From: Candidatus Latescibacterota bacterium
GTDB taxonomy: Bacteria > Latescibacterota > UBA2968 > UBA8231
DNA length: 64,000 bases
Direction of reading: 5' to 3'
Assembly (NCBI GenBank): GCA_965215195.1
Contig: CBDCDC010000001.1
Span: forward strand, 1-64,000
The notes beneath the pieces are model-generated. The model did not search any database, had not been told where the DNA came from, and saw only the letters and a program-made list of their open reading frames with translations. This document shows positions 1 through 64,000 of the stretch, piece by piece (position 1 is the first letter of the stretch; the number at the start of each line of letters is the position of its first letter). The translations under genes and the position numbers were made by a program.

Positions 1-1441
1 CCCACAGTGCTTCCGGCGGCATGGCCAGCGGGGGGGCCATCACCTGCCGCTGGGGCACGTACCCCGCCGAGGCTTTCCCGCCGCTGGCGAATGTACTGCA
101 TTTCCGGGCTGTCGTCCGCGGGCCGGTAGAAAGGTGCTGCCCGCGACCTCGTCGTCCGAGATGGGAATGCCGAAGCGGGTGCGGAAAAGGCGGATTTCGT
201 CCTCGTTGAGCTTTTTTTTGCTGGTGGGTGATGTTTTTTGCCCTCGCCGGCCTCGCCCATGCCATAGCCCTTGATGGTCTTGGCGAGGATGACGGTGGGT
301 GCGCTCTGGTGGGCGATGGCTTGCTGGTAAGGCCGCATAGACCTTTTCTGGATCGTGGCCGCCGCGCCGCATTTTCTGGAGTTGTTCGTCCGAGTAGTGC
401 TCGACCATCGCGGCTAGCTGCGGGTCAGTGCCGAAGAAGTCGTGGCGGATGTAACTGCCATCGGAGACCGAGTACTTCTGGTACTGGCCATCGACGACCT
501 CGTGCATGCGCTGGGCCAAGCGGCCCTCGGCGTCCTGTTCCAAGAGCGGATCCCAGTCGTCGCCCCAGATGCACCTTGACGACGTTCCAGCCGGCGCCGC
601 GGAAGACCGCTTCGAGCTCCTGTATTATTTTTCCATTGCCGCGCACCGGGCCGTCGAGGCGCTGTAGGTTGCAGTTGACGACCCAGATGAGGTTGTTGAG
701 CTGTTCGCGCGCAGCGAGGGTGAGCGCGCCCAAGCTCTCGGGCTCGTCGCACTCGCCATCGCCCAAAAAGGCCCACACCTTGCTGTCGTCAACGGGCTTG
801 AGCCCGCGATTTTCGAGGTAGCGGTTGAAGCGGGCCTGATAGATCGAAAGGATTGGCCCCAGCCCCATGGACACAGTAGCGAACTGCCAAAAGTCCGGCA
901 TCAGCCAGGGGTGCGGATAGGAGGCGAGGCCGCCGCCTTGTTGCAACTCGCGGCGGAAATTTTTCAACTGGTGCTCGCTGAGACGCCCCTCGAGAAAGGC
1001 GCGGGCGTACATGCCGGGGGCGGCGTGCCCTTGAAAGTATATTTGGTCGCCGGCATGGCCGTTGCTGGGGGCGCGGAAAAAGTGATTGTACCCGACCTCG
1101 TAGAGCGTGGCCGAAGAGGCGTAGGTCGAGATGTGGCCGCCGAGGTTGGCGTTGTCGCGATTGGCGCGCACGACCATGGCCATGGCGTTCCAGCGCACGA
1201 TGCTTTTGATCCGCCGCTCGACCTCGCGGCTGCCTGGATAGGGGGGCTGCTGGTCGCGGGCAATGGTGTTGATGTAGGGCGTATTGACGCTGAAGGGCGT
1301 ACCGACGCCGGCTTCTGCGGCGTGGGTTTGGAGCTGCTGCAGGATATTGAGAACCTGCGCGGGCGTCCTATGGGCCAGCACGTAGTCGAGGGATTCGAGC
1401 CACTCGCTCATTTCGGCTTGTAGTTCACGGGCGTTGCTCAT
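1..1441 (-). CDS. aceE: Pyruvate dehydrogenase E1 component, homodimeric type; 5' part only, runs off the window; several single-base insertions in 1-575 break the frame (probably sequencing errors)
   Basis: Motifs [39 protein letters not shown] (ThDP), [22 protein letters not shown]; AceE-like sequence continues in other frames ([30 protein letters not shown]). Confidence 0.93.
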
Positions 1442-1583
1442 AGCTGAAACAATTCCTTTGCGTAAGCCGTTTTATAGGTTGAAAAAAGATAATAAGCACG
1501 TGTTTTCTTGGCAAAAAACCGTTTTGTTACAATCATTTATAGATTGCCACACGCGCTGAGCGGCGCAGAAAGAGAGGCTCCCA

Positions 1584-3338
1584 GTGCATAGACACAAAAC
1601 TGCCTATATCTGTTTGCTGGCGTCGCTGCTTTTGCATCTCACCGCGCTTTACCTAGGGGATTACCTGTGGCGCGACGAGCTGGACGCGGAGACCTTTCGC
1701 GTGCGTCTCGCCCGCATCCCGCCGCAGTTCAAGCCCCGCCGCCTGAGTCCCCTGCCCCGCTTAGACCTAGAGGCGTTGAACGTGGAGATGGAGTATCTGC
1801 GGGCCGACCAGCCGGCTGTGGATGTCCGCGACCCCAATCTAGAGAGCGAGGCGATTCCACCCGCGATAGAGGCCCCGACGGCCCCCTTGGCCCTGCGCGA
1901 GACAGCCAGCGGTGCAAAGGAAGATGCGCCAATTTTGGAGCGCGAAAAGATGATCTCGCCCTCGTCGTTGGGCTTGGCCGATAGCGTGGGCATTGCCTCC
2001 ATGGATCTCTTGCGGCTGGAGGACATGGCCCGCGCCAACAAGGACCACGCCGCCGTCATCCCCAGTCGGGCGACTCGCCGCGACTTGGCCGGCTACGTGA
2101 ACTTCACCCAGTTGCGCGTCTATGGGGCCGGCTCGGGGCGCGGTGCGCTCGACGCCCTGAGCCGCTACCTGCGCGACCACACCCACCTGCTGGCGCGGGT
2201 GCGGGACAAGACCTACGAGTACTTCCTGTCCGAGCAACTGCTCAAAGACCCCGTTCACTTCCTCTTCCAAGACACTTTGTCTGCCTACGACGAGAGCGTC
2301 CTGACCAAGTTTAGCCCGGAGGAGAAGGCGCTGTTGGGCCGCTATCTGCGCGCGGGCGGCTTCCTGTTTATCGAGGGCGGCAACCGCTATTTGCGCGAAA
2401 TGACCGAGCACCTGCGCGATATCTTGGGGTCTGAGGTGCGCTTTGCGCCCATCCCAACTTCGCATCCGATATATCACTCCTTTTACGAGTTCGGCGGCGG
2501 CTTCCCCGGAGAGGACAAATCGCGCATCGTGGACGTGGGGGACAACCGCTCTTGGTATTATCCAATCAACAATCGAGACGATCTTTTGGCCTTGCAGCAA
2601 GCACAAGCAGCCACTTTCTCCGGGGCTAGCGCTGGGGGCGAGGGGTTGCCGCCGCCAGAGGGGCTGTGGGGAGTCGAGATGGACGGCGAACTGGTGGCCG
2701 TGCTCAGCGACTTGATGTTGGGGGGGATTTGGCTGGGCAGCTTCAACACTGAAGAAGAAAACACACAGCCGACGACGTACGCGCTGATGGCCGGGACCAA
2801 CATCTTGGTGTATGCCCTGACGCGCAAAAGTGGCATGACGCCCCAGTTGCCGCCGCCCGCTTGGATGCCGGGTCAAAGGCCCGTGGCCGCCCTGCAAGAG
2901 CCACCGCTAGCCGAGCTAGTCGGCGACGAGGAAGCCCTGTTCGACGATCTAGACGCTTGGCTGGCCTTGGTGTTGGCTCCTATCGGCAGCGAGATCACAG
3001 AGGATCTCACGGTGCGCTTGGACGGCCGCTACTCGCTCGAATTGCTCAAGCGCGGCTATCAGGGGCTGCTCTTCCACAATCTGCCCGCCGGCGCACACTG
3101 GGTCGAGTTGAACTATGGAGGGCAGACCCAACAGCTAGAGGTCGATCTGAAGGGGGGCGAGGTCACCACGCTGACGTTCGCGCTCAATCGCTTTGCCTTT
3201 GTGGTGCGGCTGCGGATGCAGGAGCAGGAGGGGCGGGCCGATTGGCAGCGCTGGTCTGCGGCCTTTGCCGACTTGGAGGTCGAGGAGATTTACTTGGCCG
3301 CAGACCGCGAGTGGTTGGAAGGCGGAGACGCTCCCTAA
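1584..3338 (+). CDS. Membrane-anchored protein with a DUF4159-like domain
   Basis: N-terminal TM (SLLLHL), Pro-rich spacer, then LGRYLRAGGFLFIEG / PIPTSHPIYHSFYEF / GTNILVYALT typical of DUF4159; AGAGAGG upstream of GTG. Confidence 0.65.
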   Translation: MHRHKTAYICLLASLLLHLTALYLGDYLWRDELDAETFRVRLARIPPQFKPRRLSPLPRLDLEALNVEMEYLRADQPAVDVRDPNLESEAIPPAIEAPTAPLALRETASGAKEDAPILEREKMISPSSLGLADSVGIASMDLLRLEDMARANKDHAAVIPSRATRRDLAGYVNFTQLRVYGAGSGRGALDALSRYLRDHTHLLARVRDKTYEYFLSEQLLKDPVHFLFQDTLSAYDESVLTKFSPEEKALLGRYLRAGGFLFIEGGNRYLREMTEHLRDILGSEVRFAPIPTSHPIYHSFYEFGGGFPGEDKSRIVDVGDNRSWYYPINNRDDLLALQQAQAATFSGASAGGEGLPPPEGLWGVEMDGELVAVLSDLMLGGIWLGSFNTEEENTQPTTYALMAGTNILVYALTRKSGMTPQLPPPAWMPGQRPVAALQEPPLAELVGDEEALFDDLDAWLALVLAPIGSEITEDLTVRLDGRYSLELLKRGYQGLLFHNLPAGAHWVELNYGGQTQQLEVDLKGGEVTTLTFALNRFAFVVRLRMQEQEGRADWQRWSAAFADLEVEEIYLAADREWLEGGDAP

Positions 3339-3342
3339 AGCC

Positions 3343-4866
3343 CTACTTATACCGCTTCATCTGACCGCTTTGCAGCCGGCCCCAGTACTCTTGTAGGCAC
3401 GCCTTGATCTGCGGGCTGAGGATGACGCCGCCGATGATGTTGGGGAAGGCCATGCCCAAAATCATCATGTCGGAAAAGCCGAGCACGTTGTTGAGGGCGG
3501 TGACCGATCCGACGAAGACAAAGCAGACGAAAATGACGCGAAAGACAATGGTCGTCCGGGTGCCAAAGAGGTATTCCCAAGCGCGCTCGCCGTAATACGA
3601 CCAAGAGATCATGGTCGAGTAGGCAAAGAGCATGACCGCCAGGGCGAGGACGTAGCGCGAGCCGGGAATAAAGGACTCAAAGGCCGCGGCCGTCATTTTG
3701 ACGCCGACGATAGAACCTTCGCTGGCTTGGAATTGGGGATCGGCATAGACGCCGGTAATCATGCAGACCAGACCCGTCATCAAGCATATAATAATGGTAT
3801 CTATGAACGGGCCGATCATGGCCACCATGCCCTCGCGGGCCGGCTCGTCGGTCTTGGCGGCGGCGTGGGCAAAAGCGGCCGAGCCAAGCCCGGCTTCATT
3901 GGAGAAGGCGGCGCGTCTGACGCCCATGACCAAGACGTACAAAAAGCCGCCGCCCACGGCTTGGGGCGAAAATGCCTGATCGATAATGTTGAAAATCATG
4001 GCCGGCACGTCGGTGATATGGGAGAGAATGATCAGTATGCAGGTTGCGACGTAGAGCAAGCACATGAAGGGCACGATGCGCGAGGTCACCCGGCCAATGC
4101 GGCGAATGCCACCGATGATGACCACGGCCACGAATGCGGCGAAGAGAATCCCCATCAGCCAGTTGTACTCTTGGAAAAAGGGCGAGACCGTGCCGAGAAT
4201 TTCCAAGGTCTGGTTGGCTTGGAACATATTGCCCCCGCCCAAGCTGCCGCCGACGGTGAGCACGGCAAAGAAGACGGCTAGGGTGCGGCCAAATTCCTTC
4301 AGTCCCTTGGCTTCGAGGCCGCGTTCGAGATAGTACATCGGGCCGCCGGAGACGCGGCCATCGGGGTGAATTTTGCGGTGCATGACGGCGAGGGTACACG
4401 AAGCTAACTTGGAAGCCATGCCGAAAAAGGCCGCAATGATCATCCAGAAGATCGCCCCAGGCCCGCCGAGGCTCACGGCAATGGCCACGCCGGCGATATT
4501 GCCCAGCCCAACGGTAGCCGAAAGGGCGCTGGTAAGGGCTTGGAAGTGGGAGACCTCCCCGGGATCGTCTGGGTTGTCGTAGTGCCCGCGGATGACGTCG
4601 ATGGAGTGCCGGAGGCCGCGCAGGCTGATCCAGCCAAAGAAGAAGCTGTAGTAAATGCCGCCGGCGAGCAGAATGGCGACGATGGGGACGCCAGCGACGC
4701 CGGTGCCAAGTTCGGCAAACAGGACGAGGGCGAGGACTTCGACAATGGCCCCAAACGCAGCATCCAAACCGGCGATGTGGTCTTGGATCCAGCTTTGTTC
4801 GGCGTCTTGAGCTAGGGTGGGAATGGCAAGGGCGAGCGTAAGCACTAGAATATAAAGTAAGCGCAT
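3343..4866 (-). CDS. Alanine/glycine:cation symporter (AGCS family); start approximate
   Basis: SHFQALTSALSATVGLGNIAGVAIA, GGPGAIFWM, GGPMYY, RRAAFSNEAGLGS. Confidence 0.93.
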   Translation of the reverse strand: MRLLYILVLTLALAIPTLAQDAEQSWIQDHIAGLDAAFGAIVEVLALVLFAELGTGVAGVPIVAILLAGGIYYSFFFGWISLRGLRHSIDVIRGHYDNPDDPGEVSHFQALTSALSATVGLGNIAGVAIAVSLGGPGAIFWMIIAAFFGMASKLASCTLAVMHRKIHPDGRVSGGPMYYLERGLEAKGLKEFGRTLAVFFAVLTVGGSLGGGNMFQANQTLEILGTVSPFFQEYNWLMGILFAAFVAVVIIGGIRRIGRVTSRIVPFMCLLYVATCILIILSHITDVPAMIFNIIDQAFSPQAVGGGFLYVLVMGVRRAAFSNEAGLGSAAFAHAAAKTDEPAREGMVAMIGPFIDTIIICLMTGLVCMITGVYADPQFQASEGSIVGVKMTAAAFESFIPGSRYVLALAVMLFAYSTMISWSYYGERAWEYLFGTRTTIVFRVIFVCFVFVGSVTALNNVLGFSDMMILGMAFPNIIGGVILSPQIKACLQEYWGRLQSGQMKRYK

Positions 4867-4887
4867 GGAAAATTTCCTCTCCAAAGA

Positions 4888-5784
4888 TCAGTGATTCTGC
4901 TCGTTATCGCGGAGCAGTTTATCTAGTTGAGCGCGTTTTTCCGGGGCCATGTGCGCTGCGTTTTCGGCCGTGGGGAAGCGGCCTTCGGCGACTTCGCGGC
5001 AATACGTTCTGAACATTTCGATCCAGTCTCGGCGCGCTTGGCCGTAGGCTTTGGTCAGGATCAGGTCTTCCGAGTTGAGGCCGACGAGGTCGTGGACGAT
5101 CAGCACTTGGCCGTCGCAATAGCGGCCGGCGCCGATGCCGACGACCGGAATTTTGAGCCGCTCGGCAACAGCTCGGGCCGCTTCTTCGGTGACTAGTTCG
5201 AGGACTAGGGCACACGCGCCGGCATCCTCCAAGCACCGGGCTTGCTCGACGAGGGCTTTGGCCCCCTTCGGCCCCTTGCCGTGAAATTTGGGCACAGTGC
5301 CGCGCCGGTCGCTGAACAAGTAGAATTCGCGGGCCTGGGACTGCGGGGTAAATCCGAGGTGGCCGACGACCGGAATGCCGGCTTCGACGATGGCTTTTAG
5401 CTGGGGCAAGACCGGCAGGCCGCCCTCTAATTTGACGCCTTCGGCCCCGCCTTCCTGCACCAAGCGCCCGGCGTTTTTGACCGCGGTCGCAACCGACGGC
5501 TGAAAGGACATGAAGGGCAGGTCGGCGAGGAGAAAGGCCCGGCGCACCGCCCGGCGCACCGCCCGCAGGTGGTGGAGGATGTCGTCCATGGTCACCTGCT
5601 GGGGGCCGCGATAGCCCAAGACGTTGGTCCCTACCGAGTCGCCGACCAAGATCACGTCGAGGCCAGCTTCGTCCTGCAGCGCGGCCGTGGGGTAGTCGTA
5701 GGCCGTCAACATGCAGATCTTCTGGCCCCGCTCCTTTTTGGACTGGAGCGAAGAAACAGTGATTTTATTGGTCGTCGGCACCAT
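4888..5784 (-). CDS. panB: 3-methyl-2-oxobutanoate hydroxymethyltransferase
   Basis: MLTAYDY, ILVGDS, ADLPFMS, GVKLEGG, GHLGFTPQS, GIGAG..CDGQVLI. Confidence 0.95.
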   Translation of the reverse strand: MVPTTNKITVSSLQSKKERGQKICMLTAYDYPTAALQDEAGLDVILVGDSVGTNVLGYRGPQQVTMDDILHHLRAVRRAVRRAFLLADLPFMSFQPSVATAVKNAGRLVQEGGAEGVKLEGGLPVLPQLKAIVEAGIPVVGHLGFTPQSQAREFYLFSDRRGTVPKFHGKGPKGAKALVEQARCLEDAGACALVLELVTEEAARAVAERLKIPVVGIGAGRYCDGQVLIVHDLVGLNSEDLILTKAYGQARRDWIEMFRTYCREVAEGRFPTAENAAHMAPEKRAQLDKLLRDNEQNH

Positions 5785-5895
5785 GGCAGCGGAAGGACAA
5801 GTTCAAGGCGATAGTATAGAGCGGCGTACCTTGTGGGGCAAGCCTGTAGGCGGCTTACCTTGCCCGTGTGAATCATTTGCCACAGCTTCACCTTT

Positions 5896-7062
5896 ATGCA
5901 GGCGAAATTCGATTTTATTCGCGCCGAATTGGCGCGGCGGCAGCAGGCCGGGCAGATGCGGTCTTTGCGCACCTATGAGCCGTGCGGCAACGCGCGAGTT
6001 CGCGCCCATGGCCGCACCTTGGTCAATTTTAGCTCCAACGACTATCTCGGCTTGGCCTCGCACCCGCTCTTGCAGGCGCGGGCCATTGAATTCGTCGAGC
6101 GCTACGGGGCTGGCGCCACGGCCGCGCGCTTGGTTTGCGGCTCTCAGCCGGGCTTTGCACAAGTGGAGCAGACCTTGGCTAGGCTCAAGCAGGCCGCGCG
6201 GGCACTGGTGCTCAATTCCGGCTATCAGGCCAATGTGTCGCTGCTGCCGACGCTGGTCGATCGGCGCGCCCTCATCCTGCTCGACCGGCTCTGCCACAAT
6301 AGCTGGGTCCAAGGGGCGCTCTTGGGGCGCTGTCGGATGCGGCGCTACCGCCACGGCGACTTGGATCACCTGCGCACCCTGCTGGCGGAAAGCACCGGGG
6401 CCGCGCACTCGCGTCGGGTGATTGTCACCGAATCGGTGTTTAGCATGGACGGCGACGTCAGCGACATCGACGCGCTCGTGGAGTTGGCCGGGGAATTCGA
6501 CGCGCTACTGGCCATCGACGAAGCGCACGCCACGGGCGTTTTGGGCGAGCGGGGGATGGGGCTAACGTGCGGCAAGGCCGTGGACGTCTGCGTCGGCACG
6601 TTTGGCAAGGCCCTCGGGTCCTTTGGGGCGTACGTGGCCTGCGGCGAGGATCTGTGGGAATACTTGGTCAATTGCTGCGCGGGGTTCATTTATACGACCG
6701 CGCTTCCGCCAGCCGTCTTGGGCGCGGTGGATGCGGCGCTAGAGCTGGTGCCGCAAATGGACGCCCAGCGCCGAGCGCTGCTCGCCCATGCCGCATACTT
6801 GCGCGGCGCACTCCGGGCGCAAGGCTGGGACACCGGCGCGGCGACCGCGCAAATCGTGCCGCTGATGGTGGGCGCAGAGGGCGAAGTGCTGGCCCTGAAC
6901 GCCTATCTAGAGGAAAACGGCGTTCTAGCCGCGGCCATTCGCCCGCCCGCGGTTGAGCCGGGCCGGGCGCGGATTCGCTTGGCGCTCAGCGCCCGGCACC
7001 AGCACAGCGACCTCGACATGCTGATCGAACTGCTACGGCGGTGGCGCGATGGCCGGCGTTGA
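5896..7062 (+). CDS. bioF: 8-amino-7-oxononanoate synthase
   Basis: NFSSNDYLGL, SGYQAN, ESVFSMDGD, DEAHATG, GTFGKALG (PLP Lys), AIRPP. Confidence 0.95.
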   Translation: MQAKFDFIRAELARRQQAGQMRSLRTYEPCGNARVRAHGRTLVNFSSNDYLGLASHPLLQARAIEFVERYGAGATAARLVCGSQPGFAQVEQTLARLKQAARALVLNSGYQANVSLLPTLVDRRALILLDRLCHNSWVQGALLGRCRMRRYRHGDLDHLRTLLAESTGAAHSRRVIVTESVFSMDGDVSDIDALVELAGEFDALLAIDEAHATGVLGERGMGLTCGKAVDVCVGTFGKALGSFGAYVACGEDLWEYLVNCCAGFIYTTALPPAVLGAVDAALELVPQMDAQRRALLAHAAYLRGALRAQGWDTGAATAQIVPLMVGAEGEVLALNAYLEENGVLAAAIRPPAVEPGRARIRLALSARHQHSDLDMLIELLRRWRDGRR

Positions 7063-7711
7063 CGTGGTGGCCCAACACGGGTGGGGCTTTGGCGCTTGGT
7101 GCTGGGACCGCTGGCGCGACGCCTTGCCCGCCGGCTTTGCCCTGCACTGCCCAGATCGAGGGTATTTTGGCCCAGCCGTGGCGGTCGCGGCCCGGCCGCG
7201 CATCGTCTTGGCGCACTCCCTTGGCTTGCACTTGTTGTCATCGCAGCTGTGTGCGACGGCCGAATTGATCGTGGTCATCAGCGGATTTCGCAGCTTTCAC
7301 GCCTCGTGCGCCCGCCAGGCCCGGCGCTCGCGCCGCACAGTAGAGCAAATGCTCGTGCGCTTGGAGCGCGAACCAGCGGCCTTGTTGGCCGATTTTTACG
7401 CCCGTTGTGGCGCACCGCCAGACAGGTGCTGGCCTAGGGCCGTTGACGTGGGCGGCCTGCGCCGCGATTTGCAACTGTTGCAAGAGAGTGCGCTGGAACT
7501 ATCCGCGATTCCGGTCGCCGCACAGGTGCTCATTTTGCACGGCAGCCGCGACCGGGTGGTGCCCGTGGAGCGGGCCGAGGAGCTGGGCGAGATGCTGCCC
7601 AACAGCGCGCTGGCCATCGTCGCCGAGGCAGGCCACGCCCTGCCCCTGACGCATCCCTATGCGTGTTGGGAGCGGGTTGAACGGGCTTGGCGCGGGATGC
7701 GGCCTGTATGA
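7049..7711 (+). CDS. Alpha/beta hydrolase, probable pimeloyl-ACP methyl ester esterase (BioH-like)
   Basis: HGWG oxyanion motif, AHSLG nucleophile, HGSRDRVVP, GHALP; located between bioF and bioC. Confidence 0.75.
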   Translation: MAGVDVVAQHGWGFGAWCWDRWRDALPAGFALHCPDRGYFGPAVAVAARPRIVLAHSLGLHLLSSQLCATAELIVVISGFRSFHASCARQARRSRRTVEQMLVRLEREPAALLADFYARCGAPPDRCWPRAVDVGGLRRDLQLLQESALELSAIPVAAQVLILHGSRDRVVPVERAEELGEMLPNSALAIVAEAGHALPLTHPYACWERVERAWRGMRPV

Positions 7712-8514
7712 CGGAAGCGAGTTTCAAAGCGCGCGTCGTCGAGAATTTTTCCCGCAGCGCCTCAACGTACGACCGCCACGCCGAGGCGCAGTGCGCTAGT
7801 GCCGCCACTTTGGCCCAATGCGCGGCCGAGTGCGCCGGAAATTTAGTAGAAGGCCCGGTGCTCGAAATCGGGTGCGGCACGGGCTTTTTGAGCGCGTCCT
7901 TGGCCGCGCTCTTCCCCGAGCGGCGTTTGGAGTTGACCGACCTTGCGCCGGCCATGGTCGCGCATTGTCGGCAAAAAATGGCCGCCGAGGCCGCCCATCC
8001 ACACATCTGCTACCGGGTCTTGGACGGGGAGCAGCTAGCAAGCGCGGGATGCTACGCCTTGATCTGCGCCAGCTTTGTGGTTCACTGGTTCGCCGATTTG
8101 CGCGCCGGGCTACAGCAGCTACTGGCCGCGCTCAAACCCGGCGGGCAATTGCTCTGCTCCTATCCGGGGGCGGGTTCATACGCCGAATGGCAGCGCCAAT
8201 GTGTGCGCCAAGGCGTCCCCTACAGCGCCAATGCCTTGCCCGACTTAGCGTCCGTGGCCCGCGCATTCGCCGCCCAGCCGGTCGCAGTGCGCCAATGGGA
8301 ACAGGTGCTCGCGCTGCGCTTTCCAACCGCGTGCGCCTTTTTGCGCCACCTCAAGCGCACGGGTGCCCACACGCCGACGCGGCTTTTTGCCCTCGGCCCA
8401 GCGCAATTGCGCCGGCTCTTGCGCGGCTGGGACCGCGACTGCCCCAACGGCGTGGAGATTACATGCGTTGTTCATTACTTAGTTGTCGAGAAAGCGGGAG
8501 GCCGTGGCGGCTGA
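7708..8514 (+). CDS. bioC: Malonyl-ACP O-methyltransferase
   Basis: FSRSASTYDRHAEAQ, VLEIGCGTG SAM motif; ATGA overlap with upstream gene; bio operon context. Confidence 0.88.
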   Translation: MTEASFKARVVENFSRSASTYDRHAEAQCASAATLAQCAAECAGNLVEGPVLEIGCGTGFLSASLAALFPERRLELTDLAPAMVAHCRQKMAAEAAHPHICYRVLDGEQLASAGCYALICASFVVHWFADLRAGLQQLLAALKPGGQLLCSYPGAGSYAEWQRQCVRQGVPYSANALPDLASVARAFAAQPVAVRQWEQVLALRFPTACAFLRHLKRTGAHTPTRLFALGPAQLRRLLRGWDRDCPNGVEITCVVHYLVVEKAGGRGG

Positions 8515-9127
8515 ACTTCCCTCGCGCTTGTTTGTCACCGGTACGGATACGGGCGTTGGCAAGTCCTATGTCGCGGCCCTGCTGGCCGCCGGGCTGGAGG
8601 CTGCCTATTGGAAGCCCGTGCAAAGCGGGGCCGATGCAGACGCCGATTGGGTGCGGCGCGTCGCCGGCCTGCCGGCCGAGCGCGTCCTGCCGGAGACCTA
8701 CCGCTTGTGCGCACCCCTGTCGCCGCACGAGGCGGCCCGACGCGAGGGGGTGCAGATCGAGATGAGCCGCTTCGCGCTGCCCCAGCGGAAGCGCTTGATC
8801 GTCGAAGGGGCCGGCGGGGTTATGGTCCCGCTCAACGGCCGGCACCTGATGGTCGATCTGATGGTTGCTCTGGCCCTGCCGGTGCTGGTAGTGGCGCGCA
8901 GCGAATTGGGCACCATCAATCACACCCTATTGACGCTGGACCAATTGCGCCGCCGCGATTGCCCGCTCTTGGGCGTAGTGGTCAATGGCCCCCCCAACCC
9001 AGCCAACTGCCGAGCTATTGCCCACTACGGGGAGGTGCCGGTGCTGGCCGCAATCGACCGCCGGGTAGAGCTGTCGCCGGCCAAGGTCCGGGCACTCTTT
9101 GCCCGCTATTTTGGCGGCCGTGGCTGA
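8504..9127 (+). CDS. bioD: Dethiobiotin synthase
   Basis: FVTGTDTGVGKS, YWKPVQSG, VEGAGG, LGTINHT; GGAGG before GTG 8504. Confidence 0.95.
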   Translation: MAAELPSRLFVTGTDTGVGKSYVAALLAAGLEAAYWKPVQSGADADADWVRRVAGLPAERVLPETYRLCAPLSPHEAARREGVQIEMSRFALPQRKRLIVEGAGGVMVPLNGRHLMVDLMVALALPVLVVARSELGTINHTLLTLDQLRRRDCPLLGVVVNGPPNPANCRAIAHYGEVPVLAAIDRRVELSPAKVRALFARYFGGRG

Positions 9128-10388
9128 GCGCGTTGCTTCCCACGTGTGGTCGCCTTTTACCCAAATGAAGGCGACGCGGGCGGTGCAGCAGGTGCGCGCG
9201 GGTCGCGGGGCCGTGCTGGAGCTGGAGGATGGGCGGCAGATACTCGACTGCATTTCGAGCTGGTGGGTGACCTTGCACGGCCACGGCCAGCCCGAAATCG
9301 CCGCGGCCTTGGCCGAGCAGGCCAAAGAGCTGGAACAGGTAATAGCGGCCGGGTTTACCCATCGCCCGGCCGAAGAGCTGGCCCGGCGGCTGGTGGAGGC
9401 CTTGCCGGCGCCGCTAAAGTGGGTGTTCTACTCGGACGACGGCTCAACGGCCGTGGAAGTGGCGCTCAAGCTGGCCTATCAGTTTTGGCGCAACAAGGGC
9501 GAGTGCAATCGCACGCGCTTTCTGCGCTTGGAAGGGGCCTATCACGGCGATACGTTCGGGGCGATGTCGGTGGGGGAACGCTCGCTTTTTACGCGCCCTT
9601 TTGCCGACTTGCTCTTTCCGACCGACGCCGTGCCCTTTCCGGCCACTTGGGAGGGCGATGGGGAGGTAGAGGCCAAAGAGGCGCGGGCACTTGCGCGACT
9701 GGAGGAACTGTTGGCACGCCGTCCTGGCCAGTACGCGGCCATGATACTCGAGCCGCTGGTGCAGGGCGCTGGGGGCATGCGAATGTGCCGCCCGCACTTT
9801 CTCGCGGCCGTGCAGGCGCTTTTGCGCCAATGCGACGTGTTGGCCATCTACGACGAGGTGCTGACCGGGTTTGGGCGCACTGGGGCGCTCTTCGCCTGTG
9901 AGAAAGCCGCGACCCAACCCGATATCATCTGCTTGGCCAAGGGACTGACCGGCGGCTTTTTGCCCATGGCAGCCACTGTTTGCAGCGAGCGGGTTTTCTC
10001 GGCCTTCTATTGCGACGACCCGGCTAAAGCCTTCTATCACGGGCACTCCTATACGGCCAATCCTCTGGGGTGCGCGGCTGCGCTGGCTTCGCTGGATCTG
10101 CTCGCTGACAAGCCCTTCCGCCGCCTAGCGGCTTGGCAGCGCGAGGAAGCGGTGCGCCTGCGCGGGCACCAGCGACTCCGGCGGGTGCGAGTGTGCGGTA
10201 CGATTGTGGCGGCGGACGTGGTAGCCGAGGGCGAGGTGGGGCCGCTGCTGAGGGAGCGATTTTTGGCGCGGGGATTCATGCTGCGGCCGCTGGGCAATAG
10301 CGTGTACGTGCTGCCGCCCTACTGCATTGAGCGGCCTCAGCTAGCCTCGATCTACGACTGCTTCTGCGAGCTGATCGACGCGCTCTGA
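9120..10388 (+). CDS. bioA: Adenosylmethionine-8-amino-7-oxononanoate aminotransferase
   Basis: WSPFTQM, SSWWVTLHGH, DDGSTAVEVALK, YHGDTFGAMS, DEVLTGFGRTG, AKGLTGG, HGHSYTANP. Confidence 0.95.
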   Translation: MAERVASHVWSPFTQMKATRAVQQVRAGRGAVLELEDGRQILDCISSWWVTLHGHGQPEIAAALAEQAKELEQVIAAGFTHRPAEELARRLVEALPAPLKWVFYSDDGSTAVEVALKLAYQFWRNKGECNRTRFLRLEGAYHGDTFGAMSVGERSLFTRPFADLLFPTDAVPFPATWEGDGEVEAKEARALARLEELLARRPGQYAAMILEPLVQGAGGMRMCRPHFLAAVQALLRQCDVLAIYDEVLTGFGRTGALFACEKAATQPDIICLAKGLTGGFLPMAATVCSERVFSAFYCDDPAKAFYHGHSYTANPLGCAAALASLDLLADKPFRRLAAWQREEAVRLRGHQRLRRVRVCGTIVAADVVAEGEVGPLLRERFLARGFMLRPLGNSVYVLPPYCIERPQLASIYDCFCELIDAL

Positions 10389-11345
10389 AGCCCCTTGCGG
10401 CGGCCGCGCTTCTAGGTCGAGCAGGTCGAAGAGGGCTTGGTCGGCGTCGGTGCCGGGGTGGGGGGTAGTCAACAGGCGGTCGCCCGAGAAGATGGAATTG
10501 GCCCCGGCCAAAAAGCACAGAGCTTGTTCGGCCACCGAGAGCTGATCGCGGCCAGCCGAGAGGCGCACCATAGCCGAGGGAAAGAGGATGCGGGCGCAGG
10601 CGATCATGCGGACGAGCTCCCACGCGGTCGCCTTTTCGCGGTCGCCGAGCGGTGTGCCGGCGATGGGTACTAGGGCGTTGACCGGTATGGATTCCGGCGG
10701 CGTTGGTAGCTGTAAGAGCGCGCAGAGCAGGTCGATCCGGTCTTCGTCGCTTTCGCCCATGCCCAAGATGCCGCCGCAGCAGACCGAAATCCCGGCGCGG
10801 CCGACGTGGCCTAGGGTTTCGAGGCGGTCGCGATAGGTGCGGGTGGTGACGATTTCGGGGTAGTAGTTTTCCCCGCTGTCCAAGTTGTGGTTGTACGCGT
10901 GGAGGCCGGCTTCCCGCAGTCGGCGGGCTTGGTCGGCGTTGAGCATGCCCAAGGTGCAGCAGACTTCCATGCCGGTGGCGGCGACCGCGCGCACCATGTC
11001 CAACACGCGGTCGAACTCCGCGCCATCGCGGACTTGGCGCCAAGCCGCGCCCATGCAGAAGCGCGTGCTGCCGGCGGCCGCGGCGCACTCGGCGGCCTCT
11101 CGCACGGCGGCTAGCGACAGCAGGTCTTGGCGTTCGAGACCCGTATCGAAGTGGGCCGACTGCGAGCAATAGCTGCAATTTTCAGGACAGCCGCCGGTCT
11201 TGATCGAAAGCAGGGTGCAGACCTGTACTTGCCGCGGATCGTGGTGCGCACGATGAACGGTCGCGGCGCGGTACGCGAGGTCGAGTATGGGGCTTTTGTA
11301 GAGGGCGGCGATTTCCTCGCGCGTTGCGGGCGCATTCAGGCTCAT
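10341..11345 (-). CDS. bioB: Biotin synthase (radical SAM)
   Basis: TGGCPENCSYCSQS CxxxCxxC, RFCMGAAWR, YNHNLD, VRLSAGR, GANSIF. Confidence 0.96.
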   Translation of the reverse strand: MSLNAPATREEIAALYKSPILDLAYRAATVHRAHHDPRQVQVCTLLSIKTGGCPENCSYCSQSAHFDTGLERQDLLSLAAVREAAECAAAAGSTRFCMGAAWRQVRDGAEFDRVLDMVRAVAATGMEVCCTLGMLNADQARRLREAGLHAYNHNLDSGENYYPEIVTTRTYRDRLETLGHVGRAGISVCCGGILGMGESDEDRIDLLCALLQLPTPPESIPVNALVPIAGTPLGDREKATAWELVRMIACARILFPSAMVRLSAGRDQLSVAEQALCFLAGANSIFSGDRLLTTPHPGTDADQALFDLLDLEARPPQGASERVDQLAEAVVDRG

Positions 11346-11495
11346 AAGTCCTCGATCGGTTTGGTGGATGAGCGTCTAAAATCCGAGGTTTCGCCCGGCT
11401 TGGCAAGTTCGGCCGGAACGCGACTGCCGCGCAAATGGCTTGCTCCATCGCGCTCATTGGCTTTTATTTTGAGGCTGTTTGCGGGAGGTGAACGG

Positions 11496-12966
<1,471 letters not shown>

Positions 12967-12975
12967 GCGCATTCA

Positions 12976-14193
12976 ATGAAGGTTTTGCGAGATCTGCTCG
13001 ACCAAGCCGAGCCTCTTTTCCACAAGGGGGGGCGGCTGGAAAAGTTCTACGCTCTATACGAGGCAGCCGATACATTTTTATATACGCCCGGTCGCGTCAC
13101 TGAGGGGCCGACGCACGTGCGCGATGGCATTGACCTCAAGCGCACCATGATCACGGTCGTCGTCGCGCTTGTGCCCTGTATCTTCATGGCTATGTGGAAC
13201 ACTGGCTATCAGGTCAATCTGGCCATGCAGCAGATGGAGGCCACCACGACGGGCGAATGGCGCGGGATCATCATCGACATCCTCGGCATCGGCTACAATC
13301 CCGACAGCGCACTGGCCAACGTATTCCACGGCTTTCTCTATTTTTTTCCGGTCTTTTTGGTGTGCAATATGGTGGGCGGTCTGTGGGAGGGGCTTTTCGC
13401 GATGGTTCGCAAGCACGAGATCAACGAGGGCTTCTTGGTCACGGGCATGCTCTTTCCCTTGACCCTGCCGCCGACGATCCCACTGTGGCAGGTGGCCATC
13501 GGCATCAGTTTCGGGGTGGTGCTGGGCAAAGAGGTCTTCGGCGGCACCGGCAAGAATTTCCTCAATCCAGCGCTGACCGGGCGGGCCTTCCTCTATTTTG
13601 CGTATCCCGCCGAGATCACCGGCGACGCGATCTGGGTCGCGGCCGACGGCTTTACGCATGCTACTCCATTGGGGGCGGCTGCGGCCGACGGCATGGCGGC
13701 CTTTACCGGCTCGGTGACTTGGACGCAGGCCTTCTTGGGCGCGATCCCCGGGTCCATGGGCGAAACATCGACCCTCGCCTGCCTGATCGGCGCAGCCATC
13801 CTCATCGCGACTCGGGTCGGCTCTTGGCAAATCATCGCCAGCATGACGGTGGCTACGGTCGTCTGCGCTGAGTTGCTGTACGCGATTGGCAGCGATACCA
13901 ACCCGATGTTCGAGATGGACGCGAGCTGGCATTTGGTGCTGGGCGGATATGCCTTTGGCTGCGTCTATATGGCGACCGACCCGGTGTCGGCGTCCATGAC
14001 CCCGGCCGGCCGTTGGGTGTACGGGGCGCTCATAGGCTTTATGACCGTGCTGATCCGCGTGATCAACCCGGCCTTTCCCGAGGGCGTAATGCTGGCGATT
14101 CTCTTTGGCAATGTCTTCGCTCCCGCAATCGATCACGTGGTAATACAAGCCAACATTAAGCGCCGGCTGGCCCGCACCGCTGTCAGCTCTTAG
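12976..14193 (+). CDS. nqrB: Na+-NQR subunit B
   Basis: [43 protein letters not shown] (FMN Thr), [16 protein letters not shown]. Confidence 0.96.
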
Positions 14194-14207
14194 GAGAGAT
14201 AGACAAA

Positions 14208-14999
14208 GTGGCTAACGATTCAGTAGGTAGAACATTCGGCGTGGCGCTCGGCGTTTGCCTCGTCTGCTCGGTGCTGGTATCGGCGGCGGCCGTGTCGCTG
14301 CGGCCGACCCAAGCCGTCAACAAGATGCTCGACAAGAAGCGCAATATCCTAATGGCCGCCGGCTTGCTGAAGTCCGGCGAGGCTGCAAGCGGTGAGCGCG
14401 TCGAGGAGTTGTACCAGAATATAAATCCCCGCGTCGTCGATTTGGCGACCGGGGAATACGTCGATGGAGTGGACCCTATCGCCTACGACCAGCGGCGGGC
14501 GGCCAAAGACCCGGCGCAGAGCGAGCTAGTTCCGGCCGATGTGGATATCGCCAACGTCAAGCGCCGCGCCCTCCATGCCTCGGTATATCTGGTTTCGCAG
14601 AAGGGCAAGATCAAAAAGGTCATCCTGCCCGTCCACGGCTTAGGGCTGTGGTCAACGCTCTATGGATTCGTGGCCCTCGATGCCAAGGATCTCAATACTA
14701 TCCGCGGGCTAGTGTACTACGAGCACGCCGAGACTCCGGGTTTGGGGGGCGAGGTCGATAACCCGAGCTGGAAGGCCCTGTGGGACGGCAAAAAGGCCTT
14801 CGACGAAAGCGGCGCAGTGCGTATCGAGGTGATCCGGGGCAAGGTCGTTCAGAGACGGCCCGAAGCCCAGTATCAGGTCGATGGGCTGTCGGGTGCCACC
14901 ATTACCTCGCGCGGCGTCCGGGACATGCTGCGCTACTGGCTGGGTGCAGAAGCCTTTGGGCCGTACTTGGCCAAGCTCAAAGAACGAGGAGTTAGTTAA
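14208..14999 (+). CDS. nqrC: Na+-NQR subunit C
   Basis: LPVHGLGLWSTLYG, ETPGLGGEV, VDGLSGATITS (FMN site). Confidence 0.96.
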   Translation: MANDSVGRTFGVALGVCLVCSVLVSAAAVSLRPTQAVNKMLDKKRNILMAAGLLKSGEAASGERVEELYQNINPRVVDLATGEYVDGVDPIAYDQRRAAKDPAQSELVPADVDIANVKRRALHASVYLVSQKGKIKKVILPVHGLGLWSTLYGFVALDAKDLNTIRGLVYYEHAETPGLGGEVDNPSWKALWDGKKAFDESGAVRIEVIRGKVVQRRPEAQYQVDGLSGATITSRGVRDMLRYWLGAEAFGPYLAKLKERGVS

Positions 15000-15623
15000 A
15001 TGGCTGACAAACCAAGAGACGTCCTCTTCAGGCCGCTCTTTGACTATAATCCCATTGCCTTGCTGAGCCTCGGTGTATGCTCGGCACTGGCGGTGACGAC
15101 CAAGTTGGAGACCACCGTCACCATGTGCTTGGCGGTCATTTTCGTGCTCTGTTGTTCCAACATGGCCGTCAGCCTGATCCGCAACTTCATCCCGGCCAAT
15201 ATCCGCATTATCGTGCAGATGACGATCATCGCCTCGCTGGTGATTATCGTCGATCAGTTTCTGCGCGCCTATGCCTTTGAGATCAGCAAGCAGCTTTCGG
15301 TCTTTGTCGGGCTGATCATCACCAACTGCATCATCATGGGGCGGGCCGAGGCTTTCGCCTTGCAGAACGACCCGGGCCTGAGCTTTCTCGATGGCTTGGG
15401 CAACGCCTTGGGCTACAGCGTCATCCTGATGGTCGTCGGCGTGTTGCGCGAGCTATTTGGGTCGGGTTCGCTCTTGGGGGTGCAGATGTTCGCCTTGGCT
15501 GCCGAGGGGGGTTGGTACGCGCCCAACGGCCTGATGCTCTTGCCGCCGAGCGCGTTCTTCATAATTGGCTTGTTTATATGGGCGCTCAGAACTTGGAAGA
15601 GCGAACAAGTCGACAAGGAGTAA
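15000..15623 (+). CDS. nqrD: Na+-NQR subunit D
   Basis: [31 protein letters not shown]. Confidence 0.96.
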
Positions 15624-15629
15624 CCGAAC

Positions 15630-16241
15630 ATGGTCGAAGCCTATCTGAGCATATTTATGAAGTCCGTGTTCGTCGAGAACATGGCACTGGCCTTCTTTTT
15701 GGGGATGTGTACTTTTCTAGCTGTCTCCAAGGAGGTGCAGACGGCCTTCGGGCTTGGGATCGCCGTAATCGTGGTACAGACAGTTACCGTCCCGGCCAAC
15801 AACCTAATCTACCAGTACCTGCTCAAGGAAGACGCCTTGGCGTGGGCGGGCTTGAGTGGGGTAGACCTGACCTTTGTAGGGCTGATTAGCTACATCGGCA
15901 TCATCGCCGCCATGGTGCAGATCCTCGAGATGTTTCTCGACAAGTTCGTGCCGGCCCTCTACAATGCGCTGGGCATCTTCCTGCCCTTGATTACCGTCAA
16001 TTGCGCGATTTTAGGCGGTTCGCTGTTCATGGTTGAGCGCGACTACAACTTCGGCGAGAGCGTGGTTTTCGGCTTTGGCTCGGGCTTTGGCTGGGCGCTG
16101 GCCATTGTCGCGCTGGCCGGCATCCGCGAGAAGATGAAGTACAGCGACGTGCCCCCAGGGCTGCGCGGCCTCGGGATCACCTTCATCACAGTGGGCCTGA
16201 TGTCTTTGGCCTTTATGTCCTTTTCCGGTATTCAGCTCTAA
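15630..16241 (+). CDS. nqrE: Na+-NQR subunit E
   Basis: [31 protein letters not shown]. Confidence 0.96.
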
Positions 16242-16257
16242 CAGAAAAGAGCGTTTT

Positions 16258-17496
16258 ATGACTGAAGTCATTTCCGGCGTTGGCATGTTCACGGGCGTGG
16301 TGTTGGCCTTGGTGGCCATCATCTTGGTCGCGCGCTCCCGGCTGGTGCCCAGCGGCAACGTGCGGATCCTCATCAACGACGACGAGAGCAAGGCCCTCTC
16401 CGTTCCAGCCGGAGGCAAGCTGCTCAACGTGCTGGCCGACAACAAGGTTTTCGTGTCTTCGGCCTGCGGCGGCGGCGGCACCTGCGCCCAGTGCAAGGTC
16501 AACATCTACGAGGGCGGCGGCGATATCTTGCAGACCGAGACCAGCCACATTACCAAGCGCGAGGAGCGCGAGGGCGTGCGGCTTTCTTGCCAAGTCAACG
16601 TCAAGCAGGACATGAAGATCGAAGTGCCGCCCGAAGTGTTCTCGGTCAAGAAGTGGGAGTGCGAAGTCGTATCCAACGACAACGTGGCAACCTTTATAAA
16701 GGAATTTATCGTCAAGCTCCCCGAGGGCGAAACGCTCGACTTCCAGCCCGGCGGCTTTATCCAGATCGAAGTGCCGCCCTTTGAGTGCGACTTCAAGGAT
16801 TTTGAGGGGATTGAGGAGCGCTTTCACCCGGATTGGGACCGCTTCAAGGTCTGGGATTTCAAAGCCGTCAATACCGAGCCCGTCTTCCGCGCTTATTCCA
16901 TGGCCAATCACCCGGCCGAGGGCGACATCATCATGCTCAACATCCGCATCGCCACTCCGCCGCCCGACCGCGAAAAGGGCGGCTGGGAGGACGTGCCACC
17001 GGGCGTCGCCTCTTCTTATGTGTTCAGCCGCAAGCCGGGCGACAAGGTGACGATCTCGGGTCCCTTCGGCGAGTTTTTCATCCAAGACACCGACCGCGAA
17101 ATGGTCTATATCGGCGGTGGCGCTGGCATGGCACCTTTGCGCTCGCATCTATACCACCTCTTCCACACGCTCAAGACGGGGCGCAAGGTGTCCTATTGGT
17201 ACGGGGCGCGCAATCCCAACGAGGTCTTCTACGAGGACCACTTCCGCAAAATCGAACAAGAGTTTCCCAACTTCACCTTCCACATCGCCATGTCCGAGCC
17301 GCGACCGGAGGACCATTGGGACGGCTATGTGGGCTTTATTCACCAGGTGGTGTACGACCATTATCTCAAGGATCATCCCGCCCCTGAAGACATCGAGTAT
17401 TACCTGTGCGGCCCGCCGCTGATGCTCGGTGCCGCGCTCGGGATGCTCGACGATCTAGGCATTGAAGAGGAAATGATCCGCTTTGACGAGTTTTGA
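16258..17496 (+). CDS. nqrF: Na+-NQR subunit F
   Basis: [12 protein letters not shown] 2Fe-2[22 protein letters not shown]. Confidence 0.96.
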
Positions 17497-17505
17497 GAAA
17501 CGAGG

Positions 17506-17709
17506 ATGACTATGAGCACGCTTATCGCCGCTTTCACCGTTTTTGGGCTGGTCATGGTTGCCATGGCTGTCGGCGTGATTTTTAGCAATCGCCGGATCCA
17601 AGGCTCGTGCGGCGGGCTGGGCACTATGCGCGATGCATTGGGCCAGCCTATGTGCGAGTGCGGTCAGGCACCCGGCTCGTGCGGGGATGCCGGGTCGGAG
17701 ACGGATTGA
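17506..17709 (+). CDS. nqrM: Na+-NQR maturation protein NqrM
   Basis: TM segment then [15 protein letters not shown] and further Cys; directly after nqrF. Confidence 0.85.
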
Positions 17710-17778
17710 TCGTTTAAGCGCGAAAACACTTGCCTAAACGGCGGGTTGCCACCGCCGTCTTTCTTTGCGCGTAAGAGT

Positions 17779-18021
17779 ATGGTCGCCAAAAAAAAGACCG
17801 GGGCATACGCGGATATCGGTTCGTACGCCAGCTTGGGGATTCAATTCGCGGCGACTATCCTGATCTTCGTGTCTATCGGCTGGTGGCTTGACGGCAAGTT
17901 TGCAACTACGCCGCTCTTTCTCTTGGTGGGTACCCTGCTTGGCGCGGGTGCTGGATTTTACAAACTCTATCGGACGCTGATAGACTTAGATGAGCGGCGC
18001 AAGCGGGAGGACGGACCGTGA
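17779..18021 (+). CDS. AtpZ/AtpI-family ATP synthase accessory protein
   Basis: Two TM helices, GWWLDGKFATTP.FLLVG.LLG pattern; first gene of the atp operon. Confidence 0.85.
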   Translation: MVAKKKTGAYADIGSYASLGIQFAATILIFVSIGWWLDGKFATTPLFLLVGTLLGAGAGFYKLYRTLIDLDERRKREDGP

Positions 18022-18308
18022 AGTGGGACAGCATCGTCGCTGGCTTGGTGGTCGCTGGGATCAACGGCGCACTCGCACTGGGGGTGATTCGCTGGGGATG
18101 GGGCAAGGGTATGCAGGTCTTTATGATCGCCTTCTTCGGGGGGATGATCGCACGGTTGATCGCCGTGGTGGTCCTCTCGGTACTGGTGCTCAAATGGGCC
18201 GAGTTCCACCCCGCGAGTTACGTCACCGCGCTAGTAGCCGCGTACTTGCTTTTTCTCGTACTTGAAATTTTTTACGTACTCAAGCTACAAGGCCGTTCAA
18301 AGCGCTAA
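18018..18308 (+). CDS. ATP synthase protein I-like membrane protein
   Basis: Hydrophobic 96 aa, GTGA overlap, position before atpB. Confidence 0.65.
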   Translation: MKWDSIVAGLVVAGINGALALGVIRWGWGKGMQVFMIAFFGGMIARLIAVVVLSVLVLKWAEFHPASYVTALVAAYLLFLVLEIFYVLKLQGRSKR

Positions 18309-18323
18309 AAAGCCCGTGAGGTA

Positions 18324-18352
18324 TTGACAGAAATTTGCGGCCCAATTAATTT
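18324..18352 (+). promoter_or_regulatory. Sigma70-type promoter for atpB onward
   Basis: TTGACA-17 nt-TAATTT. Confidence 0.6.
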
Positions 18353-18411
18353 ATTTGGTTGGCTACTGCGACAGATTCCCTCCTATTTTTACATATTTCA
18401 CAAGGCAGTAA

Positions 18412-19507
<1,096 letters not shown>

Positions 19508-19517
19508 TACAAGCCCT

Positions 19518-20009
19518 ATGTTACTTGATCCCCATTCGGGGCTCATAATATGGACGATCATCACCTTTTTGGTGGTGCTTCTCGTCCTCAGAAAATTCGC
19601 TTGGCCCCAGCTTTTGGCAGTCCTCGACGAGCGCGAGAAACGCATCAGCGATGCGCTTGCCGCGGCTGAGCAGGCGCGGCAAGAGGCCGAAGAGGTATTG
19701 CGCGAGCACCGGCAGAAGCTCGCCGCCGCTGATGAAGAGGCGCGGCAGGTCGTCACCGAGGCCCGCGAGGCCGGGGCACATGTGCGGCAGCGGATCGTCT
19801 CCCAAGCGCGGGAAGAGGCCGAGCGGATGATCGACCAAGCGCGGACCAGTATCGAAAGCGAGAAGCGCGCCGCCATCGCCGAGTTGCGCCGCGAGACGGC
19901 CGATCTCGCGGTTCAAGCCGCTGGTGCGCTGATCGACGCCAATTTGGACGATGAGAGAAACCGCGGCCTAGTCGACGACTTGATCGCCAGAATTCCCGAA
20001 TCCAATTGA
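19518..20009 (+). CDS. atpF: ATP synthase Fo subunit b
   Basis: N-terminal TM, KFAWP..LDERE, coiled coil. Confidence 0.95.
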   Translation: MLLDPHSGLIIWTIITFLVVLLVLRKFAWPQLLAVLDEREKRISDALAAAEQARQEAEEVLREHRQKLAAADEEARQVVTEAREAGAHVRQRIVSQAREEAERMIDQARTSIESEKRAAIAELRRETADLAVQAAGALIDANLDDERNRGLVDDLIARIPESN

Positions 20010-20031
20010 ACGCCATCGTGCGAGCAGGACC

Positions 20032-20568
20032 ATGAACGCACCCGAAGTAGTGAGACGCTACGCGGCTACGCTGCTGGAGGCCGCCGATGAAACGGGCGCG
20101 ACCGCAGCGGTGCAGCGCGACGTTGAGCGGCTTTTGGAGACCGTGCGCCAATCCGGCGAGTTGGCCGAGTTTTTGGCCAACCCCCTAGCCGACAGCCAAG
20201 CTCAAGCCAATGTCCTGCGGGAGCTTTTCAGCGGCCAGATTGAGGTGTTGACCCTGAACTTCCTCCGGCTCATGGCAGTTAGGGGCCGCGCCTCTATCAT
20301 TGGGGTGGCACTCGAAAGTTTTCTCGACCAAATCGCCGAGCGCGAGGGCATAATCGGCGCTGAGGTGCGCTCGGCCGTGGCCCTGAGTGCGGAGCAGTGC
20401 CAGCGCCTACAAGTGTGCTTAGAGCGCTACAGCGGCCGAACAGTGCGTTTGGATGTCCAAGTCGATGCTAGCCTGCGGGGCGGCGCGGTCGTCCGCCTCG
20501 GCGACACAGTATTCGACGGCAGTGTGAACACCTATCTGGAGCGCCTGCAAGCGCGTTTAGCCGGTTAG
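20032..20568 (+). CDS. atpH: ATP synthase F1 subunit delta
   Basis: RRYAATL, VDASLRGG.VVRLGDTVFDGS. Confidence 0.94.
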   Translation: MNAPEVVRRYAATLLEAADETGATAAVQRDVERLLETVRQSGELAEFLANPLADSQAQANVLRELFSGQIEVLTLNFLRLMAVRGRASIIGVALESFLDQIAEREGIIGAEVRSAVALSAEQCQRLQVCLERYSGRTVRLDVQVDASLRGGAVVRLGDTVFDGSVNTYLERLQARLAG

Positions 20569-20583
20569 TCAGCAGGAGGATCT

Positions 20584-22110
<1,527 letters not shown>

Positions 22111-22118
22111 GCTGAGCT

Positions 22119-24396
<2,278 letters not shown>

Positions 24397-24399
24397 GCC

Positions 24400-24801
24400 A
24401 TGCCTGCCTTCGCCTTAGAGGTCGTCACGCCAGAGCGGGTGGCCTACTCGGGGCCGGTTGCCAGCCTGCAAGCACCCGGCAGCGAGGGGAGTTTCGGCGT
24501 CTTGGCCGGACACATACCGCTTTTGACCGGGTTGCAGATCGGGCGGTTGCGCTTTGTCGAGGAGGGCGGCCGCGAGATCCAAATGGCCATCAGCGGCGGT
24601 TTTGTTGAGGTCGAGCGTACGCAGGTTGTGGTGCTGGCCGAGACGGCTGAACGCATCGAGGAGATCGACGTTGAGCGCGCCGCGGCGGCGCGGCGGCGGG
24701 CCGAGGAGCGGTTGGCACGGCGGCGGGAGGAGCGGGTCGATGTAGCGCGGGCGCAGGCGGCGCTGGCGCGGGCGATCAATCGCATTCGCACGAGTAGTTG
24801 A
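24400..24801 (+). CDS. atpC: ATP synthase F1 subunit epsilon
   Basis: LEVVTPER, GSFGVLAGH, ISGGFVEV, IDVERA. Confidence 0.95.
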   Translation: MPAFALEVVTPERVAYSGPVASLQAPGSEGSFGVLAGHIPLLTGLQIGRLRFVEEGGREIQMAISGGFVEVERTQVVVLAETAERIEEIDVERAAAARRRAEERLARRREERVDVARAQAALARAINRIRTSS

Positions 24802-24804
24802 ATT

Positions 24805-27126
24805 TTGAGTACCATACAGGGGCTTCCTGCCCTGTGCCTATCTTACGCTACAATTCTCCAATTTTATGCCATAGGCGAGGCCGCTACTCTTACTGTAACT
24901 ACATTGGACTCCCTGACACAAAAGCCGGTCAATGGGGTGTTCGTGAATGTTGCAGGATCGCCGCATACGTCAATAACGGACATTGCAGGAAAGACTCGCC
25001 TTGAACTAGCTCCGGGACACCTACTGGTGCAGTACTCCCATATTGCCTATTCCAGTGGTGTTATACAAACGCACTTGGACTCATTAGGTTCGACTCTCCT
25101 GATCCTGCTTCAAACTCATTCAGTTAAAATTCCCGAGATAATAATAAGCACTTCGGCAAGTACACCAGAGCAGGGCAAGACCGACATCTCACTGATTGAA
25201 TTACGGAGATATCCGGCCCCGACCAATGACCCTTTGCGATACCTGAAAGTATTGCCCGGAATTACCTCGGGCAACGACTTCAGTGGGTTGTACAATGTTC
25301 AAGGTGGCAATTACGACCAAAACCTTGTGTACATCAACGGCGTTGAAATGGAACCACCCCTTCTGCTGCGCCGAGGTTTGGCTCAGACTCTTTCCATGTT
25401 GAATCCTGCAATGATCGATAGCATGACGTTTCGGGCCATTTCATTCCCCGTGGCATTCGGAGATAAACTCAGCAGTGTGCTCGACGCCAATTACAAGCTG
25501 AATGCGAAGGAAAATAGAGGGACCTTGGAGCTATCAGCAACAACTCAGAGTCTCACACTCCAAGGACACCTCGCTCAACCTCTCGATTTCATTAGCGGTA
25601 TACGCTATTCCAATCTGAGCCGAAATTCTCGCGGTCTTCAAATTTCCGGCCAATTCGAGCGGAAGTTTTGGGATTGGCAGACTCAGATAAGAGTCAAGTA
25701 TCCCCGAATCGGCCAACTAATACTCTATATGGCAACTCTCAGAAGTACCTTTGGCATGCGGCCAGAGGAAATTTTACTTCGCTACAACTGTCATGCTTTT
25801 CGTCATAAGAGAATATGCGATGAGTACCACGGTTTCGCGAGCGGGCATGAGAACTTCACTTACGAGGACAATCTCCTAGGAATGTCCATAAAACATGGGA
25901 GAATCAGAGTATATACCAATATAGTACACAAGAGAGAAGACGAAGACACCAGTGTACAGTACGAAATTGAACCTGGTAGTATTCGAAGCACGGAGGCCTT
26001 CACTAACCAACTGAAACAGATAAAGGTCGAATCTGCAATAGTCGCATCAAAGAACTTAGGGGAATCACATTTCATGGTAGGGGCAGGTGCGAGATTCCTA
26101 AAGATCAATGGTAATGTAAATTCTTTTGAGGAAATTACATACGACCGTGGAAGATTCTTCGCGGAAGGCATCAACTCGGAATTGCAACGCAACTACAATG
26201 ACAGTTTCTTCTATCTTCAAAGCCGACGCCAAGATGGCCGCTTACAGACCGTCTTCGGAGTGCGAATCGCTCAGTTTGGGGCAACCGGTGAGACAATTGT
26301 AATGCCGCGAATTAGCGCCAACTATCGGCTCTTTCCTCGTGTGTCATGGACACTTGCAGCCGGGCGGCACACACAGCCACCTATATACAAGGAGTTCTTA
26401 CGAGGCGAATCGTCAAGAGAGAGCCTTAAGTCTCAACGATCCGATCAAGTAGGCACTGGGCTTATCTACGAAATCCAAGAGTCATTGTATTGGAGCACTG
26501 AGATCTTCTATAGGCTCCAGTGGAGAATGATCTCTTACCAAATTGACGATCTTCGAATGCGCTATTCAGGTGAGAATGATTCGAAAGGACGCGTCTTTGG
26601 TGTGAATTCGAAACTTAGAGGAAAACTAGACAGTCTGATTGGAATTGTGAGCTATGGCTATTTGATAGCGCGAGAGAACATCATTGGAGATGGCCACGCC
26701 TACCTTCCGCGAGCAAATGATCAGCGTCATACGTTATCCATGTATCTCGAAGATAGGATGTTCCTAGACTTTTCGAGGATACGTTTTCTAGATTACTCTC
26801 GATTTCACATTCGCGTTTTGTATGGGACTGGCTTTCCACACACCCCAAAGATCGTAACCGTATCGGAAGATGGCCGCCCACAATTAACTGATGGACCGCG
26901 CAACAGTGTACGAGATAGACCGTATTTTAGATTTGACGTCGGGATGACTCAAGCGACTAGCTTGTGGCGGAAGACGCTTCACCTCCGCGAAGAAATAGCA
27001 AATGTATTCGACCAGCATAACGTCTTAGGCTATTCTTACCTCCCATCATCAAGTGGAAAGCCAATTGAGCTGCGTAGGTCGCTAGGGCGTCGGGTTTACA
27101 ACGTTTCGGTGTCTATAGAATTTTAA
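24805..27126 (+). CDS. TonB-dependent outer-membrane receptor (start uncertain)
   Basis: Plug motif LKVLPGI..YNVQGGNYDQNLVYING, FGDKLSSVL, PRISANY, C-terminal Phe (YNVSVSIEF); visibly lower GC than flanks. Confidence 0.88.
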   Translation: MSTIQGLPALCLSYATILQFYAIGEAATLTVTTLDSLTQKPVNGVFVNVAGSPHTSITDIAGKTRLELAPGHLLVQYSHIAYSSGVIQTHLDSLGSTLLILLQTHSVKIPEIIISTSASTPEQGKTDISLIELRRYPAPTNDPLRYLKVLPGITSGNDFSGLYNVQGGNYDQNLVYINGVEMEPPLLLRRGLAQTLSMLNPAMIDSMTFRAISFPVAFGDKLSSVLDANYKLNAKENRGTLELSATTQSLTLQGHLAQPLDFISGIRYSNLSRNSRGLQISGQFERKFWDWQTQIRVKYPRIGQLILYMATLRSTFGMRPEEILLRYNCHAFRHKRICDEYHGFASGHENFTYEDNLLGMSIKHGRIRVYTNIVHKREDEDTSVQYEIEPGSIRSTEAFTNQLKQIKVESAIVASKNLGESHFMVGAGARFLKINGNVNSFEEITYDRGRFFAEGINSELQRNYNDSFFYLQSRRQDGRLQTVFGVRIAQFGATGETIVMPRISANYRLFPRVSWTLAAGRHTQPPIYKEFLRGESSRESLKSQRSDQVGTGLIYEIQESLYWSTEIFYRLQWRMISYQIDDLRMRYSGENDSKGRVFGVNSKLRGKLDSLIGIVSYGYLIARENIIGDGHAYLPRANDQRHTLSMYLEDRMFLDFSRIRFLDYSRFHIRVLYGTGFPHTPKIVTVSEDGRPQLTDGPRNSVRDRPYFRFDVGMTQATSLWRKTLHLREEIANVFDQHNVLGYSYLPSSSGKPIELRRSLGRRVYNVSVSIEF

Positions 27127-27216
27127 CTTGCTCCTGAGGCTCTCAAGTCTGCATGGGTTTGTACGTTTTAAGAAAGATAGAAGTTACATCCATCAGAATC
27201 TGGGGCAAGTGCTGAG

Positions 27217-27381
27217 ATGAGTATCTTTATCTCGCACCGGTTCTCAACAGTCCGTATGGCTGATCTCATAGTAGTATTAGATGATGGATGTGTGCTAGAG
27301 AAGGGAACCCATGATGAGCTACTCCTGCAAAATGGGAAGTACGCCGAAATGTTCAATGTCCAGGCGGAACGATACCGCTGA
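27217..27381 (+). pseudogene. C-terminal remnant of an ABC transporter ATP-binding protein
   Basis: Manual translation: SIFISHRFSTVRMADLIVVLDDGCVLEKGTHDELLLQNGKYAEMFNVQAERYR*; H-loop and tail only, no upstream Walker motifs. Confidence 0.85.
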
Positions 27382-27394
27382 AACTGCTCGCCAC

Positions 27395-27695
27395 CTCAGT
27401 AAGGCAGCGGTCTCTGTCGTCTGACCGACATCGGCCTCGTCTTCCTGCTTTTTCAGGACGTTCGCAACCGCAAGGAGCATGGCAAGCGCGATCAGTCCAG
27501 CCGCAATCAGCTAGACCTGATCGAAATGCCGGGCAACCATACTGGAAAGCGCACCAAAGAGGGTGATCAGGCTGAAGGTGCGTATTCCCGCCATGCGCGA
27601 GCGAATCGCTCTCTCTGTAGTCCGACCAACAATCCCAAGCCAAGGGCGATACCCAATGTCGCAACATCAGAATTCACTAGAGCGGATTTGTCCAT
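27395..27695 (-). pseudogene. Disrupted MgtC/SapB (DUF4010-type) membrane protein, N-terminal remnant
   Basis: LGLGLLVGLQRER, then frameshift to MAGIRTFSLITLFG, in-frame TAG, second frameshift to DVGQTTETAALL, then truncation. Confidence 0.78.
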
Positions 27696-27729
27696 GAAAT
27701 ATGGTATATGGTCCCGAGCGAGATTGAGA

Positions 27730-28787
27730 TCAGCATATCCTCGGTAGCTGCTCCCCACTCAGACGGTCGATGACGCGGCGAGTCCCGAGTGGGCTGCGGG
27801 CGGTGACGATACCTGCTTCGCCTTGGCCAACCTCGCCGATCTGACTGGCCTGCCCGCCGTGGGGATGGGATTTCACGATCTGGAGTGCTGCGTCTGCTTG
27901 ATCCGGCGGCACGAAGGCGATGAAGCGGCCCTCGTTCGCCACGTAATGGGGATCAAGTCCGAGGATTTCGCAGGCACCTCGCACCTGATCTATGACGGGG
28001 ATTGAGCCTTCGTCGATTTCGATTGGCCGGTGGGCCGCTTCGGCGATCTCCACCAAGGCACTGGCTAGGCCTCCGCGCGTCAGGTCCCGCAGGCAGTGAA
28101 CGTGGATCCCGGCCTTTAGCAGGTTCAGCACCACTTGGGCGACACAGCCGCTGTCGCTTTCAATGGCCGACTCGAATTCAAGCCCTTCGCGGACGGCCAT
28201 GATGGCCATGCCGTGGCGGCCGATATCGCCGCTGACCAGTACGGCATCGCCTCGGCAAATGGACCCGGGGCCGATGGGTGTTCTCGATTCGACGAGGCCG
28301 ATCCCAGCCGTATTGATGAACAGGCCGTCTCCCTTGCCCCGGTCCACGACCTTGGTATCGCCCGTGACTAGCTGTACGCCGGCCTCGCTGGCCGCTTCGC
28401 GCATGGAGTGTACGATGCGGGATAGGGTCTCCATCGCCAAGCCCTCTTCGAGGATGAGGCCGCAGCTCAAGTAGAGCGGTCGAGTGCCGCACATGGCCAG
28501 ATCGTTGACCGTGCCAAAAACGGCGAGCGAGCCGATGTCGCCGCCGGGGAAAAAGAGGGGATTGACCACGTAGGAGTCGGTTGAGAAGGCGATTCTGCGG
28601 CCGCCGCATTCCACCACTGCGCCGTCGTGGCGCGCCTTTAGGTACTCGTTCTCAAAGGCCGGCACCAACAGTTGGTCGATCAGGTCGGCCATCAGCTTCC
28701 CCCCACCGCCGTGACCCATCAGGACGCGAGTGTGGGAATTGACTGGCAGAGGACAACTAAAGTTGAACTCGGGCCCCTTCTCTGCGC

Positions 28788-28791
<4 letters not shown>
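27730..28791 (-). CDS. hypE: Hydrogenase maturation protein HypE
   Basis: [41 protein letters not shown]-terminal GEQLPRIC. Confidence 0.96.
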
Positions 28792-29881
<1,090 letters not shown>

Positions 29882-29885
<4 letters not shown>

Positions 29886-30136
29886 TTGCCGTCGTCCTTT
29901 AGGTCTTGCAACTCGCCCACTTCGCGCAGATACTCGAACACGCGCTCAGCCTCCGCTTGGTCCACCACGCTCAGGGCCAAACCGACGTGGACGGTGACGA
30001 AATCACCTATCCGGGCTTCTGGAACGCAGGCCAGATTCACGGTCTTGACGATGCCGCCAAAGCTAACTTTGCCGGTGCGCATCAGGGCGTCGTCGTCCGA
30101 TATTTCGAGCAGTTCACCCGGAATGGCAAGGCACAT
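29882..30136 (-). CDS. hypC: Hydrogenase chaperone HypC
   Basis: MCLAIPG, VHVGLA. Confidence 0.96.
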
Positions 30137-32456
30137 AATAGTCTTCAGATTTGCTGGTCAAAGAACGGGCCGCGGCAACGATCTGACCGAGCGCGATGCC
30201 GCCGTCATTGGGCGGGACGCGCTGATGCCAGTAGGGTCTGAACCCCTCGTCGCGCAGACCCTGCACGGCTATTTGCAGCAGATGGACATTCTGAAAACAG
30301 CCGCCGCTGAGCACGACTTGGTCCTCGCCCAAGATGCGGGCCATTTGGACGATCAGCCGGGCTAGTCCGTTGTGAAATTTGGCGGCGATTTCGCCAGCGG
30401 ACGCGCCTTCGCGCACATCCGCCAATACCTGCAGAAGCACAGGTTCCCAATCGGCTACGCGGGTGGGACCGTCGGCGCACTCGAATTCGTAGTGGTCGTC
30501 CACCCCTTTCCGCACTGCGAACTCCAGCTCCATGGCCGCCTGCCCTTCAAATCGGCAGTGATGGCGCAGCCCAACGATCGCGCTCACCGCGTCGAAGAGG
30601 CGACCGATGCTGGACGTGCGCGGACTATTTACCTTCCGCACCAGTGCCGTGCAGAGTAGCGCAGCTTCCACTCGGGCGAACCCACAGAGCCGGATGAGGT
30701 CCGGCTGCTCGAACACCTTCTCTCCGAACAGCTCAAAGAGCAGCCCCAGAGCGGATCGCCGCGGTTCCCGGACGGCCGCGTCGCCGCCGGGAAGGGGAAA
30801 GGTGCGCAGGTGTGCCGCCCGCTCGCAGGAGTCTTTGCTAATGCGCAAAAACTCTCCGCCCCAGACGGTCCCGTCTAGGCCGAATCCAGTCCCATCCCAA
30901 GCGACGCCCAAAAGCGGGCCAGTTAGTCGATTTTCGGCCATGCAGGAAAGCACATGGGCGCAGTGGTGCTGAACGGGCAGGACCGACCGCTTGGAGTGGC
31001 CGGCGTAGCGGGTCGATTGGTAATCGGGATGGGCGTCGCAGGCAATGAAGTGTGGGTTGATTTCGTAGAGGGCCTGAAAATCGTCGATCACTTGGCAAAA
31101 GGCGGCGTTGGCCTCAGCGGTTTGCAGGTCGCCGATGTGCTGGCTGACGAATGCGTCGCGCTCAACCGACAGGGCAACTGCGCTCTTGAGGTGAGCACCG
31201 ACCCCGATGACCGAGGGGATGGCAGTCTCCAGCTCGACTGGCAGCGGTGCATAGCCCCGGGCGCGGCGCAGAACCAGCTCGCGCCCCTCTGCGACGCGCA
31301 CAATCGAATCGTCCACGTGGCGGCGGATCGGCCGGTCGTGGACCAGCAACAGATCGGCAATTTTCCCTAGACGCTGCAGTGCCTGTCGTTCGTCAATGCA
31401 GATCGGCTCTTCCGCCAGATTGCCGCTGGTGGCTACGATCGGCCGACCGAGCTCGTGGACCAACAGATGGTGCAATGGCGTATAGGGTAGCATGATTCCG
31501 AAATAGGGATTGTGCGGCGCCACGTTGGACGCCAAGTCGTCCCTGCCATTGCGTCTCAGCAGGACGATGGGGGCCTCGGGGGAGCAGAGCAATCGCCCTT
31601 CCAATTCAGAGAGTTCGCAGTGAGCGGCGATGCGGCGAAGATTGGGATACATCAAGGCAAAGGGCTTTTCTTCCCGGTTCTTGAAGTGCCGAAGCCGCGC
31701 AACCGCTGCCTCATTGCGGGCATCGACGATCAGGTGAAAGCCGCCGAGCCCCTTGACGGCGAGAATCCTCCCTTGCCGCACGGCGGCGACGCCTTGGCGC
31801 AGTGCCTTGCCCTGTATAGCCACGGAGCGACCCTTGGCATCCCACAGTTCTAGCTGGGGCCCGCATTCGGGACAGGCGTTTGGCTGGGCGTGGAAGCGGC
31901 GATTCAGGGGATCCTCGTACTCCGCCCGACACTGGCGACACATGGCAAATCCCTTCATGGTCGTGTGTGGGCGGTCGTAGGGCAGTGCCTCGATGATGCT
32001 GTAGCGAGGGCCGCAATGGGTGCAGTTGGTGAAGGGATACCGGTAGCGGCGATTTTTCGGATCGAAAAGGTCCGTCAAGCAATCCGCGCAGGTGGCGATA
32101 TCCGGCAGGATTAGCGCTTTCTTGCGGCCCGAGCCAGTGCTTTGACGTATCTCAAACCTATTGTAGCCCACTGGATCGAGACAGGTGGGTTCGAGGCTTT
32201 GAATGGAGGCGCGAGGGGGTTTTTCCTTTTCAATGCGCACGAGGAAAGCCTTTAGTCGTTCTTTGCTGCCCTCCACTTCGACGAGGACCCCCAAAGGCGA
32301 GTTATGCACCCATCCGGTCAGGTCCAAGTCCCGAGCGAGGCGGTAGATGAATGGTCGGAATCCAACGCCTTGGACGGTGCCGCGGATGACAATGGACATC
32401 CGTTGGATCGAGTCGGTGCGAGCGGTGCAAGAACCTCGGTCTAGTTTCTGTGTCAT
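30114..32456 (-). CDS. hypF: Carbamoyltransferase HypF
   Basis: GTVQGVGFRPF, Zn fingers (CADC..CTHCGPRY, CRQC..CPECGP), KGLGGFHL, QHHCAH, PPNDGGIALGQ; AAGGAG SD before ATG 32456. Confidence 0.96.
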   Translation of the reverse strand: MTQKLDRGSCTARTDSIQRMSIVIRGTVQGVGFRPFIYRLARDLDLTGWVHNSPLGVLVEVEGSKERLKAFLVRIEKEKPPRASIQSLEPTCLDPVGYNRFEIRQSTGSGRKKALILPDIATCADCLTDLFDPKNRRYRYPFTNCTHCGPRYSIIEALPYDRPHTTMKGFAMCRQCRAEYEDPLNRRFHAQPNACPECGPQLELWDAKGRSVAIQGKALRQGVAAVRQGRILAVKGLGGFHLIVDARNEAAVARLRHFKNREEKPFALMYPNLRRIAAHCELSELEGRLLCSPEAPIVLLRRNGRDDLASNVAPHNPYFGIMLPYTPLHHLLVHELGRPIVATSGNLAEEPICIDERQALQRLGKIADLLLVHDRPIRRHVDDSIVRVAEGRELVLRRARGYAPLPVELETAIPSVIGVGAHLKSAVALSVERDAFVSQHIGDLQTAEANAAFCQVIDDFQALYEINPHFIACDAHPDYQSTRYAGHSKRSVLPVQHHCAHVLSCMAENRLTGPLLGVAWDGTGFGLDGTVWGGEFLRISKDSCERAAHLRTFPLPGGDAAVREPRRSALGLLFELFGEKVFEQPDLIRLCGFARVEAALLCTALVRKVNSPRTSSIGRLFDAVSAIVGLRHHCRFEGQAAMELEFAVRKGVDDHYEFECADGPTRVADWEPVLLQVLADVREGASAGEIAAKFHNGLARLIVQMARILGEDQVVLSGGCFQNVHLLQIAVQGLRDEGFRPYWHQRVPPNDGGIALGQIVAAARSLTSKSEDYYVPCHSG

Positions 32457-32576
32457 GGCTCCTTGGCGTTCTCCAGCAGTGTGCGGACCAAGTACCGGAC
32501 AGCAGCGGTGCTTAGCGCACGAGCAGCACGGGGCAGACGACGGATTCCAGATTTGCTCCAAACTGGGCCATCTGGG

Positions 32577-32825
32577 TCATTCTCCAATGGTGACGCTCTC
32601 CAGCACAATCTCTTGGGCCTCTTCCGACAGTTCGACGAAAAGCCGGGCATCCTCGGCTATGGTGCCGCGAGCGGCGCGGGCAAAGTGGTCGCGCAAGTGC
32701 CCCGGTGCGATGTGCGCCAGTGCGCCTAACTTCACGTTCACAGCTAGCACTTTGGTGGCCTTTTCGGCGGCGGCGATGGACTCGACCTTCTGCATCAAGT
32801 CGGCCATGAGTGAAAGCTCATGCAC
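32577..32825 (-). CDS. hypA: Short HypA-like nickel metallochaperone lacking the Zn finger
   Basis: N-terminal MHELS Ni motif and KLGAL; 82 aa with no Cys. Confidence 0.8.
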   Translation of the reverse strand: MHELSLMADLMQKVESIAAAEKATKVLAVNVKLGALAHIAPGHLRDHFARAARGTIAEDARLFVELSEEAQEIVLESVTIGE

Positions 32826-33327
32826 GTTCCGCCTCGCTTCTCAGAAAGCTCGGTGTGGCCCATGGACCGATCTCCTGCAACACCGCTTCTACCGCCGTCT
32901 CGACCGCACTATCGACAGCGGGAGAAAGGCCGCTACCCGTAGTAAAGTCGGCTCCTTCAACGCCTATGACGATGAATCGGTCGGGGAGTTGATCCACGGC
33001 GCGGGCTAGTTCGACAGCCTCGTTGAGCCCAAAGCCGTGGGTTGAGCACGTGGTGCCAAGATGTTGGGGCAAAGGCCGGGTGCTGGCGTCGAACCGGGAC
33101 ACGGTGCCGGCCGGAGCCCCCGAAGAAACCGCATCGACGACCACGACCGCCGACGCCCCTTTCCAAGTATCCATCAGCCCCAAGCCGCTGCCCCGGTGGC
33201 TGCGGACTTCGACCCCGGGTTGAACAAGCGCCTTTAGTTGCCGCGCCACGGACAACCCTACGCCGTCGTCGCGGCCGAGCGGATTGCCCATGCCGATGAC
33301 CACGATTCCACCCGGTTCGGCGTTCAC
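32818..33327 (-). CDS. Hydrogenase maturation endopeptidase
   Basis: [27 protein letters not shown]; GTGA overlap with the large subunit. Confidence 0.92.
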
Positions 33328-34613
33328 AATCGGTCGACCTTGAGCTTGAGGAAATGGGTCGAACAGGAAATGCAGGGGTCGTAGTTGCGCACGGCCTGCT
33401 CGCACTGCCATTTCAACTCCTCGTCGGGCAGATCGACGCGCTCGGGAATGAACTGCCACAAATCTCGCTCTATCGTCTTCTGGTTGGCCGCTGTCGGGGA
33501 GACGATCTTGGCGTCGGTGATGGTGCCGGAGTCCTCTAGGGTGTAGCGGTGGTAGCAGATGCCGCGGGGAGCCTCGGTACAGCCGTACCCCGTGCCGGCC
33601 CTTGGCTCGACCGGAATCGCCGGCGCGTCGGGCATTTCGTAGGCATTGATTAGACGCAGGGCCTCTTCAAAGGCGTAGAGGATCTCAACGCTGCGGACGA
33701 TGATGCTCTTGAATGGATTGCAGCAGGTAGTACCCAAGCCTGCCTCCCGAGCAGCCTCCTGAGCCAGCGGCGAGAGCGCGTCGAAGTTGAGGCTGAAGCG
33801 GGCGAGCGGCCCGAGCACGCAGGAGCCGCGGCCGGCCACGACCGTGTGCAGGGCGGTAGAGTGGGCCACGTGCTCCTCGATCAGGTGATCGTCGTAGCCA
33901 CTGGCCGGGCAATCAATACCCTTGTTCGATTTGAGACGCCCATTGACGATGGCATACTCCTTTTCATCTCTCATGGCCACGTACTCGTACTCCTGCTCGA
34001 ACTCGGGGAAAGGCAAGGTGGCCACCCAACGGACCGTCTCCAAGGCCGCCTCTAGGCCCCATTGGAGATCCGCCTCCAAGGTCTGCAAATCCTTCTTGCT
34101 GGGAACCTTGTAGAAGCCGCCGACCCGCAGGTTTATGGGGTGGATCTCGCGGCCGCCCAAAAGGCCCATGATGTCGTTGCCGATCTTCTTGAGCCGCAGG
34201 CCTTGCTGCACCAACTCGGAGTGGTCCCGAGCCATCTGCACCGCGTCCTGATAGCCGAGAAAGTCGGGGGCGTGCAGCATGAACACGTGGAGGGCGTGGC
34301 TCTCGATCCATTCGCCGCAGTAGATGAGTCGGCGCAGCAGATTCAAAGGGCCGACGACCTCCACCCCGCAGGCGTCCTCCATGGCCTTGGAAGCGCCGAG
34401 CAAATAGGCGATCGGGCAGATTCCGCAGATGCGGGCGGTGATATCGGGTGCCTCGGTGAAGTCGCGGCCCCGCAGCAGGGCCTCGAAAAAGCGCGGCGGC
34501 TCGAAAATCTCGAGCCGGACATCCTCTACGGCGCGATCCTTCAACTTGATGTAGAGTGCGCCCTCCCCTTCGACGCGGGCCAAGTAATCGACTTTGATCG
34601 TCTTACGCTTCAT
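33324..34613 (-). CDS. Group 3b [NiFe]-hydrogenase large (alpha) subunit
   Basis: ARVEGEG, L1 RICGIC, EAPRG, L2 DPCISCSTH plus short C-terminal extension. Confidence 0.95.
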
Positions 34614-35376
34614 GCCTTTCGCTCTCGCGACGAAACGGCTCCGCAAAGGCGTTGAATCCCCGAAAGGCCCGGAGCACATCCGTCTCGTCTGCCCCGAGCT
34701 GAATCCAGGTGCTGCTCAGGGAACGGGTGTTCGGGGTCTCCATCGGTCCGTAGCAGCCATAGCAGCCCCGATTGTAGGCCGGACAAAGGGCACCGCATCC
34801 GGCATGGGTCACCGGGCCGAGACAGGGCGTACCGCGGGTCACCATGACGCAGGGTGTACCCCGCTGCTTGCATTCCACGCAGACGCTATGGGCGGGGATG
34901 TTGGGGCGTCGGCCGTGCAAATACGCGTTCAAAAGCTCCAGTAGCTGGTCCTTGTTGATCGGGCAACCGCGCAGCTCGAAATCGACGTGGACGTGGTCGG
35001 CGATGGGCGTGGACTTGTCGAGGGTGCTGATGTATTCCGGGTGGGCATAGACCACACTGGTAAACTCCTCGACGTCTTTGAAGTTCCGCAAGGCCTGGAT
35101 ACCGCCGGCCGTGGCGCAGGCCCCGATGGTCACTAGGAAGCGGGAGGTGCGGCGGACTTTGCGGATGCGCTCGGCGTCGTGGGGCGTGGTGATCGAGCCC
35201 TCTACGAGTGAGACGTCGTAAGGGCCTTTTACTACGGCGCGGGAAGCTTCGGGGAAATTGGCGATCTCCACTTTTGCGGCGAGGGCCAGAAGTTCATCCT
35301 CGCAGTCCAGCAGGCTCAGCTGACAGCCGTCGCAGGAGGCGAACTTCCACACCGCCAATTTGGGTTTGCGTCCCAT
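34603..35376 (-). CDS. Group 3b hydrogenase small (delta) subunit
   Basis: [38 protein letters not shown]. Confidence 0.93.
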
Positions 35377-35377
35377 T

Positions 35378-36235
35378 TCAGAGCTCCGCTTTGCCGAAGG
35401 TGTCGGCGATCCGCTCGAAGGGAAAGACCGGCCCGTCTTTACAGACGAATTCAGGCCCGAATTGGCAATGCCCGCAGTGGCCGACAGCGCACTTCATGTT
35501 GCGCTCCATAGAGACGTACACATCGGCGGGATTCACGCCGCTGTCGAGCAATTCGCGCACCGCAAACCGCATCATGATCTCCGGGCCGCAGACCATGGCC
35601 AAGGAGCAATGGGGATCGAATTCAGTGCGCCCCAACAGGGTAGTTACGACGCCGACGTGTCCGCGCCAGTCGCTACCGCCGCTGTCCACGGTAACCTCAA
35701 CCTCCAGATCGAACCGACCGCGCCAACGCTGCAGCTCCTCGCGGTACAGCAGATCGCCCGGCGTCCGAGTGCCGTACAGCAGGACGATCCGACCGAACCT
35801 TTCACGTGCGGCAATCAGGGCGTACAACGCCGGCCGCAACGGCGCCAGCCCAATGCCGCCGGCCACGATCACCACGTCGCGGGTCGCGGCCCGCTCCACC
35901 GGCCAGGGTGTGCCGAAGGGACCGCGCACGCCCAGCATCTGGCCCTTCTTCATCTCGATGAGGGCCTCGCTGACCGTGCCCACGGTGCGCACCGTGTGGA
36001 CGAGCCGCTGCGGGCGAGCGGGATCGCCGCTGATCGAAACTGGCACTTCGCCCTTCCCAAAGACATAGAGCATGTTGAACTGACCCGGGGCAAAGGAAAA
36101 TCCCCGATCCTCGGTATCCAGTTCGAGCGTGTAGGTAGCGTGCGCGTCCTTCCGAACCCGCAGAATCCGCTGCGGGGTTGGGAGCATTGGTTGCACTGTC
36201 GGGCGAGCCGCAGGAGCCGTTGGGCTGAAAACCAC
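35378..36235 (-). CDS. Group 3b hydrogenase gamma subunit (FAD/NAD(P)-binding, 2Fe-2S); start approximate
   Basis: [41 protein letters not shown]. Confidence 0.92.
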
Positions 36236-36242
36236 GTCGGGC

Positions 36243-36713
36243 CTACTTCCCGTACACGTCCATGAGTTGCAGCCGGGCCGCCTCCAGTCGTTTGACCATG
36301 ACGCCGGCAAAGCGGGAAAGGAGCCGATACCCTAGTTCGCGATTGTCGTCGCACTTGGCGCGCAAGCACTTGCCGTTTAGGCCGATCGCCCGCACGAGCT
36401 CGAGGGCCCGGCCATCGAAACGCCACCGGTGTGGCGGTATGAGCCAAGACCAGCCCAGCACCTCGCCCGCGCCAAGGGTTTGCACCGAGTGCGGCCCGCG
36501 GTTGGGCGTATTGATCTCGACGGAAATTTTGCCGAAGCGGATGACGTAGAACTGATCGGCCGGATCGCCCTCGCGGAAGATGTACTCTCCCGCACTGAAG
36601 CTCGCGTTTGCAGCACAGCCGGAAATCAGGTCTAGCGTCTCCGCGTCGAGATCGGCAAAAAAGGGATGTTGCGCCAGCACCGGGCCGAGGCTGGTCGAGT
36701 CAACTCTTGGCAT
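36243..36713 (-). CDS. Stand-alone cyclic nucleotide-binding domain protein
   Basis: [31 protein letters not shown]; no C-terminal HTH. Confidence 0.88.
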
Positions 36714-37845
36714 GCGACGCCGGCTCACTCGCCCGGATGGCCGCCACTTCCTCGGTGATGTCGATACCTACCGGACACCAGGTGATACAGCGGCCACAAC
36801 CAACGCAGCCAGACTGGCCGAACTGATCGATCCAAGCGGCCAGTTTGTGGGTCAGCCACTGGCGGTAGCGGGCGGCCGTGGAACGGCGGATGCTGCCGCC
36901 GTGGATGTAAGAGAAGTCGAGTGTGAAGCAGGAGTCCCACTTTCGCCAGCGCTCGGCGCGGCTACCGTCGAGGTCAGTGACGTCTTCAGTGGTAGTGCAA
37001 AAGCAGGTCGGGCAGACCATGGTACAGTTGGTACAGGTCAGACATCTAGAGGCCACTTCCTCCCAGCGCGCGTTGTCGCGGTTGCGATAGAGCAGCTCTT
37101 TGATGCCCGCCGTTTCCATGCGGCGGCCCATCTGCCCTGCTGCTTGCTGAACGATCTGCTCTGCTGTTTCCATTTCCGCGTCGCTGGCATCTCGGTGGGA
37201 AATCTCCCGCATCAGCTCGGCACCGCGCTCGGAGCCCACTTCTACGAGAAAGCGGTGCCCATCCTGCTGCACGATTTCGGTAAGCGATAGATCGAATCCG
37301 TCAATGACCTTTGGACCCGTACCCATTGAGGCGCAGAAGCAGGTGCCACCGGCCTGCCCGCAGTTGACCGCCACGACAAAGGCCCTTTCGCGCCGGGATC
37401 GGTAGCTTGGATCGGCGTACTCGCCATCGAGGAACACGCGATCCTGCACGGCCATGGCCTGCAGATCACAGGCGCGGACGCCGATGAAGGCGTAGGTTGG
37501 TGCCTCTGGCTCGCCTTCGGTAAAGGTGAGATTCCCGGCGACGGATTCGATCTGCAACAGCCGCAGGGCAGGGGGGTGGAGGAACTGCTTCCACGAATGG
37601 GGGCCAACGTTGTAGCCGAACAGGGCCTCATCATCTCGCCTGATGAGGCGGTACGCGCCGGCCTCCTGCTGGTCCGACCAACCCGCCGGAAGATCGTCGA
37701 TCGAAGTCAGTTCATCGTAGATGATCGACCCCTCCTGCACTCTAGGGCCGATGGTCTGAAACCCTCTTGCCTGTAGGGCGTTGAGTAGTGCTTGGAACTG
37801 ATCCCTTTCAATTATTAGGCTGGTTTCTTCGCTCATTCCCGTCAT
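36700..37845 (-). CDS. Group 3b hydrogenase beta subunit (4Fe-4S dicluster, AsrA-like)
   Basis: [39 protein letters not shown]. Confidence 0.92.
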
Positions 37846-37864
37846 CTGCTTGGCTGGAGTGCGC

Positions 37865-38320
37865 CTACGGCAGCACGAATTCGTGCTCTGGGTGTTTGAC
37901 GGTCAACACTGGGCAGGGGGCCATCTGCACGACCTTCTCGGCCACGCTGCCGATCAGGGCATGGGAGATTCCCGTGCGGCCGTGGGTGGCCAAGACGATG
38001 AGGTCAATGTCGTGGACTCTGGCATAGCGAACGATAACGACGTGGGGCACGCCGGTATCGACCGTAGCTTTGACATCAATACCCTCGATCTCGCTCTTCA
38101 CGGCGTTCAACTGGGCCTGCTTGTCCCGCTGGTATTGGGGCAGGGCATGGGTGACCACCCCTGGAAAATCAGCACCCGTGCCCAACCAGTGCAGTTCTAG
38201 CACGTGTAGCAGGTGCAGGCTCGCGCCGTAGGCCGAGGCAAATCCTCGCGCATAATTCAGTGCATATCCGGCATAGTCGGATAAGTCCGTAGGCATGAGA
38301 ATGTTTTTTATATTGATCAT
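37865..38320 (-). CDS. Universal stress protein
   Basis: ILMPTDLS, DLIVLATHGRTG..LIGSVAEKVVQMAPCPVLTV. Confidence 0.93.
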   Translation of the reverse strand: MINIKNILMPTDLSDYAGYALNYARGFASAYGASLHLLHVLELHWLGTGADFPGVVTHALPQYQRDKQAQLNAVKSEIEGIDVKATVDTGVPHVVIVRYARVHDIDLIVLATHGRTGISHALIGSVAEKVVQMAPCPVLTVKHPEHEFVLP

Positions 38321-38389
38321 GGCGTCCTTCGTCGTTGGTTCTTCCTCAGTGTTCCTCATCAAATGAGGCGGGTTGGGAAATCCCATGCG

Positions 38390-38422
38390 AAAAGCCCCCG
38401 AGGAGGCGACCCCCAGGGGCTT
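38390..38422 (-). terminator. Intrinsic terminator downstream of tRNA-Met
   Basis: Minus strand AAGCCCC-TGGGGG-TCG-CCTCCT-CGGGGGC-TTTT hairpin with U tract. Confidence 0.65.
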
Positions 38423-38461
38423 GCATTAAGCAACAAACTGCCAAAGCTGGCGGCAGGAATG

Positions 38462-38538
38462 TGGTAGCGGCGAAGGGACTCGAACCCCCGACCTACGGAT
38501 TATGATTCCGCTGCTCTAACCAACTGAGCTACGCCGCC
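38462..38538 (-). tRNA. tRNA with CAT anticodon, probably elongator Met
   Basis: GGCGGCGTAGCTCAGTTGGTTAGAGCAGCGGAATCATAATCCGTAGGTCGGGGGTTCGAGTCCCTTCGCCGCTACCA; cloverleaf, encoded CCA. Confidence 0.95.
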
Positions 38539-38553
38539 AGGAGCTTGTTTTAC

Positions 38554-38582
38554 AAGCTAGGCGGTGGGGGAAGCTTTGTCAA
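38554..38582 (-). promoter_or_regulatory. Sigma70-type promoter of tRNA-Met
   Basis: Minus strand TTGACA-17 nt-TAGCTT. Confidence 0.7.
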
Positions 38583-38590
38583 TAGAACTC

Positions 38591-38714
38591 CTAACTACAC
38601 GACACCAATACCTTGTCGTTGATGGGCGATGAGTCCGGGATCGAGGGCGTCCCGCCCTCGACGAGGGCAAGATGCCCTCGATCCGAGGTTAAGGCCCTAC
38701 TGTCGTGTAGTTAA
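38591..38714. mobile_element. MITE-like non-autonomous element, 124 bp
   Basis: TIRs TAACTACACGACA (38592-38604) and TGTCGTGTAGTTA (38701-38713); flanking direct repeat ATAGAACTC at 38582-38590 and 38715-38723; internal palindromes; no ORF. Confidence 0.75.
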
Positions 38715-38721
38715 ATAGAAC

Positions 38722-41610
38722 TCAGAAGGCGAACAGATCCTCCAAGCCGAGTTCGACGATCTCGCCCTGCGCGGCTAGGGCCTCAAAGTCCATTTTGCTC
38801 TTGTCGCCCGTGATCGAAATCAGCTTGGGGCGGCCTTGGACGTGCTGGCGGTAGAATTCGAGCACCTCGTCGAGATCGCTGGCTTGGATCTGTGCAAAGC
38901 GCCCAGAGCGCGGGTCGCCGGCTAGCCCCTTGCGCTCCCAGCCGCGCACGGTCTCCAGCACCGAGCGGAACCCGAGGCGTTCAGTGCGGTACTTGTTGAG
39001 CACGGAAAGCTGGGCAGCGGCAAAGCGCTCGGGCGAGGCGGGGATGTCGTCGAGCAGGCCGACGAAGGCCGCAACCGCTTCGGGCGTCTTGTCGGCTTGT
39101 GTGCCCATGCCGCCGACCATGTAGTTGTAGTCGGCTTTGTCGCGGCCATTGAAGTAGAGAGCACCCACCGAGTACGCGAGGGCGCGCGCTTCGCGGATTT
39201 CTTGGAATACAATGCCGGCCATGCCGCCGTAGAAGTAGTCGTTGAACAGCTCGATAGCTGGCTCGAGCGCCGCTTGGTAGGGCACGTCCACGTATTCGAT
39301 CCTCACGAGGGCTTGGGCCATTTCCTTGTCAAAGAAGTAGAGCCGGGTTTTTTCGGGCTGGGTAAACTCCAAGACCTGATAGGGCGGCGGCTCGACGGGC
39401 GATGCCGGCAGCGGGTAGTGCTGGGCGAGGATGGCCTGTACGTCCTCAATGGGTTGCGACCCGGTGTAGCTGAGGGTCTGGCGATAGGAGAGCAAGCCGC
39501 TGAGTAGGTCGATAAGCTCTTGACGCCCCAGGGCGCGAACTTCCTCGTTGGACAACACCCGGCGGTAGTACGCCATGTCGCCCAAGCGGTGGTAGCGGTA
39601 GAGGGCTTCGTGGATGGTGCGGTGGTCCTTGAGCGCGTCGTCGCGCTTGGCGATGATGATGGCCTGAAGCTCGGCGAGCGTGGCGTCGTCCGTGGTCGGG
39701 CCGTGCATGAGCTCGGACAAAAGTGCGAGCGACGCGGCGAAGTTGTCGTCGAGGCCCGAAATGGAAATCGCGGTCTCTTGGTCGCCGACGCTCATCCTAA
39801 AGTTGATGCCCAGCTTGTACCACTCCTTTTTCAGCTCTTCGGAGGTAAAGCGCGGGGTGCCCGACTTGTCGAGCAGTTCGCGGGCCACGGGCAGGCGATT
39901 TTCGCTTAGGGAGCCGATGTCGATCGCGATGGAAAAGTCGAAGAGGTCGTTGAGCGGGTTGCGGGCGTAATAGAGCTTGTTGCCGCCGGCCAGCTCGCGG
40001 GTGGTAAAGTCGCGCTCGGGCACGAGGTAGGCCGGCTCAATCTCGGCAAAGGGCATGGCCATGACCTCGGCGAAAAAGGCCGATTGGCGCGAGGCGTCGA
40101 TGTCGATTTTGTCGATGGGCGGCTTGGCGATCTCGGGTATGTCCTGCTCGCCGTCGCGGCGGTAGCCGGCGACATACGCTCGGTTGAAGTACTTATTGGC
40201 GACTCTGACGATGTCTTGCTTGTCGAGCTCGGCCATGCGGTTGAGGGTCTGCACGGCGTGGGACCATTCTTCAAAGCCCAAGTAGGCATCGCGCATCATG
40301 GCGACTCGGGAGTCGTTGTCCTCCAAGCGCTGCTTCTCGCTCTTTTTGAAGTCGGTGACAATGGCCGGGATGATCCAATCCTCGAATTGCCCCTCCTTAA
40401 TCAGGTCGATCTGCTGCAAGAGCAGGGCTTCGACTTCCTCGAGAGTCTGGTCCTTTTTGGGGATGCCCCACAAGTACTGGGCGCCGTAGTCGTTGAGTAG
40501 ATAGGGGTAGGAGCCGGCTTCGCGCACCTTCTGCTGCTGATTGAGGTTGAGGTTGATCAGCCCGGCTGTGGCGTTGTCGAGGATCATGTCGAGGATCTGC
40601 AGGGCCTCGGCCTCCTCGTGTGTGCGCCGCGCCGTGCGAAAAGCCAAAAGCACGTATTCCTCGCCGGGGTAGCTGACCTCGACCCGTTCCGCCGCTTGGA
40701 TCGCCGGCTCTTTGTACTCGGGGAATGGGGGCAGTTCCCGGTGCTCCCAGAGAGAGAATTCGCGGTCGATAAGCTGGATGGTCGCCTCGATGTCGATGTC
40801 GCCTGAGATGAAAATCGCCATGTTGTTGGGCACGTAATAGGTGTGGTAGAACTCGTACATGCGCTCTAGCGAGGGATTTTTCAGGTGCTCTACTGTGCCC
40901 AGCGTGGTGATGCGATAGGGGTGGACCTTGTAGAACTGTTCCTGCACGGCCTTGCGGATGACGCGGCCTTTGTTGTCGAGGGAGCGGTTTTTTTCCTCAT
41001 AGACGGTTTCCAATTCGGTTTGGAAGAGGCGGAAGACGGGCTCGTGAAAGCGCTCGGCTTCGATCTTGGCCCATTGCGCTAGGCGATTGGCTGGCAGTTC
41101 CACCTTATACACGGTTTCCTCGACCCAAGTGTGGGCGTTGAGGCCGCGCTCGCCCATCGCAGTGTACAGGCGGTCGAGCTCGTTGGGGATGGCATAGGCA
41201 GCGGCGAGTTGGTTTTCGGCGTTGATCTGGGCGTAGATTGCGGCCCTCTTTTCTGGGTCGGTCTCGCCAAAGTGCTGCTCGTAGAGTTCCTCAATGCGGT
41301 CGAGGTGGACCTGCTCCTTTTCGTAGTTGAGAGTGCCGATTTTTTGGCTGCCCTTGAAGAGCATGTGCTCCAGATAGTGGGCAATGCCGGTGGCGTCTTG
41401 GGGGTCGTGCTTGGAACCGGCGCGGACGGCGATTTCGGCGTAGAAGCGCGGCTCTTCCCTGTTTTGAGTCAGATAGACCGTCAGGCCGTTGTCCAACTGG
41501 TAGATGTGGGCCTGCATGGGGTCTTTGGGGTCTGGGCCGTGGAGCAGTTTGTACTCGGCGGGAAGGGCCTCGGCCAAGACGAGAAAGCAAAGGGCGTATA
41601 GGAGGGGCAT
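38722..41610 (-). CDS. M16 family (insulinase-like) zinc protease, probably exported
   Basis: Inverted zincin GIAHYLEHMLFKG, NAHT, two-lobed M16 architecture, short N-terminal signal-like segment. Confidence 0.92.
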   Translation of the reverse strand: MPLLYALCFLVLAEALPAEYKLLHGPDPKDPMQAHIYQLDNGLTVYLTQNREEPRFYAEIAVRAGSKHDPQDATGIAHYLEHMLFKGSQKIGTLNYEKEQVHLDRIEELYEQHFGETDPEKRAAIYAQINAENQLAAAYAIPNELDRLYTAMGERGLNAHTWVEETVYKVELPANRLAQWAKIEAERFHEPVFRLFQTELETVYEEKNRSLDNKGRVIRKAVQEQFYKVHPYRITTLGTVEHLKNPSLERMYEFYHTYYVPNNMAIFISGDIDIEATIQLIDREFSLWEHRELPPFPEYKEPAIQAAERVEVSYPGEEYVLLAFRTARRTHEEAEALQILDMILDNATAGLINLNLNQQQKVREAGSYPYLLNDYGAQYLWGIPKKDQTLEEVEALLLQQIDLIKEGQFEDWIIPAIVTDFKKSEKQRLEDNDSRVAMMRDAYLGFEEWSHAVQTLNRMAELDKQDIVRVANKYFNRAYVAGYRRDGEQDIPEIAKPPIDKIDIDASRQSAFFAEVMAMPFAEIEPAYLVPERDFTTRELAGGNKLYYARNPLNDLFDFSIAIDIGSLSENRLPVARELLDKSGTPRFTSEELKKEWYKLGINFRMSVGDQETAISISGLDDNFAASLALLSELMHGPTTDDATLAELQAIIIAKRDDALKDHRTIHEALYRYHRLGDMAYYRRVLSNEEVRALGRQELIDLLSGLLSYRQTLSYTGSQPIEDVQAILAQHYPLPASPVEPPPYQVLEFTQPEKTRLYFFDKEMAQALVRIEYVDVPYQAALEPAIELFNDYFYGGMAGIVFQEIREARALAYSVGALYFNGRDKADYNYMVGGMGTQADKTPEAVAAFVGLLDDIPASPERFAAAQLSVLNKYRTERLGFRSVLETVRGWERKGLAGDPRSGRFAQIQASDLDEVLEFYRQHVQGRPKLISITGDKSKMDFEALAAQGEIVELGLEDLFAF

Positions 41611-41727
41611 AACCGATCCTCGTTTTAAGGGGTTAGGGAGTGTATTAGGCTCACTTTATTATATTGAACGGAAAATGATGAACTGTGGCAAAGGGCTAGG
41701 GGAGATTCCTAAGTTGCCGCAGCGGTG

Positions 41728-41750
41728 GACGCGCATTATTTTTGCGCGTC
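41728..41750. promoter_or_regulatory. Perfect 8-bp inverted repeat upstream of the TPR gene (operator candidate)
   Basis: GACGCGCA-7 nt-TGCGCGTC, 37 nt before the ATG; GAGGAGG SD follows. Confidence 0.35.
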
Positions 41751-41787
41751 AGAAATATACGAAGCTACTCAGAGAGGAGGTTACTGA

Positions 41788-44535
41788 ATGGGTGCTCTTG
41801 ACCAAGTTAAAAGTTATCAAAGACTCGCCTACTACTACTACGCAAAGGGTGCATACGATCAAGCGATCGTCAATTACACTGAAGTGCTACGGCTCGATCC
41901 TGACCGTGCCTCAGCCTACAACAACCGAGGGGAGGCCTATCGGGGAAAGGGCGAGTATGACCAAGCGATCGCCGACTATGATCAGGCACTTCGGCTCGAT
42001 CCTGACCGTGCCTCAGCCTACAATAACCGAGGACTCGCCTATCAGGGAAAGGGCGAGTATGATCAAGCGATTGCTGACTATGATCAGGCACTTCGGCTCG
42101 ATCCGGGAGATGTCGTAGCCTACAACAACCGAGGGGACGCCTATTGCGAAAAGGGCGAGTATGACCAAGCGATTGCTGACTATGATCAAGCACTTCGGCT
42201 TGATCCTGACCGTGCCGTAGCCTACCACAACCGAGGATTCGCCTATTGCGAAAAGGGCGAGTATGACCAAGCGATTGCTGACTATGATCAAGCACTTCGG
42301 CTCGATCCTGACCGTGCCGTAGCCTACAGCAACCGAGGGGACGCCTATTACGAAAAGGGCGAGTATGACCAAGCGATCGCCGACTATGATCAAGCGCTTC
42401 GGCTTGATCCTGACCGTGCCGTAGCCTACAACAACCGAGGGGACGCCTATTGCGAAAAGGGCGAGTATGACCAAGCGATTGCTGACTATGATCAAGCACT
42501 TCGGCTCGATCCTGACCGTGCCGTAGCCTACTATAACCGAGGGGATGCCTATTGCGAAAAGGGCGAGTATGACCAAGCGATTGCTGACTATGATCAAGTG
42601 CTTCGGCTTGATCCTGACCGTGCCGTAGCCTACAGCAACCGAGGGGATGCCTATTACGTAAAGGGCGAGTATGACCAAGCGATTGCTGACTATGATCAAG
42701 CACTTCGGCTCGATCCTGATAGTGCCGTAGCCTACCACAACCGGGGACTTGCCTATTGCGAAAAGGGCGAGTATGACCAAGCGATTGCTGACTATGATCA
42801 AGCACTTCGGCTCGATCCTGATAGTGCCGTAGCCTACCACAACCGGGGACTTGCCTATTGCGAAAAGGGCGAGTATGACCAAGCGATTGCTGACTATGAT
42901 CAAGCACTTCGGCTTGATCCTGACCGTGCCTCAGCCTACAACAACCGAGGGGAGGCCTATCGGGGAAAGGGCGAGTATGACCAAGCGATCGCCGATTGTA
43001 CTGAAGCACTTCGGCTCGATCCGGGAGATGTCGTAGCCTACAACAACCGAGGGGATGCCTATCGGGGAAAGGGCGAGTATGACCAAGCGATTGCCGACTA
43101 TAATCAAGCACTTCGGCTCGATTCCAGCCTTGCCTTAGCCTACAATAGCCGAGGGGAGGCCTATCGGGGAAAGGGCGAGTATGACCAAGCGATCGCCGAC
43201 TATGATCAAGTGCTTCGGCTCGATCCGGGAGATGCCGTAGCCTACAACAACCGAGGACTCGCCTATTGCGAAAAGGGCGAGTATGACCAAGCGATCGCCA
43301 ATTGTACTGAAGCGCTTCGGATCGATTCCAGCCTTGACTCAGCCTACAGCAACCGAGGACTTGCCTATCACAAAAAGGGCGAGTATGACCAAGCGATTGC
43401 CGACTATGATCAGGCGCTTCGGCTCAATTCCAGCCTTGCCCTAGCCTACAACAACCGAGGGGATGCCTATCACAAAAAGGGCGAATATGATCAAGCGATT
43501 GCCGACTATGATCAGGCGCTTCGGCTCAATTCCAGCTTTGCCTTAGCCTACAATAACCGAGGACTCGCCTATTACGAAAAGAGCGACTATGATCAAGCGA
43601 TCACCGACTACGATCAAGCGCTTCGGATCGATTCCAGCCTTGCCGTAGCCTACAATAACCGAGGACTTGCCTATCACAAAAAGGGCGAGTATGATCAAGC
43701 GATTGCCGACTATGATCAAGCACTTCGGCTCAATTCCAGCCTTGCCTTAGCCTACAACAACCGAGGACTCGCCTATTACGTAAAGGGCGAGTATGATCGA
43801 GCGATCGCCAATTGTACTGAAGCACTTCGGCTCGATCCTGACCTTGCCTTAGCCTACAACAACCGAGGACTCGCTTATTGTGCAAAGGGCGAGTATGATC
43901 AAACGATCACCGATTGTACTGAAGCACTTCGGCTCGATCCTGACCTTGCCTTAGCCTACAACAACCGAGGACTCGCCTATTGTGCAAAGGACGAGTATGA
44001 TCAAACGATCACCGATTGTACTGAAGCACTTCGGCTCGATTCCAGCCTTGACTCAGCCTACAATAACCGAGGGCTTGCCTATCACGTAAAGGGCGAGTAT
44101 GACCGGGCTATCGAAGACTACGACAACGCCGTCAGATTTAAGCCTGACCATGCTACAATTTGTCTCAACAGGGGTGTCCTCTACCACGATCTAATAGATA
44201 ATTTAACAGACGCATATGACCGGGCTATTGAAGACTACGACAACGCCGTCAGGCTCTGCCCTAATTATGAGACCGACTTCATGGATCGTAACTTCGCATA
44301 CGGAGGCCAGGATTCGGTTGACAGGGCTATCGAACTATTGGAGAGCAAAATTGGGGATATCTATAACCCTGAAAGTGATGCCGACTACTACTACTTAGGA
44401 GTAGAATCACTATTCAGGAACGACCGGCTTACCGCCCAGAGGTGTTTCGAGTGGGCGGAGGAGCTAGGTTATGACGATGGGGCTAACGGGGTCAAGCTCG
44501 CAAAGCATCTTGAGAACTTGACGAATCCGGAATAG
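41788..44535 (+). CDS. TPR-solenoid protein with ~22 highly conserved 34-aa repeats plus degenerate caps
   Basis: Consensus AxAYxNRGxAYxxKGEYDQAIADYDQALRLDPxx; strong SD; no signal peptide or catalytic domain seen. Confidence 0.95.
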   Translation: MGALDQVKSYQRLAYYYYAKGAYDQAIVNYTEVLRLDPDRASAYNNRGEAYRGKGEYDQAIADYDQALRLDPDRASAYNNRGLAYQGKGEYDQAIADYDQALRLDPGDVVAYNNRGDAYCEKGEYDQAIADYDQALRLDPDRAVAYHNRGFAYCEKGEYDQAIADYDQALRLDPDRAVAYSNRGDAYYEKGEYDQAIADYDQALRLDPDRAVAYNNRGDAYCEKGEYDQAIADYDQALRLDPDRAVAYYNRGDAYCEKGEYDQAIADYDQVLRLDPDRAVAYSNRGDAYYVKGEYDQAIADYDQALRLDPDSAVAYHNRGLAYCEKGEYDQAIADYDQALRLDPDSAVAYHNRGLAYCEKGEYDQAIADYDQALRLDPDRASAYNNRGEAYRGKGEYDQAIADCTEALRLDPGDVVAYNNRGDAYRGKGEYDQAIADYNQALRLDSSLALAYNSRGEAYRGKGEYDQAIADYDQVLRLDPGDAVAYNNRGLAYCEKGEYDQAIANCTEALRIDSSLDSAYSNRGLAYHKKGEYDQAIADYDQALRLNSSLALAYNNRGDAYHKKGEYDQAIADYDQALRLNSSFALAYNNRGLAYYEKSDYDQAITDYDQALRIDSSLAVAYNNRGLAYHKKGEYDQAIADYDQALRLNSSLALAYNNRGLAYYVKGEYDRAIANCTEALRLDPDLALAYNNRGLAYCAKGEYDQTITDCTEALRLDPDLALAYNNRGLAYCAKDEYDQTITDCTEALRLDSSLDSAYNNRGLAYHVKGEYDRAIEDYDNAVRFKPDHATICLNRGVLYHDLIDNLTDAYDRAIEDYDNAVRLCPNYETDFMDRNFAYGGQDSVDRAIELLESKIGDIYNPESDADYYYLGVESLFRNDRLTAQRCFEWAEELGYDDGANGVKLAKHLENLTNPE
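41850..44140 (+). repeat. Tandem array of 102-bp near-identical coding repeats (boundaries approximate)
   Basis: Recurrent AAGGGCGAGTATGAYCAAGCGATYGCYGACTATGATCARGCACTTCGGCTYGAT with 102-bp period. Confidence 0.97.
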
Positions 44536-44611
44536 CGGGCCGAAAATTCCGTTCTCGCGGCCCGTATTATCCGGCGCATTGGGACAGGCACATAAGGCGT
44601 TACGGCAGGAG

Positions 44612-46504
44612 TTAGCGGCGGGATGGCGGGCTTTGTATTCTCTGACGCAATTCCAAGGTTCTCTTGTAGCTCTCATCGGCAACAATGATGAGCATTGCCT
44701 TAGCCCGGCTCATGCCGGTATAGAGCATTTTTCGTAGATGTTTCTCGCGCGGTAGGGTGACATCTCCTCCTATAGTAACCGTTTGGCCGTCGGTTACAGG
44801 AATAACCAGAATAGCCACTTCGCTTTCCAAGCCTTGGAAGTCATACACATCGCTGTACCTGAGTATGTTGTTTGGAGAGGTATCTTTGGGAATCAGAACG
44901 TCTTCTTGGTCCCTGAAGGTTGCTCCTTCTGCCTCGCGTATATTTAATAGTTTCCAGCCACCATAGCTGCCGGCAGCATCAAACCCATCGTCGTCGCTGG
45001 ACAGTAGGATAAGCTGCCAAGAGCGGAACTCTCTCTCTTTGAGGTCGCTGACTAGGCGGTCTAACAGCTTCCGCAGGTCTTCCCCAGGTCCGAAGTATTC
45101 AATTTGAACGTCTGGCCCATGCACGCCGGAGATTGGGGGCGATTCAATATCGGTTAATTCGGCAACTTTCTTCGCTATCTGATGGGTATTCCGACAGTTA
45201 TTTCTCAACGTAATGCTAGGCAAGTCGCGGCTCTTGATAAAGTCTTTCAGTGCGTCTCTGCCGTCGTTGATGCGCTGATGGGAGACGATATCTTGATTAG
45301 TGAAATCGCCGAACATGGTAAAGCGTCCGGTGGTCAACCCACCTTTCAACAGCGCGTCCATCAACTTCAGAAATATCTCGTCGCACAGATTCTGGGCCTC
45401 ATCGACAACTAGATAATCGAAGATGATCCCTTGTCCCAAGTCTTTGACTGTCTCATCTACGAATGAAGACCATTTATCATCTAAGTAGCCGAATGTTAGC
45501 GATTTTTCGAGTTCGGGAGAATTGGCCAGTCTCTGCTGGTGCCTGTCCAAGGAGGCACTGTCCTCTCTGAATATCCAGGATGGCAGGGTCGCGGGCGTAC
45601 CCGCCACGATCTCGCCGCTGTTGTCGGCGGAAAGCTCCTTGGCCCATCGCTCAAAACGATGGCTTAGGTTAGGGTTGCTGCACAGCAGGGCGACGGTCTC
45701 GCCGGCCTCGCAGCGGCGTTTGGCGAGTTCCATGGCGAGAACGGTCTTACCCGTACCTGCCGCGCCGTTAATGGCGCAACGAGGGTTTTCTTCCGCTATA
45801 TCTAGGCTATTGATTTGATCGGCTGTCAGGCGCAACAACTGCGGGCGACGGGTCTCCAATTCAGAGCGGAATATCGTTTTCGGGTCTTCCGGTCCTATTT
45901 CCATATCAGGCTCCAAGTCATTTCGCAGTTTGTTCAAATCTATCTGTGCAAGTTGAAAGGACCAATCCTCGCTAAGAGCGTTGCTTACCTTTTTCCGGCG
46001 CATTTGGTCGGCACGATCTTTCAATATTCTGACGAGTTTATCGGGGTTCCGGGCGTTGCGGGAACCTATCGACAACGCTAGGTGTGAAGAAGTGGCAGCA
46101 TTGGAAATTTTCCCATCCGTGAACGCCACGGCACAGTCAAGCGAAAGCAGGGATTTTTCACGAAAATGGGTACGCTCAAATTGTTTTTTTAGAGCGAACA
46201 TAGCATCTTTGGACTGGTCGAGAGGAGAACGTAACGATTCGTCGGTGGATTTCTTGTACCACTGTCCCTTCCTTGTTTCGTAATGACCGCCTTTCACTTC
46301 TAAGCAGATAACTGAGCAGTACTCGGGGATGAGGATGACGAAATCAATCTCGCGAGGTCTTGTGCTATGGCTGGGATTTTCCACGTATTTTGAGTAAAAT
46401 ACCTCCCAATCTCTGGCTTGGGCAGCCTTTTTAAGATTATTGAATATGATTCTTTCCGACTCTGGGGCGTCTTCAGGAATTACATCGGGAATCATTATGG
46501 CCAT
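44612..46504 (-). CDS. NERD nuclease domain fused to an SF1 helicase
   Basis: NERD EIDFVILIP..CLEVKGG; Walker A GAAGTGKT; Walker B LVVDEAQ; NCRNT; FQGLES; LYTGMSRA; AGAGGA SD before ATG 46504; lower GC. Confidence 0.9.
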   Translation of the reverse strand: MAIMIPDVIPEDAPESERIIFNNLKKAAQARDWEVFYSKYVENPSHSTRPREIDFVILIPEYCSVICLEVKGGHYETRKGQWYKKSTDESLRSPLDQSKDAMFALKKQFERTHFREKSLLSLDCAVAFTDGKISNAATSSHLALSIGSRNARNPDKLVRILKDRADQMRRKKVSNALSEDWSFQLAQIDLNKLRNDLEPDMEIGPEDPKTIFRSELETRRPQLLRLTADQINSLDIAEENPRCAINGAAGTGKTVLAMELAKRRCEAGETVALLCSNPNLSHRFERWAKELSADNSGEIVAGTPATLPSWIFREDSASLDRHQQRLANSPELEKSLTFGYLDDKWSSFVDETVKDLGQGIIFDYLVVDEAQNLCDEIFLKLMDALLKGGLTTGRFTMFGDFTNQDIVSHQRINDGRDALKDFIKSRDLPSITLRNNCRNTHQIAKKVAELTDIESPPISGVHGPDVQIEYFGPGEDLRKLLDRLVSDLKEREFRSWQLILLSSDDDGFDAAGSYGGWKLLNIREAEGATFRDQEDVLIPKDTSPNNILRYSDVYDFQGLESEVAILVIPVTDGQTVTIGGDVTLPREKHLRKMLYTGMSRAKAMLIIVADESYKRTLELRQRIQSPPSRR

Positions 46505-46819
46505 ATCGCAACTTCCTCTTTTACTAAAAAATGCTTTAGAACTCTTAAAAACCACTCTATTTGCTCTCTTGTCAACCTCCGTACAGGGCCGCTTGTCGGG
46601 GCTTTGTAATGATGGCCGAGACGTACCAACTGTATCAACCGGGACGATGTGGGCCAAATTAAGCGTGGTATCGGAGGGGAGGAATGGGCCAGGTGAGCAA
46701 GCCGTTATTTTCGGAACCGCGCCAGATGCAAAGAGCACGGGCGTTGGTTTGGCACGATTTTTTCTGTGTTGTACACAACGCAGCGCAGCGCGCCCATGGC
46801 GTGACCCCGGAGGGACAGA

Positions 46820-47497
46820 ATGGGCAAAATGGAAACACTACAGACGTGGGGCCGCGCCCTGTTGGACTTTGCCTATCCGCCGCACTGCGCGGTGTGCGAA
46901 GCGGACATCGAAGCCGCCGACCTGCTGTGTGGGTCGTGCTGGGCGGAGATTGCGCCGGACCGCTCGCGTCCCCAAGCCGAGGACGGAGGAAGTCCGTTTG
47001 AAAAGGTCGTCGCCTTGGGGCCGTTCACCGGTGCGCTGCAACAGGCCATTTACGCGCTTAAATTTCGCAACCAAGTGCGGCTAGGGCGGGCACTGGGCGA
47101 GCGCATGGGGCAGTGCTTGGCCGAGCAACTTGCTCCGCTGGATTGCTTGTTACCCGTGCCCTTGCACCCGGCGCGGCTGCGGGAGCGCGGGTACAACCAG
47201 AGCGCGGAAATCGCCGCCGGGTTGGGGGCCGCGCTCGGCGTCCCTGTGTGCGATAGAGTCGTGCGGCGGCGGAGAAATACTCGACAGCAAGCCCTGTTGT
47301 CGGCCGAGGAACGCCGCGCCAATCTCCGCGGTGCCTTTGCGCTCACGGCCGCGCCGCCCGCAGGCACTCGGATCGGAATAGTAGATGACGTGTGGACGAC
47401 CGGAGAGACCATGGTCGCCTGTGCCCAAGCCGTGAGGGGCGACCGCCTGTGGGCCGTTGTCTTGGCGCGCTCGGGGCCGGGCGATCTATTGACCTAA
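46820..47497 (+). CDS. ComF family protein (Zn ribbon + phosphoribosyltransferase)
   Basis: CAVC..LCGSC, PVPLH..RERGYNQ, IVDDVWTTGET. Confidence 0.92.
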   Translation: MGKMETLQTWGRALLDFAYPPHCAVCEADIEAADLLCGSCWAEIAPDRSRPQAEDGGSPFEKVVALGPFTGALQQAIYALKFRNQVRLGRALGERMGQCLAEQLAPLDCLLPVPLHPARLRERGYNQSAEIAAGLGAALGVPVCDRVVRRRRNTRQQALLSAEERRANLRGAFALTAAPPAGTRIGIVDDVWTTGETMVACAQAVRGDRLWAVVLARSGPGDLLT

Positions 47498-47517
47498 TTC
47501 TAATAATTGCCTACATT
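47489..47517 (+). promoter_or_regulatory. Sigma70-type promoter of the pfk-pgk-tpi operon
   Basis: TTGACC-17 nt-TACATT. Confidence 0.55.
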
Positions 47518-47586
47518 TAGGCCCCTTTGGAATCCCCCATACTCCAATCCCTACACAGAGCTGACCGCGAGCCAAGGAGTCTGAAT

Positions 47587-48639
47587 ATGGCCGAAAAGAC
47601 GATCGGCATATTGACCGGAGGCGGCGACTGTCCGGGCCTCAACGCCGTCATTCGCGCTGTGGTGCGCAAGGGCATTACTGCATACCACTACCGCTTTCGC
47701 GGCATTCTCAAGGGCTGGAAAGGAATGATGGAGTGCGACTGGGAGCCTTTGGGTCTGGAGGAGATTTCCGGCATCTTGCCCAAGGGCGGCACCATCCTCG
47801 GCACGTCGCGCACCAACCCGTTCAAAGAGGAAGACGGCGGCGAAATCGTCGTCGATAACATGCGGCGGATGAAGTTGGGTGCGCTCGTGGCCATCGGCGG
47901 TGAGGACACGCTAGGAGTGGCCAACAAGTTGGCGAGCATGGGCGTGCCGGTCGTGGGCGTGCCCAAGACCATTGACAACGATCTGAACGGCACGGACTAC
48001 ACCTTTGGCTTTGACACGGCGGTCAATATCGTCACCGAGGCTATCGACCGAATTCACACCACGGCCGAATCCCACAATCGAGTGATGGTCATCGAGGTCA
48101 TGGGGCGGCACAGCGGTTGGATCGCCCTCTACGCCGGCTTGGCCGGTGGCGCGGATATGATCCTCATTCCCGAGCAGAAATACACCATCGCGGAAGTCGT
48201 CAACACCATCCGCAAGCGGCACGAGCGCGGCAAGGACTTTTCGATTGTAGTAGTGGCCGAGGGGGCGCAACTGATTTCTGCGGAAGGCGGGGCGGAAGAA
48301 TACGTGGTCTCCAAGGGGGGACTCGACGAGTTCGGCCACGTCAAGCTGGGCGGTATCGGCCAACTCGTCGCCAACGCGGTCGAGGAGGCCACGAGCTACG
48401 AGACGCGGGTTACGGTGCTGGGGCACTTGCAGCGCGGGGGGACGCCCACGGCCTTTGACCGCGTCTTGGGTACGCGCTTTGGCATTGCCGCCATCGACTT
48501 GGTGCATGCCGGCGACTTCGGCAAGATGGTGAGTCTGCAAGGCAATGAAATCGTGGCGATCCCGCTCGCCGAGGCGGTCAATCAGCTCAAGGTCGTTGAC
48601 CAAGAGCTATACGACCTAGCCACGGTATTTTTCGGTTAA
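47587..48639 (+). CDS. pfkA: 6-phosphofructokinase, PfkA family, probably PPi-dependent
   Basis: TGGGDCPGLN, GGEDT, PKTIDND, EVMGRHSGW, LGHLQRGG; AAGGAG SD. Confidence 0.93.
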   Translation: MAEKTIGILTGGGDCPGLNAVIRAVVRKGITAYHYRFRGILKGWKGMMECDWEPLGLEEISGILPKGGTILGTSRTNPFKEEDGGEIVVDNMRRMKLGALVAIGGEDTLGVANKLASMGVPVVGVPKTIDNDLNGTDYTFGFDTAVNIVTEAIDRIHTTAESHNRVMVIEVMGRHSGWIALYAGLAGGADMILIPEQKYTIAEVVNTIRKRHERGKDFSIVVVAEGAQLISAEGGAEEYVVSKGGLDEFGHVKLGGIGQLVANAVEEATSYETRVTVLGHLQRGGTPTAFDRVLGTRFGIAAIDLVHAGDFGKMVSLQGNEIVAIPLAEAVNQLKVVDQELYDLATVFFG

Positions 48640-48643
48640 TTTT

Positions 48644-49846
48644 ATGGCCAAGCGCACCATTAGGGAGCTCGATGTCGCTGGCAAGCGAGTGCTCGTGCGA
48701 GTGGATTTCAACGTGCCGCTCAACGAGACCGGCCGGATCGTCGACGACACGCGGATTCGCGCAGCCCTGCCAACGGTTGAGCACTTATTGGCGCAGGGTG
48801 CGTCCGCAATTTTGATGTCGCACTTGGGCCGCCCCCGCGGCCGACGAGTACCCGCGCTATCGCTGGCCCCGGTAGCCGAGCACTTGAGCGAGTTGTTGGG
48901 ACGCGCAGTGGGCATGGCTCCAGACTGCGTGGGGGCCGAGGTCGCGGCCCAAGCCGCTGCCTTGCAGCCGGGGCAGGTCCTGCTCTTAGAGAACGTGCGC
49001 TTCCACCCGGAAGAGGAGCAAAACGAGCGGACTTTTGCGCAGCACTTGGCCGCGTTGGGCGATGCGTACGTCAACGACGCCTTTGGGGCGGCGCACCGAG
49101 CCCACGCTTCGACCGAGGGGGTGCCGCGCTGGATGGGGACGGGAGTCAGCGGCCTGTTGCTGGAGCGGGAAATTGCCTATCTCGACGAGGCCCTGCGCCG
49201 TCCGCAGCGGCCCTTTATCGCGGTTTTGGGCGGGGCCAAGATCTCGGGCAAGATCGAGCTGATTGAGCACTTGCTCAGCCGGGTGGATGCCCTGCTCATC
49301 GGCGGCGGTATGGCCTATACCTTTTTCAAGGCCATGGGGCTGGAGATCGGGGATTCGCTGCTCGAAGAGGACCGCCTAGATACGGCCCGGCAGCTATTGA
49401 CCCAAGTCGCAAATGGGGGATTGGATCTCCAGCTTCCCGCGGATTGCGTAGTCGCCGACCGCTTTGCCGCCAACGCCGAGGCGCAAGTGGTCGCCCGCGA
49501 CGCCATACCCCGCGGTTGGCAGGGCATGGACATCGGCCCTCAGACCCGGCAGTGCTACGCCGACCAGATCGCCCGGGGAGGCACCATTGTGTGGAACGGC
49601 CCTCTCGGAGTGTGCGAGATGGTGCCTTTTGCCGAGGGGACCCAACAGGTCGCCCAAGCCCTAGCGGCCGCCACCCGCGAGGGTGCCTTGAGCATTATTG
49701 GCGGCGGGGACACGGCCGCGGCTGTAGTCCAAGCTGGCTTGGCCCCAGCGATGACCCACATCTCCACTGGGGGTGGGGCTTCGCTAGAGTGCATGAGCGG
49801 GCGGGTTTTGCCCGGGGTGGCGGCCTTGGACGACGAGGAAATCTGA
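48644..49846 (+). CDS. pgk: Phosphoglycerate kinase
   Basis: RVDFNVP, SHLGRP, LENVRF, NDAFGAAHRAHAS, STGGGASLE. Confidence 0.97.
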   Translation: MAKRTIRELDVAGKRVLVRVDFNVPLNETGRIVDDTRIRAALPTVEHLLAQGASAILMSHLGRPRGRRVPALSLAPVAEHLSELLGRAVGMAPDCVGAEVAAQAAALQPGQVLLLENVRFHPEEEQNERTFAQHLAALGDAYVNDAFGAAHRAHASTEGVPRWMGTGVSGLLLEREIAYLDEALRRPQRPFIAVLGGAKISGKIELIEHLLSRVDALLIGGGMAYTFFKAMGLEIGDSLLEEDRLDTARQLLTQVANGGLDLQLPADCVVADRFAANAEAQVVARDAIPRGWQGMDIGPQTRQCYADQIARGGTIVWNGPLGVCEMVPFAEGTQQVAQALAAATREGALSIIGGGDTAAAVVQAGLAPAMTHISTGGGASLECMSGRVLPGVAALDDEEI

Positions 49847-49847
49847 G

Positions 49848-50600
49848 ATGCGCCGAGCCATTGTCGCTGGCAACTGGAAGATGCACAAGACCGCTGCTGA
49901 GGCCGTTGAGCTGGTCGCAGGGATCAAGCCGCTCGTCGCCGGGCTCGACGCAGAAGTAGTAGTCTGCCCGCCCTTCACTTGCCTAGAAGCCGTGCGCTTG
50001 GCCCTTGCCGACAGCGCCATTGGGCTGGGGGCCCAGAACATGCACTGGGAGCGGCAAGGAGCTTTCACCGGAGAAATATCCTCGGACATGCTCTTGGCGG
50101 CTGGTTGCTCTTATGTGCTGCTAGGGCACTCCGAGAGAAGACAGTTCTGCGGCGAAGACGACTCGCTGGTCAACCGCAAGCTAGCCTGCGCCCTCCAAGC
50201 CGGACTTTGCCCGATCATCTGCGTCGGCGAGACCCTGCAAGAGCGCGAAGCCGGCCGAATTGAGGAGGTCGTCCTCGGCCAAGTGGGCGGTGCCCTAGCC
50301 GGGATTGAGGCGAGCGCAGCCAGCGCGGTACTGTGGGCGTACGAGCCGGTTTGGGCGATTGGCACCGGCGCGACCGCAACGGCCGCGCAAGCCGAAGAGG
50401 TACATGCGATGATCCGCCACTTTCTCGCTCGGCACTTGGGAAAAGCAGCCGCTGACGAGGTGCGCATCCAGTACGGCGGCAGCGTCAAGCCCGCAAACGC
50501 AGCCGAGCTCTTTGCCCAAGACAACATTGACGGAGGCTTGATCGGCGGTGCCGCGCTGGATGCTGGGCATTTCGCCGCTATTGTGAAGGCCGCCCTTTAA
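49848..50600 (+). CDS. tpiA: Triosephosphate isomerase
   Basis: AGNWKM, GHSERR, AYEPVWAIGTG, YGGSV. Confidence 0.97.
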   Translation: MRRAIVAGNWKMHKTAAEAVELVAGIKPLVAGLDAEVVVCPPFTCLEAVRLALADSAIGLGAQNMHWERQGAFTGEISSDMLLAAGCSYVLLGHSERRQFCGEDDSLVNRKLACALQAGLCPIICVGETLQEREAGRIEEVVLGQVGGALAGIEASAASAVLWAYEPVWAIGTGATATAAQAEEVHAMIRHFLARHLGKAAADEVRIQYGGSVKPANAAELFAQDNIDGGLIGGAALDAGHFAAIVKAAL

Positions 50601-50675
50601 CCTTAAATTTACTTTAATTGTGAATTGGGGGCGGCGAAATTCCCAATTCCTAGACTCGGAAGCTATCACAAGACT

Positions 50676-51059
50676 ATGTTTGAGATTCTATTTACGATTT
50701 TTCACGTGCTGATTTGCTTGCTCCTAGTCGTGACCGTGCTCTTGCAGGCGGGCAAGGGGGGCGGCTTGGCCGGATCGATCGGCGGCGGTTTAGCCTCTTC
50801 TTCGGTATTGGGCGGCCGCACCGCAGCCACGTTTCTGACCAAGGCCACGACCGTTTTGGCCACGGCCTTTATGCTTAGCTGTTTGGTGCAGTCGGTGGCC
50901 TTTCAGACGGCCGAGACCACCCCGACGACGGCAACGCAACGGACGATGACCGAGCAACAGGTGCCCGCGGTGCCCGCCATTCCGGAAGCAGAGCACCTGC
51001 TGGGCGAGAAGGAAGAGTCGGCCGAGGCCAGTGAGGAGCCGCCAGCCGAGGCTCCATAG
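50676..51059 (+). CDS. secG: Preprotein translocase subunit SecG
   Basis: VLLQAGKGGGL..GG, FLTKAT; conserved tpiA-secG-tRNA-Leu synteny. Confidence 0.93.
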   Translation: MFEILFTIFHVLICLLLVVTVLLQAGKGGGLAGSIGGGLASSSVLGGRTAATFLTKATTVLATAFMLSCLVQSVAFQTAETTPTTATQRTMTEQQVPAVPAIPEAEHLLGEKEESAEASEEPPAEAP

Positions 51060-51079
51060 CCGGCCAGCCTAGTTTTTGT

Positions 51080-51164
51080 GCCGAAGTGGTGAAATTGGTA
51101 GACACGCTGTCTTGAGGGGGCAGTGCCTTCGGGCGTCGGGGTTCGAATCCCCGCTTCGGCACCA
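51080..51164 (+). tRNA. tRNA-Leu (GAG)
   Basis: GCCGAAGTGGTGAAATTGGTAGACACGCTGTCTTGAGGGGGCAGTG...GGTTCGAATCCCCGCTTCGGCACCA; long variable arm. Confidence 0.96.
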
Positions 51165-51177
51165 TAATGTAGTTGGC

Positions 51178-51213
51178 AAAGGGACTGTATAAGCGCACAG
51201 TCCCTTATTTTTA
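51178..51213 (+). terminator. Intrinsic terminator after tRNA-Leu
   Basis: AAGGGACTGT-loop-ACAGTCCCTT followed by ATTTTT. Confidence 0.75.
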
Positions 51214-51226
51214 TGCGACGCGGTCG

Positions 51227-51475
51227 CTAGCGGAGTGGAATGGCCTCGTCGAGGAGCAGGATGGGGATTTCGTCTTGGATCGGATAGAGGTACGCGCCAT
51301 CTGCGCGCACTAGGCCACCGTCGAGTTTACCTTCTACGGTTTTGCCGGCCCGATTTTTGACTTCCCCGCGCACAATGCGGCTGTTGAGCGCGGCGATGAG
51401 TTCTTCCTCGGCGAGTGCCACTGGCTCTTTGGTCTCGGGGCAGGCGAGAATCGCCAGCAGTTCTTCGTCAATCAT
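51227..51475 (-). CDS. Trm112/YcaR-family small protein
   Basis: LLAILACPETKEP...YPIQDEIPILLLDEAI. Confidence 0.88.
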   Translation of the reverse strand: MIDEELLAILACPETKEPVALAEEELIAALNSRIVRGEVKNRAGKTVEGKLDGGLVRADGAYLYPIQDEIPILLLDEAIPLR

Positions 51476-51648
51476 CAGATATATCTCCTCGGCAAAAAAT
51501 TAAAGATAGACAGGTCTGTTTCCAGCGACAAGTGCGCGGCGCGGGCGGGGTCCGGCTCGTGCTGACAACGGCGCATAACAATTTTCTTTTGATTATAAAT
51601 ATAACAATAATAACATGTTATAAAAAAAACAATCCCTTCTGTCGGCCA

Positions 51649-51677
51649 TTGACAGCCCTTTTTGGATTGGCTATGTT
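51649..51677 (+). promoter_or_regulatory. Sigma70-type promoter of dnaE
   Basis: TTGACA-17 nt-TATGTT with AT-rich upstream tract. Confidence 0.65.
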
Positions 51678-51776
51678 TCACCCGAGGCGATGCCCTTCCC
51701 CAAGGCAGTTGGCTAGTTGTTCGGCCGTGCTCTCTTAGTGTTCATTGGTTTTTTCTAGCGCATACAGGTAGCGGAG

Positions 51777-54700
51777 GTGGTCATGGCTTCGGCTGATTTT
51801 GTCCATTTACACGGTCACAGCGAGTACAGTCTGCTCGATGGAGGGTGCCATATCGGCGAGATGGCCGGCTTGGCCGCAGAGCACAAAATGCCGGCCTTGG
51901 CCCTCACCGACCACGGCAACCTCTTTGGTGCCATCGGGCACTATCAGGCCTGCCAAGACGCCGGCATCAAGCCGATCATTGGCTGTGAAGTATATGTCGC
52001 GATCGAAAGCCGCCATCGGCGCCAAGCCGCCCGCGGCCTGACCCACGGATCGAACCACTTGGTCCTGCTGGCCAAAAACGACACCGGATACCGAAACCTG
52101 ACCAAATTAGTCTCCAAGGGGTATCTGGAGGGCTACTACTACAACCCCCGCATCGACAAAGAGCTTCTGCGCCAACACGCCGACGGCCTGCTGTGCCTGT
52201 CGGCCTGTGTCAGCGGCGAAGTCGCCCATCTCATTCAGCGCGAGGGCGTATCCTCGGCAGAAAAAGCCGCCCGCGAGTACATGGACATCTTCGGCGACGA
52301 CTACTATCTGGAGATCCAGCGCCACGCCAACGACGGCAGAGCAAAGACCAACGACAACCTCCCGAAAATCGAAGCAAAGGTCAACGACGGCCTCCTGAAG
52401 CTAGAAAAAAAGCTGGGCCTGCCCCTAGTCGCCACCAACGACTTCCACTTCCTGCGCGCCGAAGACCACGCAGCCCACGCAGCCTTGGTCTGCATCCAGA
52501 CCAACAAGCAAATCACCGACGCCAACCGCATGTGCTATCCCGACGGCCTGTACATGAAAACGCCCGAGGAAATGTACAAACTGTTCGGCGATATGCCCCA
52601 CGCCTTGGAAAACACCCTCGAAATCGCCGAAAAATGCGACGTGCAGTTCAAATTCGGCGACTTCAAACTGCCTACTTTTCCCAAGCCCGAGGAGTTTGAC
52701 GACGACGGCCAATATCTCACCTACCTCGCCAACGAAGGGCTCAAACGGCGCTATGACCACATCGACGATACGTTACAAGAGCGCCTCAACTACGAACTAA
52801 ACGTCATCATCGAGATGGGGTACGCCGGTTACTTCCTCATCGTGTGGGATTACGTCCACTTCGCCCGCAACAACGGCATTGCCGTGGGCCCGGGCCGCGG
52901 CTCAACTGCCGGCTGTTTGGTGGCATACTCCTTGGGCATTACCAATACCGATCCCATCAAGTACAATCTGCTCTTCGAGCGCTTTCTCAACCCCGAGCGG
53001 GCCGCCATGCCCGATATCGACATCGACTTTGCCGACACCGGTCGCGACCAGATCATCCGCTACGTCATCGACAAGTACGGCGAGCACAACGTCTCCCAAG
53101 TTATCACTTTTGCCACCATGGGGGCCAAGGCCGTCATCCGCGATGTGGGCCGCGTTTTGGGCATGGATTTTGGCGAAGTGGACCGCATTGCCAAACTGGT
53201 GCCCAACGAACTCAAGATCTCCCTCGACAAAGCCCTCGACAAAGTCCCCGAACTCGAGCAGATGGCCGCAGCGCCGGACGAAAAAGGCCGGCTCATCGCC
53301 CACGCCCGCAAACTCGAAGGGCTCGCCCGCCACGCCTCGGTGCATGCGGCCGCGGTCATCGTAGCTCCCTCGGACCTGACCGACTTCGTCCCCCTGTACA
53401 AATCCCCCAAAGACGGCCGGATCTCCACCCAGTTCGACGGCGAAACTTGCGACGCGCTGGGCCTGCTCAAAATGGACTTTTTAGGGCTCAAGGAACTCTC
53501 CCTAATGGACGAGGCCGTCCGCCTCATCCGCCTCCGCCTCTCCGACTTCGACTTGGAGAAAATTCCTTGGGATGACCGCGCCACTTTCGACCTGTTCGGC
53601 CGCGGCGAGACCATTGGCGTGTTCCAGTTTGAAAGCAGCGGCATGCGCGAGTACTTGAGCCAACTCGAGCCCGACAATATCGAGGACATCATCGCCATGA
53701 ACGCCCTGTACCGGCCAGGCCCCATGGATATGATCCCGCGCTATATCGCCCGCAAGCACGGCGCGGAACCCGTGGCTTACGACCATCCCGCGCTAGAGCC
53801 GATTCTCGCCGATACCTTCGGGGTACTGGTTTACCAAGAGCAGGTCATGCAGGTAGCCCAGGCCTTGGCCGGTCTGTCGCTGGGTGAGGCTTATATAATG
53901 ATCAAGGCCATCGGCAAGAAAAAGCCCGAAGAGATGGCCAAAATGAAAAAGGCCTTCATTGACGGGTGCCGGGCCAATGGGGTGGATCGCAAAACTGCGG
54001 ACAAGGTTTTTGCCGCGGTCGAAGTATTCTCGGGCTACGGCTTCAATCGCTCGCATTCGGCTCCTTATTCGGAAGTCGCCTACAAGAACGCCTATCTCAA
54101 GGCCAACTATCCCAAGGAGTACATGGCGGCCTCCCTGACCATCGCGCGCAACAACACCGATACGCTCACCGTGCTTTTGGATGAGTGTCGCCGTATGGAA
54201 ATCCCGGTCCTACCGCCCGATGCCAACGAGAGTACGCTCAACTTTACGCCCACCGATGGGGGCGTTCGCTACGGCCTAGCGGCGATCAAAAACGTCGGCG
54301 AGGGTGCGGCGCAGAGCATGGTCGATACGCGGATTGCAGACGGTTCTTTTACCACCCTCTTCGAATTCTGCGAGCGCATTGACCTGCGCGCAGTCAACCG
54401 GCGCGTGGTCGAGAGTCTGATTGCCGCTGGAGCATTGGACAGCCTTGAAGGCCATCGCGCCCAAAAAATGGAAGCCCTTGAATTGGCTTTCAAGGCCGCG
54501 AGCAAGGCCCAAGAAGACCGCGAAAAGGGGCAGATCAGCCTCTTCGACAGCGGCGGCTCGTCCGAGCTGGTGGTTCAGGATTTGCCCGAGGTTGAGGAGT
54601 GGTCCGAGCGCGAGAAGCTGGCCAAGGAGCGCGACCTATTGGGCTTCTATCTCTCCAGCCATCCGCTCAAGTCCTACGCCCGCGACCTGAAAAACTTTGC

Positions 54701-55271
54701 TCGGCCCCTAAGCGAGATAGAGGGTCAGCGCAACGGTGCGCCGCTGCGAGTCGGCGGCCTAGTCGAGGAGGTGCGCAAGCTCTTCGACCGCCGCGGCAAT
54801 CCCTTTGCCTTTGTCACGCTCAAAGACCTCAACGCCACGGGCGATATCGCGTTTTTCGCCGAAGCCTTCGCCAACCACCAACAGCTACTCGTAGAAGGCG
54901 AAACCATCCTCGTAGAGGGCCGCGTCTGCGAACGCAACGGACGCCTGAGTTTACAGGCCGACCGCGCCCTACCCCTCAAATCGGCGCGAGCGGAACTGAC
55001 CAAGTCCGTCACCTTGTCGCTGTCCTACCAGAAGGTGGGCGACCCCCTTCTCAGTCGGCTGCGCCACCTCTGCGAGCGCCACATGGGCGATTGCGAGCTG
55101 TGGCTCCAGCTCAAAAACGGCGACGAGCAGGACAAGATGGTGCGCTCGAAGACGATTCGCGTGGATCCCTGCGATGATTTGCTGCGCGGCATTGAGGAAT
55201 TGATTGGCCCCCGATCCACCCGGCTGACGCCCAAGGTGCAAGCGCCCGTGGGCTTCCGCCATTCCAGTTGA
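51777..55271 (+). CDS. dnaE: DNA polymerase III alpha subunit
   Basis: PHP domain HLHGHSEYSLLDG/TDHGN; GPGRGS; MPDIDIDF; LLKMDFLGL; GVFQFES; C-terminal OB fold. Confidence 0.97.
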   Translation: MVMASADFVHLHGHSEYSLLDGGCHIGEMAGLAAEHKMPALALTDHGNLFGAIGHYQACQDAGIKPIIGCEVYVAIESRHRRQAARGLTHGSNHLVLLAKNDTGYRNLTKLVSKGYLEGYYYNPRIDKELLRQHADGLLCLSACVSGEVAHLIQREGVSSAEKAAREYMDIFGDDYYLEIQRHANDGRAKTNDNLPKIEAKVNDGLLKLEKKLGLPLVATNDFHFLRAEDHAAHAALVCIQTNKQITDANRMCYPDGLYMKTPEEMYKLFGDMPHALENTLEIAEKCDVQFKFGDFKLPTFPKPEEFDDDGQYLTYLANEGLKRRYDHIDDTLQERLNYELNVIIEMGYAGYFLIVWDYVHFARNNGIAVGPGRGSTAGCLVAYSLGITNTDPIKYNLLFERFLNPERAAMPDIDIDFADTGRDQIIRYVIDKYGEHNVSQVITFATMGAKAVIRDVGRVLGMDFGEVDRIAKLVPNELKISLDKALDKVPELEQMAAAPDEKGRLIAHARKLEGLARHASVHAAAVIVAPSDLTDFVPLYKSPKDGRISTQFDGETCDALGLLKMDFLGLKELSLMDEAVRLIRLRLSDFDLEKIPWDDRATFDLFGRGETIGVFQFESSGMREYLSQLEPDNIEDIIAMNALYRPGPMDMIPRYIARKHGAEPVAYDHPALEPILADTFGVLVYQEQVMQVAQALAGLSLGEAYIMIKAIGKKKPEEMAKMKKAFIDGCRANGVDRKTADKVFAAVEVFSGYGFNRSHSAPYSEVAYKNAYLKANYPKEYMAASLTIARNNTDTLTVLLDECRRMEIPVLPPDANESTLNFTPTDGGVRYGLAAIKNVGEGAAQSMVDTRIADGSFTTLFEFCERIDLRAVNRRVVESLIAAGALDSLEGHRAQKMEALELAFKAASKAQEDREKGQISLFDSGGSSELVVQDLPEVEEWSEREKLAKERDLLGFYLSSHPLKSYARDLKNFARPLSEIEGQRNGAPLRVGGLVEEVRKLFDRRGNPFAFVTLKDLNATGDIAFFAEAFANHQQLLVEGETILVEGRVCERNGRLSLQADRALPLKSARAELTKSVTLSLSYQKVGDPLLSRLRHLCERHMGDCELWLQLKNGDEQDKMVRSKTIRVDPCDDLLRGIEELIGPRSTRLTPKVQAPVGFRHSS

Positions 55272-55284
55272 ATACAGGACGACT

Positions 55285-55842
55285 ATGTGCGCAATGGCGA
55301 TCAAAGGGCTTGTGAGCGGGTTGGCACTCCTAGCGCTGGGCTGTGGTTCCCCCGAGCCGCAAGGGGACAAGCTCTTCCCCCCGCAGTCTGTTCAGTGGAC
55401 GGACTATCAGGGCCAGAGCGTGGATTTGCGCGATTACGAGGGCAAGGTCGTCCTGATCAACTTCTGGGCTACTTGGTGCGGCCCGTGCCGCTACGAGATT
55501 CCAGCCTTGGTCGAGATGAGCAATGAGTACGACCCCGAGCAAGTGGCGATCATTGGCATTTCCCTAGATCAAGGCCCCACCGAGCGCGTCCTGCCCCTAA
55601 TAGGCGAGTTCGTCGAGCGCTTGGCCATCAACTACCCGGTGGTTCACGACAGTCAACAGGAGCTGCTCCGCGCCTTCTACAAAAAAAATTTGGCGAGAGT
55701 AGGCGTACCGCTCACCGTTGTTTTTGATCGCGCAGGCCGCGTGTACAAGACGCACGTAGGCGTACCGCGCGATAGGAGCGGCCGGCTCAATCCCCGCGGA
55801 GTATTCGGCGAGGATATCGAGACCCTGTTGGCCCGCTCGTAG
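55285..55842 (+). CDS. TlpA-family thiol-disulfide oxidoreductase, probable lipoprotein
   Basis: NFWATWCGPCRYEIP; lipobox-like LALGC. Confidence 0.9.
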   Translation: MCAMAIKGLVSGLALLALGCGSPEPQGDKLFPPQSVQWTDYQGQSVDLRDYEGKVVLINFWATWCGPCRYEIPALVEMSNEYDPEQVAIIGISLDQGPTERVLPLIGEFVERLAINYPVVHDSQQELLRAFYKKNLARVGVPLTVVFDRAGRVYKTHVGVPRDRSGRLNPRGVFGEDIETLLARS

Positions 55843-55856
55843 GGCGTCGGCACATA

Positions 55857-55899
55857 GCAAAAGAAGGGATGGTCCGCAGTGGGACCATCCCTTCTTTGC
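55857..55899. terminator. Bidirectional intrinsic terminator
   Basis: AAAGAAGGGATGGTCC-loop-GGACCATCCCTTCTTT between convergent genes. Confidence 0.85.
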
Positions 55900-55921
55900 A
55901 TATAGGCGATTGCGCGTTGCC

Positions 55922-56215
55922 CTAGTGGTTTGAGTAGTGCTCCTCTAAGACTTGCTCGCCGTGGCGCTGGACCAGCACTTCTTTGAACTTGGCGATGGAG
56001 TCGCCGGCGCGCAGGTGCTTGAGCATCTCGCTTTTGGACATGACCATCAGCGTACCGCTCTTGTAGTCGGGGAAGCGACAAAAGCTGTATTCGATTGGCT
56101 CGCCAGTGACGCAGCAGGTGTCTTCCATTTCTAGCTCAACTTGCGTACCGGGGTCAAACGAAAATTCAGCGTTGTCGTCGTCGCTGTTGGACTGGATTTT
56201 TTTCGGCCGTGCCAT
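55922..56215 (-). CDS. Hypothetical 97-aa protein with a CC-x10-C motif
   Basis: GAGGAG SD, host-like codon usage, downstream terminator. Confidence 0.7.
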   Translation of the reverse strand: MARPKKIQSNSDDDNAEFSFDPGTQVELEMEDTCCVTGEPIEYSFCRFPDYKSGTLMVMSKSEMLKHLRAGDSIAKFKEVLVQRHGEQVLEEHYSNH

Positions 56216-56272
56216 GTTGTTCTCCTCGTGAGATGAACTGAAAAAATAAGAAAATGCCGCCGCTGAGCAAGC

Positions 56273-57034
56273 TCAGTACGGCAGATCGGCAAAGCGCGAC
56301 AGCACGTCCGGCCCGTTGTGGGTGACGGCCACGGTGTGCTCGTATTGAGCCGAGAGTTTGCCGTCGGCTGTGACAGCCGTCCAGTCGTCGTCGAGCACGC
56401 GCGTGTCGTGCTCGCCCTCGTTGACCATCGGCTCAATGGTAAATACCATGCCGCTTTGCAGGCGGCGGCCCGTGCCGGCCTTGCCGTAGTGGAGCAACTG
56501 GGGTTCCTCGTGGAAGTTGCGGCCAATGCCGTGGCCGCAGTACGCACGCACGATGGAAAAGCCGTGCGCTTCGACGTAGCTTTGGATGGCGTGGCCAATG
56601 TCGCCGAGGCGTTGCCCGGGCGCACAGGCGGCCAATCCCGCCTCCAAGCTCTGGCGCGTGGCGTCGAGCAGGCGCTGGGCCTTAGGGGTCACGCAGCCGA
56701 CTTTCATGGTGACGTTCATGTCGCCGTGGAAGCCATCCTTTTTAACGGCAATGTCAACGGCGAGGATGTCTCCCTCCTGCAGGACGCGGTCTCCGGGGAT
56801 GCCGTGGACGACTTCGTCGTTGACCGAGATGCAGATGCTGCGGGGAAAGCCGCGGTAGCCCAAGGCACTGGCGACCGCCCCTTGGCTGCGGATGTAGCGG
56901 TCGGCTATTTGATCGAGGTGGAGGGTAGTGACTCCGGGCGCGAGGGCCTCTTCGACGCGGAGCATGGCTTCGGCGGCGATGCGGCAACTGGCGCGGATGC
57001 GGTCGATTTCCAAGGCAGATTTGAGATGTATCAT
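56273..57034 (-). CDS. map: Type I methionine aminopeptidase
   Basis: CISVNDEVVHGIP, DGFHGD, GHGIG..FHEEP, FTIEPM, SAQYEHT. Confidence 0.97.
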   Translation of the reverse strand: MIHLKSALEIDRIRASCRIAAEAMLRVEEALAPGVTTLHLDQIADRYIRSQGAVASALGYRGFPRSICISVNDEVVHGIPGDRVLQEGDILAVDIAVKKDGFHGDMNVTMKVGCVTPKAQRLLDATRQSLEAGLAACAPGQRLGDIGHAIQSYVEAHGFSIVRAYCGHGIGRNFHEEPQLLHYGKAGTGRRLQSGMVFTIEPMVNEGEHDTRVLDDDWTAVTADGKLSAQYEHTVAVTHNGPDVLSRFADLPY

Positions 57035-57134
57035 AGGGATTAAAAATCGGGCATTGAGCGGAAAAATGTCAAGCTCTTATACATTAGAAGCTGTCTGCTT
57101 CACCGCGCCTTTAGGCGTGACAAACCCTCGGAGA

Positions 57135-57235
57135 GACCGCGTTGAGCCGCGGTCGGAGGCCCTCGGGGGGAGCGTTTTTCGCGGTCGAGAGGCCCTCGGG
57201 GGAGCATTTTTCGAGGGCGAGATGCCCTCGCTCCT
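57135..57235. repeat. Cluster of REP-like palindromes and 32-bp tandem units in the map-GT2 intergenic region
   Basis: Two 32-bp units (57149-57180, 57181-57212) GCGGTCG(A)GAGGCCCTCGGGGG(G)AGCRTTTTTC, then CGAGGGCGAGATGCCCTCG (57212-57230). Confidence 0.75.
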
Positions 57236-57307
57236 AGCGCGTTTTCTCACACGAGGGACGGTCGCGGAATTTCAGACAGCTTCTAAAAACGCAACTAGCT
57301 AACGACC

Positions 57308-58330
57308 ATGCAAACGCCCCGCGTATCAGTACTACTCCCCGTGTTCAATGCAGCCGCCACGCTGGCGGAAACCTTAGAGAGTATCCAAGCGCAGAGCTGC
57401 GAAGATTTTGAGGTCATGGCCATAGACGACGGCTCGGAGGACGAGAGCGGGGACCTGCTCTTGGAATGGACTCTCCGCGACCGCCGCTTTAGGACGTTGA
57501 TATCCGACCACCGAGGCATTGTCGAGGCCCCCAACCGGGGCTTGGCCTTTTGTCGGGGTGCGTACGTGGCGCGCATGGACGCCGACGACCGGATGCACCC
57601 CGAGCGCTTGGAAAAACAACTCGCGTGGTTGGAAGGAGATCCTACGCTGAGCGTAGTGAGCTGCTTGGTGGAGATCTTTCCGCGCGAGGAGACCGGGGAG
57701 GGGATGTTGGTGTACGAGGCTTGGTTGAACGGCTTGGTGGATAGCGCGGCGATTGAACGAGAGTTTTTCGTCGAGAGTCCCATCGCCAATCCGTCGGCCA
57801 TGATGCGCCGCGAGGAGCTGGTGGCCTTGGGGGGCTACCAAGATCGGGGATGGCCGGAAGACTACGATCTGTGGTTGCGCTATCGGGCGGCGGGTCGGCG
57901 CTTTGCCAAGGTGCCGGAGGTCTTGCACTACTGGCGCGAGCATCCGCAGCGGGCCACCCACGTGCAGGGCCGCTACTCGGTGGAGAATTTCCTCCGCGCC
58001 AAAGCGCATTACCTTTGCGCCGGGCCCCTGCAAGAGCGGGACGGGCTGGCTGTCTGGGGCGCGGGCAAGACCGGCCGCCGGCTCGCCAAGCACCTGGAGC
58101 GCGAAGGCCGCGCTCCCGATGTATTTGTCGATATTGCGCCGCAAAAAATCGGCGGCACCTTGCGGCGCAAGCCCGTGATCGGGCCGGAGGACTTGCCGGC
58201 TTGGCGGGTGCGCCACGAGCGGCCGATCCTATTGGCGGCCGTGGCGTCGCGGGGTGCGCGGGCCCTGATTCGGCGGCATCTGCGGGAGGAGGGCTGGGTG
58301 GAGGGCGCGGACTTTTTATGCGTAGCTTAA
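57308..58330 (+). CDS. Family 2 glycosyltransferase with C-terminal Rossmann-like domain
   Basis: VSVLLPVFN, IDDGSED, ARMDADD, EDYDLWLR; C-terminal VWGAGKTG. Confidence 0.9.
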   Translation: MQTPRVSVLLPVFNAAATLAETLESIQAQSCEDFEVMAIDDGSEDESGDLLLEWTLRDRRFRTLISDHRGIVEAPNRGLAFCRGAYVARMDADDRMHPERLEKQLAWLEGDPTLSVVSCLVEIFPREETGEGMLVYEAWLNGLVDSAAIEREFFVESPIANPSAMMRREELVALGGYQDRGWPEDYDLWLRYRAAGRRFAKVPEVLHYWREHPQRATHVQGRYSVENFLRAKAHYLCAGPLQERDGLAVWGAGKTGRRLAKHLEREGRAPDVFVDIAPQKIGGTLRRKPVIGPEDLPAWRVRHERPILLAAVASRGARALIRRHLREEGWVEGADFLCVA

Positions 58331-58348
58331 AAAAGGAAAGGCAGCGAC

Positions 58349-59158
58349 ATGACAGTGCAGTACAGTCTCAACACATCGACGATCCGCCCGGCATCGCTGA
58401 TGGAGAAAATCCGCATCGCCGGGCAGACCGGCTACAAGGGCATTGAGCTATGGAACGATGACTTGACCGCGCACGAGCAACAGGGCGGCTCGCTCGCGGA
58501 CGTGCGGCAGGCCCTATCCTACTATGGGCTGGCGGTGCCGACCGTCATTGCACTCCACGGCTGGTTGGGGTCTGAAGGCACGGCGCGGGTGCAGGCATTG
58601 GAGGAGGTTCGGCGGCGGATGGCGCAGGCCGTAGCGGTGGGGGCCGAGTTTATCGTGGCCAGCCCGCCGCTGGATCCCTGCGACCTGAGCCGAGGCGGGG
58701 CCGATTACCGCGAATTGCTGGAGATCGGCAGAGAAATCGGCGTGCGGCCGGCCATGGAGTACCTAGGCTTTGTACAGAGCGTGTACACCATTGATCAAGC
58801 TTGGCAGATTGCCACCGACGCCGACCATTTAGATGCAAGTTTGATCATGGACCCGTTCCACATTCTACGCGGCGGCGGTCCCATTGCGAGCATCGCCAAG
58901 GTGCCCGGTGCCAAGGTCGCGGTCTGGCACTGGAACGATGCCCCCGGCGACAAGCCCTTTGCCGAACAAAGCGACGCCGACCGGGTGATGCCGGGCGACG
59001 GGGCCGGGCCACTGCGCGAGATCGAGCGGCTGGCGCGAGCGCAGGGATACGAGGGGTTTGTGTCGCTGGAGCTGTTCAATCCGAAGCTATGGGAGCAGGA
59101 CCTAGCGGAAGTTGCCCGGATCGGCTTGGAAAAGATGCGGGCGTATTTTGCCGGCTAG
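58349..59158 (+). CDS. Sugar phosphate isomerase/epimerase (xylose isomerase-like TIM barrel)
   Basis: GYKGIELW, MEYLGF, DPFH, HWND, DRVMPGDG, VSLELFN. Confidence 0.85.
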   Translation: MTVQYSLNTSTIRPASLMEKIRIAGQTGYKGIELWNDDLTAHEQQGGSLADVRQALSYYGLAVPTVIALHGWLGSEGTARVQALEEVRRRMAQAVAVGAEFIVASPPLDPCDLSRGGADYRELLEIGREIGVRPAMEYLGFVQSVYTIDQAWQIATDADHLDASLIMDPFHILRGGGPIASIAKVPGAKVAVWHWNDAPGDKPFAEQSDADRVMPGDGAGPLREIERLARAQGYEGFVSLELFNPKLWEQDLAEVARIGLEKMRAYFAG

Positions 59159-59177
59159 GACCTCAGCCGCAACCGCT

Positions 59178-59681
59178 CTACAGCCCCAGAATCTCGCGCG
59201 TTTTTTGCGGCAGTGCCCGCCAGTTGGCGATCAGATAGCGGTTGCCATCGACATCCTCGATGATGGCCCGGCCGCCGGAGAGTATGCGCACATTGGTGCG
59301 GTAGCCGCGGATTTCGAGTTGGCGGGGACCGCTGGTGGTTTCGATCTGTCCGCGCAGCACCCCGAATTCCTCGTCGAGGCTATTGAAAGCGAGGACCTGC
59401 GGTTGAAAGTAGATCTTGTCGAGCTCGTCTAGCAGCACTTGGCGGCTTTGGGCGTCGAGCTGCTGCGGGTCTTCGATTAGGCCGAGTTCTTGGTCTTCGG
59501 CGGCAAAGACGCCGATGTAGCGGTTGGCCTCTTCTAATGGGAAGGCGCGGCGGATCTTGAGGTCGGTGTGGTCCTCGCCATCGAGCGCGAGGATCAAACT
59601 GCCGCGCTCGGAGCGGCTGAAGCGCATCTTTTGCGGGTCGAGCAGAAAATCCTCGTACGAATAACCGCGTGCTTCGCTCAT
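59178..59681 (-). CDS. DUF1854 domain protein
   Basis: RAFPL..YIG, EL..IYFQP.I/V, ETTSGPR, IEDVDGNRYLI; coupled to ABC transporter. Confidence 0.82.
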   Translation of the reverse strand: MSEARGYSYEDFLLDPQKMRFSRSERGSLILALDGEDHTDLKIRRAFPLEEANRYIGVFAAEDQELGLIEDPQQLDAQSRQVLLDELDKIYFQPQVLAFNSLDEEFGVLRGQIETTSGPRQLEIRGYRTNVRILSGGRAIIEDVDGNRYLIANWRALPQKTREILGL

Positions 59682-61969
59682 AGGGCCCGTACTTTCGCCA
59701 TTTCGGTTTGCATATTGACCAGTCGGCGATAGACGCCGTCCTCCATATTGAGTAACTCTTCGTGGGTGCCGACCTCGGCGATGCGCCCTCTTTCCAACAC
59801 CAGCAGTCGGTCGGCGTTTTTGAGAGTCGAGAGCCGGTGGGCGATGGCAAAGGTGGTGCGGCCGGCAACCAGCCGCTCGAGCGCTTCTTGGATCTCGAAT
59901 TCGGTTTGGGTATCGACCGAGGCGGTGGCCTCGTCGAGGATGAGAATGCGCGGGTTGCCGATCAGGGCGCGGGCAATGGAAATGCGCTGGCGCTCGCCGC
60001 CGGAGAGCCGACCGCCGCGCTCGCCGACTTGGGTGTCGTAGCCATCGGGAAAATTCATGATGAACTTGTGGGCGTTGGCCGCGCGGGCCGCCTCGATAAC
60101 CTCTTGGCGCGTCGCGTTGGGATGGCCGTAGGCGATATTGCTGGCGATGGAGCCTTGGAAGAGCAGGGGCTCCTGCAAGACCACGCCGATTTGGTTGCGC
60201 AGGGCCTGCTGTTTGAGCCGGGTAATGGGCTGGCCGTCGATGCGGACTTGGCCGTCGGTGGCGTCGTAGAACCGCGAGATGAGGTTGACCAAGGTCGACT
60301 TGCCAGCGCCGCTGGGGCCGACGATGCCGATCATCTCGCCGGGCGCGGCCTTAAAGTGGATGCGGTCGAGAATGCGCGCCGAGCCGTCGTACGTGAAGCT
60401 GACGTTGCGGAACTCTACTTCGCCTTCGAGCGGGCCGGGGTCCATGGCGTTGGGGTCGTCTTGGACTTCGGGCTCGGTGTCGATGATTTCAAAGACGCGC
60501 TCGGCCGTTGTCGCTGCGCTTTCTAGCTGCTCGGTGAGGTTGCACAGCGAGCGCACCGGCGCGTAGAACATGACCATGTACGAGATAAAAGCCTGCAAAT
60601 CGCCCAAGGTCAGGGCGTTACTGAGCACCCGGTTGCCGCCGAACCACCACAGGATGATCGAGCCGACTGAGGTGATAAAGGAAATCGTCGGAATGTAATA
60701 GGAGCGCATCTTGAAGGCGGTCATCCGCGATTCGCGCAGATCGACGTTGCGCTCGTTGAAGCGTTCGAGCTCGCGGTCTTCTTGGGCAAAGGCTTTGACG
60801 ACCTTGACGCCGGGGATGGAGTCGGCGAGCATGGCGTTGAGGGTGGCAATGCGACGCCATATTCGGTGGAAAATCCAGTGGATGCGGTTGCGGTAGATAA
60901 TGGTGCCGATGATCATGAAGGGGATTGGCAGCAGCGACAAAAGCGCCAATTCCCAATTCATTATAAAGAGCATCGTGCAGATGCCGACGATGGTCAGCCC
61001 GTCGATGACGATGTCTTGGAATCCCGAGGTGATAAAGCTGCGCATGCGCTCGGTGTCGCTGGTAACGCGGGTCATGATCCGACCGGTGCTGAGCTTGTTG
61101 TAGAACGTCAGCGACAGCAATTGCAAATGTTGGAAAATTTGCATCTGCAAATCGTACACGATGCGCTGGCCGAGCCAACCTAGGGCGTACATGCGCACAC
61201 CGCTGATGATGCCGCGGCCGATGTAGATACCGAGCAGGCCGAGCACGACCCACAGCAGGAATTGGACGCTCGCGGCGGGGGGCGTGGTCGCCTCGCCCTC
61301 AGCGATGCGTGCGGCCTCGTATTTGACGAGGACCGGGATGATGACATCGTCGATGAGGATGCGGTTGAGCTGGGGCGGCAGCAGGCCAATGGCCGTCAGT
61401 ACAATCGTCAGCGTGAACCCGAGCAGTGCTTGGCTTTTGTAGGGCTTGATATAGGAAAACAATCGCCAGAAGGTCTCGGTCTGGCGCAGGCAGTTGGGGC
61501 AGACTTTAGAGCCGGAGCGGAGCGCTCGTCCGCAGGTGGGGCAATGTTCTACTACTTTGACCGGATCGACATGTAGCACCCCGTCCTCTTCTGCGTCTTC
61601 TTCCTCGACCAAGCCAGCGCCCTCAATGGCTTGGGGCACTCCGGAGAATTTGTAGTACGCACTCTGCGAAAAGCGCAGCAGCTCGACGGTTTCATCCTCT
61701 AGCTCGACGACGAGTGCGCCGCTACCCACGTAGTTGCGGGTCTGTATGCCTTGCACTTCGTCCAAGCCGAGGCGCACGGTCTCGGGCTTATCTGAGCCAT
61801 TGGGGTGAAAGACGAGCATCCGCTCGTCGGTAAGCGCAAACCAAGAGTCGCCGTACTGCCCATCGGGGCGAATGTCGGCGGCGAGGAGGACGATGAGCAG
61901 CTCGCCGGGTTGCAATTCGCCGCGGATGTGGGGCAATAGGCGTTCGGGTATAGGTTCGACTAGATCCAA
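59678..61969 (-). CDS. ABC exporter (TMD+NBD) with N-terminal extension containing CxxC..CxxC
   Basis: GPSGAGKST, LSGGERQR, ILDEATASVD, AHRLST; N-terminal CPTC..CPNC. Confidence 0.93.
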   Translation of the reverse strand: MDLVEPIPERLLPHIRGELQPGELLIVLLAADIRPDGQYGDSWFALTDERMLVFHPNGSDKPETVRLGLDEVQGIQTRNYVGSGALVVELEDETVELLRFSQSAYYKFSGVPQAIEGAGLVEEEDAEEDGVLHVDPVKVVEHCPTCGRALRSGSKVCPNCLRQTETFWRLFSYIKPYKSQALLGFTLTIVLTAIGLLPPQLNRILIDDVIIPVLVKYEAARIAEGEATTPPAASVQFLLWVVLGLLGIYIGRGIISGVRMYALGWLGQRIVYDLQMQIFQHLQLLSLTFYNKLSTGRIMTRVTSDTERMRSFITSGFQDIVIDGLTIVGICTMLFIMNWELALLSLLPIPFMIIGTIIYRNRIHWIFHRIWRRIATLNAMLADSIPGVKVVKAFAQEDRELERFNERNVDLRESRMTAFKMRSYYIPTISFITSVGSIILWWFGGNRVLSNALTLGDLQAFISYMVMFYAPVRSLCNLTEQLESAATTAERVFEIIDTEPEVQDDPNAMDPGPLEGEVEFRNVSFTYDGSARILDRIHFKAAPGEMIGIVGPSGAGKSTLVNLISRFYDATDGQVRIDGQPITRLKQQALRNQIGVVLQEPLLFQGSIASNIAYGHPNATRQEVIEAARAANAHKFIMNFPDGYDTQVGERGGRLSGGERQRISIARALIGNPRILILDEATASVDTQTEFEIQEALERLVAGRTTFAIAHRLSTLKNADRLLVLERGRIAEVGTHEELLNMEDGVYRRLVNMQTEMAKVRAL

Positions 61970-62176
61970 AACGGCCCTATCCTATTGTTTAATGCGATTT
62001 GTATTGGGGAGGAATGAGGTTCCAAGGTGGGGCGGAGGCTATGTGGGCTTCACTATTAAAAGCTAAGGGTTTTTAGTAAAAGGGCAAACTCGGTGCGGCC
62101 CAAGCGAATTTGCCCAGTGGTTGTTTAATGGTTGTATTGAGACCGCACGGCAAAGCAAACGAGAAAGAGGAAGGCT

Positions 62177-63181
62177 ATGACTATTAGCCAAGAGGAACTG
62201 AAAGGGCGGTTGGCCCAATTGCCGCGGTTGCAGCTAGCGGCCTTGCCCACGCCCTTGGAAGCACTAAAGCGTCTCAGCGCCCACCTAGCCGGTCCGCAGA
62301 TTTGGGTCAAGCGCGACGATTTGACCGGCTTGGCCTTTGGCGGCAACAAGATCCGCGAGTTTGAATACCAGATCGCCCAAGCCGTAGAGCAGGGCTGCGA
62401 CGTGTTGGTACACTCGGCTGCTGCCCAGTCGAATCAGTCGCGGCAGACGGCCGCAGTGGCCGCAAAATTGGGGCTGTCTGCGGTAGTCGTCGGCCGCGAC
62501 GACGCCCACGCCCAGACCCAGGGAAACCTGCTGTTGACCCGTCTCTTTGGCGCGGAGGTGGACCTGCCAGCACCCGAGGAGCAGGCGCGGACTGTGGCCG
62601 CGAAAATGGCCGGGCTGACTGCGGCCGGCCACCGTCCCTTCCACACCAGCTCGGACGCGCGCATCTTCCGCAGTGTAGCGTACGTTGATGGGGCGCTAGA
62701 GCTTTTGGCCCAATGCGAAGAACAGGGCGTTGAGCCAGCGGCCATCTATCTGTGCTCTGGAGCTCATACCCACGTGGGTCTAGTGGTGGCGTTCAAGGCG
62801 CTGGGCATCAATATGCGGGTGGTGGGCATTAGCCCCTCGCCACGCGACGACCAGCAGGCGGCAAAGGGGCATCTCGCGCTGGGGCGGGAATGCGCCGAGC
62901 TCTTGGGGCTAGACCTCTCGCTGAAGGCGGAGGATTTCGAGAGCTACGCCGCATTTGTCGGCCCGGATTACGGGGTGGTCACTCCCGAGAGCCGCCAAGC
63001 CCTGCACTTGGTGGCCCAGCAAGAAGGGCTGTTGCTCGATCCGTCCTATACGAGCAAGGCCATGGCCGGGCTTTTGGCGCACGTCCGCGCCGGTTGGTGG
63101 CGTCCCGATCAGAGCCTTATCTTTCTCCACACTGGCGGCACCCCCGCGCTTTTTGCTTACGCCAAAGACTTGGGCTACTAA
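62177..63181 (+). CDS. PLP enzyme of the D-cysteine desulfhydrase/ACC deaminase family, DcyD/CuyA-like
   Basis: KRDDLTGLAFGGNKIR, QSNQSR, LLDPSYTSKA, HTGG (Thr rather than the ACC-deaminase Glu/Leu). Confidence 0.88.
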   Translation: MTISQEELKGRLAQLPRLQLAALPTPLEALKRLSAHLAGPQIWVKRDDLTGLAFGGNKIREFEYQIAQAVEQGCDVLVHSAAAQSNQSRQTAAVAAKLGLSAVVVGRDDAHAQTQGNLLLTRLFGAEVDLPAPEEQARTVAAKMAGLTAAGHRPFHTSSDARIFRSVAYVDGALELLAQCEEQGVEPAAIYLCSGAHTHVGLVVAFKALGINMRVVGISPSPRDDQQAAKGHLALGRECAELLGLDLSLKAEDFESYAAFVGPDYGVVTPESRQALHLVAQQEGLLLDPSYTSKAMAGLLAHVRAGWWRPDQSLIFLHTGGTPALFAYAKDLGY

Positions 63182-64000
63182 TGCAACTTCCCACACCCGA
63201 CCCCACCCGCTTCAAGCGGCGCAAAGCCCTCATCGGCCGCCTGCGCGAGCACTTGCGCACCGACCAGATCATTCACCGCCGCGAGGACGTAGTCGCCTAT
63301 GAATGCGATGGCCTGTCAGCGTATCGCCAGCGGCCCATGCTGGTCGCCTTACCGGATAGCACCGAGCAGGTCGCGGCCGTGCTCCGGTCGTGCTCCCAAC
63401 TCGACATTCCCATCGTCCCTTGGGGTGCCGGCACCGGGCTTTCGGGCGGTGCCCTGCCGCGGGAAGATGGAGTGGTATTGAGCACGGCGCGGATGCGAGC
63501 GGTCCTCGACATCGACTTGCAAAACCGCACAGTGACCGTGCAGCCAGGCGTGACCAACCGAGGCGTGACTGAAGCGGTGGAGCGGAGCGGCTTCTACTAC
63601 GCGCCCGACCCTTCGAGCCAGATCGCTTGCTCGATCGGCGGCAACATCGCCGAGAATTCAGGCGGCGTACACTGCCTCAAGTACGGGACGACGACCAACA
63701 ACCTCCTCGGCTTAGAGGTGGTGTTGGCCGATGGCGAGATCGTGCGGGTCGGCGGCAAGGGCATGGACCAAGCGGGCTACGATTTGCTCGGGCTGCTGAC
63801 AGGGTCAGAAGGGCTGTTGGCCATTACCACGGAGGCCACGCTGCGCATCTTGCCCAAGCCGGAAGTGGCGCAGGCCGTGATGGCCGTGTACGATTCGGTC
63901 GCCGCGGCCGGGCAGGCCGTGGCCGAGATCATTGCCGCGGGCATGGTGCCGGCCGGCATGGAAATCATGGATCAGCTATCTGTTGAAGCGGTTGAGGGCT
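63181..64000 (+). CDS. glcD: Glycolate oxidase subunit GlcD-like FAD oxidase, partial (runs off the window)
   Basis: Manual translation: AYECDGL, GAGTGLSGGA, YAPDPSSQIACSIGGNIAENSGGVHCLKYG, GSEGLL; TAATG overlap with the upstream gene. Confidence 0.88.
   Translation, partial: MQLPTPDPTRFKRRKALIGRLREHLRTDQIIHRREDVVAYECDGLSAYRQRPMLVALPDSTEQVAAVLRSCSQLDIPIVPWGAGTGLSGGALPREDGVVLSTARMRAVLDIDLQNRTVTVQPGVTNRGVTEAVERSGFYYAPDPSSQIACSIGGNIAENSGGVHCLKYGTTTNNLLGLEVVLADGEIVRVGGKGMDQAGYDLLGLLTGSEGLLAITTEATLRILPKPEVAQAVMAVYDSVAAAGQAVAEIIAAGMVPAGMEIMDQLSVEAVEG

Follow-up and report, generated by a model that had tools for sequence, protein, structure and literature searches.

A recombining TPR repeat protein encoded tail to tail with a NERD nuclease-helicase: a putative sensor-effector pair in Candidatus Latescibacterota

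The role of NERD nucleases in defence is established. In Nhi (10.1101/776245) and in the UG34 reverse transcriptase-associated NERD-helicase (PMC9226505), nuclease and helicase are carried on one polypeptide, and Nhi is described as acting alone. The TPR-like sensors of Avs proteins, of the STAND type, bind phage proteins, and this binding is proposed to switch on a nuclease (PMC13581612). Type I-G Tiamat has variable TPR-like folds, a GHKL ATPase, a nuclease and an SH3 barrel as the dock, and its C-terminal domain is predicted to recruit the neighbouring NERD-SF1 helicase (10.64898/2026.09.30.754977). TOTE and the PADLOC system PDC-M16 are defined as TPR, OB, TBP and effector (PMC12458937). 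Fungal NLR proteins contain TPRs of high internal conservation, with conserved units, repeat-number variation, shuffling and concave-face variation (PMC4986451).

We analysed a window of 64,000 nt from a Candidatus Latescibacterota genome, in which a long TPR gene converges on a gene for a nuclease-helicase (Table 1). The TPR protein ends in a conserved helical cap, and we refer to it as the TPR-cap protein. Its partner resembles Nhi and the UG34 enzyme in architecture; however, the helicase clade linked to TPR-cap keeps this partner, and no reverse transcriptase gene was seen beside it. Unlike Tiamat, the TPR-cap protein consists of a TPR solenoid and a helical cap alone, its repeats are homogenised and recombine, and its gene converges on that of the helicase; it contained none of the GHKL ATPase, PD-(D/E)xK nuclease and SH3 barrel of that partner. 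TOTE and PDC-M16 likewise place a TPR protein beside a nuclease-helicase, whereas the all-helical cap and two-gene insert found here include no OB/cold-shock domain or TBP gene. The only PDC-M16A match had an E value of 0.009, and the TPR protein gave no PDC-M16 match. In contrast to the fungal NLRs, the TPR-cap protein has no NACHT/NB-ARC domain or fused effector, the effector being a separate gene. It differs from Avs in having no STAND NTPase, in its two convergent genes and in its young, recombining sensor array. No description of the TPR-cap and NERD-helicase pair was found in the literature outside subscription papers and supplements, and the pair is likely an anti-phage sensor and effector missing from current catalogues, with a recognition surface that reshuffles itself.

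Table 1 Features of the locus and its flanks.
Feature	Position in window	Strand	Description and basis
M16 peptidase gene, one flank of insert	38722-41610	-	Pfam
Two-gene insert	41690..46730 (limits approximate)	.	~5 kb, 51.5% GC vs 60-61% in flanks
TPR-cap gene	41788..44535	+	ORF, 915 aa; TPR solenoid and conserved C-terminal cap; Pfam TPR_1 E 1.8e-245; family alignment
22 homogenised 102-bp TPR units, recombining cassettes	41908..44151	+	Repeat and unit analysis
Conserved ~100-aa all-helical cap	44233..44532	+	End of last TPR and four further helices; conservation in family alignment
Cap residues 858-892, predicted helicase contact	44359..44463	+	Predicted complex
Gap between converging stop codons	44536..44611	.	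76 nt; -24 to 356 nt in 22 other loci
NERD nuclease-SF1 helicase	44612..46504	-	630 aa from ATG common to homologues; Pfam, motifs, fold
Helicase C-terminal helix (residues 615-629), predicted docking site for cap	44618..44662	-	Predicted complex
ComF-like gene, other flank of insert	46820-47497	+	Double zinc ribbon match; presumed label

The array consists of 34-aa helical repeats that match TPR profiles, as in a TPR solenoid, and is flanked by one diverged TPR on the N-terminal and one on the C-terminal side. Analysis with TRF gave a period of 102 and 21.7 copies at 41890-44104. The first-pass annotation had reported about 22 units of 102 bp that were nearly identical as DNA. There are indeed 22 units, spaced exactly 34 aa; however, all are distinct as DNA and as protein, and their mean pairwise identity of 82% for DNA (range 61-98%) and 74% for protein describes homogenised rather than near-identical repeats. 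Adjacent units were closer in sequence than distant ones (Mantel rho 0.38, p = 0.0002). In 29 of 190 three-unit comparisons, identity reached the threshold for high internal conservation, 85% over 100 aa, and the best value was 94%. Shuffling and repeat-number polymorphism, which are also described for such repeats (PMC4986451), were both found.

The variable positions and residue sets named in the first-pass annotation were recovered: S/V/L at position 2, N/H/S/Y at position 5, E/L/D/F at position 9, YDQ/CTE at positions 24-26, and the pairs RG, QG, CE, YE, YV, HK, CA and HV at positions 12-13. The gradient that it had seen in the linkers is real, with PDRAV in five of the first 10 and none of the last 11, five of which carry SSLAL or PDLAL. 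Small cassettes recur in varied combinations, as had been proposed. Each recurring di-residue at positions 12-13 is written with identical codons, and the cassettes are therefore copies. A Pfam search over all 915 aa returned TPR-type matches only, with no NACHT/NB-ARC NTPase, and no hydrophobic or signal-like stretch was present at the N-terminus, in agreement with the earlier statement that signal peptide and enzyme domain are lacking.

We applied the four-gamete test to units 1-21 (unit 22 was left out), using 29 informative sites and 406 site pairs. The test was failed by 204 pairs, and incompatibility climbed with distance: it affected 7% of pairs 1-3 nt apart and 58% of those separated by more than 10 nt (permutation p = 0.0002). 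Thus, the units exchange short cassettes, and the recombination between units postulated earlier is supported by this pattern and by the read contigs described below.

Selection was evaluated at positions 2, 5, 6, 9, 12 and 13, taken as the groove following the TPR literature. Amino-acid changes were enriched there (18 over 14.4 sites) relative to outer positions (7 over 19.5 sites; p = 0.003), and the outer face was under purifying selection while the groove varied. Groove dN/dS in the 915-aa gene was 1.4-1.5, not significantly above 1 (p = 0.08-0.11). Among family arrays, groove dN/dS was significantly above 1 in 2 of 11 (p = 0.015 and 1e-7; pooled p = 0.051), versus none of 11 unrelated TPR arrays of relatives, by a method that is crude and disturbed by recombination. 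These comparisons suggest diversifying selection on the groove of TPR-cap arrays. The unrelated arrays vary at the same positions as the TPR-cap array, and the position pattern is therefore generic. The homogenised TPR arrays of relatives that served only as controls (L020, L021 and L029-L033) stand behind N-termini that were labelled by eye as membrane, TIR-like or nucleoside-hydrolase-like.

Variation between samples was studied in short-read contigs from X1-X4, a single study that possibly includes the source sample. With k assumed to be 31, a clonal copy of the region is expected to yield 73 pieces. X1, X3 and X4 gave 266, 157 and 105 pieces, of which 71, 40 and 23, respectively, were under 99% identical; these counts are inflated by errors or library chimeras, and the contigs report unit content, not unit order. 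Among the variant bases listed inside units, 31 of 33 were alleles already found in other units. A single unbranched piece of 1,791 nt in X1 covered the cap together with most of the helicase, with zero differences. The short-read contigs thus revealed non-reference unit combinations beside an unbranched cap and helicase. One contig of X6, from another study, runs from unit-18/19-like sequence straight into the last TPR and lacks the 423 nt in between. The array recombines; its length changes from relative to relative, and samples differ in its unit make-up. Contig depth in X1 was 118 for the unit-17 piece and 389 for the cap, values that we do not take as allele shares. An assembly artefact was considered and rejected for unit content, as all units are distinct and several unique pieces have exact matches among the read contigs. 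A second allele of the N-terminal part of the helicase, with 22 differences at 46015-46308 of the window, was seen in runs X1 and X2.

The first-pass annotation overlooked both the conserved cap and the adjoining partner gene. The cap alone had no NCBIfam match, and it forms a discrete family, with 78 of 150 listed representatives scoring at least 51 bits and the next at most 37. In fold searches, the matches of the cap model to TPR proteins were confined to residues 1-123, and an ESM Atlas search returned generic TPR clusters. A cap is joined to anything between 1 and about 28 TPR units. The consensus differs from one long array to the next, and homologous arrays use other residue sets and irregular unit lengths. 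Three proteins (P0036, P0064 and P0076) start with an N-terminal domain, about 330 aa long and without annotation, to which a few TPRs and the cap are fused. P0002, a TPR protein of 1,382 aa, has an internal and a terminal cap and probably represents two fused TPR-cap genes. None of five candidate caps in viral contigs was confirmed.

In the partner enzyme, the PD-(D/E)xK-type residues E17, D54, E69 and K71 and the helicase motifs are intact, as expected of a NERD-SF1 protein, and the closest folds to its model are SLFN11, UvrD and Upf1. It matched the PADLOC profiles RTasNERD-Hel (E 1.7e-32) and Nhi (E 4.7e-12; partial, 125 aa only), and also AbiO profiles. Across 19 homologues, the helicase motifs are invariant, whereas the nuclease motif is degenerate in six (L038, L041, L044, L046, L049 and L050). 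At 6 of 19 loci, genes for restriction-modification or Dnd are found within 6 kb, a raw count without a background rate, based on five loci found by scan and one by DNA similarity after scanning 111 of 136 neighbour ORFs. A lone nuclease was found at two loci and IS elements at three, and a defence neighbour was absent from the window's own locus and from about half of the 19 others.

The insert contains only the two genes, and its flanks directly adjoin in 17 of 24 same-genus genomes. In genome G020, this slot is occupied by a diverged pair, with 56% identity in the helicase and 85-92% in the flanks. All that remains in the slot of G143 (L196:6133-6800) is the final TPR, its cap broken, and the last ~75 helicase codons, tail to tail; the rest is deleted. 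No paralogue of the insert or of the helicase was found in its own genome. Promoter and terminator scans gave matches at chance level only, and an alignment revealed no clear target-site duplication (two of nine rows, L005 and L013, were misplaced and ignored). Elsewhere in the window, clusters for Na+-NQR, F-type ATP synthase and NiFe-hydrogenase/Hyp at 11620-37845 form an ordinary housekeeping context.

One scan yielded 58 helicase relatives, 19 close (41-61% identical) and 39 distant. The close relatives come from records named Latescibacterota, Poribacteria, Dehalococcoidia and Binatia, and one from an unstated group. A convergent adjoining TPR-cap gene was present at 18 of the 19 close relatives (15 of 16 when the three that are the query's own seed sequences are omitted) and at none of the 39 distant ones, some of which have short flanks. 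It was also absent from 23 metagenome loci among the matches listed, all with distant helicases. In the phylum of the window, the cap occurred in 5 of 168 genomes, always beside the helicase or its remnant, and all four full clade helicases have a cap. In Poribacteria, 23 of 176 genomes carry the cap: 16 beside the helicase, five alone with no helicase found in the genome, one at a contig end and one broken. The helicase was found in 18 of the 176, 16 beside the cap, the other two being a gene halved by the end of its contig and a homologue that is only distant; these counts include kin that are not independent, and many copies share one slot. The sampled Dehalococcoidia-class genomes had a cap in 1 of 401, which is the seed itself. 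In 11 plasmid records, every match was below 30% identity. No fused helicase-TPR form was detected among 7,984 long candidates, which is weak evidence.

The tail-to-tail pairing is kept across four groups and many insertion sites, and 2-5 TPR-cap genes adjoin a single helicase at L041, L051, L179 and L180. Helicase and cap trees correlate without following host phylum (Mantel rho 0.73, 20 pairs; L179, L183 and L195 were dropped by the motif filter, and L045 and L047 were left out). The TPR gene travels with the helicase as one mobile two-gene unit. The tree congruence indicates joint transfer, not binding, because physical linkage alone would give it. Losses are asymmetric: five genomes have TPR-cap with no helicase found, versus one clear intact helicase, that of L047, with no cap anywhere in the genome. 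At L047:8292-9284, a convergent SDH/ClpP-like protease gene occupies the place of the TPR-cap gene. The five solo TPR-cap genes (L182, L184, L185, L186 and L189) share a Poribacteria hotspot between nickel-dependent epimerase and HAD/QueC-like genes, and in three of them WD40 genes or a PemK toxin replace the helicase. L195 carries two tandem cassettes, the second helicase of which is interrupted by a transposase. In a more distant Chloroflexota clade (L053-L058 and L061), NERD and helicase are encoded by two adjacent genes with no TPR partner.

We predicted a complex of the helicase with the last two TPRs and the cap, in three runs with three controls, using our own alignments. The runs scored 0.71, 0.71 and 0.70 versus 0.00 for the best of the three controls, shared at least 83% of contacts and had a partner pLDDT of at least 80. 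In the calibration of this score, 116 of 157 solved pairs and 2 of 215 mismatched ones came up to the mark, counts that apply only roughly to our own alignments; in the prediction tool's own test, 7 of 44 blind neighbours passed. In the model, the cap grips the last helicase helix and the array stays free. A C-terminal tail held by TPR-like helices is textbook geometry, and the score may be due in part to likeness to solved structures. In 6 of 19 homologues, the helicase has a short tail and part of the predicted interface is lost. The prediction supports binding of cap and helicase without demonstrating it. The first-pass annotation had inferred a cytoplasmic protein in need of a partner, and co-occurrence and predicted complex point to the adjacent NERD-helicase as the most likely one.

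We propose, with a probability of roughly 50%, that the locus is a two-gene anti-phage module in which the TPR-cap protein is a putative diversifying sensor docked on a nuclease-helicase effector. The cap would dock on the C-terminal helix of the helicase, and the TPR-cap protein would restrain the enzyme at rest. An invader protein could then bind along the acidic, Asn-lined groove and release or reposition the helicase, and the freed enzyme would unwind and cut DNA. Unit recombination and extra TPR-cap genes per helicase would widen the range of triggers. The TPR-cap protein is probably a guard of the nuclease-helicase, because solo caps are common and solo helicases rare. However, the intact L047 helicase counts against a strict inhibitor role, and the module reading is weakened by the 5 of 23 cap-bearing Poribacteria genomes without the helicase and by the convergent, non-operonic arrangement.

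More tentatively, the pair might be a split NLR-like immune receptor, in which interchangeable TPR sensors, their grooves diversified by continuing recombination inside a population, share one conserved cap and one nuclease-helicase. The system would be exchanged between phyla that inhabit the same animals and could grow to several sensors for each effector. Such a receptor would constitute a re-programmable protein-recognition repertoire. The results assign an anonymous repeat protein to a small two-gene system with a marker domain, and they suggest that phage sensors may be found among the symbiont TPR proteins that are commonly classed as host-interaction factors. Should the cap prove to be a universal dock, the naturally occurring arrays, 1-28 units long, would offer a direct way to ask how repeat shuffling alters specificity in bacteria, a relationship so far best documented in fungal NLRs.

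The first-pass annotation favoured a TALE/PPR-like per-repeat code. In such a reader, every repeat would recognise a single base or residue along a linear ligand, and the helicase would be targeted to it. The exact 34-aa periodicity, the recurring di-residues and the 17 distinct groove combinations among 21 units fit such a reader. Nevertheless, we consider it very improbable and did not retain the nucleic-acid code: the protein has a pI of 4.4 and a net charge of -74, the groove contains 7 K+R versus 19 D+E, the same positions vary in unrelated arrays, homologues differ in residue sets and unit lengths, and positive selection was not significant. Asn ladders bind the peptide backbone, and Asn occupies position 6 in 21 of 22 units. 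From this ladder, the low pI and the net charge, a protein ligand appears more likely than a nucleic acid. A further possibility is a recruiter for DNA processing or repair. Here the TPR array would attach to a protein of the host or of an element and deliver the helicase to DNA, serving as a restriction or mobile-element accessory rather than a phage sensor. The invariant helicase motifs, with the nuclease motif lost in six homologues, five of which adjoin restriction genes or a Uma2 nuclease (mostly one clade), are in line with this; however, a fixed host target would need no recombining groove, and patchy presence and decay fit conflict genes. We regard a recruiter as quite unlikely.

A minority possibility is an addiction or toxin-antitoxin-like cassette without sensing, with the helicase as toxin, the cap alone as antitoxin and an array that turns over neutrally by unequal crossover. 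The predicted contact involves only the cap, some cap proteins are near-minimal with just 1-2 TPRs, TPR-cap genes occur solo, intact caps are found next to broken helicases, and a groove dN/dS near 1 is compatible with relaxed selection. Against this reading, the outer face is under purifying selection while the groove varies, and dN/dS exceeds 1 in two family arrays; long arrays and stacked TPR-cap genes are hard to fit with a pure antitoxin, and the L047 helicase lacks a cap. It is also conceivable, although rather unlikely, that the TPR gene encodes a eukaryote-like repeat protein of sponge symbionts that interacts with the host, the helicase being carried along as a passenger of this mobile segment. 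Homogenised arrays that we take to be LRR-, ankyrin- and Sel1-like abound in the genome, the carriers Poribacteria, Latescibacterota, Dehalococcoidia and Binatia are presumably sponge symbionts, judging from taxa alone, and five TPR-cap genes are solo. Eukaryote-like repeat proteins of symbionts can reportedly alter sponge phagocytosis (PMC13747020). This role is difficult to reconcile with a protein without a signal-like N-terminus, with tail-to-tail pairing that persists in four groups and many insertion sites, and with the congruent trees and predicted complex.

As minor observations on repeats elsewhere, C1 and C2 of G000 carry many homogenised coding arrays with periods of 66, 72, 99, 108 and 129-135 nt. 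G000 also contains several CRISPR-like arrays, located on C2 at about 198-200 kb, 949-953 kb and 4,550-4,553 kb.
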